A DNA stretch of 64,000 nt from a virus (Duplodnaviria > Caudoviricetes): IMG/VR virus record IMGVR_UViG_3300011008_002712; one strand, 5' to 3'. A model generated the notes under the pieces. The model searched no databases. It was given only the letters and a program-made list of their open reading frames with translations, and was not told the origin of the DNA. The translations under genes were made by a program, and so were the position numbers. Numbering within the stretch: position 1 is the stretch's first letter; each line of letters starts with the position of its first letter. Positions 1 through 64,000 of the stretch are shown here, piece by piece.

Positions 1-2020
1 ACATTGAATCATATGAATATTTTTCCTTTAATGTAAGATTTCCAAATTCATCAGTCTCAAAAGTTGTTAATAAATTTTCGTCTTCATCAAATGACATTGG
101 CATTATTGATGATGTATCTAAAACTTCCCAATAATCGTTGGATGTGCAATATTGCGCTGGCATTACATCGCCTTCATCATCAACTTCCCACATATTGTCA
201 GTTTCAACATCATCTTTAGGCATAAGATTGCGCATATCGTCCATTTGCCAGACATAGTTTGAATTATCAGAATATATTCTGTTTAATGAACGTTCTAGAG
301 AATCTAGTCTTTCAGCTGTAGATTCGTCTCCAGGATTAAATATTAAATAATTTCTTCTAACATAGCCAATTTTTCTTATTACTATATCATCATCCACTGG
401 TTTGCCGTATATAATATCGCCTTGTTTTCCAACATATGCGTCTGCGCCATCGTAGTAATTTTCTCCAATGTTAAACGCGCCCAATGTCATAACAGACATA
501 ACTTTATTTTCACTATTTTCAAGAGCAATAGCTAAATTTTTTGAAGAATTTTTAGATGAATTATCAGCAAGAACATACCCATCAGAATGGTATGATAATA
601 GTTGACCTGCTTGGCATTCCATTTCTTCATTATGAAGCTTTTCAGTAGAAACTCTTTTAACATAATCATCTGGATTGAGAAAATCTCCTGGCAACAGATT
701 TCCGCCAGAATCTTCACTTGGCTCAACATTTTCTATCCAAATTTTACCACCTGGAATATACATATTTTCCGTTGCCATTAATGTCTTGCTAATCAATGAA
801 TCGTTAGTTATAGATACACTTGAAATGTATAATTTGTTGTTTTTATTAATGACAACTCTATAAGATTCATCCAATTCTGCTGGAGAAATTTCAATTGTTT
901 CTGCTTCTCCAGATGGATTTTTTGAAGAAGCATAATTGTGAGTGTGACGAGCAACAGCATCGGACGTAATTAAACTATTACTTCCAACAGTTCCTCCAAC
1001 TGTTTTATCAACAGTATATTCTATTGCATCATTTGGAATATATCCATTGATTGTCTTATTCAACAAATCTTGTCTTTCGTTTAAAGTTACTACCTGATCA
1101 TTATTTGAATATAAATGATTTTCTTTTGCATAAACGCCAGATTGACTATATGTCGTTGCATATCTATTTTGAGAAGATGCACCAACAACATATATTTTTC
1201 TTGCATCTTGTGTAGCAGAAATAGAATTATTTGTTCCAAGATTTGATGGAAGTTGAACTACTCTGTTTTGAATACGAGTAATTATACCAGTAGCGTTAAC
1301 AGTTATAGATGGGACAATAATACTTCCATCTAACGGCAATGTATAATTTGACGCCTCACCATATTCTCCTGGAGAAACATTTTGTTCTTGTAAAGATGTT
1401 ATTATATTGATGTCATTGTTTCCAGAAAAATTAGCACTACCTCTCACATCTCCACTTAAAGAAATATTTGGAGAATGACTTAATGATTCAGCAGCTGCAG
1501 CTTCACCATCTAAATATCCATGAAATACATCTGCATATAAATCATTTTCTTCCATATATATTTGTGGATTTCTCTTTACGTTATTTATATGCGATTGATC
1601 GGTTCCAAGTAATGATAATTTATTTACTGGATCATCAACTATATTTACTTCAGCAGCTGGACCAGCAGGTTTAGAAGAACCAGCATAATTATGCGTATGA
1701 TTTTGCAAAAGCAATTCTAAATCAGATACGTCTTTCAATAATTTGTTTACTGCTTTTACAACATCGTCTGACGTGCTTATTGTAGAAGAAGATGCACCTT
1801 CTCCGATGACAGCTCTTATTTGATTAACTCTTTTTGTCAATTCTTCAATTTGAATATCAGTATCATCTTTCACGGAAGATAAATAATTGCTTAAATTATT
1901 TAAAGCATTATTCAAATATCTAGTTCTATTTGCCAATTGAAGATTAGCAACATCGTTATTGTCATCTACTCTAGATATTGCTGGTGAATAAATATTATCT
2001 TCTACTAAATATCCTGTCAT
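1..2020 (-). CDS. Tail fibre / receptor-binding-like virion protein (partial, runs off left edge)
   Basis: Not in the ORF track because no stop lies in the window. ATG at 2020 overlaps the TAA of the upstream ORF (TAATG). I translated the start, part of the middle and the end by hand: MTGYLVEDNIYSPAISRVDDNNDVANLQLANRTRYL... carries the tail-fibre N-terminal QLANRTxYL motif, and there are two HTHNYA(G/S)S motifs (~1700 and ~945). Confidence 0.7.
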   Translation of the reverse strand, partial: MTGYLVEDNIYSPAISRVDDNNDVANLQLANRTRYLNNALNNLSNYLSSVKDDTDIQIEELTKRVNQIRAVIGEGASSSTISTSDDVVKAVNKLLKDVSDLELLLQNHTHNYAGSSKPAGPAAEVNIVDDPVNKLSLLGTDQSHINNVKRNPQIYMEENDLYADVFHGYLDGEAAAAESLSHSPNISLSGDVRGSANFSGNNDINIITSLQEQNVSPGEYGEASNYTLPLDGSIIVPSITVNATGIITRIQNRVVQLPSNLGTNNSISATQDARKIYVVGASSQNRYATTYSQSGVYAKENHLYSNNDQVVTLNERQDLLNKTINGYIPNDAIEYTVDKTVGGTVGSNSLITSDAVARHTHNYASSKNPSGEAETIEISPAELDESYRVVINKNNKLYISSVSITNDSLISKTLMATENMYIPGGKIWIENVEPSEDSGGNLLPGDFLNPDDYVKRVSTEKLHNEEMECQAGQLLSYHSDGYVLADNSSKNSSKNLAIALENSENKVMSVMTLGAFNIGENYYDGADAYVGKQGDIIYGKPVDDDIVIRKIGYVRRNYLIFNPGDESTAERLDSLERSLNRIYSDNSNYVWQMDDMRNLMPKDDVETDNMWEVDDEGDVMPAQYCTSNDYWEVLDTSSIMPMSFDEDENLLTTFETDEFGNLTLKEKYSYDSM

Positions 2021-3990
2021 TAAGTCTCACCTGCCTTTTTATCAAAATTTTCTTCTAAATCTCCTTTCTCATAAGGATTTATTTTAACATTCATATAATA
2101 ATATCTTTCAGGAGCATATTTGTGTTTTCCATCATGACGTATTTTTTTATTATATGAATATTCGTTTTTAATAATCAATTTTTCGTCATATGTAAAATTA
2201 TTTGTATGTTTATCAATTATTTTGTGTGCTTTAATAGAAATATTATCTAAAAACGCACAAGTCCAATCTATTTTAGAATGTTTCATGACTTCCCATCTAA
2301 TTAAAGCATAATCTTGATTCATATATGTTTGCTCAAAATGATACCAATTAGATGAACTATTTTTTACTTTATGTCCAAGCTTAAAATCATAAAACATATT
2401 TAATCTATCTTTTGATGTTTTTGCTAAAAATTTATAATCATATTTTAATGTAAAACATTCTGGAATATCATTTTCATGTATCAATAATACTCCAACATCA
2501 TGATAATTTAAATGATCACATACCCACACTGTATCTCTATTAAACTGAAATCTTATTTCTTCTTTATTAAACAAATCGTATCTATAAAAATCTTTATGCA
2601 AATGCCATAAATTTATATCATAAAAATCTGATGGCGATTTATAAAATTTTTCATCTTCATAGTATGGACCAATTAAAGATATGTTTTGATATTCTATCCT
2701 AATATCTTCATCACAAAAATCATATGTAGGAAAAATAGCAAATACCCACGATGAATTGCTTGCTAAATTTTCTATATCTATAACATATTCTTCCACGCTA
2801 TTATATGGCTCAAATGTTATAATTTTATATGTATCATCAACATCTGTAATATATTTATCATCCTGTTTAAAATACAATTTTAATTCTTTTATATTGTTCG
2901 GCCACTGAAGATTAAAAGATATATGCATTTTTCTTTTTCCAGGCTCAAATTTCAAATTATATATATCATCTTTATAAAAAGGTTTATATTGAATAATTTT
3001 TACATCTGAATTTTTATTCCAAAAATATTTATCTGGATAATCTTTGTGATCATTATCTTTATCTTGTTTAAATTTTTTAGAACGAATATATGGTTTTAAA
3101 AAATATTGTCTTTCATCTGGAAAGAAAAAACGATTGTCTTTATCAAAGTATAGATCTTCGTGCCAATATGAAATAGATGGAACGTGATCATGATTAACTT
3201 TAAAAATTACTTTTCCAAAATTATCATCATTTATATCATACTTTGCATATAAATAATCTATTGTTTTAAAGTCATTATCATTATTTTCTAAATATCTATG
3301 TATTCTATATTCAAAGTTTATATCTTTTGGAGTATGATCTAGAACTGGAATATAAACATCTATACAATCTATCATCAGAACCTCATCTAGAAGCCCAATA
3401 TATTGAATCATATATGTATATATTCTTCCATCATCTAAATCATTGTCGTAAAGTTCTAGTGACTTAGTTTCAGCTAATAATTCAAAATCTGAAATATCAT
3501 TTTTTTTATATATCTTAAAATAATGATCGAAATCAAATTTTATGTCTTTCCAAGATAATGTTTTTGTATCTAAATTGTAAGTCAAGTTTGAAGAGAGATC
3601 TGATTGAAATTTTGTATCATATATGTCATGTTTTCTGCTTCCGCAATTCTTGCACCATCTTCCAAAAATTAATGTTGGAGACATTGCGTTATAAGTATTG
3701 TATACTACAGATTCTTCTCCAATCTTATGCAAAGCCTTTTTATATATATCATCATTATAACTTAAATATTGACCAAGCAATTTATATTTTGTTTTTAAAT
3801 TATTACTTTCTAAAACGTTATTCAAATGATAACCATTTACCAGCAACGATTCTAACCTTTTAATTCCTTCTTGGTCTGAAAATGATTTAAGGTTATTGAA
3901 TTGCTCATCTAGTACCTTGCATATTTCACAATTTGGATTTGATTCGTATTTATTTTTACTAATTTCTAATACGTGTTTTGACAATTTCAT
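2020..3990 (-). CDS. Hypothetical 656-aa protein, probably virion/tail-associated
   Basis: Long ORF with RBS (AAGGGAG), translationally coupled to the tail-fibre gene; no motif recognised. Confidence 0.55.
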   Translation of the reverse strand: MKLSKHVLEISKNKYESNPNCEICKVLDEQFNNLKSFSDQEGIKRLESLLVNGYHLNNVLESNNLKTKYKLLGQYLSYNDDIYKKALHKIGEESVVYNTYNAMSPTLIFGRWCKNCGSRKHDIYDTKFQSDLSSNLTYNLDTKTLSWKDIKFDFDHYFKIYKKNDISDFELLAETKSLELYDNDLDDGRIYTYMIQYIGLLDEVLMIDCIDVYIPVLDHTPKDINFEYRIHRYLENNDNDFKTIDYLYAKYDINDDNFGKVIFKVNHDHVPSISYWHEDLYFDKDNRFFFPDERQYFLKPYIRSKKFKQDKDNDHKDYPDKYFWNKNSDVKIIQYKPFYKDDIYNLKFEPGKRKMHISFNLQWPNNIKELKLYFKQDDKYITDVDDTYKIITFEPYNSVEEYVIDIENLASNSSWVFAIFPTYDFCDEDIRIEYQNISLIGPYYEDEKFYKSPSDFYDINLWHLHKDFYRYDLFNKEEIRFQFNRDTVWVCDHLNYHDVGVLLIHENDIPECFTLKYDYKFLAKTSKDRLNMFYDFKLGHKVKNSSSNWYHFEQTYMNQDYALIRWEVMKHSKIDWTCAFLDNISIKAHKIIDKHTNNFTYDEKLIIKNEYSYNKKIRHDGKHKYAPERYYYMNVKINPYEKGDLEENFDKKAGET

Positions 3991-4184
3991 TTCCTCCCTT
4001 CTATAAACAAATAAATTAGAAAGAAAAAAAAAGACTACACTGCATAATGCAAATACATAAAAAATTTGTAATGCATAGAGAAGATTTTTAACAATAATTG
4101 AAATTTTTCAGCTCATTAGTTTATTTTTTTATAGAGCGACATATTTATGCATAAAATTATATATACTTAAGGAGCGATCGCTAA

Positions 4185-4874
4185 ATGAGTTACAAATTAT
4201 TTGTAGATTCAAATGGCGTCGTATATAACGGCGCTGGCAATCAGGTTTCTGCGAGTTGGTCTAGTTTATCTGACACTCAAAAAGAAACGTTATTTTTAAA
4301 TTCTGGAAGTACAGATACTTCTTTTTCTGGACTGTCTAGCCTTGGAACGGTAAAATGTTATACATATTCTACATTTTCAGAAGCTACTCACACGTGTTCT
4401 TTAGATGTTGTTCCGTATGATCAGACAGTTCTTCCACATGGACTAATTGATTTAAGTTCTTATACAGCACTTAAATCTGTCAATATAGTATATTCATTAA
4501 GTGGTTCTGGAGCTGTAAAAATTGCAGTAACTCCAGATTTAACAAATTATTACGTATTTAATACGTCAACTAACACATGGGAAACTATTAATATTTCAAA
4601 TCTTAACAGTAATGGTATGAATGTATCACAAATTTCAAGCATTGGTGACTGGTCTATATTTGATGAAGCAAAAAAAATAGGATTTGCTTATGGACTGTCA
4701 ATTGATAGTATAAACGATACATGTAAAGTAGATAGATTAGATATTACAGTTGACGCAAACGGAAGCTGGGCAAAAGCAACAGAAAGTCAAGCAACATATA
4801 AATATCAAGGTAATACAACATTGGTCGTAAGTCTTATGGCTAATGGTGACTATAAAATCAATTATCAATCATAA
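4185..4874 (+). CDS. Putative virion structural protein (Ser/Thr-rich, beta-strand rich)
   Basis: AAGGAG RBS; composition typical of tail-associated beta proteins. Confidence 0.5.
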   Translation: MSYKLFVDSNGVVYNGAGNQVSASWSSLSDTQKETLFLNSGSTDTSFSGLSSLGTVKCYTYSTFSEATHTCSLDVVPYDQTVLPHGLIDLSSYTALKSVNIVYSLSGSGAVKIAVTPDLTNYYVFNTSTNTWETINISNLNSNGMNVSQISSIGDWSIFDEAKKIGFAYGLSIDSINDTCKVDRLDITVDANGSWAKATESQATYKYQGNTTLVVSLMANGDYKINYQS

Positions 4875-4876
4875 AA

Positions 4877-4910
4877 ATAAGTAGTTGGTAAAAATTTACC
4901 AACTACTTAT
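4877..4910. terminator. Bidirectional hairpin terminator between convergent genes
   Basis: ATAAGTAGTTGGTAAA / TTTACCAACTACTTAT inverted repeat. Confidence 0.7.
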
Positions 4911-5200
4911 TTGATATATACATCTATTTGATTTTTTCTAAAAAAGTCAGTATATTCCATGTTGCTGTATCGTTCTTTTATTTTGTATTCTATGTCACAT
5001 ATAGTATTTTGATTTAATACACACCATAACGATTCATATAAAACGTCTTGTGCTATATCAAAAATCCAACAAATGTTGGAATAATCCTTGTCGCTGACTT
5101 CATTAACTTCTAAAGTCAAAGTTGATTTATCACTAATCAAAAAAATGTCAAAATTATATACATCAAAGTTTTTCATATCTTTAACTATCATTTTTATCAT
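4907..5200 (-). CDS. Hypothetical protein (last gene of TNSSSSS operon)
   Basis: 97-aa ORF starting 5 bp after the stop of 5206..5634. Confidence 0.55.
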   Translation of the reverse strand: MIKMIVKDMKNFDVYNFDIFLISDKSTLTLEVNEVSDKDYSNICWIFDIAQDVLYESLWCVLNQNTICDIEYKIKERYSNMEYTDFFRKNQIDVYIK

Positions 5201-5205
5201 AACTA

Positions 5206-5634
5206 CTAATGGTGAGACATATAAAAAATATGCTCCATTTTTTTAAACGCACCTCCCCTATCCATTAATTGATCAAATCTTCCATTTTCTGAATAAAATT
5301 CACATGTTTGATATAGTTGTTTGTTTAATGTTCTAGCTGAAACCAATTCACTAGCGTATTTTCTGCTAATTTTTTTCAATTCATTTCTTGTTAGATTGCG
5401 CCCATCTTGGATTTCATAAAAAATGTCATACATAAGTTCGTCTATTAAAGATTCTTGAGAGATTTTTCTTGATTCTGTTTTTAATGTTTTAAGTAATTCT
5501 TCTGCATACGGTTTTACATCTTCACTCAACCATTCAGTAAGTTCATCTTGCGTTAATTCACTAATATCATTTTCTAACGCCAATACATAGCTTGATGAAG
5601 ATGAATTTGTAACGAAGTCATTTCTTATTTTCAT
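5206..5634 (-). CDS. TNSSSSS-tag protein A
   Basis: Starts MKIRNDFVTNSSSSSYV; ends ...FYMSHH. Confidence 0.85.
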   Translation of the reverse strand: MKIRNDFVTNSSSSSYVLALENDISELTQDELTEWLSEDVKPYAEELLKTLKTESRKISQESLIDELMYDIFYEIQDGRNLTRNELKKISRKYASELVSARTLNKQLYQTCEFYSENGRFDQLMDRGGAFKKMEHIFYMSHH

Positions 5635-5636
5635 TT

Positions 5637-6107
5637 TTAATGTCCTTCTACCAAAATAATGTTAGAATCTTTAGTATGTTCTCTTATTTCTTCTTGATAT
5701 TCACAATAAGGAATAAACACAATTGAATTCCCGCCATTTACTTCATTTTTTATTTTTTTGAATAGTTTATTATCGAAAAATAGTGATATGTCATAGCAAT
5801 CGATAAAAATTTCGCGCTGCATCAAAAGAAATAATTTTATTTGTGCGTAATTCATCTTTAAAGAATCAAGAAAACATACAAACTCAGAATAATCTTCAAG
5901 TTCATATGGTTCGGCATCATAAAACATGTTATAAATGTAATTTATATAGTCGCTTTGTGAAATTATTTTATCTTTATTTTTATTTACATATACATCAAAA
6001 CGATTCCTGTGAATAGAATCAAGAAAAACATTTATTTCTTCATCATTAAATGATAAAACATAGCTAGACGACGATGAATTTGTCACAAAATCATTTCTAA
6101 TTTTCAT
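5637..6107 (-). CDS. TNSSSSS-tag protein B
   Basis: Starts MKIRNDFVTNSSSSSYV; GAGGT RBS; ends ...ILVEGH. Confidence 0.85.
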   Translation of the reverse strand: MKIRNDFVTNSSSSSYVLSFNDEEINVFLDSIHRNRFDVYVNKNKDKIISQSDYINYIYNMFYDAEPYELEDYSEFVCFLDSLKMNYAQIKLFLLMQREIFIDCYDISLFFDNKLFKKIKNEVNGGNSIVFIPYCEYQEEIREHTKDSNIILVEGH

Positions 6108-6129
6108 ATCGCTACCTCTTAAATCTATT

Positions 6130-6570
6130 CTAGTAATTATTTTCTTCTAAGATAACTCCACTATGTTTAGATATTGCATATCTAACATCGGGATTGTAAT
6201 TATTGTCAACAGTGATACTATAAACAAATTTATCATTATTTAATTGTTCTTTAATTTTTTCATAACTCGAATAACTGATGTTATCAGAGATTATCGTAAT
6301 ATCACCGCTTAGAAGTAACAAAAACATCATTTGTTGCCTTGTCATTTTTAATTCTTTTGCAAATTTAATGGAATCCAAATCACTATTGTTATTGACAAAC
6401 TCTTCAAATGTTTCCCAATCATGTTCTATATTATAGATAAAATCGAAATAATCTTCTATTGATCTAAGTTCAACATGATGAAAATCAAATGTATCATCTA
6501 TTGGGTCATCAAAAGCAACTATAAACGATGAACTAGATGAATTAGTTATAAAATCTGAGCGTAATTTCAT
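6130..6570 (-). CDS. TNSSSSS-tag protein C
   Basis: Starts MKLRSDFITNSSSSSFI; GGAGG RBS. Confidence 0.85.
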   Translation of the reverse strand: MKLRSDFITNSSSSSFIVAFDDPIDDTFDFHHVELRSIEDYFDFIYNIEHDWETFEEFVNNNSDLDSIKFAKELKMTRQQMMFLLLLSGDITIISDNISYSSYEKIKEQLNNDKFVYSITVDNNYNPDVRYAISKHSGVILEENNY

Positions 6571-6609
6571 TTTAATAAAATCCTCCGATTTAAAAATTTT
6601 ATTATGAAA

Positions 6610-7752
6610 TCATTTTCTGTTAATGGAATTACACAAAACTATTTTATTTTTTATGGGGCAACCACCCATACAATTTTCTCTTTTAGTGCATTGAGGACAT
6701 GCGTTTCTCATATGATTTCTAAAATTGTCGAAAACGTCTGAATCCCATGCTTCTTGTATAGAGTTATTTCTAAGAGAAATCCCCCATTTTAATCCTTGGT
6801 CAAAACTGCAAGGAACCATTGTCATATTTGCTGATATATAAGCGCTATATCTTCCACCTTCGCACGTATCTATAGAATTGAAATCAATATTTTTAGAAAA
6901 ATTTAATACTGCTGGAACAGAGCAAGAATCAAATCCTATTTTGAATGGATGCTTTTTAGATGTCACCAAATCAAAAAATTGTTTGATTTTATTGTCATCT
7001 TCTTCAAGCGTCAACATATTTTCTATCTTACCGAGTCCAACTGGCTTATATAACAAGAAAATAATAGCATTTACTTTATTCTCTTCAAAGTTTCTTGTTT
7101 GTTCTTTATTGTTGCTATCAACAAACGTCAATTCATGTTTTTCCAATAAACCGATAGCTTCATCAATTGTTTCTTTTGACAAAACATAATGAATATTAGT
7201 TTTGCATCCGGCATGAATAAATTTATCCAATGCATCCACAGTGAATTGTTGTGCATACCAAGAAACAGCAACGGCACCACAGTACTTTTTTGTTACTTCT
7301 ACAGCATGATCAGTTAATTCAATTCCAGCTGTAGTATAATTAGGCACTATTCCATTCTCTCTAGTATATTTGCATATTTCTTCAAAATATTGATGATCGT
7401 TTGGATTGCCAGCTCCTCCTAATGCAATTTGCATTAATCCATGCTTTGCACCTTCATCTACTATCTTCTTATAATCCTCCAACTTCATATCATTGTCTGG
7501 ATTATATGGTCTTGCGCCCTGATAGCAGCCAGATCTTTTTCCACCAGCTTTACAAATTCCTTTAGAAGCTGCCTTGCATCCGCCCATAATACCAACATCC
7601 AACAATCCTGGAAACGAACGCATAAATGGATCAACATTCGTATCTTTTCCATTTTCTATAATGCCGGTTCTCATATATTTTCCAGAATTTCTGTCAAAAA
7701 TTTCCAAGAATTTATTTTTTTTATCAACAAATTTAACAATATCATTTTTCAT
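6610..7752 (-). CDS. Radical SAM/SPASM-domain protein with expanded Cys motif
   Basis: C-X7-C-X8-C-YQ, IALGGAGNP (GGE-like), NYTT, and SPASM cysteines CEGG...VPCSF...CPQC...CMGGCP. Confidence 0.85.
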   Translation of the reverse strand: MKNDIVKFVDKKNKFLEIFDRNSGKYMRTGIIENGKDTNVDPFMRSFPGLLDVGIMGGCKAASKGICKAGGKRSGCYQGARPYNPDNDMKLEDYKKIVDEGAKHGLMQIALGGAGNPNDHQYFEEICKYTRENGIVPNYTTAGIELTDHAVEVTKKYCGAVAVSWYAQQFTVDALDKFIHAGCKTNIHYVLSKETIDEAIGLLEKHELTFVDSNNKEQTRNFEENKVNAIIFLLYKPVGLGKIENMLTLEEDDNKIKQFFDLVTSKKHPFKIGFDSCSVPAVLNFSKNIDFNSIDTCEGGRYSAYISANMTMVPCSFDQGLKWGISLRNNSIQEAWDSDVFDNFRNHMRNACPQCTKRENCMGGCPIKNKIVLCNSINRK

Positions 7753-7776
7753 TCAGCATCATCCTTCCTTTTGTCT

Positions 7777-7808
7777 ATTTTATCACGCAAACAACAAAAT
7801 GTACATAG
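7777..7808 (-). promoter_or_regulatory. Sigma70-type promoter variant upstream of radical SAM gene
   Basis: Minus strand CTATGTACA-N17-TAAAAT; a one-mismatch variant of the genome-wide CTATTTACA motif. Confidence 0.55.
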
Positions 7809-7811
7809 CAT

Positions 7812-7855
7812 TAACAAAAATGTAAGAAAGATTTCGCTTTCTTACATTTTTGTTA
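7812..7855. terminator. Hairpin terminator after 7856..8332
   Basis: 19-bp perfect inverted repeat TAACAAAAATGTAAGAAAG / CTTTCTTACATTTTTGTTA. Confidence 0.7.
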
Positions 7856-8332
7856 TTACTTTAGATTCGCTTTATTCTTATTCAAAAAATCTTTGAATTC
7901 ATCAAAATCTTTGAATCTATTTAAAATTTCATTTTTTATCGTATCATCGCTTTTTTGCAATTCAATGTTTTTATACATTTCAATATCATCTGTTGATATT
8001 TGCACGAATGAACAAATTGGGCACAAGATAGGTGGAATTTCATATCTAATTTCATCATGAACTTCTTCAATTAGTTCTTCAGCTGTTCCTTCAAAATTTC
8101 TAATTTCATGCTTATCTACTTCGCAGCAATTTTCTAATTCTTTTTTTAATTCTTCTACATCAATGTTGTTAAAAGATATATGTTCATCGCAAAAAATACT
8201 TCCGCATTTATCGCATTCATTTAATCCAAAATCTCTAAAATCGACATCATAACCTGATTCTTCCCTGCCGCAGATATCGCACACATAACTTGATGATGAA
8301 GAATTTGTTACAAAATCATTTCTAATCTTCAT
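7856..8332 (-). CDS. TNSSSSS-tag protein D, Cys-rich (Zn-finger-like)
   Basis: MKIRNDFVTNSSSSSYVCDICG, then CDKC-x4-CDEH and CPIC. Confidence 0.85.
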   Translation of the reverse strand: MKIRNDFVTNSSSSSYVCDICGREESGYDVDFRDFGLNECDKCGSIFCDEHISFNNIDVEELKKELENCCEVDKHEIRNFEGTAEELIEEVHDEIRYEIPPILCPICSFVQISTDDIEMYKNIELQKSDDTIKNEILNRFKDFDEFKDFLNKNKANLK

Positions 8333-8432
8333 GAAGTAATTTCCTTTCTTTATTATTAATTACATTAAAATTATTTTCAATTTTTATTTTATCAAAGACA
8401 CGCATCAATATAAAAACTATTTTGCTAAACAA

Positions 8433-8570
8433 GTGAACGTACCACCGCCTCTATAGGCGTGGTTTCCTGCTTCAACGAGAACAGCACTGCTTCTCCGAAG
8501 AGTTGTGGCGACTTACACTCTCTCCGCAGGCGTAGATTCCCGTGCGACCCACGGTACTCTATGAGTTACA
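8433..8570 (-). ncRNA. Putative TnpB omega/reRNA scaffold (guide = flanking 8432 downward)
   Basis: GC-rich structured right-end segment ACCGTGGGTCGCACGGGAATCTACGCCTGCGGAG...GAAGCAGGAAACCAC...GTTCAC, typical of tnpB right ends; the 5' boundary is approximate. Confidence 0.65.
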
Positions 8571-9682
8571 TTAGGCGGTGGTTATGCGCCTAGCTTCCTC
8601 TCTAATATTTATTGCGGCGTTCTTATCTCTGTTGTGATGACCGCTACATTTTGGGCAATCCCATTCACGAACAGATAAGTCTTTAGTTTCGTTATTTTGA
8701 TAGCCGCAGATATGGCAAATCTGACTACTTGGGAACCATTTGTCTATCTTGACAAGCTGTTTCCCTTGCCATGCAAGTTTGTATTCCAATATGTTTGTGA
8801 ATATATTCCAACCATTATCAGCCACAGATTTGCCAAAACTGAACTTACCGCCTTTCTTGTGTTTAGCCATAGCTTTGACGCTAATATCCTCAATGCCTAT
8901 GGCATCATAACGGTCTACCAAGTAGCAGGCTTTTTTGTGCAGAAAGTCACGGCGTTGATTTGCGACCTTCTCATGAAGCGTTGCCACCCGAAGCCTCTGT
9001 TTATCTCGATTATGACTGCCTTTTTGTCTTTTGGACAACTTTCTTTGTGCCTTGGCTAATCTTTTCTCGGCTTTCCTCAAGAAATTTGGATAGTTCGCAT
9101 CATCCTCATCGGAAGCAACATACAAACCGTGCATAGTAAAGTCAAGTCCAAGAAAGTTCTTCGGTATTATGGGGAGTATTTGGTTTTCATACTCTACAAG
9201 AATACTGATGTAATATTTCTCTGATGGTGTCTTGCTTATGGTTACTGTCTTTATAGTGCTATTTTCCATCAGTGGACGGTGCAGACATAGCTTGACCCAA
9301 CCTATTTTAGGTAGCTTGATCTTGTTTTCTTTGATTCTTACAGTACCATTTTGGTTGTTCGTAGAATACGAAGCATGGCCTGTCTTCTTCGACTTGAAAC
9401 GCGGTTTGCCAAAATGCTTGCGATTCTTCCAGAAGTTGTTGTAAGCCTGATTTAGATTTAGTTGAGCATTGGCGAGAGCTAAACTATCTACTTCCTTCAG
9501 CCAAGGAAATTCAAATTTGTATTGTGCAGGGGTGTTGTTCAGTTTCTTGCCTGTCTCTTTGTAGTAGTCAATGCGGTCACTAAGCATCTTGTTATAGATG
9601 AATCTAACACAACCAAAAGTCTTAGCAAATATAATTCTTTGTTCAGTTGTTGGGTATAGTCTTATCTGTATGCCTTATTCAC
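8571..9682 (-). pseudogene. tnpB: RNA-guided endonuclease TnpB with 1-bp frameshift at codon 6
   Basis: GTG at 9682 with GAGAGGCGGTG RBS reads MNKAYR-stop; the shifted frame continues IRLYPTTEQRIIFAKTFGCVRFIYNKML. RuvC D (GLDF), E (GIED), D (NRDKNAA) and Zn ribbon CHIC/CPKC are intact. Confidence 0.85.
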
Positions 9683-9804
9683 TATAATCACCGCCTCTCA
9701 CATATAATTTTATCATAAATGAGTCACAAAGTAATTGTCTGACTCAATTACTTACGTAAATTTGCCAGGCCAACCTCTTATGTTGGGGATGAAGGTTGGT
9801 TGCG

Positions 9805-10236
9805 TTAAAAATTTAAGCTTTTCATTAAACGTTGAAGTTCTCTTTCGGATTTTTCTTCATCTTCTTTCGTCCATTCAACTTTTTCTTCAACAATATTATT
9901 TTCTTTATTATATTCCATTGTATCTTCTAATAGTTTTTCATAATCTTCAAAAAAATCATTGTACGTTGAAACTAATTTAGACAATTCTTTTTTAACATCT
10001 TCTAATTTATCGTTTGATTCTTTTATAAATTCTGCTTCTTCTTTTGCTTCAATAACTTTGCCATTAATAACAAGTTTCAGCCATTCATCACATTGTTTAT
10101 ATTGATTTTTTAATTCATAATCAAAATCTTCTATTGATTCTTCAAAATTATTGATTTGTTTTGTTATTTTATCAAAAGATGATTTTAGCTTATCGCTATT
10201 TTCAAATTTATTAGATACTTTTTTTAATCTTTTCAT
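9805..10236 (-). CDS. Coiled-coil hypothetical protein with MKRL N-terminus
   Basis: E/K-rich heptads; GGTG RBS. Confidence 0.6.
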   Translation of the reverse strand: MKRLKKVSNKFENSDKLKSSFDKITKQINNFEESIEDFDYELKNQYKQCDEWLKLVINGKVIEAKEEAEFIKESNDKLEDVKKELSKLVSTYNDFFEDYEKLLEDTMEYNKENNIVEEKVEWTKEDEEKSERELQRLMKSLNF

Positions 10237-10261
10237 TATACATCACCAAAAATTAAATAAA

Positions 10262-10492
10262 TTAATTAGCATTTTGTTTTATAAAAATGAAAAATGCCGC
10301 AAAGCACATCATTAATGCAAAAACATAAAAATTTTCTAATGATATGTAAGTTAACACGATGTCAAACATAATTAAACACAAATACATAGCAATTGTTATC
10401 ACTGTAATTGGAATAAATAAAAAGCAAAAATAGGTAATTCCTTCTCCAAACGTTTGAGAAAATCTGCAAACTAGATTTCTAGTTCTTTGCAT
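10262..10492 (-). CDS. Small membrane protein
   Basis: Two hydrophobic segments; start uncertain. Confidence 0.4.
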   Translation of the reverse strand: MQRTRNLVCRFSQTFGEGITYFCFLFIPITVITIAMYLCLIMFDIVLTYISLENFYVFALMMCFAAFFIFIKQNAN

Positions 10493-10836
10493 TCATATCC
10501 CGCCTTTTTTAACCAATCTGCAACCAGATGCCTATGACAAAAATCATTAGATTTTTCATAGCATAACAAAACAACATCTTTGCCACCAGATAAAAAATAA
10601 AAATCGTTTACTACTTGATGCGGATCTAATTTTGATAACACCTCCTCATTAAAATGTTTGATATAAAAATCATTATCATGATTTTCTTTCCACAGTTTAA
10701 AAAAACTCCATTTTGGCGCTAAAAACTTATATTCCTGACCGTTATAAAAATCAGGACATCTTCCAGCAATAGAAATTAAAAACATATCTTGGGGAATCTT
10801 TTTAATTTTTGCATAGTATGATGTATAAATTTTCAT
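10471..10836 (-). CDS. DUF488-like phage protein
   Basis: IYTSYYA...LAP...LLCYEK..FCHRHLVADWL signature. Confidence 0.75.
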   Translation of the reverse strand: MKIYTSYYAKIKKIPQDMFLISIAGRCPDFYNGQEYKFLAPKWSFFKLWKENHDNDFYIKHFNEEVLSKLDPHQVVNDFYFLSGGKDVVLLCYEKSNDFCHRHLVADWLKKAGYECKELEI

Positions 10837-10863
10837 GAATAATCACCTTCAAATTATTTTAAT

Positions 10864-10896
10864 TAGAAAACCACTAATTAAATTAGTGGTTTTCTA
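10864..10896. terminator. Hairpin terminator after uraA
   Basis: TAGAAAACCACTAAT / ATTAGTGGTTTTCTA. Confidence 0.65.
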
Positions 10897-10902
10897 TCAA
10901 AA

Positions 10903-12153
10903 TCATTTATAAGCCATTTTATTTCTAATAACAAAAATTATTTTAATGAGTAATGAAAGAATAACAGCTACAACAGTTGATAATGACATACCAACTAAAG
11001 AAACTGCACCAATTGTAATGCTTGCAGACGATACACCAATGCCTAAAACAACAGATGTAAGAATTAGATTAACTGATTTACCGTAATCAACTTTTGAATC
11101 TACAAAAATCCTGATTCCGGAGACAGCAATCAATCCAAACAGTAATAAAGATACTCCTCCCATTACTGGAGTTGGAATTGATTGAATCAACGCAGCCAAT
11201 TTGCCGAAACAAGATAAAATGATAGCAAACACAGCTGCGCCTCCAATTACCCAAGTAGAAAATACTTTGGAAATTGCTAAAACGCCAATGTTTTCAGCAT
11301 ATGTTGTATTAGGTGTTGATCCAAAAAATCCAGAAAACATAGTAGAAATACCATTTCCAAGAAGAGAACGATCCAATCCAGGATCTTTTGTTAAATCTTT
11401 TCCAACAATGTTTCCAGTCACAATTAAATGGCCAATGTGTTCAACCACAACGACGAATGCCGCTGGAAGAATAATCAATGCAGCAGAAAGATTAAATGTT
11501 GGTTCATAAAAAGTTGGCAATGCAAATATTGGCGCTGCATAAACAATCGATAAATCAACAATTCCCATATACAATGATAATGCATACCCGCAAACAACGC
11601 CGATTAAAATTGGTATGATTGAAAGGAATCCCCTAAAAGCTACTGAAACGATAATCGTAACTAATAATGTAAATAATGAAACAAAAACATTGTCAATATT
11701 TAATTGATCTCCAACAAGTCCTGCCATCTTAGCCGCTGTTGGCATAAGTTCTAAACCAATCACTGCAATGATTGCACCCATAGCCGCTGGAGGGAATAAC
11801 ATATCAATCCATTTTGTTCCAGCATATTTAATAATTAGTGCTACTAAACAGAAAACTAATCCTGAAAGTATAAAACCTCCCAAAGCAGTAGAATAATCAT
11901 AATTTGTAAGCACTAAGAAAACTGGAGATAAAAATGCAAAACTTGAACCAAGATATGCTGGAATCTTGCCTTTACATAAAATCAAATAAAATAATGTGCC
12001 AATACCATTAAACAACAAACATGTAGCAGGATTAATGTTAAAAAGAATTGGCACTAAAATTGTAGAACCAAACATTGCAAACAGATGTTGCAAACTTAGA
12101 GGAATAGCTTTTAAGATTGGCGGTTTTTCTTGTACTTGAATAATCTTTCCCAT
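10903..12153 (-). CDS. uraA: Uracil permease (NCS2 family)
   Basis: SLQHLFAMFG, YLGSSFAF, EHIGH, PNTTYAENIGV NCS2 signature; many TM helices. Confidence 0.92.
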   Translation of the reverse strand: MGKIIQVQEKPPILKAIPLSLQHLFAMFGSTILVPILFNINPATCLLFNGIGTLFYLILCKGKIPAYLGSSFAFLSPVFLVLTNYDYSTALGGFILSGLVFCLVALIIKYAGTKWIDMLFPPAAMGAIIAVIGLELMPTAAKMAGLVGDQLNIDNVFVSLFTLLVTIIVSVAFRGFLSIIPILIGVVCGYALSLYMGIVDLSIVYAAPIFALPTFYEPTFNLSAALIILPAAFVVVVEHIGHLIVTGNIVGKDLTKDPGLDRSLLGNGISTMFSGFFGSTPNTTYAENIGVLAISKVFSTWVIGGAAVFAIILSCFGKLAALIQSIPTPVMGGVSLLLFGLIAVSGIRIFVDSKVDYGKSVNLILTSVVLGIGVSSASITIGAVSLVGMSLSTVVAVILSLLIKIIFVIRNKMAYK

Positions 12154-12549
12154 TTACTTGTCCTTTCTTAACTCTGGATTTACATCTTCATCAACAAACA
12201 TTGCATAACTAATTCTACCATCTTTTTCTTTTATTCGAAAAGCATCTGGTCTGGATGCGTGTGCCCACAGATATTCAATATCTATATCTCCACATGTTCC
12301 AAAACCTTCACGAACTAATCTAATTCCTGGAGTATGAATCAATGCTTTTCCGCATTTCTTGCATATAATCATCTTTTGTCTTGGAGCATCTAACGCACAT
12401 TGACATGTCCAGGCTTCCCATTCATGTTTATCAAAATCACACACTTCTTCTTTTGCAAAAGATTGGAAAAATAACCTAAGGCTAAACAACAATACAAAAA
12501 TAACGAACAATATGATACTCAACATAAATGAATTTACCATGAAAATCAT
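12154..12549 (-). CDS. Membrane-anchored hypothetical protein
   Basis: N-terminal TM segment, CKKC; abuts uraA. Confidence 0.55.
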   Translation of the reverse strand: MIFMVNSFMLSIILFVIFVLLFSLRLFFQSFAKEEVCDFDKHEWEAWTCQCALDAPRQKMIICKKCGKALIHTPGIRLVREGFGTCGDIDIEYLWAHASRPDAFRIKEKDGRISYAMFVDEDVNPELRKDK

Positions 12550-13112
12550 CGCTCCCTATAACTTTCGCACATGAGCAATTCATTTCTTAATTTATCATAG
12601 TATTGGTGAAGTCTTGGATTTGTCCATTTCATCCATTCATCTATATTGTTGTTTTGCAAAAAACCTCTTATCTTTGTTGCAGAAATTTGATATTTTGAAC
12701 GTGATATGACAACTTCAGTAATGTCTTTGATATCTTCTGGATCGAACCATTTGCTTCTAGCTTCATCATTTCCATAAATCATTAATTCTGGAATATTCTT
12801 CATTTGAAGTTTTGTGTTTTTTAAAACATATTTTCCCCATTCTGGAGTGATATCTTGTTCGTGAGTTAAATCGGCTAGAGGTTTTACTATCACATTATCA
12901 TCTGGATAAATATTTTTAATCATTTCTATTCTTGTAGAAACTGAAAATGGATTTCTTTCTGTACAAAATTCTTGCGCTGATCCAACTAAAATTAAAAGCC
13001 TATCAGCAAGACGCAACGCTGTATTGATAACGTGTTCATGTCCAATATGAATATGTTGAAATCTTCCGCAAAACATCGCTAGATCAAAAGCATGTTTATT
13101 CATTATTTCCAC
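12546..13112 (-). CDS. NMN/NaMN adenylyltransferase (NadM-like cytidylyltransferase fold)
   Basis: GRFQHIHIGH (HIGH), GSAQ, RNPF..R, ISATKIR. Confidence 0.82.
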   Translation of the reverse strand: MEIMNKHAFDLAMFCGRFQHIHIGHEHVINTALRLADRLLILVGSAQEFCTERNPFSVSTRIEMIKNIYPDDNVIVKPLADLTHEQDITPEWGKYVLKNTKLQMKNIPELMIYGNDEARSKWFDPEDIKDITEVVISRSKYQISATKIRGFLQNNNIDEWMKWTNPRLHQYYDKLRNELLMCESYRER

Positions 13113-13576
13113 CTGTATTCTTCTTTATCAACGTCAACAATTTCATAATCTTCTGGAACTATCAGAACATCATACTTAACAACATCAACGTACGTTTGTT
13201 CCTCTCCAGTTATAGAATTTTTTTCTAAAACATGTTTTTCAAAACGTCCAAATTGTGGAGGCTCGTCATTTGTCTCTATAAATTTAGTATCTTTACTATC
13301 AATTATTTCAACAATCCCATTATTTCTTCTAACTTTGAAAACATAGACAATCTTATCATAATTGTTTCTATACTTTCCCAAAACAATTTTACCAGAATCT
13401 TTGTTTAACGTTAACACATCACCATTTTTTACAAATTTTTGTTCTTCTGACACATCTTCCCAAGACATCATTATAATTGCCTTAAAAAGAAATATCAACG
13501 CAATTATACAGCATGTTGCAATAGCAGTAAATTCTGTTATGTGTTCTTCTAAATCTTCCATAAGTTCTCCTTTCAT
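13103..13576 (-). CDS. Membrane-anchored hypothetical protein
   Basis: N-terminal TM segment; C-terminus weakly resembles lipoprotein 49054..49506. Confidence 0.6.
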   Translation of the reverse strand: MKGELMEDLEEHITEFTAIATCCIIALIFLFKAIIMMSWEDVSEEQKFVKNGDVLTLNKDSGKIVLGKYRNNYDKIVYVFKVRRNNGIVEIIDSKDTKFIETNDEPPQFGRFEKHVLEKNSITGEEQTYVDVVKYDVLIVPEDYEIVDVDKEEYRWK

Positions 13577-14289
13577 TAAAGATTGGCGCCAAGCATTTTG
13601 TATTTACAAGCTTCTTTGTTTGCAAGTTCATCGCATCTCTCATTATATTCAACATTAGAATGTCCTTTTACCCAATTCCATTCTATATTAAACTGAGAAA
13701 CTAAATCGTCAAGACTCCTCCATAAATCTACATTTTTAACAGCAGAACCAGATGATGTCTTCCAATTAGATATTTTCCAATTTTTTAACCACCCACTAGT
13801 AAATGCATTTTTCATATACTGAGAATCAGTATATATTACAATATTACTTTGTTTTGGTATAACAGACAATGCGGCGATCGCAGCCGATAATTCCATTCTA
13901 TTGTTTGTTGTATCTGCGTCACCTCCTGACACCTCTTTTATTTTTTTAGAATAAGTATCTATAATGATAGCCGCATACCCTCCTGGTCCAGGATTCTTGA
14001 GGCATGAACCGTCAGTATAAATAATATAATCGGTATTTTTCTTTGGATGTACTTTTCCTTGAGATGGTTTTGGAACAGTATTTTTTTTATTATGATTCAA
14101 ATAATTTTCTGCTTCTTCTTTCGTATCAAATCCCTTGAATTGCGCATTTGAAAAACCTTGAGTAGCATTTTTGCACTCTTCCCACGTCGTTACTATGCCG
14201 ATCGTCCTGCCGTTCATAATAGCATAATATTTTTTCATTTTTACTCCTATAGAAATAAGCTCCGTTTTATTCTGGAGCTTGATTCTCAT
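13576..14289 (-). CDS. rnhA: Ribonuclease HI with N-terminal hybrid-binding domain
   Basis: KYYAI..GR..GI..TWEEC (HBD); YTDGSC, TTNNRMEL, TDSQY, WVKGH, NERCDELA. Likely start at MKKYYA (~14238). Confidence 0.92.
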   Translation of the reverse strand: MRIKLQNKTELISIGVKMKKYYAIMNGRTIGIVTTWEECKNATQGFSNAQFKGFDTKEEAENYLNHNKKNTVPKPSQGKVHPKKNTDYIIYTDGSCLKNPGPGGYAAIIIDTYSKKIKEVSGGDADTTNNRMELSAAIAALSVIPKQSNIVIYTDSQYMKNAFTSGWLKNWKISNWKTSSGSAVKNVDLWRSLDDLVSQFNIEWNWVKGHSNVEYNERCDELANKEACKYKMLGANL

Positions 14290-14599
14290 TTAATCCATCT
14301 TGATATGCTTCTGCTACAGCTGAATAAAAAATGTCATTAAAATCAACATTCAAAATTTCCATTAGATATACCAAGAACTGAGCACGAGCTAGATACATCG
14401 TTTCTTCGTCTTTGCAAACTTGTTTATTTTCAGTAAATGTTTCTAGAAACGCCCCCATCATCAATGCCGCATCTCTTAATGAAATATCTTTTGAGCTGAC
14501 ATCAATTTTTTCATTACGCTTCCTAATCCTAATTTCTTGAAAATCATCTATAAATTCAACATTATTTTGTTTATTTTTTCCACCGTCGATAACTTTCAC
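14267..14599 (-). CDS. Hypothetical protein
   Basis: ORF in operon. Confidence 0.55.
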   Translation of the reverse strand: MKVIDGGKNKQNNVEFIDDFQEIRIRKRNEKIDVSSKDISLRDAALMMGAFLETFTENKQVCKDEETMYLARAQFLVYLMEILNVDFNDIFYSAVAEAYQDGLNENQAPE

Positions 14600-14609
14600 A
14601 AAAACACCC

Positions 14610-14960
14610 TCAATTTAATTTTTTTGTCATTATTCCATAAATGCAATTCTTTGATATCCAACCATTGACATGACCATGATTGTTTCCAATTTGGAATGAT
14701 TTATTATTTTTAATTGATAAGACTTTATGTAAGTAATAATGCCCATTTACTTTGCAAAATACTATATCATTCTTTTTCAATTCTATTTCATCTGTTATTG
14801 GAGACACAATAACTGGTTGACCAGATTTTAGAATCGGAGTCATAGACTGTCCAAATCCAACTATGACAACAGTCTCACCATTCAAAAGGTGTTCAGCTGA
14901 AATTTTATTCTCTTTTCCTACAAACATAATGTTTATTCCCCTTTTTGTATCACAACCCAA
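14610..14960 (-). CDS. Peptidase S24/S26-like protein
   Basis: GQSMTPIL (catalytic Ser), DIV, YLHKV, IGNN. Confidence 0.7.
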   Translation of the reverse strand: MGCDTKRGINIMFVGKENKISAEHLLNGETVVIVGFGQSMTPILKSGQPVIVSPITDEIELKKNDIVFCKVNGHYYLHKVLSIKNNKSFQIGNNHGHVNGWISKNCIYGIMTKKLN

Positions 14961-15315
14961 ACCTTATCAATAAATCGTTTCTGAAAAACAATGACAATTT
15001 ATGAAAAAAATCATATCTTTTGTCTATTTCCATGATATCTTTAAATTTTCTAACTAAGAACATGTTGTATTTAAAATCGTATATATATGTGTCGCATCCT
15101 AGAATAAAGTGATAGTATTTCATATCTCCTAATGCAAAAATTTTAAATGTCAGCTGCAACTCATTATTTGTGCAACAAAATATTTTATTTAAAAAATCTT
15201 CAACATTTTGATGCACAATAGTAGCATTAAAATCATCAAATATGTATATTCCATTAATGTTTTTCACGATCTTCCTTTCACATAAAAAACCATTTCTTGT
15301 TATCAAAGTAATCAT
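14950..15315 (-). CDS. Hypothetical protein, possibly degenerate ABC-ATPase C-terminal half
   Basis: IYIFDDFNATIVHQ...NNELQLTF echoes Walker B / H / Q-motif spacing. Confidence 0.4.
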   Translation of the reverse strand: MITLITRNGFLCERKIVKNINGIYIFDDFNATIVHQNVEDFLNKIFCCTNNELQLTFKIFALGDMKYYHFILGCDTYIYDFKYNMFLVRKFKDIMEIDKRYDFFHKLSLFFRNDLLIRFGL

Positions 15316-16267
15316 CTTTTATTCTGTCTCCATAAATTTTGTAAAATATTGATTCGCCGTTTATTCTGTCAGCAAAAATAATTTTTTTGTATTTCAAAAA
15401 ATCTAACATGATAGTGTTATTCGCAATAAGCACAAATTGGCTTTGCTTATCCAGGCTATATATCATATGCTTAACTAACAAAGGATGCATGCTTACGTCA
15501 AAGTCATCTACGAAATATGTCTTTTTTGAAGTTAGATTCATCAAGATATATTCTAATGTTTTCTTTATCCCATTGCATTCTTCATCATAACTAACATGCA
15601 TTTTATTTTCGTTACAAAAATGAACAAAAACTAGCTCATATGTCTTATTTTTTTCAATATAATAAATTTTTCCATTGTGCTTTAAAAACATGTTTTTTTC
15701 GCACATTCTTAACTTTTCATCTGTTTTTTTTATTTCTAATTTAATTTTTGAAAATCCAAACGATTCGAACGCCGATGATTGTTTATTCACTGTATTTAAG
15801 CTGCATAAAAATTCCGTGTCAATATTGTCTTTTATAACTACCAAAGAATCAATAAAACTTCTTAATTCTTTATGATTATTTACAGCACAACAATGATATT
15901 CATACATTTTATCATTATCAAAAGAATAAAAAACTTCTTTTAATATCTTATTTTCTTTATGATCGTATGTTAATTCATAATTAAATTTTTTATCATCTTT
16001 TTTGAATTGAAATCCGAATATCATTGGAATGTGTAAACCAGAAAATTTATTGTAATGACTAGAAAGATCAATGTCATTTCCAAGAGCTATTTGCTTAGCT
16101 GCATATATAGCCTGCACTAATGCAGTTCTCCCAACACCAATATGATTAACATTACTATAAATTAATGTCTTAGAATTGTCAAAAATTATTTTTGCATTTC
16201 TTAAACATTTAAAATTGTCAACATAAATTGATGTTACCATTTCGTTTTCTCCTGAAAAAATTGACAT
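15278..16267 (-). CDS. Degenerate AAA_21/AbiEii-RloA-like ABC ATPase
   Basis: VDNFKC start, GVGRT in place of Walker A GKS/T, ECNGIKK signature, FVDDFD..MHP, QFVLIAN. Confidence 0.65.
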   Translation of the reverse strand: MSIFSGENEMVTSIYVDNFKCLRNAKIIFDNSKTLIYSNVNHIGVGRTALVQAIYAAKQIALGNDIDLSSHYNKFSGLHIPMIFGFQFKKDDKKFNYELTYDHKENKILKEVFYSFDNDKMYEYHCCAVNNHKELRSFIDSLVVIKDNIDTEFLCSLNTVNKQSSAFESFGFSKIKLEIKKTDEKLRMCEKNMFLKHNGKIYYIEKNKTYELVFVHFCNENKMHVSYDEECNGIKKTLEYILMNLTSKKTYFVDDFDVSMHPLLVKHMIYSLDKQSQFVLIANNTIMLDFLKYKKIIFADRINGESIFYKIYGDRIKDDYFDNKKWFFM

Positions 16268-16301
16268 ATATCAGCAAATAACAAAACTATTTGCTGATAT
16301 A

Positions 16302-16715
16302 TCAACCTAGCGTTCCGTAATATAAGCAATGTTTGTTTCCCATCAATTCTTTAGGACATTCATCTAACTTGACATATTTTCCAGTCTTATCGTCATATTT
16401 ATAGAAATATAGCACCGTGCCATTAGAAACATCTGAATTATCAACAGACGCCATGGGATAATAGCCAGATGGAGTTTCTTCAATCACTGCATATGTATAA
16501 CAATATTCATATATATCACAGTCATTGTTTCTTACTCTTTTATCTGCTTCTTCAAATGTTGGCAACCATCCAACAGCACGTGTGCTAGAATACGGGCTTG
16601 CCAGTCCATTTTCAATTTTTTCTTTCAATTTTGGATCTTTTTCAAAATCTTTTTCTGAGTATGTGCTTATCGCAGTAACTATGTAAATAACATCGCGCAT
16701 TATTTTATCCTCCAA
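16302..16715 (-). CDS. Hypothetical protein
   Basis: ORF; DIYEYCYTYAVIEE motif seen in phage hypotheticals. Confidence 0.6.
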   Translation of the reverse strand: MEDKIMRDVIYIVTAISTYSEKDFEKDPKLKEKIENGLASPYSSTRAVGWLPTFEEADKRVRNNDCDIYEYCYTYAVIEETPSGYYPMASVDNSDVSNGTVLYFYKYDDKTGKYVKLDECPKELMGNKHCLYYGTLG

Positions 16716-16735
16716 AAAAACCTAAATTTTTATCT

Positions 16736-16790
16736 CGTGAAATTTTTGCAGTTGCTGCTTTATGTCCAGAAAAACTGCAAAAATTTCACG
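16736..16790. repeat. 18-bp perfect inverted repeat
   Basis: CGTGAAATTTTTGCAGTT-N19-AACTGCAAAAATTTCACG. Confidence 0.8.
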
Positions 16791-16840
16791 CGAAAATTTT
16801 TTGAAATCTCACTATTCTATCCAGAAAACAGCAAAAAATT

Positions 16841-16917
16841 CTCGTGTAATGTGAAGCCATAGTTCACTTTTTTATATGGTTTTCTGATTTATTTCTGAAC
16901 ATCATAAAACTGCACGC
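16841..16917. repeat. Conserved intergenic element, copy 1
   Basis: CTCGTGTAATGTGA-N23-GGTTTT-...-AACTGCACGC; same blocks and spacing at 20290. Confidence 0.7.
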
Positions 16918-16958
16918 TGTTCACTATTTAAAAACATTTTCTTTTAGTTCTTTTCAAA

Positions 16959-17378
16959 TCACATATCAGTCAGCCATTTTTGCAGTTTCAACTTAATTTT
17001 GAACAACAAAGAAGGCTCAAAATTGATGTCTATCCTGAGATGTCTGCTCTCCTTAAAATCAAGAATGGATTCACCTGGCTTCAGCGGAATTGGCTTCTTG
17101 TACTCGCAAAAACCCGCGTCATAACCTTTTCTCCGCAAAATATCTACAACTCGTTTCGCGGCTTCTATCTGCTGATCCGATTTTCCCTTCCATAAATCAA
17201 TGTGAATAACACAAGTAGAAGAACCGTCTGAGATAGCGCTATAAATCTTTTTATTGACTATACAAAGAAGCTCTTTGACTCCGTCAGAATAGTCTTCTGC
17301 TTTGCGAGCTTCTAGCATCTTCATATATGCCTCATCGCTATCTAACAACTCAATTTCATGATTAATGATAAAAACCAC
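16959..17378 (-). CDS. Hypothetical protein
   Basis: 139-aa ORF. Confidence 0.55.
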   Translation of the reverse strand: MVFIINHEIELLDSDEAYMKMLEARKAEDYSDGVKELLCIVNKKIYSAISDGSSTCVIHIDLWKGKSDQQIEAAKRVVDILRRKGYDAGFCEYKKPIPLKPGESILDFKESRHLRIDINFEPSLLFKIKLKLQKWLTDM

Positions 17379-17388
17379 CTTCTTATTG

Positions 17389-18366
17389 TCAAATCAATTT
17401 TAAAATATCAGTGAATTGATCATATGCGAACAACGACATCTCATCAACAAACGTTATCCATCTTTTCTCTTGTTCTTCTTTTGTCTTTTTACTCTTATTC
17501 TTCCAGCTCTTAGATATGAATTCTTTAATCCACTGCTCTCCATAAGAAGGGAATACTGCACCTGCACGAAACGCAAGCATTTTTTCTAACTGTTCTTTGC
17601 TTGGACAAAATGCAAAGTAGTAATCTAAGAAAAATTCTTTCTGCCCATCAAATTTTACTCTCTTTTCAAAAGCTTCAGAATTAATCTTCTTGAGCATATC
17701 ACGTCCAACGACATATTCTTCAATAGAAAAAAACGTCCCTCCTCTTTTTTCTATTTCACCAAGTTTTTCTACTACATCTTTCCATTCATTGATATCTGCC
17801 TTGATGCCTTCTTCTTCCATCTCCCGTTTCATCTCGTTGAAGTCTATTGGTATCTTTATCATAACTGGAAGAGGGACAATCTCTCCACTTATAGAGTCAC
17901 GAAGAAATAGCCCATCATTGATGAAAGAAAGAGTCGTCGGAACTGCTATAATATCTTTTGCCAAACGATCTTCATGCTGCTTTGCATAAGTATATGGCGT
18001 CTTAATGAAAAAATCAAAGTCGTCTATCTCATCATTGCTTGCTACTAAAAAATTGTTGAAAAAATCTATCGTTTCTTTCTTTTTCCACATGCGATATAAA
18101 TTTGGTGGAGGGGAGAATACTTTCGAAGGATCGTCTTTGCAATTTTTTTCAATCTTCTTAATCTCATCTAATATTGTAATGCCCTCAAAATATTGCACAT
18201 CTTGTGTCTTTTTTTCGCCTTTCTCATCTAGATATTCTTTCTTTCGCTGATAAGAAAATGCAACTAAAATATCTCCAAGCATAATCCCTTTCAGCTCAGA
18301 TTTTGTTTCATACTTTATGCTCATGCTGATATCTATAGCATCATTGCTTTTATTCATAAGTTCCAT
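17389..18366 (-). CDS. Hypothetical protein
   Basis: 325-aa ORF with RBS. Confidence 0.65.
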   Translation of the reverse strand: MELMNKSNDAIDISMSIKYETKSELKGIMLGDILVAFSYQRKKEYLDEKGEKKTQDVQYFEGITILDEIKKIEKNCKDDPSKVFSPPPNLYRMWKKKETIDFFNNFLVASNDEIDDFDFFIKTPYTYAKQHEDRLAKDIIAVPTTLSFINDGLFLRDSISGEIVPLPVMIKIPIDFNEMKREMEEEGIKADINEWKDVVEKLGEIEKRGGTFFSIEEYVVGRDMLKKINSEAFEKRVKFDGQKEFFLDYYFAFCPSKEQLEKMLAFRAGAVFPSYGEQWIKEFISKSWKNKSKKTKEEQEKRWITFVDEMSLFAYDQFTDILKLI

Positions 18367-18657
18367 GCCTCAACACCCTCCACACCTTACTGTTTAATTA
18401 TAAACAATCTCAAAGAAAATTTAAACCTTCGACGCAAAAATATATCTAATTGATTATTCAATTATATATAAAACATTTTCTTTCTCATCAAACCTTATCC
18501 CTGATGCACTCTTTTCCCATTCATCTTCATATGCTATTCCTACTTCAACTTCATCGTCAAGCTTCTCAACCCATTCTCTTAAGTCTTTAATTTTTACCAT
18601 CATCTAATCTCTCTTTCTTATCATTTTATTGTAAAATCAAGTTTAAGCAAATGCATA

Positions 18658-19263
18658 TCAATACGGATATTCGTAATTTGTATGATATGTCTCGTTAAAT
18701 TGTGCCAGACGTTTTTTATCATGTTCTTTCAGCATCTTGCAAAATTCTTCCGCATCCTTTTTCTTCTTGAAAGCATATTCTTTTGCCGTGCCAGTTTTTG
18801 AAGCAAAAGATACATCCATATCATCAATTTTTTGATCAAGCTTTTTTTCAGAAGGCACATAGCATTCGATATAATCATTTTCACATCGCCCAGTCCTACA
18901 AAATGCTATGAGATGCAAAGAATCCATATATCCCTTGCCATCTTTATATGCAGAAACAGCTGCCGGTCCTTGTGCAATTATTTTATAGACAATGTATTCA
19001 TGAACTTCCCAATTGCATAAAACAATCTTGTTTGCGTATTCATTAGAGTTATTTCTTTTGCAAATTGGACATTCAGCTTCATATGCATTTCCATCAAATC
19101 CAACATATCTAATCATTCTTGTATCATCACAAGACGGGCACTTCGAATAATATGTTCTTGCATTATCAGAATAATTATTCTTAGCACATTCTTCGACTTT
19201 ATAAAAACGATCTCCCAACCACAAACTTGTGTGATATTTTAAAAACATGCTACGCTCTTCCAA
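18658..19263 (-). CDS. Hypothetical Zn-ribbon protein
   Basis: CPSC...CPIC; GGAGG RBS. Confidence 0.6.
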   Translation of the reverse strand: MEERSMFLKYHTSLWLGDRFYKVEECAKNNYSDNARTYYSKCPSCDDTRMIRYVGFDGNAYEAECPICKRNNSNEYANKIVLCNWEVHEYIVYKIIAQGPAAVSAYKDGKGYMDSLHLIAFCRTGRCENDYIECYVPSEKKLDQKIDDMDVSFASKTGTAKEYAFKKKKDAEEFCKMLKEHDKKRLAQFNETYHTNYEYPY

Positions 19264-19566
19264 AATAATTCCTCCTTCAATTTTGTAAAGTCTGTTGTTT
19301 GATGTAATATGCTTAAATCAACTTACTTAGATAAATTGATTATTCATCCCCATTTCTTTGAACAACTTAAAATAATTATTTATGCATCGATAAAAAGAAT
19401 TTCTGATCTATCTGTTGCAGCTCCATAAAATTTTTAGTTCTTAAAACTTCATCAATAAATATATCAGCTCCTTAGATATTCTTTGTATTCTATTACAGAA
19501 TTTATATGTTTTTACATTTTCATCCAATCACCTTTATATGAAAATCGTAAAATCAAAAAAATTTTT

Positions 19567-19917
19567 CTACATATATAAACAATTCAATTTATCAAAATGC
19601 AAATTTTTATCTTTTCCATTCGGAATAATTAATAATTTATCACCAAATAAATATCGTAGATATTCTTCAACTTCTCGCATAGAATCCAAGTCATTTATTA
19701 CTACATTAATTTTTACACCATAAGGTTGAATCATAGAATAGAAGCGTTTTTCTTTTCCTTCAAAAATACGCTTTGCTATGTTCATATTATAATTTCCATT
19801 CATACATTTTTTATGCTTTGCTAAAACGTCTTCATAATTTATATCATTTTCTAAAACAACATCAAATATCATTATACATTCACTCCCTAACTTTAAATAA
19901 GTTATGTAAAATATCAC
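19567..19917 (-). CDS. Hypothetical protein
   Basis: ORF; probable start at the second Met behind GGGAG. Confidence 0.5.
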   Translation of the reverse strand: MIFYITYLKLGSECIMIFDVVLENDINYEDVLAKHKKCMNGNYNMNIAKRIFEGKEKRFYSMIQPYGVKINVVINDLDSMREVEEYLRYLFGDKLLIIPNGKDKNLHFDKLNCLYM

Positions 19918-20007
19918 GTTTCATAATATCAAAAGAAATTAAGAATTTTATCAATTCAATTTCAATATATAAAGAGACAACATAAAACAAAATTATATAA
20001 AACAATC

Positions 20008-20194
20008 TTTTGAAAACTTCTATTATATAGAAAATTAGATTTCAGAAAAATAGCTGAAAAATCTTATATTGGCTTAGTGTTTTTAGAATATATGGTAAAA
20101 TTCGATTTTTGAAGAACTTCTATTCCAGAAAAAATGTTTTTAAAATGCTATTACTCTAGAAGAATCTTATTTGCTTAATATTTTTAGAATATAT
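20008..20194. repeat. Degenerate ~100-bp tandem repeat (2 copies)
   Basis: TTTTGAA(G)AACTTCTATT at 20008 and 20107; AATCTTAT..GCTTA.T.TTTTTAGAATATAT at ~20060 and ~20163. Confidence 0.65.
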
Positions 20195-20289
20195 AGATAG
20201 CAAAACATACGGATTCTATTTTTTATTTATATGTAATTTAAAAACACAATTATTCGAAAATTTATTTTCTAAAAAAACCGTAAAAAAAT

Positions 20290-20365
20290 CTCGTGTAATG
20301 TGACCGGTTGGTCGACGTCTCCAGACGGTTTTTTCAATATAAGACGCTCTTCATGAACTGCACGC
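20290..20365. repeat. Conserved intergenic element, copy 2
   Basis: CTCGTGTAATGTGA-N23-GGTTTT-...-AACTGCACGC. Confidence 0.7.
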
Positions 20366-20905
20366 CGTATGTATACATGATGCTTTTCAACAAAGAATAT
20401 TTGATATCACGAATTCACATTTCTTGAGTATTTATACAGGCCTTACACATATATTCCAAAAACTATATAACGTGTTGTTCATATTTCACGCATATAATGA
20501 ATTTATGATAACATGCAATTTGTAAAAAATTATTTATATTCATAATTGGTAAAAATTGCTATTATGTATGTATTTTGTGGCAATAAACATTAAAAATGGC
20601 AATTATACAAAAAAGTATAGAAACTCATTTAGTTATTGACGTTCCGTATAGATAAACTAAGTAATTTTTTATGAGAAGTTTGTTTCTATAAATGGAAGTC
20701 TTATTCGCTGTTGTTTAACCTTATTCTTCAGTGCGTTTCTACACTGTCGTCGAATGTTTTTGTTATTGTTGTTTTGATGATTTATTGCCATCATATAATC
20801 CTCTTTGCCATATTTCTGGATAAACTTAATTTTATCATATTTTGAGATCAAAGAAAATATTTTAGGAGCATCTATTAAGATGTCTGCAGTATTTGTCCTA
20901 ATTAT

Positions 20906-20937
20906 ATTATAACACTTTGCTAATTACTTGTAAATAG
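20906..20937 (-). promoter_or_regulatory. Early-type promoter CTATTTACA-N17-TATAAT
   Basis: Leftmost canonical copy of the motif. Confidence 0.65.
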
Positions 20938-21197
20938 TTTTTTGATAATATTTTCACTATATTTGAAGTAATATATTATTTCAAATAGCAAATTAAGATA
21001 ACATAGATTTTTGAACATCTTATGCAAAAAACATAGACATCACATGAAATTATTATACAATCATTATGATGTCTATGTTTTTATTTGTTTGCGTTATTGA
21101 ATTTTAGAATTACTTAACATCTCGCACATAGAAAGGTAATTTCCAAAAAGAGCTTCCACAAAATAAATTCAGAAATTATTCTCTTCATTCTTTTTAA

Positions 21198-21671
21198 TCA
21201 TTTACAAGGAGGACATTCCATCAACGAATTCCATTCAGTTGTAAGATAATTTGCGATTTGTGATGCACAGCGTTCCACTACTTTTACCCACCAGTTTACA
21301 TCGCCGATATCATTGTTTATTCCAGAAAGTGCCAGATTGATATAAGCCATGGAAGAGAACTGTACACGACCGTTTTCCAAACTTAAGCCGTCGTTGTATT
21401 TGCAAAACGCATTTGTAATGGCCGTCCTAACCTTCAGCATCTCTTCCGTCATCTTTATGTGTTCAAAGGCCATCCCGAAACCTACAAGCTTTTCGACTTT
21501 TCTGCGTATTGTCTTCAATGAGCCAAGCGTAAATTCTACATTGTTTACCAAGCCTGTACGCTTAGTCACGTTCAGCGTCGCATCGATGACTTCAACCCCT
21601 GTAATCTTGCTATATTCGTCGATAACGTTCATAACATCCTTAAACTCAATTCCATTTGTCAGTTCAGCCAT
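21198..21671 (-). CDS. Hypothetical protein
   Basis: Behind promoter 21759..21790. Confidence 0.6.
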   Translation of the reverse strand: MAELTNGIEFKDVMNVIDEYSKITGVEVIDATLNVTKRTGLVNNVEFTLGSLKTIRRKVEKLVGFGMAFEHIKMTEEMLKVRTAITNAFCKYNDGLSLENGRVQFSSMAYINLALSGINNDIGDVNWWVKVVERCASQIANYLTTEWNSLMECPPCK

Positions 21672-21758
21672 TGTTCATCCATACTTTCAAGAAACAAATC
21701 ATTACCAAAGTTGTTTCTGAAATTGTTGAAATCAACATTTCAGTTATCCATTGATTTA

Positions 21759-21790
21759 ATTATAACATATTCTTGGCAAATTGTAAATAG
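21759..21790 (-). promoter_or_regulatory. Early-type promoter
   Basis: CTATTTACA-N17-TATAAT. Confidence 0.7.
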
Positions 21791-21883
21791 ATAAAGCAAA
21801 AAAACGAGAAAATATCTATTGGATATTTTCTCGTTTTTCCTATGCGAATGATATAAGAATGTACAGCTGCAAAATCTTCATTT

Positions 21884-22609
21884 TCATTTTGTTGGTTGGA
21901 TATGTAAAGCAATTACTCCTTTCAATGCTTTCTTCAGCATATAGTCATTGTAATTGATTACTGCATCGTAATAAGCATACTTTAATTTTTTCTCTTCTTC
22001 TGTTTCTTTTTCTCCTTCTATTCCTAAGCCCATAAACACATCTTCCGCTGGTATACTCTTATAACTACCAGATTCTATTTCTTCCATTGCATCATCCAGT
22101 TTTTTCTTCGTCCCTGCCAAGTCTTCTTGCTCAAATCCGAAAAACGATGCTTCATACAATACGTCAACCAATAAGTCTACAAGATGCATTTGCGTATACG
22201 CATCCTCCGAAATAAAAAACCCGGCTATCTCACCGTGCAAACAAAATTCATAGGCGTAATTATTTGCTTCAGTTCCTATCTTCTTCAAATCTTCAATATG
22301 AACAAGACCAAAATAGCTTTTTATTCCGTCTTCTACATTTTCATAAGCATACAGTATCGATGGTGTGTAAGTGGTTTCTATTTCAATCGTCGAAAGTTTT
22401 TCAATAAACTGGCGAATACGCATTCGCATAGCCATCAGCAACTCATACGCTGTTAATTCTTTCTCATTTTCCATTATGTTTATTACTGTTGTGTCTCGTT
22501 CCAAATATCCGTCTACTAATTCATCGATTGAAAACTTAGAAATTTTGTCAGAAGTTTTGTTATCCTCTTCTTTAAATGCTTCACTCAAATATTGCTGCAC
22601 TGTCTTCAC
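21884..22609 (-). CDS. Hypothetical acidic protein
   Basis: 241-aa ORF; LYEASFFGF motif. Confidence 0.6.
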   Translation of the reverse strand: MKTVQQYLSEAFKEEDNKTSDKISKFSIDELVDGYLERDTTVINIMENEKELTAYELLMAMRMRIRQFIEKLSTIEIETTYTPSILYAYENVEDGIKSYFGLVHIEDLKKIGTEANNYAYEFCLHGEIAGFFISEDAYTQMHLVDLLVDVLYEASFFGFEQEDLAGTKKKLDDAMEEIESGSYKSIPAEDVFMGLGIEGEKETEEEKKLKYAYYDAVINYNDYMLKKALKGVIALHIQPTK

Positions 22610-22646
22610 AATCTATCCACATCCTTTCTTACCACATTTTAATTAT

Positions 22647-22889
22647 TTAACGAACACCGAAAATAGCTTCTTCATCATCAATGATTTCCACCTGACCTTC
22701 AAGCAACGACATAAGTAACGTATCATCGTCAAACCACGTCACTTCATTATCGCGAAAGAAGGCATACCATAGGCCGTTTTCTTCAATCTTTACCATGATA
22801 GGATTTTTCGATTTCAGATATTTGATGTAAAACGATTCGCCCAACTTTTTGCCGAATAATGCGGCTAACAAATGGGTGGTGTTTGACAT
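22647..22889 (-). CDS. Small phage protein, paralog of 27933..28124
   Basis: LAALFGKKLGESF...LLEGQVEII versus IAALFDKQLGEMF...LLIGEAKIV. Confidence 0.6.
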   Translation of the reverse strand: MSNTTHLLAALFGKKLGESFYIKYLKSKNPIMVKIEENGLWYAFFRDNEVTWFDDDTLLMSLLEGQVEIIDDEEAIFGVR

Positions 22890-23217
22890 AAAGCAACATA
22901 TTATTATAAGATGGGATATTATAATTAGATTGAATAATTTTTGAAATTTTTTTATCTTTTCCGGCGCAAATACTATCTTTATCAACAATTGCTGCGTTAT
23001 TTATTATAACACCATATGCAATAACATTAGCTCCCGACTCCTTAGCTTCTTTTAGAAATATTTCTTTCTTTTTTTTGCGTGTAGATATAGTTTGTATGCG
23101 ATCATTCACCACAAGAAACTCATTATCAAATCCATGCTGAGGGAAGTTTGATTGCTTCACCTCAATAACATCTCCAATAGCAGCATATCTTTTGACAACC
23201 TCTGAGATTGTTCACAT
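22783..23217 (-). pseudogene. Probably disrupted gene (ATG-TGA at start)
   Basis: Promoter and GAGGTG RBS point to ATG 23217, followed immediately by an in-frame TGA; the frame then continues into ORF 22783..23160. Confidence 0.4.
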
Positions 23218-23236
23218 GTTTTCACCTCTTTGTTCT

Positions 23237-23268
23237 ATTATATTACATTTTCATTAAAAAGTAAATAG
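23237..23268 (-). promoter_or_regulatory. Early-type promoter
   Basis: CTATTTACT-N17-TATAAT. Confidence 0.65.
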
Positions 23269-23431
23269 CTAAAGAAAAACTTTAGCTATTGTAGTTTGTA
23301 TTCTGCAACGATGATAAGATTGTTTTTTGTTGTAATTGACAAGACTAGATATCTTATTGAATATTTACATTCATATTCATTCATCCCATATGTTATTCCC
23401 TTATCTCTTGACTTTGCATGTTTTTATTCTC

Positions 23432-23938
23432 CTATTCATTTGTATATAATTTTATTTTATACCAAGACACTCTTTTATCACTCATATTGCCATGTTCATC
23501 TGGCAGTATTGCACAAGCAGATACTGGAAAATCCCATGCTTTATTACTCCTTAGATTCCATTCTGTGGAGTTAATGCCATTAATCACATTAGACTTTTCT
23601 TTTTCTGTGTCTTTGCATTCAATAAAAAATTTATAATGCATATCATCAATTTTTTCTAATCTCATGCCAAGTTTGTTAGATGGAACAAAAATTTGATCAA
23701 CTTCTGGAATTCCAGGATTATCTTCTTTCCTGCCAGAGTATAGCATTGCATCTTTATTACTTATGTTAGCAAAACGACAACATTCGCCTTTTTTGAAATA
23801 AAAATAAAGCTTCATATTCCAAGTTTTTGCCATGTCATAAAACATTTTGCTTGACTCAATCATTGTTTTTGCTGATTCATTAAGACTGTGTTTAATAGCC
23901 ACTTCTTCCGGCGTTCCTTTTTTCATGGTTTTGTCCAT
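23432..23938 (-). CDS. Hypothetical protein
   Basis: 168-aa ORF. Confidence 0.55.
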   Translation of the reverse strand: MDKTMKKGTPEEVAIKHSLNESAKTMIESSKMFYDMAKTWNMKLYFYFKKGECCRFANISNKDAMLYSGRKEDNPGIPEVDQIFVPSNKLGMRLEKIDDMHYKFFIECKDTEKEKSNVINGINSTEWNLRSNKAWDFPVSACAILPDEHGNMSDKRVSWYKIKLYTNE

Positions 23939-24123
23939 TTTATTGCAGATTCAATTATGCTTTGATAACAGTTGTACATATCCGCTTGTGATGAGAATTT
24001 ATATTGATAAATTTCATTTTTTCGTTCAACAACAATTGTCGAGTTGTTCTTGATAGTACGAAATGCAATGCAATCCGCGAAGCAAACATCATCACCATTT
24101 GGAGTTGTAAAATTAATAATCAT
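23923..24123 (-). CDS. Hypothetical protein
   Basis: AAGGA RBS. Confidence 0.5.
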   Translation of the reverse strand: MIINFTTPNGDDVCFADCIAFRTIKNNSTIVVERKNEIYQYKFSSQADMYNCYQSIIESAIKWTKP

Positions 24124-24140
24124 TTTTCATCTTCCTTTCT

Positions 24141-24659
24141 TTACCTTGCATGACAAATGAGATTAACATCAAGAATCTGGTCTACTTCTGCTAAATCAAC
24201 TGAAAATGGATGAAACCTGCGTTTATAATCAACAGACAAGGTACTAAACCCTGTCTTACCCTTCGCCGTTGCGACAAACATGTTTTCAATAATATTATCA
24301 TTATCTTTCAAAAAATGTGAAATCCTTACTAAGTAGAACCCACGCTTTAGATAAATACTCGCTAAAATATTAGCAACAACTTTCCAATTTTTGCGAACAG
24401 TTTCTATGTCTCGGGGTATTGAAACGATAGCATTACTAATGATGCTTCCACAAGATATGCTTATTCCATGAAGATCAAAAGAGTCCTCATTATCTGAAAT
24501 AATTATATCTCGGTTATTCCCATCAAGTAAAGTAAGATCAATAATTGATGGCACATTCCCTAAGGAAATCTTTTTTAGTACTTCTTCCGTTGCTTTCGCC
24601 GGTGTATATCGGAAATTACTAGCATTTTCGACAGATATGACTTGTGATTCACTATGCAT
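24141..24659 (-). CDS. Hypothetical protein
   Basis: AAAGGA RBS. Confidence 0.55.
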   Translation of the reverse strand: MHSESQVISVENASNFRYTPAKATEEVLKKISLGNVPSIIDLTLLDGNNRDIIISDNEDSFDLHGISISCGSIISNAIVSIPRDIETVRKNWKVVANILASIYLKRGFYLVRISHFLKDNDNIIENMFVATAKGKTGFSTLSVDYKRRFHPFSVDLAEVDQILDVNLICHAR

Positions 24660-24810
24660 TAAACATTATCCTTTCACATAAGTAATTAAGCTTCCGTAAC
24701 ATCGTTTATCTTGTCTAAATCAAATTTATACAAAACGAAGAGAAAATAAACGGCTAGAAACAATTTTTATTTCCAACTGTTAAGATTAAATTTAACTAAT
24801 GAGCTATGTA

Positions 24811-25296
24811 TTATTTCTCATCTAATGCAAGAATATTTTGGAATACACTTAACGCAGAATAATCTTCCAAAGCTTTTGATTTCCTGATACTATCTAGCAT
24901 TAACCTCTGAACAGGATATTTCTTTTCATCACCATAGCAGTCATAGAAAATATCTTCATCACCATAATAGCCCAATATATCATTCTCTACTAGATAATCA
25001 TAATCCCTGACAAAAATTTCGAATCCGAATTTCTTCAAAACATCAATCGCATCATCCAAACCAATGCCTGAAAACAAGTCCTCCGGCTTTTCCCTGTCAC
25101 CAAGACTTACGATGCTGTAATTGTCTGCCAGTTTCTTAACTTCAGCAATCTTGTACTTTCCCTCAAAATCGAGAATTCTGTCCGAAATGATGATTTTACA
25201 CTCATTGTCGTTTCCAATAAAGGATTCCCTATCATGCTTCTTATCCCATGAACTGCGAAACCAATAAGACTGACCTGCTTCAATCCTGTTTCTCAT
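24811..25296 (-). CDS. Hypothetical protein
   Basis: AAGGAG RBS behind promoter. Confidence 0.6.
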   Translation of the reverse strand: MRNRIEAGQSYWFRSSWDKKHDRESFIGNDNECKIIISDRILDFEGKYKIAEVKKLADNYSIVSLGDREKPEDLFSGIGLDDAIDVLKKFGFEIFVRDYDYLVENDILGYYGDEDIFYDCYGDEKKYPVQRLMLDSIRKSKALEDYSALSVFQNILALDEK

Positions 25297-25348
25297 TTTG
25301 TTTCTCCTTTACTATTTTATGAAATTATCAACTCTTTTCTTATTAATA

Positions 25349-25380
25349 ATTATACAACAAAACAACAAAAATGTAAATAG
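25349..25380 (-). promoter_or_regulatory. Early-type promoter
   Basis: CTATTTACA-N17-TATAAT. Confidence 0.7.
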
Positions 25381-25413
25381 TTAAATAAAAATTTGTTTAA
25401 CAAATTCTTCGAA

Positions 25414-25638
25414 TCAAGTTTTCTTCACAGTTGCAATAGAATTAATAAGTTCAAGAAATTTCTCGAAACCACTACCCTCAGCAACCTCAACTGTCCAGAC
25501 AGAGTTCTCGCCGTCAGACTCTGAATAACCCTCATTGGCGTACTCATTAAGAAAATCACGCACCACAGGATTTTTCTCTGCCAAGGTTTGCATTTCTGAT
25601 TCTTTGTAGGAAATACTGTAAGTCACAAACTTTTTCAT
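25414..25638 (-). CDS. Hypothetical protein
   Basis: AAGGAG RBS. Confidence 0.6.
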   Translation of the reverse strand: MKKFVTYSISYKESEMQTLAEKNPVVRDFLNEYANEGYSESDGENSVWTVEVAEGSGFEKFLELINSIATVKKT

Positions 25639-25653
25639 TTTACATTTCTCCTT

Positions 25654-27003
25654 TCAAGCCCTGACATTCCAGATTCGTTCATAGATCGGAACAAACTTTT
25701 CTTTCAGTTCTTCGAATCTCAGATAAAGAGTATCTTCCTTCCCATCATTCTTGAATTTCCGAACGTTTTCGTTATAGAAAGAAGATGTGTAATAGAGATA
25801 CTGATAATAAAACATGAAGAATTCCATTTTCTTTCGAACAACAGGATTCTTTACGAGGAACGCCGACTTGGAATCATAGTCCTTGTAATCTTCAGGAGAA
25901 ACAAAAGCATAATATTCATCCCAGAGTTTTGTTCCTCTAAAAGGCATCAGGAAATTTCCACAAACCATTTCAGGTTGTAATTCTTGGAATCTATCTATCA
26001 GTCTTCTGTAGAAATCAATTCCTTTTTCTTTGCCAATGATTTTTAGAGGATTCACGATGAATGAAAGATAAGTAAATATTCCATACTTCTTCAAAAGCTT
26101 TACGGCTTCACTCAATTTCTTATTCTTAGAATAATCAACAGTAATATCTTCCAATCCAAGACAAACCATATAAACATTATTTTCTTTGAAATATTTAACC
26201 ATGTCTTCGTTTAGAAGATTTGCTGAAGCAAAAAGATAAATTCTTGCTCCTGTTCGATTTATGATGGATAGTCGTTCTTTCCAATCTTTCTGGAGAGGGA
26301 AATTCTCATCCCTGATAAAAAGATAGACATTTTCACCTTTGTCCAATCTTTCTTTTGCTTCTTCTTTCAGAATCTCAACTTCTTTCTCTATAAGAGAGAT
26401 CGGTTTGGATTCCAAAGATAAACACATTAATGGAGAGCAACAAAAATCACACCTCATAGGACAACTCTGCGAAGTGTTGATAGATATTGCCAATTCATGC
26501 GGAAGTTTCTCAGGGATAATCTGTTGATTAAAAGAAGCATCGTACAAATCATACCGAGGAACATTTCGGTAATTCGTGATTCCTTTTACAACTTGACCTT
26601 CCTGCTGAATGGTAGAAAAGAAATCATCGCAAGTCCCGACTATGATTTTCTCAGCATACATTTCGAAATCTTCTGGGAAAGTTGTAGGATGATAACCACC
26701 AACTATGATTTTCTTTCTGTCATGTTTTGAAGCCCAGGATTTGAATTCATCGTATCCTGAGATGTAGACAGCACAGGCGTAATACATCACGTCGCCGTCA
26801 TTGAAATCAATGTTATGCAGTGAATATTCCACATTATCTCCTTGCGGAAGAACAGTCAGGAGAGAAGGTTCTAATCCCAGATTTCCCTGCTGTTCTGGGA
26901 ACGACAACCCAATAATACGATTTTTCTTTCTTTTTGGTAGAATGTCTTCAAAAACAACTTCTTTCCAAGTTTTTATCATTGCATTACCAACCCTATCTTG
27001 CAA
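25654..27003 (-). CDS. Cobalamin-binding (class B-like) radical SAM protein
   Basis: IIVGGYHPTTFPE B12-domain-like segment; CPMRCDFC; DENF; GLE; PFRGTKLW. Confidence 0.75.
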   Translation of the reverse strand: MQDRVGNAMIKTWKEVVFEDILPKRKKNRIIGLSFPEQQGNLGLEPSLLTVLPQGDNVEYSLHNIDFNDGDVMYYACAVYISGYDEFKSWASKHDRKKIIVGGYHPTTFPEDFEMYAEKIIVGTCDDFFSTIQQEGQVVKGITNYRNVPRYDLYDASFNQQIIPEKLPHELAISINTSQSCPMRCDFCCSPLMCLSLESKPISLIEKEVEILKEEAKERLDKGENVYLFIRDENFPLQKDWKERLSIINRTGARIYLFASANLLNEDMVKYFKENNVYMVCLGLEDITVDYSKNKKLSEAVKLLKKYGIFTYLSFIVNPLKIIGKEKGIDFYRRLIDRFQELQPEMVCGNFLMPFRGTKLWDEYYAFVSPEDYKDYDSKSAFLVKNPVVRKKMEFFMFYYQYLYYTSSFYNENVRKFKNDGKEDTLYLRFEELKEKFVPIYERIWNVRA

Positions 27004-27031
27004 ATATTTTAAAATACTAATTTTTCAATTT

Positions 27032-27259
27032 TTATGCTCTGAACGATGAAGTATCGACAACTGGCAAAAATGTATCAGACATAATCAGAGCCGTGGTGTG
27101 GTTCTCGTAATAAGTTGACGTTGCTGGCATAGCAGTTGAAAACATAGGTTTTCTCGGTGCTCTGTATTCATATTCAAATTCTTCTTGTTTTTGCTTAAGC
27201 ATCTTTTCTTTTTCTTTTTTCTTTTGACGCCTACGCTTCATATTTCTGGAAAAGCTCAT
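27032..27259 (-). CDS. Small basic hypothetical protein
   Basis: K/R-rich N-terminus. Confidence 0.5.
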   Translation of the reverse strand: MSFSRNMKRRRQKKKEKEKMLKQKQEEFEYEYRAPRKPMFSTAMPATSTYYENHTTALIMSDTFLPVVDTSSFRA

Positions 27260-27265
27260 AAGCCG

Positions 27266-27478
27266 TTATCCTTCATTCTCTTTACTTATCTTGATATTAT
27301 TGTCCTTTAACATACCTATTGCTATCCATAGAGCAACTTTACATTCTTCGACGTCTTTTTCTTCAAAAAGGCCGCCGCAAACTGCAAGAAGACCGTCGTT
27401 GTAAGCATTGGCCAATATATTAGCAATTTGTTTTGAATCGCAACTCTTGAGTCTGTTAAAAGTGTCTGTCATTCGCAT
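27266..27478 (-). CDS. Hypothetical protein
   Basis: GGGAG RBS. Confidence 0.55.
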   Translation of the reverse strand: MRMTDTFNRLKSCDSKQIANILANAYNDGLLAVCGGLFEEKDVEECKVALWIAIGMLKDNNIKISKENEG

Positions 27479-27678
27479 TTGCGATCACTCCCATACCACC
27501 TTTCTTCACTAGCAAAATTACTTAATAAATGTTAGCGCTCCACATCCATTGTTGATATTGCCCATGCCAATACCAATCTTTGTATTGCTGCTCTTCTATT
27601 AATTCTTCATATCGCTCCATGACTAATTTAAGTCGCTTAATTAATCGCCACCGTTTCATCTTGATTAAAATTCCCTCC

Positions 27679-27927
27679 TTATTTTGACATTATTCTCTGC
27701 ATTTCTGTTATTGCAAGATTATAACCAGATTCGTATACATCACTATATTCTGGATCATATTTCATACCTTCAAGATCTATTTCCACTAGTGGACAATCTT
27801 TGTGACGTTCTATGCATGTATTGTCAAGCAATGCACCAGTTATTTGGCATTTATTTTGATATTGAAACCGGCAATTGTTGCAGCTATTTGGCATATTAAA
27901 ATGCTTAATAGCAATCACTTCTCCCAC
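27679..27927 (-). CDS. Small Cys-rich phage protein
   Basis: MPNSCNNC..C...RHKDCPLVEI. Confidence 0.6.
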   Translation of the reverse strand: MGEVIAIKHFNMPNSCNNCRFQYQNKCQITGALLDNTCIERHKDCPLVEIDLEGMKYDPEYSDVYESGYNLAITEMQRIMSK

Positions 27928-27932
27928 TCCTT

Positions 27933-28124
27933 TTATACTATTTTAGCTTCTCCAATAAGTAGATACTTGAAAATCCTATCGCATGTATTCCAACTTTGTC
28001 CTCGCAAATGTAATCCTCTTGGCCAGAAATCTGCAGTATATATCGTATTTTCGTGTTTGACTTGAAACATCTCTCCAAGCTGCTTATCAAAAAGAGCAGC
28101 AATGATAGTCATTTTGTTTTCCAT
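27933..28124 (-). CDS. Small phage protein, paralog of 22647..22889
   Basis: GGAGG RBS; shared motif. Confidence 0.6.
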   Translation of the reverse strand: MENKMTIIAALFDKQLGEMFQVKHENTIYTADFWPRGLHLRGQSWNTCDRIFKYLLIGEAKIV

Positions 28125-28156
28125 TGTAAATCCCTCCGTATCAAAATCTTTTTTTT

Positions 28157-28188
28157 ATTATATCATTTTCTCATTTGTTTGTAAATAG
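28157..28188 (-). promoter_or_regulatory. Early-type promoter
   Basis: CTATTTACA-N17-TATAAT. Confidence 0.7.
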
Positions 28189-28202
28189 ATTTTATGCATT
28201 TT

Positions 28203-28514
28203 TTATAATCCCTCATAAAAAATGCATTTTTCTTTGTATTCTCTGAAATATTTTTTATACATTCGATACAGCTTTACTTTTTTTATTTCTTCAAGTTTGT
28301 ATCTTCTTAGAAGCTTAAAATAATTTCTAATTGATGATTCAATGATCTCTTTGTTTGAATAAATCTCAATAGTATCTCTTTTTAAGATCAACGTTATTCT
28401 ATTAAACATTTTTATGTAAGAAGCATATAACATTTTATAATTTCCATCTGGCAAGATACTAACGATAATATCATTTTCAGATAGATTGGGATTTTTTTTC
28501 TTTCGTTTTCTCAT
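28203..28514 (-). CDS. Basic hypothetical protein
   Basis: ORF with AAGGA RBS. Confidence 0.5.
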   Translation of the reverse strand: MRKRKKKNPNLSENDIIVSILPDGNYKMLYASYIKMFNRITLILKRDTIEIYSNKEIIESSIRNYFKLLRRYKLEEIKKVKLYRMYKKYFREYKEKCIFYEGL

Positions 28515-28655
28515 AGTTATCCTTTACGAAATTCTTAGAGAAGTTTTTTGCATATCTCACGCCTTCTCATGTCACTGTCAATGATAAATTTAGATCATCG
28601 AATATAAATATATACAAAAATAACCGATGATATGACTCACCGGTTATTTTGTGAT

Positions 28656-29183
28656 TTAAAGTTTCTTAATTTCTTCTACATGCTTGACGATAAAATTAAA
28701 TATATTCATATCATCATTGTTCAAGTGCTTTTTATTTTTTGAAACAAGCTGATAGACTTTGGCCTCCAGGTCCGTCATGCATGTCTGTGCGTTGTTTTCT
28801 GCATTGAGGAATTCCCAGCCATTGATGAACTTCCAACCGGTGCCATCAAACATTGAGTCACTTGGGAGAAGAAAACCACCGCCAAAATTCTGAAGTATTT
28901 CTGTTAGAATCTTAACAGAATTTCCCCAATATCCCAAGCTCAGAGAAACGGATGTTCCTTTGACAGGTTTGACAGGATATGTATTGTCTTCATCTTCCCA
29001 ATCTATGAGATGAACGAACAATGCCCTATTATCTTCTCCATCTTTGAAGTAAGCCACATAGAATATATAGCCGCAAGTCTCATTAGATTTAACATTTACG
29101 TTTTTGTATTTGGACTCAATGTATTTGGTAAGTTGAATGATATTGATGCCTTGTTTCATAAATGCTTTGGAATCTACACCCAC
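28656..29183 (-). CDS. Hypothetical protein
   Basis: AAGGAG RBS; SLSLGYWGNS..IL..I...FGGG motif. Confidence 0.6.
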   Translation of the reverse strand: MGVDSKAFMKQGINIIQLTKYIESKYKNVNVKSNETCGYIFYVAYFKDGEDNRALFVHLIDWEDEDNTYPVKPVKGTSVSLSLGYWGNSVKILTEILQNFGGGFLLPSDSMFDGTGWKFINGWEFLNAENNAQTCMTDLEAKVYQLVSKNKKHLNNDDMNIFNFIVKHVEEIKKL

Positions 29184-29198
29184 GGAAATTCTCTCCTT

Positions 29199-29627
29199 TC
29201 AAATATTGTCAAGCAAATACTCAAATCTTTTCTTTCCTTCATCAGACTGATTATAGCCCATTACGATATCATAATCATTTATAACAGATTTGGGATAATT
29301 AGCATTTCCATCGACTAATATCAAATCAGTGTTTGGACGGAACTTAACACGACGTTGGAATTCCTCTTCAGACCAACCATTTTCTACCACATAATGGAAA
29401 TGTAGCAGATTCATAAAAATTAATTTTTCTACTGAAGGCCGAAAAAGCAATTTATAAAATTCTCTTTCACGCTTTTTACCGAATGGATCCCATTCATCAT
29501 ACCAGTTGCGAAATTTATCAATCATGCCATAAATTTTATTAAAAAATTTTTCCAACTGTTGTTTAGCAGATAATTTTGTTTCTTTTATCCAATTTTTCAT
29601 AAACTTTACTCTTCTCGTTTTATGCAT
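29199..29627 (-). CDS. Hypothetical protein
   Basis: ORF in operon. Confidence 0.55.
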   Translation of the reverse strand: MHKTRRVKFMKNWIKETKLSAKQQLEKFFNKIYGMIDKFRNWYDEWDPFGKKREREFYKLLFRPSVEKLIFMNLLHFHYVVENGWSEEEFQRRVKFRPNTDLILVDGNANYPKSVINDYDIVMGYNQSDEGKKRFEYLLDNI

Positions 29628-29875
29628 AATCTTTTGTTATGACCAGCTTCTTTCAATGGTCCATGCGGAGCTTTTGAATTAGCAGTTTTCAAAGCTTCTT
29701 GAAAATTCTCTTCAGTGGTAGCATCTACATCTTTGTACAAAGTACTATGATCACACCAATGTACTGTCCAACCATGAGGACCAGCGTCAATATCAACAGG
29801 ACTACCATCTGTTTCTACAAAATGGCCTTTCTTTTCAATCTCTTTACTTGGCATCATACCAAAAAATCTATTCAT
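29606..29875 (-). CDS. Hypothetical protein
   Basis: FFGMMP...IDAGPHGWT motif; AAGGA RBS. Confidence 0.6.
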   Translation of the reverse strand: MNRFFGMMPSKEIEKKGHFVETDGSPVDIDAGPHGWTVHWCDHSTLYKDVDATTEENFQEALKTANSKAPHGPLKEAGHNKRLCIKREE

Positions 29876-29900
29876 AATTAAACATCCTTTAATCGTTGAA

Positions 29901-30137
29901 TCAGTCTTCGTTTTTATTTACAGCCTTTTCAGCTTCCATCTTAGAATTAAAGATGATCGCTGAGTGAAGTACTGCCTGTACATGCTGAAGATGTTTTTCG
30001 GCATCGTTAAACATTGTCTTTGCTTCTGTTTCCAGCATCTTGAGATCCTCGATATCCATGAGTCCATTTTCCAAAAATTTCGGTGTAATCTTAGCCATAT
30101 GCAAGTCTCCTCTCTTATATAACTGAAAAAAGTACAC
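29901..30137 (-). CDS. Hypothetical protein
   Basis: Likely start MAKITP behind GAGGAG. Confidence 0.5.
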   Translation of the reverse strand: MYFFQLYKRGDLHMAKITPKFLENGLMDIEDLKMLETEAKTMFNDAEKHLQHVQAVLHSAIIFNSKMEAEKAVNKNED

Positions 30138-30323
30138 GCTGTTCTTTCAATTCATAGATCACTTCCTTTAGTTTATTATGTGGGGAAATCGAAACAAAAG
30201 GCCAAGCATCTTTCTTAAAATTACAGAATTATTAGTTTGAACAATTTTTACTTAAAATTTCTGAGAGTACATCAAAAAATTATTTATTTTTATTTAAAAC
30301 AATGATATAATCTATATTAGAAC

Positions 30324-30695
30324 TTGGTGTCAATATTATTGGAGGTTGATAAAATGAAAGAAGTAGTTTTAGTAAACATGTACACTGAAGACGATAATGT
30401 ATGCTTACAAACAATGGGAAAGAAAATGTTTGATTCTTTGGAAGATTCAACTCATCGTATAATATGTGATAATGAATCTCCAGTAACAAAAATCTCAAAA
30501 ATCAATATAGCAAAAACAATGCATGAGCAAATGTATTATGAATGGAAAGACGGAAAGTTTTTCACACATAGAACATCTCTCCCTAAAATCATTAGAAATT
30601 ATATCTGCATAAGAAAAATTTTTCAATTAGCTAATCCAACATTTTTGCATCTCCTGATTGATATTGATATGAAGATTTTTAATTTTGGAACGTAA
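30324..30695 (+). CDS. Hypothetical protein
   Basis: GGAGG RBS before ATG 30354. Confidence 0.55.
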   Translation: MVSILLEVDKMKEVVLVNMYTEDDNVCLQTMGKKMFDSLEDSTHRIICDNESPVTKISKINIAKTMHEQMYYEWKDGKFFTHRTSLPKIIRNYICIRKIFQLANPTFLHLLIDIDMKIFNFGT

Positions 30696-30830
30696 AAAAC
30701 TGCTACGATTGGCAAGTCCTTTATCGTGAATTTTCCCCTTTTTCCAATCTCTATGAAACACTTTTAAGATCTTTGCATGCTCAGATTTGCAAGATTCAAG
30801 CTCTTTCTTCATTGTAGTCAAATCTCTCAT
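30627..30830 (-). CDS. Hypothetical protein
   Basis: GGGAG RBS behind promoter 30857..30888. Confidence 0.55.
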   Translation of the reverse strand: MRDLTTMKKELESCKSEHAKILKVFHRDWKKGKIHDKGLANRSSFLRSKIKNLHININQEMQKCWIS

Positions 30831-30856
30831 ATCATCATCTCCCTTAACTTGATTCC

Positions 30857-30888
30857 ATTATATTACAACGTATAAAATTTGTAAATAG
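30857..30888 (-). promoter_or_regulatory. Early-type promoter
   Basis: CTATTTACA-N17-TATAAT. Confidence 0.7.
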
Positions 30889-31060
30889 ATTAAGAAAAAA
30901 TTTTTGTAATTAAAAAGGCTAGAAAACTCTAACCCTATAAACTTAATTGATCTCCTTTGTAAATTATGTGATTGTACTTTCATGCTGTACATGAGTACCA
31001 GTAATACGTCCAGTGGAATGTTTAATACTAATCTTAATATAATAAAAAGAGGTGACATAT

Positions 31061-31537
31061 ATGAAAAGACTATCAAAATTTAACACATTAGACATGGAAG
31101 ATTTAGGATTAGATACAACAAAAGCACTAAATTTAATACAACAAACAGATAAAAGATTAACCCCTAATGATGCCATTTTATATAATAATTCTTATTGTTC
31201 GTTCGGAGGAATATATAAAGAAAATAATTCAACAGCGAAAGACAATACATTATTTGCAGTAGAATTTTATGCTTATCTTATATACAATGATGAACTTGAT
31301 GACGATATGGCTTACGTAGGAGTAATCGCTACAAATATTAATTATTTAGATGAAAATAATGAATTAACTACTCCAAAATTGGGCCAAGGGCAATACGTTG
31401 AAATTTATAATTCAAACAAAAAACCTAATGAACTAATCAACGAACTTAAAAACAATGTTAGCGTACACGGATTATCTTTAAAATATATTTCTGGAACATT
31501 TGATGAAGCAACTCAAAAATTAGATATTTGTGCTTGA
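31061..31537 (+). CDS. MKRL-start protein, paralog of 51348..51881
   Basis: GAGGTG RBS; FGGIYxExNS...LFxVEF...YxGxxAT...GL.L.Y...EA..KL shared. Confidence 0.65.
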   Translation: MKRLSKFNTLDMEDLGLDTTKALNLIQQTDKRLTPNDAILYNNSYCSFGGIYKENNSTAKDNTLFAVEFYAYLIYNDELDDDMAYVGVIATNINYLDENNELTTPKLGQGQYVEIYNSNKKPNELINELKNNVSVHGLSLKYISGTFDEATQKLDICA

Positions 31538-31854
31538 AGTTCTTTCATTGCTTCTTCAAATTTTATGTCTTGAAATTTAAGAAACACAGTAACACATGGA
31601 GATAGATTTTTTGAACCAGGAGCACGATGATCTTGAACCAAGAAATCATTAGAGACTACAATTTCAGTCTCTATTTTTTTATATGATGTAAGATATGCAA
31701 ACACTAAAATCTTTTCGTTGAGAGAATTTTTGATTGGCGCTATTCCTTTAAAATTTTTCAAATGTTTTATATATGGTTTCATTTCTGTAGCGTTACTGCT
31801 AAGATATACATTATGATCATTTAAAAGTTCATAAAGCATATTGATATTTTTCAT
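31513..31854 (-). CDS. Hypothetical protein
   Basis: Coupled to 31851..32294. Confidence 0.5.
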   Translation of the reverse strand: MKNINMLYELLNDHNVYLSSNATEMKPYIKHLKNFKGIAPIKNSLNEKILVFAYLTSYKKIETEIVVSNDFLVQDHRAPGSKNLSPCVTVFLKFQDIKFEEAMKELQAQISNF

Positions 31855-32294
31855 CTAACTATCTCCTCAAAAGCAATTAGTTGAGTGGGTTCAATATTTT
31901 TTGATTGATAATTTTCTATGCTTTCTCTAAATAATTGAATATACTGCCTGTAGTAAAAAAAATCAATATTCGCAATGATCGAAATACTCTTATCTTGAAA
32001 AGGTTGTTCGAAATAAATATCATTATCTATGTTTAAATCGCAGTTGCAATGAATAACAATAAATTTGTCACCAAATTGAAAAAGAAATTTTTCCAAATCT
32101 TTGAAATCAATCAAAACGATATTTTTAAAATTATTATTTTTTAGTACATCATATGCATAACCAGCAGTCCCATTCATAACCGGATCGATTATACAAAAAA
32201 TAAATCTTTTTGCCGGCATGCTAAAAATTCTATCATGAAGTTTCCAAAATTTATGTATAAGTTTTTGTTCTTCTAAATAAGAAAAGTTTTTCAT
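31851..32294 (-). CDS. Hypothetical protein
   Basis: GAGGAG RBS behind promoter 32316..32347. Confidence 0.55.
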   Translation of the reverse strand: MKNFSYLEEQKLIHKFWKLHDRIFSMPAKRFIFCIIDPVMNGTAGYAYDVLKNNNFKNIVLIDFKDLEKFLFQFGDKFIVIHCNCDLNIDNDIYFEQPFQDKSISIIANIDFFYYRQYIQLFRESIENYQSKNIEPTQLIAFEEIVR

Positions 32295-32315
32295 AATGTT
32301 TCTCCTCTCTTTATT

Positions 32316-32347
32316 ATTTTATCATATAACAAGATAAATGTAAATAG
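32316..32347 (-). promoter_or_regulatory. Early-type promoter preceded by terminator hairpin
   Basis: CTATTTACA-N17-TAAAAT; hairpin AAGAGAAGA..TCTTCTCTT at ~32360-32383. Confidence 0.65.
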
Positions 32348-32413
32348 TTTATAAAAGAAAAAGAGAAGATTTATCTTCTCTTACTCTTCAAAAAGATGAT
32401 TTTGTTGTTTTAA

Positions 32414-32905
32414 TTAAAAACAATGAGAATTATCGAATGTCTTATCCATGCGAGCTAGCCAGATGAATTCCTTGATATAATCAACTTGGCGAAGATAAAC
32501 ATCTATAACCTTGTGATAATCAATCGTGATAGAGTCACCAGGTACTTCTCGTTCAATGATAATCCATATCATCTTGGAAATAGTCTCTCGCAATTCATTT
32601 GAGAAATGCTCTTCATCAATGTAGACATCAAAGAAAAGATCACCAAGATCATCAAGAATATTATCGCAAGCAATCCTTCGCTGTTCTTCTACCTTAGTGT
32701 AAATCTCAGCATTGAATTCGGGAAGACTTGCGAGATAAGCATCATAAATCTTGTTGATGTAATTACGCTTTGTCTCATAATCAAACACCTTAGAACGACC
32801 TATACGGTCGCTTCCATATTCACCATTAGTGCGGTGATAGGTGAAACCCAATTGTTTGGCGTCTGGAATATTTTTGATTAACGCTTCAATTTTTTCTTTA
32901 TTCAT
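32414..32905 (-). CDS. Hypothetical protein
   Basis: GAGG RBS. Confidence 0.6.
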   Translation of the reverse strand: MNKEKIEALIKNIPDAKQLGFTYHRTNGEYGSDRIGRSKVFDYETKRNYINKIYDAYLASLPEFNAEIYTKVEEQRRIACDNILDDLGDLFFDVYIDEEHFSNELRETISKMIWIIIEREVPGDSITIDYHKVIDVYLRQVDYIKEFIWLARMDKTFDNSHCF

Positions 32906-33047
32906 GCTTTTTCCTCATACTTTCTCTGAAAAGAAAATTATAAAAAACACCAACAAAAAACAAGGAGTAAATATCCTCACACCATATGGTGTAAAACAAC
33001 GACATTGCAAAAAATATGAAATTAAAAATTTCCATTTAATTACCTCC

Positions 33048-33341
33048 TTAACGAATCTTTTCAAATCGCGGTAGGTCTTCATATTCCGAATATTTATCAT
33101 CCACGGCGCTGGTATCGTCAGTGCTGTCATCATCGTCATAGTACGGAATATCCCTATCATGAATTCCATGGCCATTCAAAGTAACACCCGGGAATAAGCC
33201 TTCACGTTCTTTACGTTTTTCCTCTTCGCGTAAACTTTGTTCATACAAAAATTCGTCAATTGCTACTTGGCGGTCGTACTCTCTATCGAGTTCTTTCTCC
33301 AATTCCCAATTGTATTCGTTTTCATTGCCCCAAATGCTCAT
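33048..33341 (-). CDS. Highly acidic small protein
   Basis: GGAGGT RBS; D/E-rich. Confidence 0.6.
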   Translation of the reverse strand: MSIWGNENEYNWELEKELDREYDRQVAIDEFLYEQSLREEEKRKEREGLFPGVTLNGHGIHDRDIPYYDDDDSTDDTSAVDDKYSEYEDLPRFEKIR

Positions 33342-33360
33342 AATATTTTACCTCCTTCAA

Positions 33361-33735
33361 TTATCTCAATCCAAGAGTGCTAGCGGAGCAGGTGTACTGC
33401 GTTCCTTTTTGATCCCGAATTACAAAACAATTGATTCTTGCTCTCGGCTTGAATCCAACCAAAACAAATTTCTTGCCGTTGATGACGAACTCTTTTCCAT
33501 AATCATCCGGTGTGATTCCGTATCTATTCCCCAGAACGTTATGCTCAAACATAACTTTTTCCGCATCTTCAGCATTGCTTCCATTTGTAACCTCAATCTT
33601 TGTGCTGAAGAAATTTTCTGTATAAGAAATGCTATTGCCAAATGAAATGCTTACATCGTACTTATCTTCCAGTGCCTTGACAGCTTCCATAAAATCCTTC
33701 TTGAAGTTGTTGAAGTTTTCTTTATTCATTTTCAT
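33361..33735 (-). CDS. Hypothetical protein
   Basis: AAGGAG RBS behind promoter 33769..33800. Confidence 0.6.
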   Translation of the reverse strand: MKMNKENFNNFKKDFMEAVKALEDKYDVSISFGNSISYTENFFSTKIEVTNGSNAEDAEKVMFEHNVLGNRYGITPDDYGKEFVINGKKFVLVGFKPRARINCFVIRDQKGTQYTCSASTLGLR

Positions 33736-33768
33736 ATGTACCGCACTCCTTTACTTGTTTATGTATTT

Positions 33769-33800
33769 ATTGTATCACAAATTTCGGAAAATGTAAATAG
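33769..33800 (-). promoter_or_regulatory. Early-type promoter
   Basis: CTATTTACA-N17-TACAAT. Confidence 0.65.
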
Positions 33801-34146
33801 TAAAATGCAAAATTTTATGATTTTATGCAAAAAAAATGGTGATAGTTACATAGCCATCACAAATTCTTTTTAAAGATAAATCTAATTTTGAAAATAACAA
33901 ACGACTCTAAGAGTGAAAAATTTTCACAACAAAGAGCTAACATCGATATTAATTTTCGAATAATGTAATCTAATTAAAAAACACAAGTTGAATAAGCCTG
34001 CTGGCACACTATTGCCTTTCACTTACTATCCTTCGGTTACTCTATGGCGGTGCGAAGTACTCCGTTCAAAACAAATATTTTTCAATTATCTTACAAAAAT
34101 TATATATAACAAAAGCTCATCATTATTTCTGATGAGCTACAATAAA

Positions 34147-34638
34147 TCAACTGAATTCACAAGCTGTTTGATATTCGATTGGCGTTGAATGCTGTTTCAT
34201 AAACTCACTACATGTGAATTCATTACCATACTCATCTACGATAAGATTTTCTGGATTGTCAATGTTTTCGTTGATGATTTTTTTATGAATCATCAATGTC
34301 CAATGAAATGATGTAGTATATTCTGGTTCATTGCCACAACATGGACATTTTTCATTCCAGTATATGTTTTTTTCTTGTATATATTTTTCTAGAAATTCTT
34401 TGGCATGAGCCTGATCTTCCATTCCTTCAAACAACAACCCAATATCAGGATTGTGACTTCCATGTATTGCCGTTGTGCCGTATCTATGCATTGTAGTGCC
34501 ACACTTATGACAATACATTCCAGCTCCAGAACTTTTCCCAATATGCATAAAAATACTATCTTCAGATATTTCCGGTTTTTTTGCATTTTCCTCAAACCAC
34601 TTAGGAAGTTTTTTCCAATAAAAATTTGTGCTCATCAA
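34147..34638 (-). CDS. Hypothetical Zn-binding phage protein
   Basis: MSTNFY, HIGKSSGAG, CHKC/CPCC, IVDEYG. Confidence 0.65.
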   Translation of the reverse strand: MMSTNFYWKKLPKWFEENAKKPEISEDSIFMHIGKSSGAGMYCHKCGTTMHRYGTTAIHGSHNPDIGLLFEGMEDQAHAKEFLEKYIQEKNIYWNEKCPCCGNEPEYTTSFHWTLMIHKKIINENIDNPENLIVDEYGNEFTCSEFMKQHSTPIEYQTACEFS

Positions 34639-34647
34639 TAACTCCTT

Positions 34648-34929
34648 TCAACACATATCAAACGGAATGTTTTTCAGTCGATATAGACAATGCTCACGAG
34701 TATGAGCATCTGGAGACCAGATAGTAGAACGAAGTTTTTGCTTTCTAGTAAGATTATTCCAAACTTTTCTCAATTCGATTTTGGTCAAGTGTGTCTTAGC
34801 AAAAACTGCATGACCATCATATCCACAGTAATCAATACTAAACTTCATTCCTTTTCCTCCTTTGTTCTGCGTATATCTTTTTATTTTCTTCAGAAAGAAC
34901 TTGTTCAACAAATTCGGGATTTTCATCAC
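34648..34929 (-). CDS. Hypothetical protein
   Basis: Likely start MKFSID behind GGAGG. Confidence 0.5.
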   Translation of the reverse strand: MMKIPNLLNKFFLKKIKRYTQNKGGKGMKFSIDYCGYDGHAVFAKTHLTKIELRKVWNNLTRKQKLRSTIWSPDAHTREHCLYRLKNIPFDMC

Positions 34930-35416
34930 ACAATTTTACCCATTCATCCATCCACTTGTTGTAATTGGGATTAGTCGGATCATCAGGAGGTATACACATG
35001 GTGAACTCAAGAGGACCTTTGTTTTCAATTGGCACTTTAAATTGTTTCGCCCAAGGTATAAAAATACTTGAATAAACGTCTGCGAGTTCTTGCCAAACCT
35101 TAAAGTAAAATATGATTTCAATGGTTTTTTCAGGAACAGCTTTTTCATTTATTACAACATCATCTTTATCAGATTGATAACACGAAAATTCAATCAATAA
35201 ATCTGCTTTATCATTACGATTCTTCTTTCTCCAAAGAAATCTAACCGGATATGTATCTTTTAAGCGCGAAATATACATCCCAGGAATTTGGCTAATCAAT
35301 CCCTTTTCATCATGACCGCAATACACTTTTATTGTCATGTTTTTATGATAAAAAGTTTCCAATTTAGAGACAACTTTTTTCATTTCAGTTTCTAGCTTTA
35401 CATTCATGATGCTCAC
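34838..35416 (-). CDS. Hypothetical protein
   Basis: Behind promoter 35428..35459. Confidence 0.55.
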   Translation of the reverse strand: MSIMNVKLETEMKKVVSKLETFYHKNMTIKVYCGHDEKGLISQIPGMYISRLKDTYPVRFLWRKKNRNDKADLLIEFSCYQSDKDDVVINEKAVPEKTIEIIFYFKVWQELADVYSSIFIPWAKQFKVPIENKGPLEFTMCIPPDDPTNPNYNKWMDEWVKLCDENPEFVEQVLSEENKKIYAEQRRKRNEV

Positions 35417-35427
35417 CCCTTAATATG

Positions 35428-35459
35428 ATTATATCATATAAATTCAAAAATGTAAATAG
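35428..35459 (-). promoter_or_regulatory. Early-type promoter
   Basis: CTATTTACA-N17-TATAAT. Confidence 0.7.
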
Positions 35460-35632
35460 TAAAAATCATTTTATTTATTGCGGCTAATCAAAAATTTTTG
35501 AACATATTTTTTCAAGGAATCCAAATCTTTATAAATTTGATTGCCAGTAATGTATAACCTGCCTAATCCTTTTATGCCAGTGTCCATAATTTCATCACGT
35601 GCAGCAAACAGATTCTTATTGAGAATCCTATA

Positions 35633-35971
35633 TCACATCAATTTTCCAGACACATTGCCTTCATTATCAACCGGATATACTCCAGCTAAACAAACTATAT
35701 CGTCATATCCCCTGCGCACAAGCTCGGCAACAAAACATTTGCCATATAAAATATTTGTTATACCAAGAGGTGGATCTTGATATACATAGAATTCTTCCAT
35801 TTCTAAAGTGGGTTCATACCAGTCGCCATCCTCTGGATAAATTGGTTTATTTTTAGATCTAAGTTCATCTAAATGTTTTTCAGCGTCTTCTTTTGTGACA
35901 AAGTATTTTTCAAATTGTTTTATTGATTTTAAATCTTCTAATAATCCAGCGAGTTTCTTATAAAAAGACAT
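35633..35971 (-). CDS. Hypothetical protein
   Basis: 112-aa ORF. Confidence 0.5.
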   Translation of the reverse strand: MSFYKKLAGLLEDLKSIKQFEKYFVTKEDAEKHLDELRSKNKPIYPEDGDWYEPTLEMEEFYVYQDPPLGITNILYGKCFVAELVRRGYDDIVCLAGVYPVDNEGNVSGKLM

Positions 35972-36101
35972 TATAATTCTTTTTTTTGATTATGTTATTA
36001 GTTTTTATTACTAAAGATTTTGCATACCTAATAATTTTATCAATCATAAAATCACACCTTTTTTTAAAGAACATAAGCGGACATTACGTCCGTTTGTTTG
36101 T

Positions 36102-36398
36102 TTAGCATCCACGATCAATGACTTCTTTCTGACGTCTTACTACATCTAACAATTGTTTCAAAAGTTCAAATTTTTTAACTTGCGTTTCATCTGTACAGAA
36201 AATACTTTTTTGATAATCTGGAGATCCATGATATGAAGCGTCATATATCGTATATAAGCAATTGTTTACATTATCAATAAGAACTTCATTTGCAGTGCGT
36301 CTTTCTCCAATAATGTTTTTAATCATTTGAAGCAACAGTGTTTCTTCATCAACATCAAACTTTATGCTTTTAAGAGTTATGTTTGCTTGGATTTCCAT
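36102..36398 (-). CDS. Hypothetical protein
   Basis: GGAG RBS; SYHGSP motif. Confidence 0.6.
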   Translation of the reverse strand: MEIQANITLKSIKFDVDEETLLLQMIKNIIGERRTANEVLIDNVNNCLYTIYDASYHGSPDYQKSIFCTDETQVKKFELLKQLLDVVRRQKEVIDRGC

Positions 36399-36410
36399 TT
36401 TTGTCTCCTA

Positions 36411-36983
36411 TTATTGATGACTTAAAGAAAACTTCTTATTATATTCTATGACTTCATCCAAAGTTCTTGGAGTAAAATCAAGAATATCTGCGCCTACATT
36501 ATATGCATTATCTATATTCTGCATAATTTTTAATGTTTGGTTTTCCGTGTTATTATGGATATGCCCGTACAAATGAATGCTTCCTCTGAAAAAACCATTC
36601 CATTCAAGAATCGGATAATGGGAAAGAATGATTCTTTTGTTTTCGCCGTTCAACTCATCTCTAATTTCAGAATAATCTGAAATCCATTTCGCAATCTTTT
36701 GCTTCAAATATTTCTGTTTGTTTTTTAAAATGTCATAATCATGATTTCCCATTATGATAATTTTTTTCCCATTGAGTTTGCTCAAATATTCATCTGGACT
36801 CTTGGAACCCTTGCTAAAAGAAACATCTCCAAGGATATATACAGTATCTTCATCACTTACTGCTTGATTCCAATTTTTGATCATAGTCTGATCCATTTCG
36901 TCCACTGTTTGAAATGGACGCTGGCAAAGCCTGATGATGTTATAATGTCCGAAATGAGTATCTGCAATGTAAAAATTTTTCAT
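36411..36983 (-). CDS. Calcineurin-like metallophosphoesterase
   Basis: ADTHFGH, LGD, GNHD, HYP, GHIH. Confidence 0.88.
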   Translation of the reverse strand: MKNFYIADTHFGHYNIIRLCQRPFQTVDEMDQTMIKNWNQAVSDEDTVYILGDVSFSKGSKSPDEYLSKLNGKKIIIMGNHDYDILKNKQKYLKQKIAKWISDYSEIRDELNGENKRIILSHYPILEWNGFFRGSIHLYGHIHNNTENQTLKIMQNIDNAYNVGADILDFTPRTLDEVIEYNKKFSLSHQ

Positions 36984-36986
36984 GTT

Positions 36987-37379
36987 TTATTTTTTCCTTT
37001 CAAGTCTCTCGATTTCGGCAACGATAAGCGCTGCCGCGCGAATCAAATTACTCCGATCATCCTTCAACTTAGGAGGATTATCAAATGGCCAGATAATTTT
37101 TTCAACACCTGGACAAGCGTATACGGCCGCTGCTATCGCTAGGTCTCCGTGAACGAACTTGTCATCGTGCTCCTTGGAATAGCCCTCTTCTTTGACCTGA
37201 CGAATTCTCTCAGCCTGAATCTCGTCATAGACTGTGTACGGAGAGATTCCGTTGATTTCTGGGTCAATGTCAGCGTAGTCAATGAGAAATGTTTCATGTG
37301 CATCTGCTACACCCTCAGCTTCGACTACAGCGTAATCGTTCTTACCGTTGTATTCATATTCAATCTTGTACTTTCCCAT
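36987..37379 (-). CDS. Conserved phage protein (ER.RQ..EG...HDD family)
   Basis: AERIRQVKEEGYSKEHDD...WPF...NLIRAAALIVAEIERL. Confidence 0.7.
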   Translation of the reverse strand: MGKYKIEYEYNGKNDYAVVEAEGVADAHETFLIDYADIDPEINGISPYTVYDEIQAERIRQVKEEGYSKEHDDKFVHGDLAIAAAVYACPGVEKIIWPFDNPPKLKDDRSNLIRAAALIVAEIERLERKK

Positions 37380-37402
37380 ATTCTTTTCCCCTTCCTTATT
37401 TG

Positions 37403-37455
37403 TTACCTCTTGAGTCTATTATACCATGTTATTCAGTGTTTGTAAATAGTTTTTT
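37403..37455 (-). repeat. Long promoter cassette copy
   Basis: + strand TTACCTCTTGAGTCTATTATACCATGTTATTCAGTGTTTGTAAATAGTTTTT. Confidence 0.85.
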
Positions 37456-37493
37456 CAATTTTTTATAATATTTACCTCCTGTTTTTACCTCTT

Positions 37494-37889
37494 TTAATTT
37501 TTCATCCAATATCCATATAACGATTTCTCTCCACTGTCCCATGTGTCATAGAAACTTCCGTCAACGCTTGCTACAAGATGATGTGCTGTTCTCATTACAC
37601 AAGTCTTGTGTTCATCTGTTGCGAATTTCTTGACCGTCGGTCTCTTTGTTCCTTTGCGGTTTGATATGCCGTGATACTCAAACCCATTCTCCAGCAAAAC
37701 CGCTTCATACACTGGCTTTGAGTTTGGCAAACACTGGAAATCTCTTCCCTTTTCCACCAACATATCGTATACTTCTATCCACTCTTTGTTGAGTACTTTG
37801 CATATTGCACGAATAACGCAGTCCCCGTAATTATCTTTAAGGTCTTTCTTGTTTGGTTGGAAATAAACAAAGTTTCTTGATTTTCCCAT
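37494..37889 (-). CDS. Papain-like-fold phage protein (GDCVIRAI family)
   Basis: DCVIRA ... HHL ... YDTWDS possible Cys-His-Asp triad. Confidence 0.55.
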   Translation of the reverse strand: MGKSRNFVYFQPNKKDLKDNYGDCVIRAICKVLNKEWIEVYDMLVEKGRDFQCLPNSKPVYEAVLLENGFEYHGISNRKGTKRPTVKKFATDEHKTCVMRTAHHLVASVDGSFYDTWDSGEKSLYGYWMKN

Positions 37890-37940
37890 CTAAATCACCC
37901 TTTTTCTAAAATCTCACATGATTTTCACCTACCACGTCAT

Positions 37941-38543
37941 CTATGCATTCAACAATTTCATTATTTCTTCTTTTATTGCTTTCAGAGATTTGCCTCTGTG
38001 TGAGATTTTATTTTTTTCTTCAGCAGTGATATCTGCGAATGTTTTGTCTTCTGTAAAATAGAAATATGGATCGTATGAAAAACCAAAGCTGCCGTGAGGA
38101 GTTGTTTTGATTGTGCCCTTGACATCTTTTTCTACGGTGATTTCTTTGCCGTCTGGGAAAACAAGTGCAATAGCAGAAACATATCTTGCGGGTGAAGATG
38201 CCTTGTTGATTTTATTCATTTCTTCGATGAGTTTTTCGTTGTTGGTTTTATCGTCAGCATGGGCACCGGTCCAACGAGCCGAAAAAACTCCAGGTTTGTT
38301 ATCAAGATATTCTACTTCCAAGCCAGAATCGTCACTGATGCAAGGAAGATTTGTAAGATTGGCATAAAATCTTGCTTTTTGTAAAGCATTGCCGATAAAA
38401 GTATCTGAAGTTTCTTCTGCATCAACAGAAACATGTAAATCTTTCAAAGAAAGAACTTCGCAAGGAAGGTTTTTTAGTGCCGATTTGAATTCGTTGATCT
38501 TGCCAGGATTTTGAGAAGCAATGACAAACTTCATGTTTTTCAT
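37941..38543 (-). CDS. rdgB: Non-canonical purine NTP pyrophosphatase (HAM1/RdgB)
   Basis: ASQNPGK, EET..TF..NA..KA, DDSGL, PGVFSARW, GFSYDP, KNKISHR. Confidence 0.92.
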   Translation of the reverse strand: MKNMKFVIASQNPGKINEFKSALKNLPCEVLSLKDLHVSVDAEETSDTFIGNALQKARFYANLTNLPCISDDSGLEVEYLDNKPGVFSARWTGAHADDKTNNEKLIEEMNKINKASSPARYVSAIALVFPDGKEITVEKDVKGTIKTTPHGSFGFSYDPYFYFTEDKTFADITAEEKNKISHRGKSLKAIKEEIMKLLNA

Positions 38544-38568
38544 CCTTTCTGCTCTCTGTTTGTTCTTT

Positions 38569-38622
38569 CCTTACCTCTGTATTTATTATATCACAGCTAT
38601 ATAAAAATGTAAATAGTTTTTT
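38569..38622 (-). promoter_or_regulatory. Promoter cassette variant
   Basis: CCTTACCTCT...ATTATA-N17-TGTAAATAG on + strand. Confidence 0.7.
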
Positions 38623-38631
38623 CAAAATTTC

Positions 38632-38850
38632 CTACTGCGACAAAGAGTTTTGTTTGTTTAAAAATTCAACAAATTTAAAAAGCTCAGATTCTAGCCGAGG
38701 AAAATCCTCAATAAACCTGTCAAGATGATATGTTGAATTAATTTTTGAATGAGTCTTATTTATGTAATCATCGCGAAATTTATAGCACAATTTTCCTGGC
38801 ATTACAAATAAATCCCATTTATCGTTTACATCATCTCCACGGACTACCAA
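38632..38850 (-). CDS. Hypothetical protein
   Basis: Short ORF overlapping the end of the dcd-like gene. Confidence 0.35.
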   Translation of the reverse strand: MVVRGDDVNDKWDLFVMPGKLCYKFRDDYINKTHSKINSTYHLDRFIEDFPRLESELFKFVEFLNKQNSLSQ

Positions 38851-39404
38851 TGAAATTTCAGATTGTGCAGTTTTTCATTAGAGATTTTTCCTGTTACTTC
38901 TTCAAATACTATCTGTGCAATGATTAAATTTGGATAAATGTCTATTATGTTACGAGTCGCATTATATAACCCAATATACAAATATCCATTAAAATTGGGA
39001 TCTATATGTTGGTCATACATAATCAATCCTAATTTAATCAATGTTCGCCATGAGCGTAAGTGTGCAGTCATATTTTCAGGCATAGATAATTTTTCTTTTG
39101 TTTTTACTAAGATGTATTCACCAGGTTTGATATGATATCCATTAGCAATTTCAATTTTATGAGAAATTAATTCTATTTGTTTTTTGTTATTCAAATTAAC
39201 AATCTCATTTAAAGACTGATACACTATGGCTACTTTTCCTGATAAAATACAATATGATGTTGTTTGTAGTTGTTTTTCGTTAAAAGGTTCTAATAATTTA
39301 TTATTAGCAACTAATTCTCTTATTTTTTGATCTGACAACATAAAAACACCAGTTTCTATATAAAAATAAAAAATTACCAAGCAATTAATTTTAATCTTTA
39401 GCAT
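38844..39404 (-). CDS. dcd: dCTP deaminase-like protein (active site degenerate)
   Basis: MLSD..I, I.PGEYILV.T.E...MP, IDP.F.G, IAQIVF; RSS and the catalytic Glu are replaced. Confidence 0.65.
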   Translation of the reverse strand: MLKIKINCLVIFYFYIETGVFMLSDQKIRELVANNKLLEPFNEKQLQTTSYCILSGKVAIVYQSLNEIVNLNNKKQIELISHKIEIANGYHIKPGEYILVKTKEKLSMPENMTAHLRSWRTLIKLGLIMYDQHIDPNFNGYLYIGLYNATRNIIDIYPNLIIAQIVFEEVTGKISNEKLHNLKFHW

Positions 39405-39745
39405 CCATCATACGTCATCTCAATAGCAGGCGAACCTTCAAAAACACTATTGAATAAATCTTCTAGCATGAACGAATAATCTTGTGCAATTGATTTTCTG
39501 TATATCTTACAATCTTTAACTTTTTCTACATCTACATTTTGATCAGAAAGAATATGCATGATATACTCATCTTTTTCTTCAAATTCTTTTGTGATATCTT
39601 CTGCTTTATATGTTTCATAATCATCAGTCGCATCTAAAAATCCATCTAAAAATTTCTTTTCTGTATCATTCAACAGATCTTCGTGAACAAAAATAATAAA
39701 ACTTGAGCTTGACGAGTTAGTTACAAAATCTTCTCTTATTCTCAT
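39398..39745 (-). CDS. TNSSSSS-tag protein E (orphan copy)
   Basis: MRIREDFVTNSSSSSFI; AGGAGG RBS. Confidence 0.85.
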   Translation of the reverse strand: MRIREDFVTNSSSSSFIIFVHEDLLNDTEKKFLDGFLDATDDYETYKAEDITKEFEEKDEYIMHILSDQNVDVEKVKDCKIYRKSIAQDYSFMLEDLFNSVFEGSPAIEMTYDGC

Positions 39746-40091
39746 TACGAATCCTCCTAGCTTCTTCTTGAGATAATGGTTTTAAATACTTAGATGGAAT
39801 ATTAGTATCAATCATAATATGTACTTCATTGTTTACAGAATTTACCATTGAATTTAAATGTTTATTCCAGATAACATCAGATAAATCTACAGCAAATGTC
39901 ATATAATCTATTTCTAGAGTAAAAGGCACATTAGAAAGATAGATATAAGGTTGCGTTTCCTCACTAAATTCTCTAATGCAATTTATTTTTAATCCCTCTT
40001 CTAAGATTTTATCTTTCGAACCTTTTAATGTAGAATGATACCATATGTAATTGTCAAATAAAATATTTTTAATACCTTTCATATTAACCAC
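39717..40091 (-). CDS. Putative ADP-ribosyltransferase-fold (Tpt1/KptA-like) small protein
   Basis: WYHST....ILEEGL....YIYLS...VD....NIP..YL. Confidence 0.5.
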   Translation of the reverse strand: MVNMKGIKNILFDNYIWYHSTLKGSKDKILEEGLKINCIREFSEETQPYIYLSNVPFTLEIDYMTFAVDLSDVIWNKHLNSMVNSVNNEVHIMIDTNIPSKYLKPLSQEEARRIRNENKRRFCN

Positions 40092-40214
40092 CGATTTTAT
40101 TTTATAAAAAACAAACGTCTTTCAATCATAAAAATAAATAAATTCATACTACGATTGAAAGATGTTTTTATAAATAAAATTGTGGCCTTATTTAAGGCCA
40201 CATTGCAAAAATCG

Positions 40215-40595
40215 CTAAAAGCCCATATATTCGCATTTTGGATCTTCACGAAGAATGCAAATACACATGCGTTTCCAAGAAGGAGTCTTGCTGAGAATCT
40301 TAGAAGCATTTTCATCAGGAGTTGGTTGTGCAAGCTTCACAATAGACTTTCCTGGTTTTTTTGACGGAGAAGTTTGAAGTTTAACACCAGCTTCTTGAAG
40401 AAGAGATATAGTCTGTTCATCAAGAGTTGCGCCTTTTTTCCTCCAAAACACGATAGATTTTTTAAATTTTTTCCTATATATATTTGCCGTTTCTTGTGGA
40501 AGATTGTTTAGAAGAAATAATGTATATTCTTTCCAAGTTTTAAATTCCTCCGGAAGAGCAGTCTTGGCACCGATAGAAGAGCGAATATATTTCAT
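40215..40595 (-). CDS. Stand-alone DUF3440 (IbrA/YbdN C-terminal-like) domain
   Basis: TWKEYT.FLL..LP...FW...G...PSWKRMCICIL..D..C.YMGF. Confidence 0.7.
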   Translation of the reverse strand: MKYIRSSIGAKTALPEEFKTWKEYTLFLLNNLPQETANIYRKKFKKSIVFWRKKGATLDEQTISLLQEAGVKLQTSPSKKPGKSIVKLAQPTPDENASKILSKTPSWKRMCICILREDPKCEYMGF

Positions 40596-40625
40596 AGATA
40601 TTCTCCTTTTCGTTGTCTAATTCTT

Positions 40626-40847
40626 CTACATCTTAATAGTTACAGTAATCGTTCCATGACCAGAGAGAAAAATGTCTTTCTGAATATTAGCAACGTTTTC
40701 CTTTTTAGCAGCAAAAAACGTATCTCTTGTCATAGAACTTACAAGACCAGGAGAAATTTTCGCCATAAGATTTGTTTTCGAAATACGTTCACCATTTAAT
40801 TTATACGTTGTACGCATGTGTATCTTCCTTTCTAATGCTATATTCAC
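40626..40847 (-). CDS. Hypothetical protein
   Basis: Likely start MRTTYK behind AAGGA. Confidence 0.5.
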   Translation of the reverse strand: MNIALERKIHMRTTYKLNGERISKTNLMAKISPGLVSSMTRDTFFAAKKENVANIQKDIFLSGHGTITVTIKM

Positions 40848-40895
40848 TTCTTGATTGTATTATACAACAATATTCAGTGTTTGTAAATAGCTTTT
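40846..40895 (-). promoter_or_regulatory. Promoter cassette variant
   Basis: CTATTTACA-N17-TATAAT. Confidence 0.7.
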
Positions 40896-40946
40896 AGAAA
40901 CTTTTATGCAGAAATACTTGGCAAATTATATTTTATTACATTCGAT

Positions 40947-41237
40947 TTACATCATTATTTCCCATTGTTTTTCTTCTTCCTCTTCTTCGACAATGTTATT
41001 TTTTTTCTTCCATTCTTCATAAGTTGGATAATGAAATGATTCTCGATGAGATGCATATTTTTTATAAACTTCATAACCGTTTTTATTTTTCAATATTTTT
41101 TTCATTGCAGATCCCAATCCATTTTCAAGCATATACTTGGTATAATTTTCACTATCAGTATCGCTTAACATCTCAACATATTCCATACCTACGGTCGCAA
41201 GCATTGATATCTCTCTATTGGTTAGATTGATTTTCAT
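40947..41237 (-). CDS. Hypothetical protein
   Basis: 96-aa ORF. Confidence 0.55.
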   Translation of the reverse strand: MKINLTNREISMLATVGMEYVEMLSDTDSENYTKYMLENGLGSAMKKILKNKNGYEVYKKYASHRESFHYPTYEEWKKKNNIVEEEEEEKQWEIMM

Positions 41238-41320
41238 GATTTCACTCTTTCTATAAATAGGTTTCTATTTGTGTTTGTTTTATTTCATTATATCAAGGCG
41301 TCATGAATCTCCAATATAGT

Positions 41321-41755
41321 TTATTTGATTCTGTTTATGATATTGAAAACAACGTTTTCATCATGACGAACATCTAAGATATGCATCGTAAAAATAGTAC
41401 GTAAAAACATATTAATATTTTTTCGTCCTAATTCACTATAGCAATGTTCATTGCATTCTTTCTCTACTTCAAGACCACTGAGAGTTAAGCGATTGTTTGC
41501 AAATTCAATGATAGTATGAATCCTGTTATTCCCATCAAGTATATTATACGAACCATCTTTATTTTCATGCAAATAAAACGATTGTATTGGTATTCTCATG
41601 AACATAGACTCAATGAATAGCGACTTTTTGTTATTTTTAAAAAACCACTCGTTATCGTGAGCAAAACGCAAAAGATTTTTTCTAGCTAACTCAATAATAT
41701 ATGAACACGTAAATTGTTGTGTATTAATCCTTACATTGTTGATGTCATAGTTCAT
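41321..41755 (-). CDS. Stand-alone DUF262 (ParB/GmrS-like) domain
   Basis: W....KSLFIES....IPI, ILDGNNR, F.IINR. Confidence 0.7.
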   Translation of the reverse strand: MNYDINNVRINTQQFTCSYIIELARKNLLRFAHDNEWFFKNNKKSLFIESMFMRIPIQSFYLHENKDGSYNILDGNNRIHTIIEFANNRLTLSGLEVEKECNEHCYSELGRKNINMFLRTIFTMHILDVRHDENVVFNIINRIK

Positions 41756-41872
41756 GATTTTTCTCCTTTATTCAATATTACCATTTTCTACAAAGATATA
41801 TGTATCTCCATCAGCATTCTTTTTAAGTTTCAAAGCACTAAATCTTTTTGTCATTTCATCACCTTTTTTATT

Positions 41873-41904
41873 ACTATATCATAAAATGATCTTGATGTAA
41901 ATAG
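41873..41904 (-). promoter_or_regulatory. Early-type promoter
   Basis: CTATTTACA-N17-TATAGT; terminator hairpin AAGGGGAGGAATTCCTCCCCTT at ~41943-41964. Confidence 0.6.
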
Positions 41905-41967
41905 TTTTTCAGGATATTCTAAACTTTTTTAAAGAATTACAAAAGGGGAGGAATTCCTCCCCTTCAA

Positions 41968-42696
41968 TCAAATCTTTTTTACCAGCACTCTTATATGAAG
42001 TTTCTGGATGTTATATCCTCCGGCATTGATGGATTCCAATCTTGCCTTTCCATTCTCACCTTCCACAATGCCGTTCAAGACAAGAGAGTTATTTGAGCCT
42101 AATGTTACATACACTCCTTTCCAGTCTGTGATATCTCCGGTGATTTTATGAACCTTGGAGATGGTGTTTATGATGATGTTCTCTGCGGTTTTTTCACTGT
42201 CTCTTTTTATATCATCATCTGATTTGTAGAGAAGTTCTGCGTCTGCATTTGAATACTTGCGGATAAACTCTTTGTAAGAGTATTTTTTTCTCGCTTCCTT
42301 GATTCTTGCCTTGTACTGAATCATGAATTCATAATCTTTCTGGATTATGAATTCTTTCAGTTTTTTCATTTGCTCCGGAAGTTCTTCAATCTGAAGTTCT
42401 CTTACTTGCTCTTTTGCAAGTTGCTCTTTGTACTTCTGGAGCGTAGATTCAAATTTCGCAATTTCCTTTTTTGCAGACTCTATGCTTTCTTTTGCATCGC
42501 TTACTTTGTATGCTTTTTCGCAGTTATCTTCCCAGTTAGAATCTCTCTTCTCGGCTTCAATCTTCCAAAGTTCTTCGTATGTTGGGATGTCCGCAAACTT
42601 CTCGATGATTTTATTTCTTTTCTCAATGAGAGCAAGTTTCTTCTGAATTTTTTCTTCCGTATTGTGAATCCTCTCTTGAATCTGATTTACTTTCAT
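41968..42696 (-). CDS. Conserved phage protein (AGGYNIQ.LH.R C-terminus)
   Basis: Coiled-coil N-half; C-terminal INAGGYNIQKLHIRVLV. Confidence 0.7.
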   Translation of the reverse strand: MKVNQIQERIHNTEEKIQKKLALIEKRNKIIEKFADIPTYEELWKIEAEKRDSNWEDNCEKAYKVSDAKESIESAKKEIAKFESTLQKYKEQLAKEQVRELQIEELPEQMKKLKEFIIQKDYEFMIQYKARIKEARKKYSYKEFIRKYSNADAELLYKSDDDIKRDSEKTAENIIINTISKVHKITGDITDWKGVYVTLGSNNSLVLNGIVEGENGKARLESINAGGYNIQKLHIRVLVKKI

Positions 42697-42712
42697 TGTG
42701 ATTCCTCCTTTA

Positions 42713-42765
42713 CTTACCTCTTGAATATATTATACCATGTTATTCAGAGTTTGTAAATAGTTTTT
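42713..42765 (-). repeat. Long promoter cassette copy
   Basis: CTTACCTCTTGAATATATTATACCATGTTATTCAGAGTTTGTAAATAGTTTTT. Confidence 0.85.
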
Positions 42766-42823
42766 AACAAAAAAAGCCCATATTTCATGGACTTTTTTTT
42801 AAAGTATGAGCTCTAATGCATTA

Positions 42824-43228
42824 TCAGAACATATACTTCTCTATGTTCTTTTCAAAGAAGGGATGTTTTTTGGTTATCAATTTTTCAAATCCAGCCGGAA
42901 AACGGACTTTAAATTCTTCAATCAAATAATGTGCCAGATACAATGCATATCTTTTTGTTTCAAGCGAATCCAGCATGTGAATCCATAACTCAGCAAACTG
43001 CTTGTCATCAACTGTTTTTACAATCTTTTTGCATACATCATGAAAATTCTTATCAACTTTTTCCAACTTCATTTTGCAGACGTGCAAATCGTTTTTTGCG
43101 TCTTCTGAACGTGTTTCATCATCTTTTAACATTTCATATGTTCGTTCTGCAATTTTAACACTCATCAATGCATTTTTAATTTGATGTTCCCAGTTTTTCA
43201 GTGTTGACATGATCCTGCTAATATGCAT
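42824..43228 (-). CDS. Hypothetical protein
   Basis: AGGAGG RBS behind cassette. Confidence 0.65.
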   Translation of the reverse strand: MHISRIMSTLKNWEHQIKNALMSVKIAERTYEMLKDDETRSEDAKNDLHVCKMKLEKVDKNFHDVCKKIVKTVDDKQFAELWIHMLDSLETKRYALYLAHYLIEEFKVRFPAGFEKLITKKHPFFEKNIEKYMF

Positions 43229-43247
43229 TGTAATTCCTCCTTTTGTG

Positions 43248-43294
43248 TACCTCTTGAATATATTATATCATGCTATTCAGAATTTGTAAATAGT
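43248..43294 (-). repeat. Long promoter cassette copy
   Basis: TACCTCTTGAATATATTATATCATGCTATTCAGAATTTGTAAATAGT. Confidence 0.8.
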
Positions 43295-43349
43295 CAAAAC
43301 AAAAAAGTCTGCATTTCAACAGACTTTTTTATCACATATTAACATATCG

Positions 43350-43613
43350 TTACCAGCAATTTGCATACTTCTCAGAAGCTTCTGCTAAAGCTTTATCAAT
43401 GGGAATAGACAATGTAAGAACATTTTTCCCTTTTTGAGTAGAATGGAATACCAGATAACTTGCTTTTTTGTTATCTTTTCGATAAATAGGATGCTGGGTA
43501 AGTTTCAATGTTTTTTGAATGACGGTGTTCAAGCGTTTGTCGCTCCACCTCTCAAAATTGATGACTTTGCCATTACCATCTACCCATGCAGAAACAAATG
43601 TCTGAATTTTCAT
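43350..43613 (-). CDS. Hypothetical protein
   Basis: AGGAG RBS. Confidence 0.6.
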   Translation of the reverse strand: MKIQTFVSAWVDGNGKVINFERWSDKRLNTVIQKTLKLTQHPIYRKDNKKASYLVFHSTQKGKNVLTLSIPIDKALAEASEKYANCW

Positions 43614-43615
43614 AA

Positions 43616-43993
43616 TTACACTCCTTTGCGATTACGGTGTGTTTTTTCTCTCCTCAGATTGTTGTCTATGACATCATCCAACCATCTGCCACCAACAGAA
43701 AACCTTGCCGTGACAATCTTTGAAACATCTTCAATGTCTTCCAATTTAACACACACGATGTTCAAATCATCTGGATATGCATTGTCACCACTAAGTTGAT
43801 ACCATTTATTCATGTCACCTCCTGAGATAACATGGAAACGTTCATTCTTCATCAGTGTATATGTATTGATCCAGTCACGAAGTTGTCCAAGAGAATCACT
43901 TGAGGTGTTGATACCTTCAATCGTGAAAGCAGATCCACTACGAAGCGACTCACATTTCTTTACAGAATCAATTTTCAAAATCTCCATACTCAT
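43616..43993 (-). CDS. Conserved hypothetical phage protein
   Basis: SAFTIEG...MN..Y.L.GDNAYPDDL...GGRWLDDVIDNN.RRE. Confidence 0.65.
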   Translation of the reverse strand: MSMEILKIDSVKKCESLRSGSAFTIEGINTSSDSLGQLRDWINTYTLMKNERFHVISGGDMNKWYQLSGDNAYPDDLNIVCVKLEDIEDVSKIVTARFSVGGRWLDDVIDNNLRREKTHRNRKGV

Positions 43994-43999
43994 CTCTCC

Positions 44000-44476
44000 T
44001 TATAAATTCATATTTTGACGCTTATGTATAGCGTTGAGGATAGTTTTCTCATCATACTCACCGGTTTGGATGAGATGACGAAACGCTCTTTTGATTATAA
44101 CCATCAATGTTTCATCAGTAGGATTAGCATCCAATACTGTAGATAAAGCATCCCACATCTTTTCAATTTCTTGGTCCAATCTGCTATCCAGATATTTTTC
44201 AAACATTTCAGTCTTTTTGTTCCAATCATCCGCAAGTTCTGTCTGGGTATGATACATTCCAGCCAAATCCCATTTCTCTGCTTCTTTTCTGTTGAGTCCA
44301 AAATAAAGATTGCAATTATCACAAAATGCAAAGCAACCATTCTTGTTTGTAAAATCAAAAGCATATCCCAATTTCATTTCATGTTTGCACAGCGGACAAT
44401 GATTCAGCTTTACGCCTTCAATATTTTTAACTTCCATTGTTGACCTCCAATCTGATGCAATTGATACACTTTCCAT
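44000..44476 (-). CDS. Lar-like Zn-ribbon protein
   Basis: LNHCPLC...CDNC...DWN; likely start 44437 behind GGAGGT. Confidence 0.5.
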   Translation of the reverse strand: MESVSIASDWRSTMEVKNIEGVKLNHCPLCKHEMKLGYAFDFTNKNGCFAFCDNCNLYFGLNRKEAEKWDLAGMYHTQTELADDWNKKTEMFEKYLDSRLDQEIEKMWDALSTVLDANPTDETLMVIIKRAFRHLIQTGEYDEKTILNAIHKRQNMNL

Positions 44477-44483
44477 TGATTCT

Positions 44484-44515
44484 ATTATAACACTTTGTTT
44501 ATTGTTTGTAAATAG
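44484..44515 (-). promoter_or_regulatory. Early-type promoter
   Basis: CTATTTACA-N17-TATAAT. Confidence 0.7.
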
Positions 44516-44560
44516 CTTTTTGATAAAAATTCAACAAAGGAGGCTTTCGCCTCCTCGTTA

Positions 44561-45685
44561 TCAAATCTTCGTTCTCTTGCATCTTGTCAAGATTGTCTGC
44601 TTTGTATCATTATATTCGTTATGTTCTTTAATTGTTCCGGAAATAATATACCTTTGACCTTCTTCTAAGCAGGCACTGGAAGTTTTCCAAATCAGCTGAT
44701 GTCCTTCATCATCAACAAAAATGTGTATATATACAGTAGTTTCTTTATATCCAAAGTGACTTTCATAGGATGAAACCTTATTCAATGTCACTTTTCCGGA
44801 AAATTTATCTCCAACCTTTCCTACATACTCGTTGTTCGTGGCTTCTTTTTGAGCCAATTTGATAAGATGCCTTTTATAAGACTGTGGGAGAAAAGTAATC
44901 AAGGCGACTTTGCTTGTACGTACATATCCACTCTCAAGAATCTGCTGGACATTGAATGTGAAAGAGTCTTCATTCGAAAGAGTCATATACCATTCAATAA
45001 TTTTTTTTGCAAGTTCGATGGATTCTTCTTTTGGTTCCGGACTATTCTTCAGCTGCTCTTTTACAAGAGTAAACGTAGCCGGTTCATCTTTCCATTCGGA
45101 ATCTGCCTTGCTGACATATCCATTTTTCTTAATTATCTCATGAGAGATTGCAATCACTTTCTCAACTTCGTTATACATATCGATACTATGAAATTGAGAA
45201 TCATAAGATTCGCGATTATCACCAATCTGCTCCAAAGACTTATAGTAGAAAATTGTGGAAACAATAGAATCTCCAAGAAAATCTTTAATGCATGCAGATC
45301 CTACTTGAATGATGTTTCCATCATCATGTTGAAGAATGTAAACTTCTTTTTTTGCTCTGCGAGTTCCGCAGTGATTGCACATAAAATCATCGTTTCTATA
45401 TTCTTGTGGTACTCCATCGCTTACTGTAATTGCGCCAGTTTCCAAATCTTTGAATTTTCTGCCAAGGACAGTATATCCATTGATGACATTCGAGAAATCT
45501 TGTTTCAAGTCGAAAGAAATATACTTTTCGTATCCTGCACCCTGCTTTTCATATGAAGTTCCAGTGACTTCCACCTCAATAGATGTTTTTCCGCGCTTGT
45601 TGATTTTTTCTACTTTATCAAGGATATTCTGAAAATAATCTTCACGAACAGTAAAGTTAGGAACTTCTACATTTACATTCATCAT
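44561..45685 (-). CDS. Phage Zn-finger + C-terminal OB-fold protein
   Basis: CNHCG..R...QVGSAC.KDF; YVGKVG...WKT...GTIKEH.EY...KQT.LTRC. Confidence 0.65.
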   Translation of the reverse strand: MMNVNVEVPNFTVREDYFQNILDKVEKINKRGKTSIEVEVTGTSYEKQGAGYEKYISFDLKQDFSNVINGYTVLGRKFKDLETGAITVSDGVPQEYRNDDFMCNHCGTRRAKKEVYILQHDDGNIIQVGSACIKDFLGDSIVSTIFYYKSLEQIGDNRESYDSQFHSIDMYNEVEKVIAISHEIIKKNGYVSKADSEWKDEPATFTLVKEQLKNSPEPKEESIELAKKIIEWYMTLSNEDSFTFNVQQILESGYVRTSKVALITFLPQSYKRHLIKLAQKEATNNEYVGKVGDKFSGKVTLNKVSSYESHFGYKETTVYIHIFVDDEGHQLIWKTSSACLEEGQRYIISGTIKEHNEYNDTKQTILTRCKRTKI

Positions 45686-45710
45686 TGTGACCTTCCTTTC
45701 AGCTACTATC

Positions 45711-45765
45711 CTTACCTCTTGAATCTATTATACCACGTTATTCAGTATTTGTAAATAGTTTTTTT
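45711..45765 (-). repeat. Long promoter cassette copy
   Basis: CTTACCTCTTGAATCTATTATACCACGTTATTCAGTATTTGTAAATAGTTTTT. Confidence 0.85.
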
Positions 45766-45819
45766 AATAAAAAAGGAGGATTTTTCATCCTCCAATTTTT
45801 TGTGTTAGGTTTTAATTCG

Positions 45820-46656
45820 TCAAACCCAGCCTTTCATCTCCCCCTTATGATAATCTTCAAAACGAAGCTTTCTAATTACCGATCTGTCTTGAGTTCGAAC
45901 CACAATTCCCTCTGCTCTTGCAAATTTCTGGTTAGAACCAGTTCCATTCCCAATAATTGCATGGGATTCCTTGAAGTTGTCTTCAATCCAAGATTTTGTC
46001 TCAACAGCACCACGTGGCATATCATTGCTGTAGATAGTCATCCAAATAGGTGTTCTATCGATGTCATACTCCTTGCAAAATTCATCGAGTTTTTCAGTGC
46101 TAAACCATGGCTGTATATTATGTTCACGGTCGAATGTAATCTGCTGATTAGAAGCATCAGAGAGATACTTATCAACATCATCAATTGCCATTTGCCACAC
46201 ATCGAACACACGACACTTTCTTTGGTTGTTATTGTCGGCACAGTATATTTTAGAGCCATCTTGAATACGATGTCCATATACTTCGCCATAGATAACGGTA
46301 AACATATCGTCACCATAGTCAATATACGAACGCAGCGCTTGTTTAATTGGATCTACCACTTCAGAATTAATGACACGATCTCCACGAGCATATTCAAATC
46401 TTTCACGTTGACCAATCAGATAATCTCCATTAAAGAACACAAGTCTTCCGTTTGTTCCATCTACTTTTTCCGTGATTTCGAGTGTTTGAGAATCAGGAAA
46501 ACCACCATCAATCAATTCATCTTTCAAACCACCTTTAATCCCAAGGTGATGATACGTCAAAATAGACGGATATTTCGTAAAAGAATTAATCTTATCCCAT
46601 CCATGCCTTGCAATCAAATCGTTCAATGTCATAATTTCTGCGGCTAGGAAACCCAC
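45820..46656 (-). CDS. RNA ligase (Rnl2-like nucleotidyltransferase)
   Basis: Motif I TEKVDGTN, III GEVYG, IIIa FDV, IV EGIVVR, V RKL. Confidence 0.8.
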   Translation of the reverse strand: MGFLAAEIMTLNDLIARHGWDKINSFTKYPSILTYHHLGIKGGLKDELIDGGFPDSQTLEITEKVDGTNGRLVFFNGDYLIGQRERFEYARGDRVINSEVVDPIKQALRSYIDYGDDMFTVIYGEVYGHRIQDGSKIYCADNNNQRKCRVFDVWQMAIDDVDKYLSDASNQQITFDREHNIQPWFSTEKLDEFCKEYDIDRTPIWMTIYSNDMPRGAVETKSWIEDNFKESHAIIGNGTGSNQKFARAEGIVVRTQDRSVIRKLRFEDYHKGEMKGWV

Positions 46657-46731
46657 AGACTTACCGTGAGAGGAATCGCCGCTACACCACCTTTCTTAGT
46701 TCACATAAATAATTCCAACGCATTATCTTTC

Positions 46732-46947
46732 CTACAACCCCAATATTGTACAGACATCATTGGTCGTGAGCACAACATTTCCTTCAATATCGAAATTTGT
46801 ATCAGAAATAAATATCCAATTCAGAACATCTTCATTCGAGGCGTCGCATCCATTCAATACATTATAGCATTTTCTCATGATTTCAAATGCGTTCTTTTTT
46901 GCTTTTTCGCTCAGTTCGTTATAATCATAGACGGTTATTGTTCGCAT
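46732..46947 (-). CDS. Hypothetical protein
   Basis: VYDYNELSEKAKKNA motif common in phage small proteins. Confidence 0.55.
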   Translation of the reverse strand: MRTITVYDYNELSEKAKKNAFEIMRKCYNVLNGCDASNEDVLNWIFISDTNFDIEGNVVLTTNDVCTILGL

Positions 46948-46953
46948 TTATAA

Positions 46954-47535
46954 TCATTCCCATACCACTTTTTTCTTAAGTGTCTTTGGAAAATCGCTGT
47001 AATCTCTTTCCTCGATATCCAAATCGAAAAAGTCGTTAGAAAATCTCTCCCCGCATTTGGGACAGAAAAAAACCAATTTTTTCAGATCGCTTACGTGCCG
47101 GACAAAACCATTCGTGCAGTCTTCGGTCGGGAACCAGTTTTCGCAGTGCGGGCACTGTATAACTGCGTGCCGAATTTCTAACGGTTCGTATTCAACTACA
47201 ATATTGACCTTATCTTTACTCATATTTGTTTCGTCCTTTCTTTTTTGTTGAACGGCACTGTTTGAGTTGTCTTCCTCGACGAGTTGCTTCATATTTTCGA
47301 TAAGTCTGTCAATTTCATGAAGAATAAATTTTGCACTGTAACGATCATATGGATACCATACAATCATTTGCTGATCGTCTTCACAAAAATCACTTATCTC
47401 ATCCGCAGTAGCTTCTTCTTCTACTGCTTTCCTAAGAATCTCTATCGGATTCTGTGGCCAATCATTTTCTTCGACATTGTAAAATAAATAGGAAAATGCA
47501 ATGTCCTCGATTTTCTTTGCGTTTTCTTTGGTCAT
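46954..47535 (-). CDS. Hypothetical protein with C-terminal Zn ribbon
   Basis: CPHC...CPKC. Confidence 0.6.
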   Translation of the reverse strand: MTKENAKKIEDIAFSYLFYNVEENDWPQNPIEILRKAVEEEATADEISDFCEDDQQMIVWYPYDRYSAKFILHEIDRLIENMKQLVEEDNSNSAVQQKRKDETNMSKDKVNIVVEYEPLEIRHAVIQCPHCENWFPTEDCTNGFVRHVSDLKKLVFFCPKCGERFSNDFFDLDIEERDYSDFPKTLKKKVVWE

Positions 47536-47550
47536 TATAATTTTCCCTTC

Positions 47551-47672
47551 TTAATAATTATCATAATCCGGCGACTGGTCTTTGATCCATTCGTCTAGGG
47601 CTTTCGCATCGTAGAATTGAGGAACTGGATAATCTGCTCCTTAGTAGCATTTGGTTCTGCTAATCTAGACAT
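47551..47672 (-). pseudogene. Internally deleted paralog of 47699..48493
   Basis: MSRLAEPNATKEQIIQF joined out of frame to FYDAKALDEWIKD. Confidence 0.75.
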
Positions 47673-47698
47673 GGTTTTTCTCATTCCTTTCATGTTTT

Positions 47699-48493
47699 TC
47701 ATTCGTCAGCCCTTCTACGCTTCAGCTCGTTGAGAAGCTCCGAAAGGTCTTCACACTGTTGTCTACTGAGATACTCTCCATCGGACTCAGGCTTGGACCT
47801 ATCTGTTAAGAGCCAAATATAGTCATCAATGTAATCATCTTTCGGTTTATCCTTGAGCCATTCATCCAGCGCCTTAGCATCGTAGAACAATCCGTGCTTT
47901 TTCTTGAATGGTACCACTGGAGTGGCGCCCTCGATTCTCGCACCGATATCCTTGAGCATATCGTCCAGATTTATCTTGGCTGCGAGGTACTGATGCCAAT
48001 CTTCGAGTCGGTTTTCGTCCAGGAGGTCACCGGGCAACAATTTCTTGAGGTCATCTTTGCGGTGATATTCTTCTTCGCTTCCCAACGCTACCTTGAGATA
48101 GACATTGAAACAGTTACCTACTGTGGGAACGTAGGCGCGAAGTTTCTTCCCGCCACGCTCAAGATACACTGCGAAGTACACGGGATGTTCCCAGTCACCG
48201 CCAGCTTTACATAATGCGATTGTCGTACCATTGACTTCATGCCAGCTGGTGTCATCTTTATCGTACTCATGATCCTTTTGCCAAGGCGCATCGAAGTTCT
48301 CGAAATCGAACCTAATCTTGAAGTCAGATTCGGGTATGATTTCTGGAGTATGATATTCCCACGCCCATTCTTCCCAATCTTCCCTATCTTCTGCATCCAT
48401 CCAGTCCTTGCTCGGCCGGTCCTTGATAAACTGGATAATCTGCTCTTTAGTGGTATTCTGTTCTGCTAATCTAGGCATTACATATTCCTCCAT
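47699..48493 (-). CDS. Hypothetical acidic protein (GC-richer)
   Basis: FDFENF, AGGDWEHPVYF..Y....LRAYVP..GN..N. Confidence 0.7.
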   Translation of the reverse strand: MEEYVMPRLAEQNTTKEQIIQFIKDRPSKDWMDAEDREDWEEWAWEYHTPEIIPESDFKIRFDFENFDAPWQKDHEYDKDDTSWHEVNGTTIALCKAGGDWEHPVYFAVYLERGGKKLRAYVPTVGNCFNVYLKVALGSEEEYHRKDDLKKLLPGDLLDENRLEDWHQYLAAKINLDDMLKDIGARIEGATPVVPFKKKHGLFYDAKALDEWLKDKPKDDYIDDYIWLLTDRSKPESDGEYLSRQQCEDLSELLNELKRRRADE

Positions 48494-48566
48494 TTCTCCA
48501 TTAACGTAGTGTTCGAAGCACTTAAGCTATTCACTCCGGTTTGTTAGTAAGTATTAGTGAGATTCA

Positions 48567-48971
48567 TTACTCCCAATAAAAACATCCATTTTCGCAATTT
48601 CCATCGGTAAAACACCACAATCCTTTATGGCTGCTGTCGTCTTCGTAATGTTTGCTATCTACAAAATGCCACTGAGAATAACGTACTTTACCGTATTCAA
48701 AATGTACTCTTGAACGTAATGCTACATCATAATAAGGTTCTCCTACTTCATTTTCATCTCCTGTCTTGTAGTAAATGTCTACCAAATAGATATATTCCCC
48801 TTTGTTTTGAATAACATCCTCAGCCATCCTCATTGCTTCAAGCAAATTTGCTGCATCAAGTACCTTCCAAATGATTTGTTTGCCTGTTGCATCTAAGCCT
48901 TTTGAATTGGTGTCAATGTACAAAAGAAAATTTGGATAAGCGGCTTTTTGTTTTTTTGTTAGTTTTTTCAT
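48567..48971 (-). CDS. Hypothetical protein
   Basis: AAGGA RBS behind promoter. Confidence 0.6.
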   Translation of the reverse strand: MKKLTKKQKAAYPNFLLYIDTNSKGLDATGKQIIWKVLDAANLLEAMRMAEDVIQNKGEYIYLVDIYYKTGDENEVGEPYYDVALRSRVHFEYGKVRYSQWHFVDSKHYEDDSSHKGLWCFTDGNCENGCFYWE

Positions 48972-48995
48972 GTCGTTTCATCCTTTACTATTTGA

Positions 48996-49038
48996 TCTTG
49001 AATCCATTATAACACAACAATTCAAAGATGTAAATAGC
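48996..49038 (-). promoter_or_regulatory. Promoter cassette variant
   Basis: CTATTTACA-N17-TATAAT. Confidence 0.7.
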
Positions 49039-49053
49039 AAAATTGAAAAAATT

Positions 49054-49506
49054 TTATTTTACAGAAGCATCAAATTGTTTGATAATCGTATTCTTTGGAA
49101 CTACAATCGTAACTTTTAGATTTCTTGTGTGATAGTAAAAATATTTATTTTCCTCACCTTTCCATCTATTGACATCACTATCTGTTTCATATGAAACGAT
49201 TATTTGTGGAGAAATGTCATCTCTTTCTACCAAATAAGTGGTAGCAACGTCATATTTTTCAATCAACGTTCCTTCAGGATAAACAGCTCTCACATAATAA
49301 TAAGTATTCGAATCTAATACCCCATCAATTACGCCAGTGCCGATAACAAACAAACCATCCATAGATCCTTTTGTGTCTCTAACAGTATTTAAAGATACAA
49401 TGTTAATTGAGTACTCTTCTTTCTGCCAAACGCTGCCAATGTGGTTGCAACCACTTAATGATACTGAAAAAGCAACAAGCAGTGCTATAAACAAATTCTT
49501 AATCAT
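49054..49506 (-). CDS. Putative lipoprotein
   Basis: Signal peptide ending in lipobox LSG-C. Confidence 0.7.
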   Translation of the reverse strand: MIKNLFIALLVAFSVSLSGCNHIGSVWQKEEYSINIVSLNTVRDTKGSMDGLFVIGTGVIDGVLDSNTYYYVRAVYPEGTLIEKYDVATTYLVERDDISPQIIVSYETDSDVNRWKGEENKYFYYHTRNLKVTIVVPKNTIIKQFDASVK

Positions 49507-49521
49507 AAAAATACTCCTTTG

Positions 49522-50031
49522 TTATTTCCGGCGCAGTTTTGCGTGAAATGTTTTGTCTATCGTTTTTTCTATCAAAGGCAAAGCAAACTCATTCCAAATA
49601 GCATCTAATCCATCTCTGTTGATTTTGCAGTAAACATGATTGACTCCATTGTCATCTTTGCCATGAGTAATCTCAAGATATCGTTCAAAATTGGCTTGAT
49701 AGAATTGAACCCAATTCGGAATTGGAACACCAGTAGCTTTAAGTTCTCTTGCTCTGCGACGCATATCATTTATTACAATGTGTTTTGCTTCATCTCTAAC
49801 GTATCGAACAAGATATTTGTGATTATAATCTTCACCAACAAACTCAAATTTGTCAATGCCCATTGAAATAGCTTGAGCAAAATCTTCTCTTATCATCTGT
49901 TTCTGCGATTTCTTTTTGACAGAAATTTTGTCAACAGCTTTTATCATTTTTCCTACCTCCCAAAATCTCATTAATTTTAGATTAATTCTATCATAAAGCA
50001 TTGTAAATGTAAATAGATGGGAGGAAATCAT
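49522..50031 (-). CDS. Hypothetical protein
   Basis: Likely start MIKAVD behind GGAGGT; promoter 49985..50016. Confidence 0.55.
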   Translation of the reverse strand: MISSHLFTFTMLYDRINLKLMRFWEVGKMIKAVDKISVKKKSQKQMIREDFAQAISMGIDKFEFVGEDYNHKYLVRYVRDEAKHIVINDMRRRARELKATGVPIPNWVQFYQANFERYLEITHGKDDNGVNHVYCKINRDGLDAIWNEFALPLIEKTIDKTFHAKLRRK

Positions 50032-50069
50032 CCCATCATTTTATATTTTTTTTAAATTAAATCTATCAG

Positions 50070-51308
50070 TCACATATCTAAAAGTATGCATTCTAATGCC
50101 TTTAATATTTTGATCCTTTCATTTCTTACATAATCTTTGATTTTCTTGCCTTCCTTCATGCTAGAAGGAATTTGTATTTTAGTATCACATATTTTGCTCT
50201 GAATTTCTTTATTCAAAAACCATGGAACGTTTTGCCCATCATTTTTTACAATCAATGCAATTTTGTCTATATCAAACCCATTCCTTTTTATTTTAACCAG
50301 CAAATCAACAATCTTTGCATGTTTTTTCATTTTAGCTACTTTCATGTGAGAACTGCATGTAATTGCTGCTGCTTTTTTCCATTCATTCGGATAAGCTGAT
50401 GGTAAGTCATTAACGATATTGGCTCCTCTTATGTCATGCATAAAATGATGAGGAAGTTCTTCTTTAGGAGTCAATCCCTTTCCAACATCATGCATTAGCG
50501 CAGCAAAACGTGTTGTAATATCACTTGTAGCTTGAGAAACATCATCCAAAATTTTCATAGTGTGATTATACGCATCTCCTTCTGGATGAAATTTTTCAGA
50601 ATGAGTTTGGCCAATAAGTCTATATATAAAAGGAAAACATACATCTAAAATATTAGCAATCTTTAAAGCTTCAAAGAAAATAGATGGTTTGTCTGTAGCG
50701 AGAGCTTTTTTCAATTCTTCTACAATACGATCCTGAGACATTTCTTTGAGTTCTTCTTTGCATTTATTCATCATATCAAATGTATAATCATTAATCTTGA
50801 AATTGAATTTCGCAGATTGCCTAGCTGCACGAAGAGCACGCAAAGGATCCTCAAGAAAATGTTCAGATACAGCACAAATTCTTTTGTTATTTATGTCTTC
50901 AATCCCATGAAAATAATCAATAATTTCATGAGTATCAACATCTTCTGCTAATGCATTCATTGTCAAATCTCTGCGGTATAAATCTTCTTTCAATGTCACA
51001 GATGGGTCGAAAACTACTTCAAATCCATTATGTCCAGAAGCTATTTTACGTTCTTTTCTTGCAAAAGCAAATTCTACTTCGCCAAAGTTGTCAACATCCA
51101 TTCTATATACAGGAAACGATTTGCCTGTCATCTTTGCTTCAGGAAAAAGTTTTTCAAAAATAGTTTGTTCAATACCGACAACCACAACATCAACATCATG
51201 ACAAGAGATGCTGAGAAGTTTGTCCCTAACAGCACCACCAACGATGTATATTTTTCCGTTATGTTGTTTTAATATATTATTAATTTCTTTTAATGTCATA
51301 AAAGTCAC
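50070..51308 (-). CDS. cca: CCA-adding tRNA nucleotidyltransferase with HD domain
   Basis: VGGAVRD, DVDVVV, ARKE, EDLYRRDLTMNALA, EDPLR.LR.AR, H(P)EGD..HT, MHDVGK. Confidence 0.9.
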   Translation of the reverse strand: MTFMTLKEINNILKQHNGKIYIVGGAVRDKLLSISCHDVDVVVVGIEQTIFEKLFPEAKMTGKSFPVYRMDVDNFGEVEFAFARKERKIASGHNGFEVVFDPSVTLKEDLYRRDLTMNALAEDVDTHEIIDYFHGIEDINNKRICAVSEHFLEDPLRALRAARQSAKFNFKINDYTFDMMNKCKEELKEMSQDRIVEELKKALATDKPSIFFEALKIANILDVCFPFIYRLIGQTHSEKFHPEGDAYNHTMKILDDVSQATSDITTRFAALMHDVGKGLTPKEELPHHFMHDIRGANIVNDLPSAYPNEWKKAAAITCSSHMKVAKMKKHAKIVDLLVKIKRNGFDIDKIALIVKNDGQNVPWFLNKEIQSKICDTKIQIPSSMKEGKKIKDYVRNERIKILKALECILLDM

Positions 51309-51347
51309 TCCGTGTATTATTTTTATTTAAAAAATGAGGTATCAAAA

Positions 51348-51881
51348 ATGAGAAGACTTTTTCCACGAAAATTTATTTTTTGTAAAAATTATCTATTAGA
51401 CAAAGAAACTTTAAAACAAATAATTGCAAGCTGTAAACAAATAACTGATTCTAATTTAATAGTAAATACAGATACTGAATTAAATGAAATTCAAACTCTT
51501 AATTCAAAATTGATAAAAGATTATTTAATCAATTATGCAAAAGAAGAAGGCGTTTTTGGCGGAATCTATTATGAAAAAAATTCAGCTGATGAAAAGGTAC
51601 ATTTATTTGTTGTTGAATTTTTTATTTTTAAAGATGTACCTACAACTAATGGCAAAATCACAGAGTATAGCGATTACATTGGAGCTGTTGCTACACCAAT
51701 TGACAAAAATGGTAAAACTGAAAATTATCATTACACTGGTGTATTTTCATCAAAAAATGCACCTAGTGATATGCCAACATATAGACAACATATTCAAATT
51801 GAAGGTCTTTGGCTAGAATATCTTGAATCTGTAAATTACACATCTGCTTATGAAGAAGCGCAAAATAAATTGTCCGTTTAA
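51348..51881 (+). CDS. MRRL-start protein, paralog of 31061..31537
   Basis: GAGGT RBS; FGGIYYEKNS...LFVVEF...YIGAVAT. Confidence 0.65.
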   Translation: MRRLFPRKFIFCKNYLLDKETLKQIIASCKQITDSNLIVNTDTELNEIQTLNSKLIKDYLINYAKEEGVFGGIYYEKNSADEKVHLFVVEFFIFKDVPTTNGKITEYSDYIGAVATPIDKNGKTENYHYTGVFSSKNAPSDMPTYRQHIQIEGLWLEYLESVNYTSAYEEAQNKLSV

Positions 51882-52321
51882 AAGCTATATTCACGAATGG
51901 TGGCTGTGTAATCAATTAAAGTATTACCCATTGCCACTTTAACTTCATGTAAAATATCGTCTGGAGCAGTAACTTTAATTTCTGCTCCTTTTTCATTGAT
52001 ATCTGCAGTCATAGTCAATTTATCTCCGGTTTCCACAATGATTTTGGTAATATAATCACTGTTGTTAGGAATAGGCTTACGTTCAAACAACACGTGGCAC
52101 CCATACATTATATTTTCATTATACCAAACAGCAAAAAATCCCTCAATGTCTCTATTGCAAGTAAACACCTTGCATTTATCGTTCAAACGAAAGATTTTAT
52201 CGTTTGCATCGATAAAAAACTTCTTAATTTCTTCGCGGATTCCTTTAGACAACATAATATTTCCCCTCCATTTAAAATGAATAAGTATGAACATCTGCCA
52301 TATAATCGAGCAAATTGTCAC
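51878..52321 (-). CDS. Hypothetical protein, tandem duplicate copy 2
   Basis: IREEIKKFFIDANDKIFRLNDKCKVFTC... near-identical to 52272..52670; likely start MLSKG. Confidence 0.7.
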   Translation of the reverse strand: MTICSIIWQMFILIHFKWRGNIMLSKGIREEIKKFFIDANDKIFRLNDKCKVFTCNRDIEGFFAVWYNENIMYGCHVLFERKPIPNNSDYITKIIVETGDKLTMTADINEKGAEIKVTAPDDILHEVKVAMGNTLIDYTATIREYSF

Positions 52322-52670
52322 TCATAACTACAACTACTTCGTGCAAATCTTCTTCTGGAGCAGTAACTTTTATTACCGCTCCATTTTCATTAATATCTGC
52401 AGTCATAGTTAGTTTATCTCCAACTTCCACAATAATTTTAGTGATATAATCACTCTTGTTAGGAATTGGTTTGCGTTCAAACAACACATGGCACCCATAC
52501 ATTATATGTTCATTATACCAAACAGCGAACAATCCTTCTATGCTTCTATCGCAAGTAAACACCTTGCATTTATCATTTAAACGGAAGATTTTATCATTAG
52601 CATCGATAAAAAACTTCTTAATTTCTTCGCGAATTTCCTGAGGTAGCATATCACATCCTCCATACATCAT
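52272..52670 (-). CDS. Hypothetical protein, tandem duplicate copy 1
   Basis: GGAGG RBS before MLPQE; promoter 52685..52716. Confidence 0.7.
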   Translation of the reverse strand: MMYGGCDMLPQEIREEIKKFFIDANDKIFRLNDKCKVFTCDRSIEGLFAVWYNEHIMYGCHVLFERKPIPNKSDYITKIIVEVGDKLTMTADINENGAVIKVTAPEEDLHEVVVVMSDNLLDYMADVHTYSF

Positions 52671-52746
52671 TTTCTCTTTTTTTTATTATACCACCTTTTC
52701 ACAAAAAAGTAAATAGCTTTTTTCAAAAAAGCTAGAGCGTTTAACT

Positions 52747-53331
52747 CTAGCTTATAATGTATTTATCAAAATAACAAACTTTCATAAATGCAACAAAATC
52801 ATCCCATTGTATACGTGAATAGATATTTTTAAAAAAAAATTCATGAACATCATCGTATTTTTCATCTTGATTATCAAGAAAATCTGTAAATGTTTCTTTA
52901 TTGAATCTTTTATCAAAAAATTGTTTCACTATATCTCGAATATCAATGTTTTTACTAAAAATTTGTTCGTGTTGTTTGACATTATTTGATAAAAAATCTT
53001 CTATAGCTTCGTTAGAATATCCGAATAACTTTCCTAAAATATAATGTTTTTCATAAGTATTGGGATATGGCATGCATGATTTAAACATTTTCAATTGATG
53101 TGGATATCTATAAACAAAGATTCTTTTGACAACACCAAGAAAATCATCTGTATCTATTTCATCTTCATAATGCATAAGATTTTCTTCTTCTATTATCTTA
53201 CAAATTTCATCATATGTTCCTAATGTACATTCTAACCATGCACAATTTCTCACTCCTTTTTTAATCAAATAGACATGTTCTTTTACAGCGCGTATATCTT
53301 CATTATCTTTGATTGTTATTTTATTCTCCAC
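52747..53331 (-). CDS. Hypothetical protein
   Basis: EHVYLIKKGVR...ILGKLFGYS. Confidence 0.6.
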   Translation of the reverse strand: MENKITIKDNEDIRAVKEHVYLIKKGVRNCAWLECTLGTYDEICKIIEEENLMHYEDEIDTDDFLGVVKRIFVYRYPHQLKMFKSCMPYPNTYEKHYILGKLFGYSNEAIEDFLSNNVKQHEQIFSKNIDIRDIVKQFFDKRFNKETFTDFLDNQDEKYDDVHEFFFKNIYSRIQWDDFVAFMKVCYFDKYIIS

Positions 53332-53695
53332 TGTAGTTCCTCATTCTCCTGCTTAGATACCAAGATTTATGTTCTTCTTGCTTTTTCTTAGGAGTGTCCC
53401 ATGTTGTATGATCGTCCGTAGCATGATGAGGCAAACAAAATCCCAATCCACGACTGTATTTATAACAAGCATGTTTTTCTTGTTTGAAAAGCTTTTCAAA
53501 TTCGCTTCTGTGTTCTTTTGCTATGTTATCTTTAGTTATAATACCTTGAGATTCTATATTCCCGAATCCAATAATCTTCTGAAGATATCTTTTTGCATCT
53601 TTTTCGTTTTTTGCTTTAACTAGATATGCGCCTTTTGTATTATGTTGATCAAAAATCCAGCGGTGATAATCAACAATAAGCCAATAAACATTCAT
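53321..53695 (-). CDS. Hypothetical protein
   Basis: ORF in operon. Confidence 0.55.
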   Translation of the reverse strand: MNVYWLIVDYHRWIFDQHNTKGAYLVKAKNEKDAKRYLQKIIGFGNIESQGIITKDNIAKEHRSEFEKLFKQEKHACYKYSRGLGFCLPHHATDDHTTWDTPKKKQEEHKSWYLSRRMRNYSGE

Positions 53696-53701
53696 TGAAT
53701 A

Positions 53702-54526
53702 TCATCTCTTTCGTATCAATGTTTTAACATAATTTTTTCCATACTTATCATTGACGTATTTTATATATTTTGAAACGTCTGTCAAAATGATAACATTATT
53801 TTCAATAAGAGCCCTAACTCTCGCTTTCTGGACATCATCTAGTGCCATAAAATATTTGCTTTTAATTTCTATCAACTGATCATTTACCTTAAAATCTACA
53901 GTTGTTGTATGAACCACACCATGATATGAGTAATTCAATTTAATCGGATTCCTTTCAATGGGAATGTTATTATCACGGTGCCAAATATAAAATGCAACTT
54001 CCCAAGAAGAATCAAATATCAAGTCATCTAATTCATACTGAATTTTGACAATCCTTAAAATGCCTTTTTTCTTTTTTGTTTTCAAGCTTTTTATCTGAAA
54101 ACACCTGGCATTAAATGCATATTCTTTCCCATATTTTTCAATATTATTACTTTTTACTTTTTCTTTAATGTCATCTTTTTGCCAGGGATTATTTTTTCCA
54201 AAATTTTTTATCCACGTGTTCTTTTTCTTTTCGATTTGTTCCTTGCCGTTCAAAGAACATTTATTTCCATATTTTTTAAGATTAGTAGAGAATGTTTTTT
54301 CTTTTACGCTTTGAGCTTGTGCTGGGTTTTTACATCCAAAACGTTCTATGTTAGTAAGTTCTGTATTGCATTTTTTGCATAAAAATTTCTTAATAGTTTC
54401 TATTCTGTTTTTTAAAAATAAACGTTCAACCAATTTATGACAACGTCTACATATAAATTGAATCTTCTGATATTTTTTTAATCCTTCTAAATCTTTTTCA
54501 TCAGAAACAAAAATGATTTTATTCAT
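53702..54526 (-). CDS. Putative free-standing homing endonuclease (N.E(K/R)(Y/F)G repeats + PD-(D/E)XK)
   Basis: CRRC/CKKC; repeats NIERFG, NLKKYG, IKNFG, NIEKYG; DSSWE...VDF....IEIK. Confidence 0.65.
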   Translation of the reverse strand: MNKIIFVSDEKDLEGLKKYQKIQFICRRCHKLVERLFLKNRIETIKKFLCKKCNTELTNIERFGCKNPAQAQSVKEKTFSTNLKKYGNKCSLNGKEQIEKKKNTWIKNFGKNNPWQKDDIKEKVKSNNIEKYGKEYAFNARCFQIKSLKTKKKKGILRIVKIQYELDDLIFDSSWEVAFYIWHRDNNIPIERNPIKLNYSYHGVVHTTTVDFKVNDQLIEIKSKYFMALDDVQKARVRALIENNVIILTDVSKYIKYVNDKYGKNYVKTLIRKR

Positions 54527-54584
54527 AAACGTCCCGCAATCTTAAACACGCGAAGGGAGACATTGTCTCCCTTCTAATTTTAAC

Positions 54585-55805
54585 TCAATGATTCATTCGC
54601 CAATCAATGCAACGTTTCAGATAATTGACATATTCTTCGTTTTTACACATTCCTTTTCCAACAGTATCAGAGATTTTAGCTACATCTTGCCCATTGCACT
54701 TTGTTACTTTCATGACAATATTGAGAGCTGGAACATCTGTGTCATTACTAAGATACGTTCCAATTCCAAATGCAACATTTGTGCGTGCGTTGAAATGTTT
54801 ATTGATTGCATTCGCTCTTTCAAAATCTAAACTGTCGCTGAAAAGAAGAGTCTTTGCATTCGGATTAATTCCAAGTTTATTATAATGCTGAATAATTTTT
54901 TCTCCCCATTCAATTGGATCCCCAGAATCATGTCTTACGCCAGAAAACAAAGTAGCAAATGTCAAATCAAAATCTCTCAAAAAACAATCGGTAGTAATAG
55001 TGTCAGTCAATGCAATACCATTCAATACTCCATATTCTTTTACCCAAGACCTCAATGCATAATAGTTACTGTATGCCGGGTTGTGCTTGTGGTTTCCTTG
55101 ACCAACACACATGAGATATTCATGCGCCATTGTTCCAACTGGAGTAACATTGTATTTTTTTGCCAAAAATATATTGCTCGTACCAACAAAATAACTCCCC
55201 GTATCTGAGCACTTATTGATTTTTGCCAATTCTTTTACTGCCAATTCTTGAGCTTCAGAAGACAATCTTCTCCGCAGTCCAAATTCAGAAAAATTAGAAA
55301 TACAATATTTGCCAGACATAAGATTATTGATTTTTTCTTTTAATCTTGCTTGAAAAGACTTGAAAAGATCATTATAATCATATTGCATTCTAAAATATGT
55401 TTCATTGACAATGGCAAGAATTGGTATTTCATACATGGATGTATTTAACCAAGTTCCTTTTGCTTCTATGGACAACCCACATGGAGAATCTGTAGTAACC
55501 TCGATGTCTTCATATCTTGGTTTCCAAAGTCTAAGAAAATCAATATATGATCCTTTCAGCCATTTGATGTCGTCAAGATATCTAAGCTCATCTTCTGTAA
55601 ATCTCAAACCGCAATAATGTTTGATTTGCTCTTTTATTTCTTCTACCATTTCTTGAGTAAAATGAACATCCTTGTTTCTACACTTGAATGTCCAAGTTGT
55701 CTTATATGATGGAAACAAGTGATATATAGCCTGTCCCATACTCATTTTATAAAGATCATTCTCAAGCAGTGAAGTAATAATGGCATTCAATTTCATTTGG
55801 CACAC
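54585..55805 (-). CDS. pncB: Nicotinate phosphoribosyltransferase
   Basis: DLYK.SM, EFGLRRR, GTSN, GTMAHE, LTDT, GVRHDSGDP, FSDSL, FGIGT, KISD..GK. Confidence 0.92.
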   Translation of the reverse strand: MCQMKLNAIITSLLENDLYKMSMGQAIYHLFPSYKTTWTFKCRNKDVHFTQEMVEEIKEQIKHYCGLRFTEDELRYLDDIKWLKGSYIDFLRLWKPRYEDIEVTTDSPCGLSIEAKGTWLNTSMYEIPILAIVNETYFRMQYDYNDLFKSFQARLKEKINNLMSGKYCISNFSEFGLRRRLSSEAQELAVKELAKINKCSDTGSYFVGTSNIFLAKKYNVTPVGTMAHEYLMCVGQGNHKHNPAYSNYYALRSWVKEYGVLNGIALTDTITTDCFLRDFDLTFATLFSGVRHDSGDPIEWGEKIIQHYNKLGINPNAKTLLFSDSLDFERANAINKHFNARTNVAFGIGTYLSNDTDVPALNIVMKVTKCNGQDVAKISDTVGKGMCKNEEYVNYLKRCIDWRMNH

Positions 55806-55831
55806 TCCTTTTTAATTTACCAATTTTCTAT

Positions 55832-55863
55832 ATTTTATCACATTCAACTGAAAAAGTAAATAG
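55832..55863 (-). promoter_or_regulatory. Early-type promoter upstream of pncB
   Basis: CTATTTACT-N17-TAAAAT. Confidence 0.6.
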
Positions 55864-56041
55864 CCGGAGATTTATTCCGGCTAAAATTTACTTTAAGATA
55901 ACAGCTTTTTTCTTATTTCCGTTATAGAATTCACACAAATGCTTTTGAAACTGATGACGTTCATTATTGATAATTGTAAATCCTCTGCACTTTCTGTTTT
56001 TGTTGCAAGAACACTTAAGACAAATTTTAAGTTGTTCTTCT

Positions 56042-56320
56042 TTATTCACACTTTATCACCCCATTTTTAAGAAGAGATTTGATCATCCAATCATATCCGC
56101 TGAATCCACGAGAACCTCTTATAAGAGCATTTTTTTCTTTGGCTGATTTGACTAACCTTACATCCACAACTGCAGTCCAGCCGTCATTCCAACGATACTC
56201 ATGATATTTTCCTATTATATCTGGAAGTTTCTCGAAATCTTTTTTGTAGAAGCTTTTTGCTACTACATATTTGAAATCTTCGCCAGACCATTTGTTATTC
56301 CATGATCCTTTGCTTGGCAT
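56042..56320 (-). CDS. Conserved hypothetical phage protein
   Basis: MP..GSWN.KWSGE...Y.W.DGW...S.GF.GYDWMI. Confidence 0.65.
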   Translation of the reverse strand: MPSKGSWNNKWSGEDFKYVVAKSFYKKDFEKLPDIIGKYHEYRWNDGWTAVVDVRLVKSAKEKNALIRGSRGFSGYDWMIKSLLKNGVIKCE

Positions 56321-56435
56321 GTGAAGAGTGAAGATTAAGTGGTAAATAAAATCGCCTCCTTTGTGATCTTCTTTTATTTTTATGAAATCTCGTTAGAGAA
56401 AATCACCTCCTTTCTCATCTGTACTTTGATTTGTC

Positions 56436-56915
56436 TCACATTGTCGCCTTGGTAATATCATTGAGAAGCTCGTCGAGTGCATTAAACTCTATCTGTATTT
56501 CCGTATAACCATTTGCATGGCCAGTCTCATATGCTCTGTCATAAAGAATATCAAAGACTTTGTCTTTGTTCTTTCCATTATAGGTGAAGTTGCTCTTCAG
56601 AATCTTCTTGAACACCTCGGTAATCTTATACTGCGCATTATCATACTCATCACTCAACTTGTGGTTTGCTTTCTTTACCGCATCCTTTGCATATTCCACA
56701 TATGCATCATAGTCACTGCGGGTTAGAGGAAGCTCGTCGATCTGTTTAATGATCTGCTTCACATCAATCTTCTGATAGGGAAGCTTGATCGACAGCTGGG
56801 CGAGATCATTGACTGTTATGCTGTCATTAAGTGCTCTATTAACCTGTGCCATCGCAACACCGCTGAGAGAATCAAAAGCACTTGCAACAATCTTGTCAAT
56901 TTTCGCAATTTTCAT
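56436..56915 (-). CDS. Hypothetical protein
   Basis: AATGGAGGAATAAAAATG start. Confidence 0.65.
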   Translation of the reverse strand: MKIAKIDKIVASAFDSLSGVAMAQVNRALNDSITVNDLAQLSIKLPYQKIDVKQIIKQIDELPLTRSDYDAYVEYAKDAVKKANHKLSDEYDNAQYKITEVFKKILKSNFTYNGKNKDKVFDILYDRAYETGHANGYTEIQIEFNALDELLNDITKATM

Positions 56916-56940
56916 TTTTATTCCTCCATTCACTCTTTAC

Positions 56941-57004
56941 ACTCTTTTTCCTTACCTCTTGATTATATTATACCATGTTGTTCAGTATTTGTAAATAGTT
57001 TTTT
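56941..57004 (-). repeat. Long promoter cassette copy
   Basis: ACTCTTTTTCCTTACCTCTTGATTATATTATACCATGTTGTTCAGTATTTGTAAATAGTTTTTT. Confidence 0.85.
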
Positions 57005-57053
57005 CAATTTTTTAGAAGTTTTGTGTTTATCACCTCCTCTCTGTTGTTTCCTT

Positions 57054-57374
57054 TTAAATCTTTATGATGATAGTGTTGTTGATAATGTCAATCATCTGCT
57101 CGTTTTCCTTGTTTGCATAAATCTTGTGGCCGTCGATATCGATTCTCTCGATCGCATATGCATCATTCAAGGACCAAAGTTTTTTCACCGTCGCTTCAGC
57201 ATTGTGTGTATCAAACTCAAGTGAAATGTTCTTGGCGAATGTTTTCTCAACAATCATCCCGTCTTCCATGACAAGAGATTTCACGATATCATTTGCCTGG
57301 AATTCCGAAACATCGGCATTCTCAATAACCTCAACGCGACCAGACTCGAAAATTACCTTAACGTTATATTCCAT
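57054..57374 (-). CDS. Hypothetical protein
   Basis: AATGGAGGAATAAAAAATG start. Confidence 0.65.
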   Translation of the reverse strand: MEYNVKVIFESGRVEVIENADVSEFQANDIVKSLVMEDGMIVEKTFAKNISLEFDTHNAEATVKKLWSLNDAYAIERIDIDGHKIYANKENEQMIDIINNTIIIKI

Positions 57375-57399
57375 TTTTTATTCCTCCATTCTTTTATTT

Positions 57400-57455
57400 C
57401 CTTACCTCTTGAATCTATTATACCATGTTATTCAGAGTTTGTAAATAGTTTTTTT
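57400..57455 (-). repeat. Long promoter cassette copy
   Basis: CCTTACCTCTTGAATCTATTATACCATGTTATTCAGAGTTTGTAAATAGTTTTT. Confidence 0.85.
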
Positions 57456-57670
57456 CAGTTTTTATACCCTTTTTCTCTCAATTTCTCTCCGATATATTTC
57501 CGCACTATCTTGGACGGAGTATTCTCAAAGTAGTAGCTCGTACCCTTATAGATTACCACCGCAAGGTCATTCTTTTCGTACTCTTTGCGGATAATATACT
57601 GCATCCTGTCGTTTCCCTCAGCAAGTGCTACAAGTTCTTCTCCGCTCAAGTATTCATATTCATTTGACAT
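57455..57670 (-). CDS. Hypothetical protein
   Basis: AATGGAGGAATAAAAATG start. Confidence 0.6.
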   Translation of the reverse strand: MSNEYEYLSGEELVALAEGNDRMQYIIRKEYEKNDLAVVIYKGTSYYFENTPSKIVRKYIGEKLREKGYKN

Positions 57671-57706
57671 TTTTATTCCTCCATTCATTTACACTTTTAT
57701 TAAACA

Positions 57707-58006
57707 TCAAATGCACCCACCGCAGCAACCGTATTCTACATTGTCGTTGAATACCTCAGAGATTTCGCTGGCATACTGCTTCAATTCATCTGGCAGATCG
57801 TTTACATCAATTTCCCATTTTCCTTCAGTTACATACGATTCAGACTGATCTTCATCAAAACCGCATCCACCGCCTGTACTCCAAAATTTAATATTCGGTT
57901 TGTTGGTGCCGAAGAAATAGCTCTTGCCGTTAATTTTCAAATGTAAAGTGCCATGGCAGAGACAGGGAAATTTGCCATCATAGCTTACGAATTCTACATG
58001 TTTCAA
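57707..58006 (-). CDS. Cys-rich hypothetical protein
   Basis: YDG.FP.LC.G.L...FW.TGG.C...GCCGGCI. Confidence 0.65.
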   Translation of the reverse strand: MKHVEFVSYDGKFPCLCHGTLHLKINGKSYFFGTNKPNIKFWSTGGGCGFDEDQSESYVTEGKWEIDVNDLPDELKQYASEISEVFNDNVEYGCCGGCI

Positions 58007-58033
58007 TATATATCATCCTTTCTTTTCTCTCTT

Positions 58034-58088
58034 CCTTACTTCTTGAATCTATTATACCATGTTATTCAAGGTTTGTAAATAGTTTTTT
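58034..58088 (-). repeat. Long promoter cassette copy
   Basis: CCTTACTTCTTGAATCTATTATACCATGTTATTCAAGGTTTGTAAATAGTTTTTT; followed on + by hairpin AAAAGCGGAGA..TCTCCGCTTTT. Confidence 0.85.
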
Positions 58089-58294
58089 AACAAAAAAGCG
58101 GAGATTTTTCTCCGCTTTTATCACTTCTCATTTTTCGGTTTTTTATGGAATACTCTTGAGTCGTAATTCATATCTTCCAGTTTTGTATTGCTTTTTACAA
58201 TTTTTTCGTATGCTTTTTTCTTTGCCTCCTCATAAGAATTTGCGTTTACTTCAACCATTTTGAAAAAAATTGCTTCTACTTCCCACCTCATTTT

Positions 58295-58624
58295 CTAATC
58301 ACGCCTTTTTGTTATTTTTAACTGTCCGCGTATAGAAATATCACCTCTGTTGATAGAATTGACAAAATCTTCGATATAATAATGTCTTACACCAAAAGAA
58401 GAAAACATAGACCAAATTGATATTTTATAATTTTTGAATGGATCGTATTGAGATGTATCTATCTTACATGGAACTTCAATCTGCTCTTCACTTTCGTCTG
58501 TCCACGAAAAAAATCCTGGAATGTTATGAAGCTTACGCATAGAAGCATTGAATACAATATTTTCAACTCCTTCTTCTTTGATGATTTGAAGAAGCCTTTC
58601 TGATGTCATCCAATTCATAAACAC
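58295..58624 (-). CDS. Hypothetical protein
   Basis: GAGGAG RBS. Confidence 0.55.
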   Translation of the reverse strand: MFMNWMTSERLLQIIKEEGVENIVFNASMRKLHNIPGFFSWTDESEEQIEVPCKIDTSQYDPFKNYKISIWSMFSSFGVRHYYIEDFVNSINRGDISIRGQLKITKRRD

Positions 58625-58816
58625 CTACTCCTCTAGAATTTTTCCGGATCGTCTGTGACTCCAGCGATTTTAAATTTGCAGTCTGGACACCTTCCTCCAA
58701 TCTCTACCAAAATTTCATCAAGTTCTTCTCCACAATTTTCACAAATATACATATTGGAATCACTGTCATATAATGCTAAGCAATTCATATTCATTCCCTT
58801 TCTGTATTTATGTTAG

Positions 58817-58848
58817 ATTATATCATATTGCTATATACTTGTAAATAG
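58817..58848 (-). promoter_or_regulatory. Early-type promoter
   Basis: CTATTTACA-N17-TATAAT. Confidence 0.7.
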
Positions 58849-58870
58849 ATAAATAAAAATTTGCAAATGT

Positions 58871-64000: not shown

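Follow-up and report, generated by a model that had tools for sequence, protein, structure and literature searches.

The locus described here raises the question of why a phage would encode one radical SAM/SPASM enzyme amid small proteins that begin with the same 17 residues and then largely diverge. Radical SAM/SPASM enzymes are known mainly for small modified peptides and for the maturation of a few specific proteins; the layout presented in this work is different, with one enzyme tied to a portable, invariant N-terminal tag of 17 residues that recurs on thousands of unrelated small proteins. An earlier note on this DNA, made from the sequence alone, knew of no functional description of such a pairing, and our full-text literature search with the tag motif likewise found none in print; the literature on SPASM enzymes, phages and N-terminal serine yielded analogues only. 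The enzyme-tag pair is probably an undescribed way to mark whole proteins chemically.

Organization of the locus

The window, i.e., the whole stretch of 64,000 nucleotides that was analysed, belongs to a phage genome represented by one 416-kb contig, which encodes nine tagged proteins and one enzyme of this radical SAM/SPASM clade. All genes of the block lie on the minus strand. The first is tagged client 1 (7856..8332, minus strand, 158 aa), in which the tag is followed by a Cys-rich, zinc-finger-like body, and next to it is the enzyme gene (6610..7752, minus strand, 380 aa), which displays a Pfam SPASM match and a weaker Radical_SAM score. Then come client 2 (6130..6570, minus strand, 146 aa), which is acidic and a weak paralog of client 3; client 3 (5637..6107, minus strand, 156 aa), also acidic, with a C-terminus reading ..VEGH; and client 4 (5206..5634, minus strand, 142 aa), a member of a widespread body family characterized by the ending '...SHH'. 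In confirmation of the earlier note, these four ORFs (5206, 5637, 6130 and 7856) bracket the radical SAM/SPASM gene and share the start MK[IL]R[NS]DF[VI]TNSSSSS[YF][VI].

An untagged ORF of 97 aa (4907..5200, minus strand) starts 5 nt downstream of client 4 and matched no family in profile searches; it probably closes the transcription unit and is a candidate member of the system. The end of the gene block is marked by a terminator-like hairpin with a 17-bp stem and a T run (4875..4912, minus strand), located by a consensus scan only. A fifth tagged paralog of 115 aa (39398..39745, minus strand) is found in the window with the enzyme gene 31 kb away, and four further tagged ORFs occur elsewhere in the 416-kb genome; five of the nine tagged genes are at a large distance from the enzyme gene. 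The region 4000-12000 had no match among phage records by megablast.

Sequence features of the tag

Across phage and bacterial proteins, the tag consensus is M-K-[IVF]-[RK]-x-D-[FYH]-[VI]-T-N-S-S-S-[ST]-S-[FY]-[IV], and a tag profile retrieved 16,579 protein clusters. The serine codons of the four tags in the block are those first listed, with TCN and AGY mixed. The nine tags of the genome share 82% amino-acid identity vs 75% nucleotide identity, and half of their identical residues are encoded by different codons. Judged from these comparisons, the tag is under selection as a peptide and not as DNA. A Shine-Dalgarno-like AGGA/GGAGG lies 6-10 nt upstream of every tagged start, and an in-frame stop is present one codon upstream in three of the nine tagged ORFs, which identifies the tag as a true N-terminus. 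A few database proteins harbor a second, internal copy of the tag lacking the Met (for instance P0030, with tandem tag plus body), indicating that a free N-terminus is not always required and that the tag may start a domain.

Rare tag variants (G, S or A at position 6, H at position 7) are common to all the unrelated paralogs of a locus: pure-variant loci were observed three times against 0.1 expected (p = 0.0002, in a small sample). Such uniformity within a locus fits co-adaptation to one shared partner.

Several familiar motifs were also considered. The bacterial N-glycosylation sequon D/E-x-N-x-S/T was ruled out, the Asp of the tag being at -4 instead of -2; direct reading of the sequence ruled out a signal peptide, as the tag holds no signal-peptide-like hydrophobic stretch; PP-loop and P-loop readings were likewise ruled out from the sequence; and the sulfatase-type motif (C/S)-x-(P/A)-x-R is absent.

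The radical SAM/SPASM enzyme

The enzyme scored 29.3 bits with Pfam SPASM (cut-off 21.5), 27.0 bits with TIGR04085, equal to its cut-off of 27, and 24.8 bits with Pfam Radical_SAM PF04055, under the cut-off of 29.5; NCBIfam radical SAM maturase models matched with E values from 1e-9 to 1e-3, all far under their cut-offs, and the anSME model was absent among these NCBIfam hits at E <= 0.1. It also matches phrog_7293. The canonical radical SAM motif CX3CX2C binds the SAM-cleaving [4Fe-4S] cluster. The putative cluster motif of the window enzyme is non-canonical, C59-x7-C67-x8-C76, and the low Radical_SAM score is probably due to this insertion. A 44-sequence alignment places C59, C67 and C76 opposite the CX3CX2C of basal homologs; among 70 homologs, C59 and C76 never vary, and the spacing of the triad varies across homolog clades (x5/x3 or x7/x6 elsewhere). 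The SAM-motif region LGGxGxP reads GGAGNP in the window enzyme (consensus GGxGDP), with G112, G113 and G115 invariant in the 70 homologs. Given the non-canonical Cys spacing and the Radical_SAM score below cut-off, enzyme activity is assumed throughout this work.

The SPASM subfamily is defined by a seven-Cys motif, CX9-15GX4C ... CX2CX5CX3C ... C, which holds two auxiliary clusters. The enzyme displays C297 and C315, followed by C352-x2-C355-x5-C361-x3-C365-x8-C374, all conserved in homologs, the first half of the motif being C-x17-C without the usual Gly. Its resemblance to solved SPASM/twitch enzymes (SkfB, PqqE, BtrN) is remote, with E about 1e-3, and Pfam gave no PqqD/RRE match at E <= 0.1. 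PADLOC returned no match for the enzyme and two clients of the window, and only chance-level hits (E 0.001-0.016) for bacterial homologs. A 26%-identical enzyme of phrog_7293, with the motif C-x7-C-x2-C, is found in T4-like phages (RB16, RB43, KP27 and others); no tagged ORF was seen in the ~5 kb read around the RB16 gene, which places this T4-like clade either outside the tag system or with another client.

Linkage between enzyme and tag

Of 152, 145 and 279 confirmed loci, the best 80 each were inspected for the locus counts, and the two-way synteny observed was near-obligate. Starting from the tag, an enzyme homolog was located within 6 kb on the same strand in 62 of 76 best IMG/VR loci and in 76/80 best bacterial genome loci, the homologs at these loci being strong (E 1e-17 to 1e-188). 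Most enzyme-less tag loci were contig ends, second loci with the enzyme elsewhere on the contig, or loci where a different radical SAM gene adjoins the tag. Starting from the enzyme, at least one tag ORF lay within 6 kb in 76 of the best 80 loci, with a relaxed tag motif that gives one false hit per 416 kb. Among 301 genomes of one bacterial family, eight carried the enzyme and six the tag, all six within the eight, so that the tag was absent from 293/293 enzyme-negative genomes (Fisher p = 2.9e-11). The distance between tag and enzyme was 0.3-1.7 kb in the six double-positive genomes, and a seventh enzyme-positive genome harbored a 789-aa protein with a G6-variant tag, encoded immediately downstream of the enzyme. 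Thus, in a test set beforehand by the earlier note, tagged proteins proved not to be widespread apart from the enzyme (62/76, 76/80 and 76/80 best loci; 0/293 enzyme-negative genomes). Because tagged proteins rarely occur without the enzyme in these locus and genome counts, the functional pairing of enzyme and tag, one enzyme with many clients, is strongly supported.

The commonest bacterial form comprises one enzyme and one partner of ~124 aa. In gut Firmicutes the system appears as a two-gene cassette, and in giant phages as client arrays of up to ten; on bacterial chromosomes, no phage structural genes lie near the cassette. The 131 neighbours of bacterial cassettes included no recurrent protease, exporter or transporter. 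Cultured hosts of the system include Dorea sp. 5-2, Butyrivibrio sp. XPD2006 and Fretibacterium fastidiosum.

Diversity of the client bodies

The clients had been described as dissimilar, which holds for most bodies, with exceptions: clients 3 and 2 (ORFs 5637 and 6130) have weakly paralogous bodies (phmmer E 1e-5, hhalign 35%), and that of client 4 (ORF 5206) belongs to the family ending in ..SHH (jackhmmer; hhalign 80-93%). BLAST gave 47 clusters; once the tag was removed, nearly all pairs of bodies had an hhalign probability below 15%, and weak homology joined some subfamilies (jackhmmer, hhalign). Client sizes range from 100 to 790 aa, those compared with RiPP precursors being 111-166 aa. 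All five tagged proteins of the window are acidic (pI 4.2-5.1), and one tagged body elsewhere is a BspA-type LRR protein. Client 1 (ORF 7856) has nine Cys, of which C18, C21, C40, C48, C104 and C107 are conserved in the alignment of its 28-member subfamily. In the client 4 subfamily alignment, D6, T9, N10, S11-13, S15 and H142 are invariant, and in the SHH body family D115 and S140 are near-invariant beside the C-terminal H142; from this conservation, D115, S140 and H142 could make up an intrinsic site together with the tag. A tblastn search of client 2 against phages gave no match, the low-complexity filter probably masking the Ser run, and a word-index search with client 4 retrieved only itself and one 86% relative.

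AlphaFold2 (AF2) models were obtained for two clients. The client 4 model has a pLDDT of 85.7, with residues 1-10 below 50 and strands at 13-20, 106-109 and 136-140; that of client 1 has a pLDDT of 81.7, with residues 9-11 below 50 and a strand at 13-17. In both, residues 13-17/20 of the protein, including the last Ser residues of the tag, form the first beta-strand of the body, and the most conserved tag residues (1-12) cover the part with pLDDT below 50. An alternative raised in the earlier note, that the tag is simply the first strand of a shared fold, therefore agrees with residues 13-17/20 of the two models and not with residues 1-10 or 9-11. The low-confidence stretch may be free to dock, and the segment lying in the first strand would be reachable only before folding. 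At E <= 0.001, no fold match was found for the client 4 model in Foldseek PDB, VIA wide and BFVD searches, its best VIA Z of 6.7 being limited to a helical hairpin, nor for the client 1 model in Foldseek PDB, where only weak local zinc-finger resemblances appeared. A complex prediction from enzyme and client 4 alignments, SAM and three 4Fe-4S clusters scored 0.01 against a mark of 0.32 and counts neither way.

Comparison with known systems

The substrates of SPASM enzymes are peptides or proteins with genes adjacent to that of the enzyme, as for anSME and QhpD. The system resembles anSME/AtsB, a SPASM-type enzyme that acts on whole proteins, where anSME reads a short motif and oxidises Ser or Cys, and where one enzyme serves many clients per genome whose genes are not necessarily adjacent. 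Unlike the tag, which is located at the extreme N-terminus, the anSME motif is the (C/S)-x-(P/A)-x-R that the tag lacks; sulfatases constitute one homologous family, whereas the bodies here are mostly unrelated; and the present enzyme has C-x7-C-x8-C and is remote from solved SPASM/twitch enzymes. With RiPP maturases (streptide SuiB/SuiA, ranthipeptides CteB, sactipeptides) it shares a conserved N-terminal segment with a variable remainder, more than one precursor for each enzyme, and close same-strand linkage of the genes. In contrast to these systems, the clients are proteins of 100-790 aa, two of them confidently folded in AF2 models, instead of peptides under 60 aa, and neither an RRE/PqqD in the enzyme nor a recurrent protease or exporter at the cassette was detected. 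As no candidate site lies outside the invariant part, leader and core would be one and the same here, unlike in RiPP systems.

As in CrpC-CrpA and QhpD-QhpC, a full-size protein substrate would be encoded in the gene cluster of the SPASM enzyme; those pairs form Cys thioethers in Cys-rich substrates, whereas the tag has no Cys. CrpC of Methanococcus voltae, a SPASM enzyme with a predicted RRE, modifies CrpA, a protein of its own gene cluster (PMC13692751). In the HXS antiphage system, a bacterial defence with two radical SAM enzymes and HxsD, HxsB/HxsC mature HxsA, a periplasmic effector with His-x-Ser repeats (PMC13128918). A radical SAM-matured protein effector in phage-host conflict, a Ser-containing motif and involvement of the N-terminus in maturation make HXS similar to the system proposed here, which differs from it in having one enzyme and an N-terminal Ser run and in being mainly phage-encoded; HxS repeats are absent from the client sequences. 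Finally, T4 internal proteins, which are small, hypervariable phage proteins with a presumed action against the host, also carry a short conserved N-terminal peptide. The sole enzyme partner of the T4 capsid-targeting peptide is the prohead protease, whereas our tag also occurs in bacterial chromosomal cassettes; its presence in such non-prophage cassettes argues against a T4-type capsid-targeting sequence.

Alternative explanations

The same synteny and tag co-variation data would also be expected if the tag were an unmodified docking handle, the bodies bringing third-party targets (host proteins, nucleic acids) to the enzyme or regulating it, much as F-box proteins join a constant handle to variable binders. 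Typical binding modules among the bodies (LRR, Cys-rich fingers) and the ratio of one enzyme to nine partners in the 416-kb genome agree with such adaptors. We nevertheless regard them as unlikely: the known SPASM enzymes have the product of the adjacent gene as their substrate, a five-Ser run with an invariant Thr-Asn would be odd for a pure docking motif, and the commonest bacterial form, with its single partner of ~124 aa, offers no diversity to exploit. A targeting signal for packaging, secretion or degradation, only indirectly linked to the enzyme, is very improbable. It would account for arrays of small, hypervariable phage proteins that start with an invariant peptide, a pattern established for T4 internal proteins, but it would need no dedicated radical SAM enzyme, which is nonetheless present in about 95% of loci (best 80); moreover, the pair is also a two-gene cassette of bacterial chromosomes away from phage structural genes, and the tag lacks the hydrophobic stretch of a signal peptide.

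The tag could instead be the first strand plus an active-site or ligand loop of one superfamily of small proteins in very rapid evolution, for which the enzyme makes a small molecule or cofactor with no enzyme-tag chemistry. To this reading, which we consider quite improbable, belong the placement of residues 13-17/20 in the first strand of the body's sheet, the internal tandem copy of tag plus body in P0030, the weak body homology joining some subfamilies, and the SHH family, which keeps D6, T9, N10, the Ser run and the C-terminal His along with near-invariant D115 and S140. Set against it, most tag-less bodies show no profile similarity, a zinc-finger type, an LRR protein and a protein of 789 aa being among the bodies, and the part with pLDDT below 50 falls within the most conserved residues (1-12) in both models.

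Proposed mechanism and implications

We give an even chance to the reading in which many client proteins are recognised by the enzyme through the tag and receive a covalent modification there. The earlier note had proposed the tag as a recognition leader or modification site; its pairing with the enzyme is strongly supported, while modification itself is what we infer from the linkage. The location of five of the nine tagged genes of the genome away from the enzyme gene counts against modification. According to the tag-modification model, the phage would carry its own copy of a module that is widespread and has two parts, a radical SAM/SPASM enzyme and one to about ten tagged clients. Docking into the enzyme would be through the first 10-12 tag residues, those of low confidence, and the enzyme would abstract a hydrogen atom by means of the SAM-derived radical, leading to a covalent change within the tag. 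Candidate chemistries are a Ser C-beta oxidation (formylglycine-like) and a cross-link with aromatic residue 7, Thr9 or the Ser run; the Ser-derived cofactor or cross-link suggested earlier is one of several possible chemistries. A more specific proposal, which we hold as tentative and rather doubtful, is that a Ser of the run, Thr9 or aromatic residue 7 is converted into a new group or cross-link, by a chemistry new for SPASM enzymes, serving in phage-host conflict as a common N-terminal warhead, cofactor or handle.

Each client would owe its own function, most likely one in phage-host conflict, to its variable body (a zinc finger, helical acidic domains or, elsewhere, an LRR). A role of the system in this conflict is probable, given that the bodies are hypervariable and that phages carry them. 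Should the tag be modified, the system would add a new kind of post-translational modification, one that acts on whole proteins and has a very large set of natural clients, and would supply a ready-made short tag for enzymatic protein labelling. Under the more specific proposal above, it would amount to a general post-translational tagging of whole proteins, shared by over 16,000 families of phage and bacterial proteins that are otherwise unrelated.

Organization of the tag/enzyme block and its genome

Four minus-strand ORFs of the window (clients 5206, 5637, 6130 and 7856, named by their lower coordinate) share a 17-residue N-terminus, MK[IL]R[NS]DF[VI]TNSSSSS[YF][VI] (the tag), followed by a body, and lie around a gene for a 380-aa radical SAM/SPASM protein (the enzyme), an arrangement proposed in an earlier note and borne out here by sequence and Pfam. 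The tight block runs, in transcription order, through tagged ORF 8332-7856, the enzyme (7752-6610), tagged ORFs 6570-6130, 6107-5637 and 5634-5206, and a last, untagged ORF (5200-4907), after which a sequence scan found a terminator-like hairpin at the 3' end of the block. Client 7856 and the enzyme are separated by 103 nt, within which a 19-bp palindrome without mismatches encloses a 6-nt loop (7812-7855); it may serve in attenuation, processing or protein binding. Ribosome-binding sites precede all nine tagged ORFs of the genome, and a stop lies one codon upstream in three of them; therefore, the tag is a real N-terminus. When all genome copies were compared, different codons were found at half of the identical tag residues, and the five-serine codons listed previously were exact on re-reading of the DNA. 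Directly upstream of the block lies a TnpB/IS605 OrfB-type gene (8571-9587, minus strand), matching Pfam OrfB_IS605 (2.4e-27) and Cas12f1-like_TNB (1.2e-22); the GC content of the 8-10 kb stretch (36.8%) is above that of its neighbours, a sign of possible insertion into the genome of the phage.

The genome is a single 416,024-bp contig with 29.7% GC, and window ORFs match PHROGs families for tail fibre, polymerase, NAMPT and tRNA nucleotidyltransferase, indicating a very large phage. The genes for tRNA nucleotidyltransferase (50070-51308; phrog_2244, 3e-91), nicotinamide phosphoribosyltransferase (54585-55805; phrog_448) and polymerase (59807-60994; phrog_23333), all on the minus strand, are typical of such phages. 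The nine tagged ORFs encode 111-166 aa, five inside the window and four outside; the enzyme gene is single-copy, with five of these nine genes remote from it. A DUF488-N3a protein is encoded at 10471-10836 (minus strand; Pfam 9.7e-15), and its N-terminus resembles, by eye, that of ORF 8730-9095 near a tagged gene of L045, a second locus of the 504-kb IMG/VR contig (3300028886_000026) which carries the closest enzyme homolog.

Co-occurrence of tag and enzyme

A tag-seeded search of IMG/VR gave 403 pattern matches, 152 of them confirmed, and the best 80 corresponded to 76 distinct loci, which together hold 225 tagged ORFs, at most seven of them in one array. A strong enzyme homolog was present on the same strand in 62 of these 76 loci; the 14 exceptions are mostly accounted for, some being contig ends and others second loci with the enzyme elsewhere on the contig. 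In one phage lineage, another radical SAM gene with a canonical CX3CX2C motif is found directly beside the tag genes (L032:6416-7459, L069:6674-7756 and L076:6393-7436) or about 4 kb downstream (L013:10647-11714). This second family matches Pfam Radical_SAM at 1e-12, with no match to Pfam SPASM at E <= 0.001; thus, enzymes of more than one clade accompany the tag. In that lineage the pair adjoins ORFs whose N-termini look, by eye, like Rad50/Mre11 (SbcCD).

Among prokaryotes, searched with one genome per species, 145 tag matches were confirmed, mostly from gut and rumen Firmicutes, and the enzyme was adjacent in 76 of the best 80 loci, usually as a two-gene cassette with a tagged protein of ~124 aa directly upstream of the enzyme. 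Enzyme-seeded viral loci carried a tagged ORF within 6 kb in 76 of 80 cases (best 80 of 279), counting variant tags; the relaxed motif, admitting G/S/A at position 6 and H/Y at position 7, gave one false match in the whole 416-kb genome. Within the family of Dorea sp. 5-2 (301 genomes), the enzyme was found in 8 genomes and the tag in 6, all among those 8 (Fisher p = 2.9e-11), and no tag was found in the 293 enzyme-negative genomes. In the seventh enzyme-positive genome, the gene directly downstream of the enzyme encodes a protein of 789 aa whose tag is of the G6 variant (L241:847-3216, minus strand); in the eighth, only a fragment of the enzyme is present, on a short contig. Taken together, the three seeded searches and the 301-genome test argue against a tag widespread without the enzyme, the outcome that the earlier note had named as damaging to its proposal.

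Rare tag variants are common to all paralogs of a locus despite their differing bodies: three pure variant loci, L198 (G/G), L204 (G/A/A with His7) and L210 (S/S), were observed versus 0.1 expected under shuffling (p = 0.0002; small sample), which fits tags adapting to one shared partner. Around the two-gene cassette, the proteins met most often (131 neighbours inspected) were HTH_3 proteins, predicted AAA ATPases, PD-(D/E)XK nucleases, AbiEii-type AAA_21 proteins and recombinases, surroundings that look like mobile or defence islands; no constant third gene, protease or exporter was found among them.

Features of the enzyme

The enzyme scores above threshold for Pfam SPASM and just below it for Radical_SAM, matches phrog_7293 and, weakly, NCBIfam radical SAM/SPASM maturases, and its closest solved relatives, SkfB, PqqE and BtrN, reach E-values of only about 1e-3. 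In alignments of 44 and 70 homologs, the GGxGxP motif, seven SPASM cysteines and three N-terminal cysteines are conserved, the latter with clade-specific spacing: CX3CX2C in the clade with a single client of ~166 aa of the ...SHH type (a widespread body family ending in SHH, which includes client 5206), CX5CX3C or CX7CX6C in other clades, and C59-x7-C67-x8-C76 in the window enzyme. The first ~50 residues are highly conserved (F19, G24, Y26, R28, G30, D41-F43, P48); no RRE was detected in them, and they are a candidate tag-binding element. An enzyme with 26% identity and the spacing C-x7-C-x2-C occurs in 173 records of T4-like phages, whose hosts are Klebsiella, Enterobacter and Escherichia; the ~5 kb inspected around it in Escherichia phage RB16 (L001:90403-91557) contained no tagged ORF. 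In another IMG/VR phage, an intein bearing a LAGLIDADG endonuclease domain splits the gene of an enzyme homolog and lengthens the ORF to 786 aa (L007:1520-3880).

Diversity and predicted structure of tagged proteins

A 33-position tag profile matched, among 1.84 billion, 16,579 cluster representatives at E <= 1e-3 and 328 at E <= 1e-10, with the tag at residues 1-33 in nearly all top matches. Bacterial members are publicly named 'hypothetical protein' or 'radical SAM/SPASM domain protein'. A few matched proteins have two tags (P0030, P0028, P0074, P0141); most keep the internal MK[IV]R and look like neighbouring genes joined by read-through. In P0030, whose internal copy lacks Met, tag and body are truly duplicated in tandem.

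With the first 20 residues removed, 264 unique proteins fell into 47 BLAST clusters. Profile-profile comparison bore out the description of the clients as dissimilar for most bodies: two ...SHH groups were linked to client 5206 at 80-93%, a single other pair reached 87%, 5637 and 6130 gave a weak 35%, and every remaining pair stayed below 15%. Client 7856 has a zinc-finger-like body, and the cysteines are invariant throughout its subfamily of 28 members. The tag also occurs on a 470-aa BspA-type LRR protein directly next to the enzyme in a Bacteroidales MAG (L155:1456-2868).

AlphaFold2 models of clients 5206 and 7856, for which separate subfamily alignments were used, reached pLDDT values of 85.7 and 81.7, and no solved or viral predicted structure matched either at E <= 0.001. 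Residues 1-10 of 5206 and 9-11 of 7856 fall below 50, with a mean of 50 over residues 1-10 of the latter, and the first beta-strand of the body spans residues 13-20 in 5206 and 13-17 in 7856. Therefore, the second outcome that the earlier note had named as damaging, a tag that is simply the first strand of a shared fold, is half borne out: as modelled, half of it is a low-confidence peptide and half a core strand.

Interpretation of the tag/enzyme pair

The SPASM radical SAM enzyme and the tag-bearing proteins constitute a functional unit. Its working resembles that of leader-guided RiPP maturases, but it lacks an RRE, short precursors and export or protease genes, and that of anSME, but without a sulfatase motif; membership tests place it in neither class. 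No mention of the tag motif or of the pair was found in the literature. SPASM enzymes in conflict systems have been described beside peptides whose conserved FxSxx piece is C-terminal (Kaur et al., 2020; PMC7159879), an arrangement unlike the present one.

Among the explanations weighed, a docking handle for adaptors is a minor possibility. That the tag forms the core of one fast-evolving fold using a product of the enzyme appears rather improbable; the strand at residues 13-20 or 13-17 is compatible with it, and most bodies are unrelated. A targeting signal is hardly to be expected. Direct recognition of the tag by the enzyme, followed by its modification through radical chemistry, is the most likely mechanism, one we hold with about even confidence. 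The analogy rests on all SPASM enzymes characterised, to our knowledge, with an adjacent protein or peptide partner; anSME and QhpD are analogues acting on such partners. Further analogues of an enzyme acting on its adjacent partner are CrpC-CrpA (PMC13692751) and HxsB/C-HxsA (PMC13128918). Thioethers are excluded because the tag has no Cys; under direct modification of the tag, the candidates, between which the sequence gives no choice, would be oxidation at a serine C-beta, or a cross-link involving aromatic residue 7, Thr9 or the serine run.
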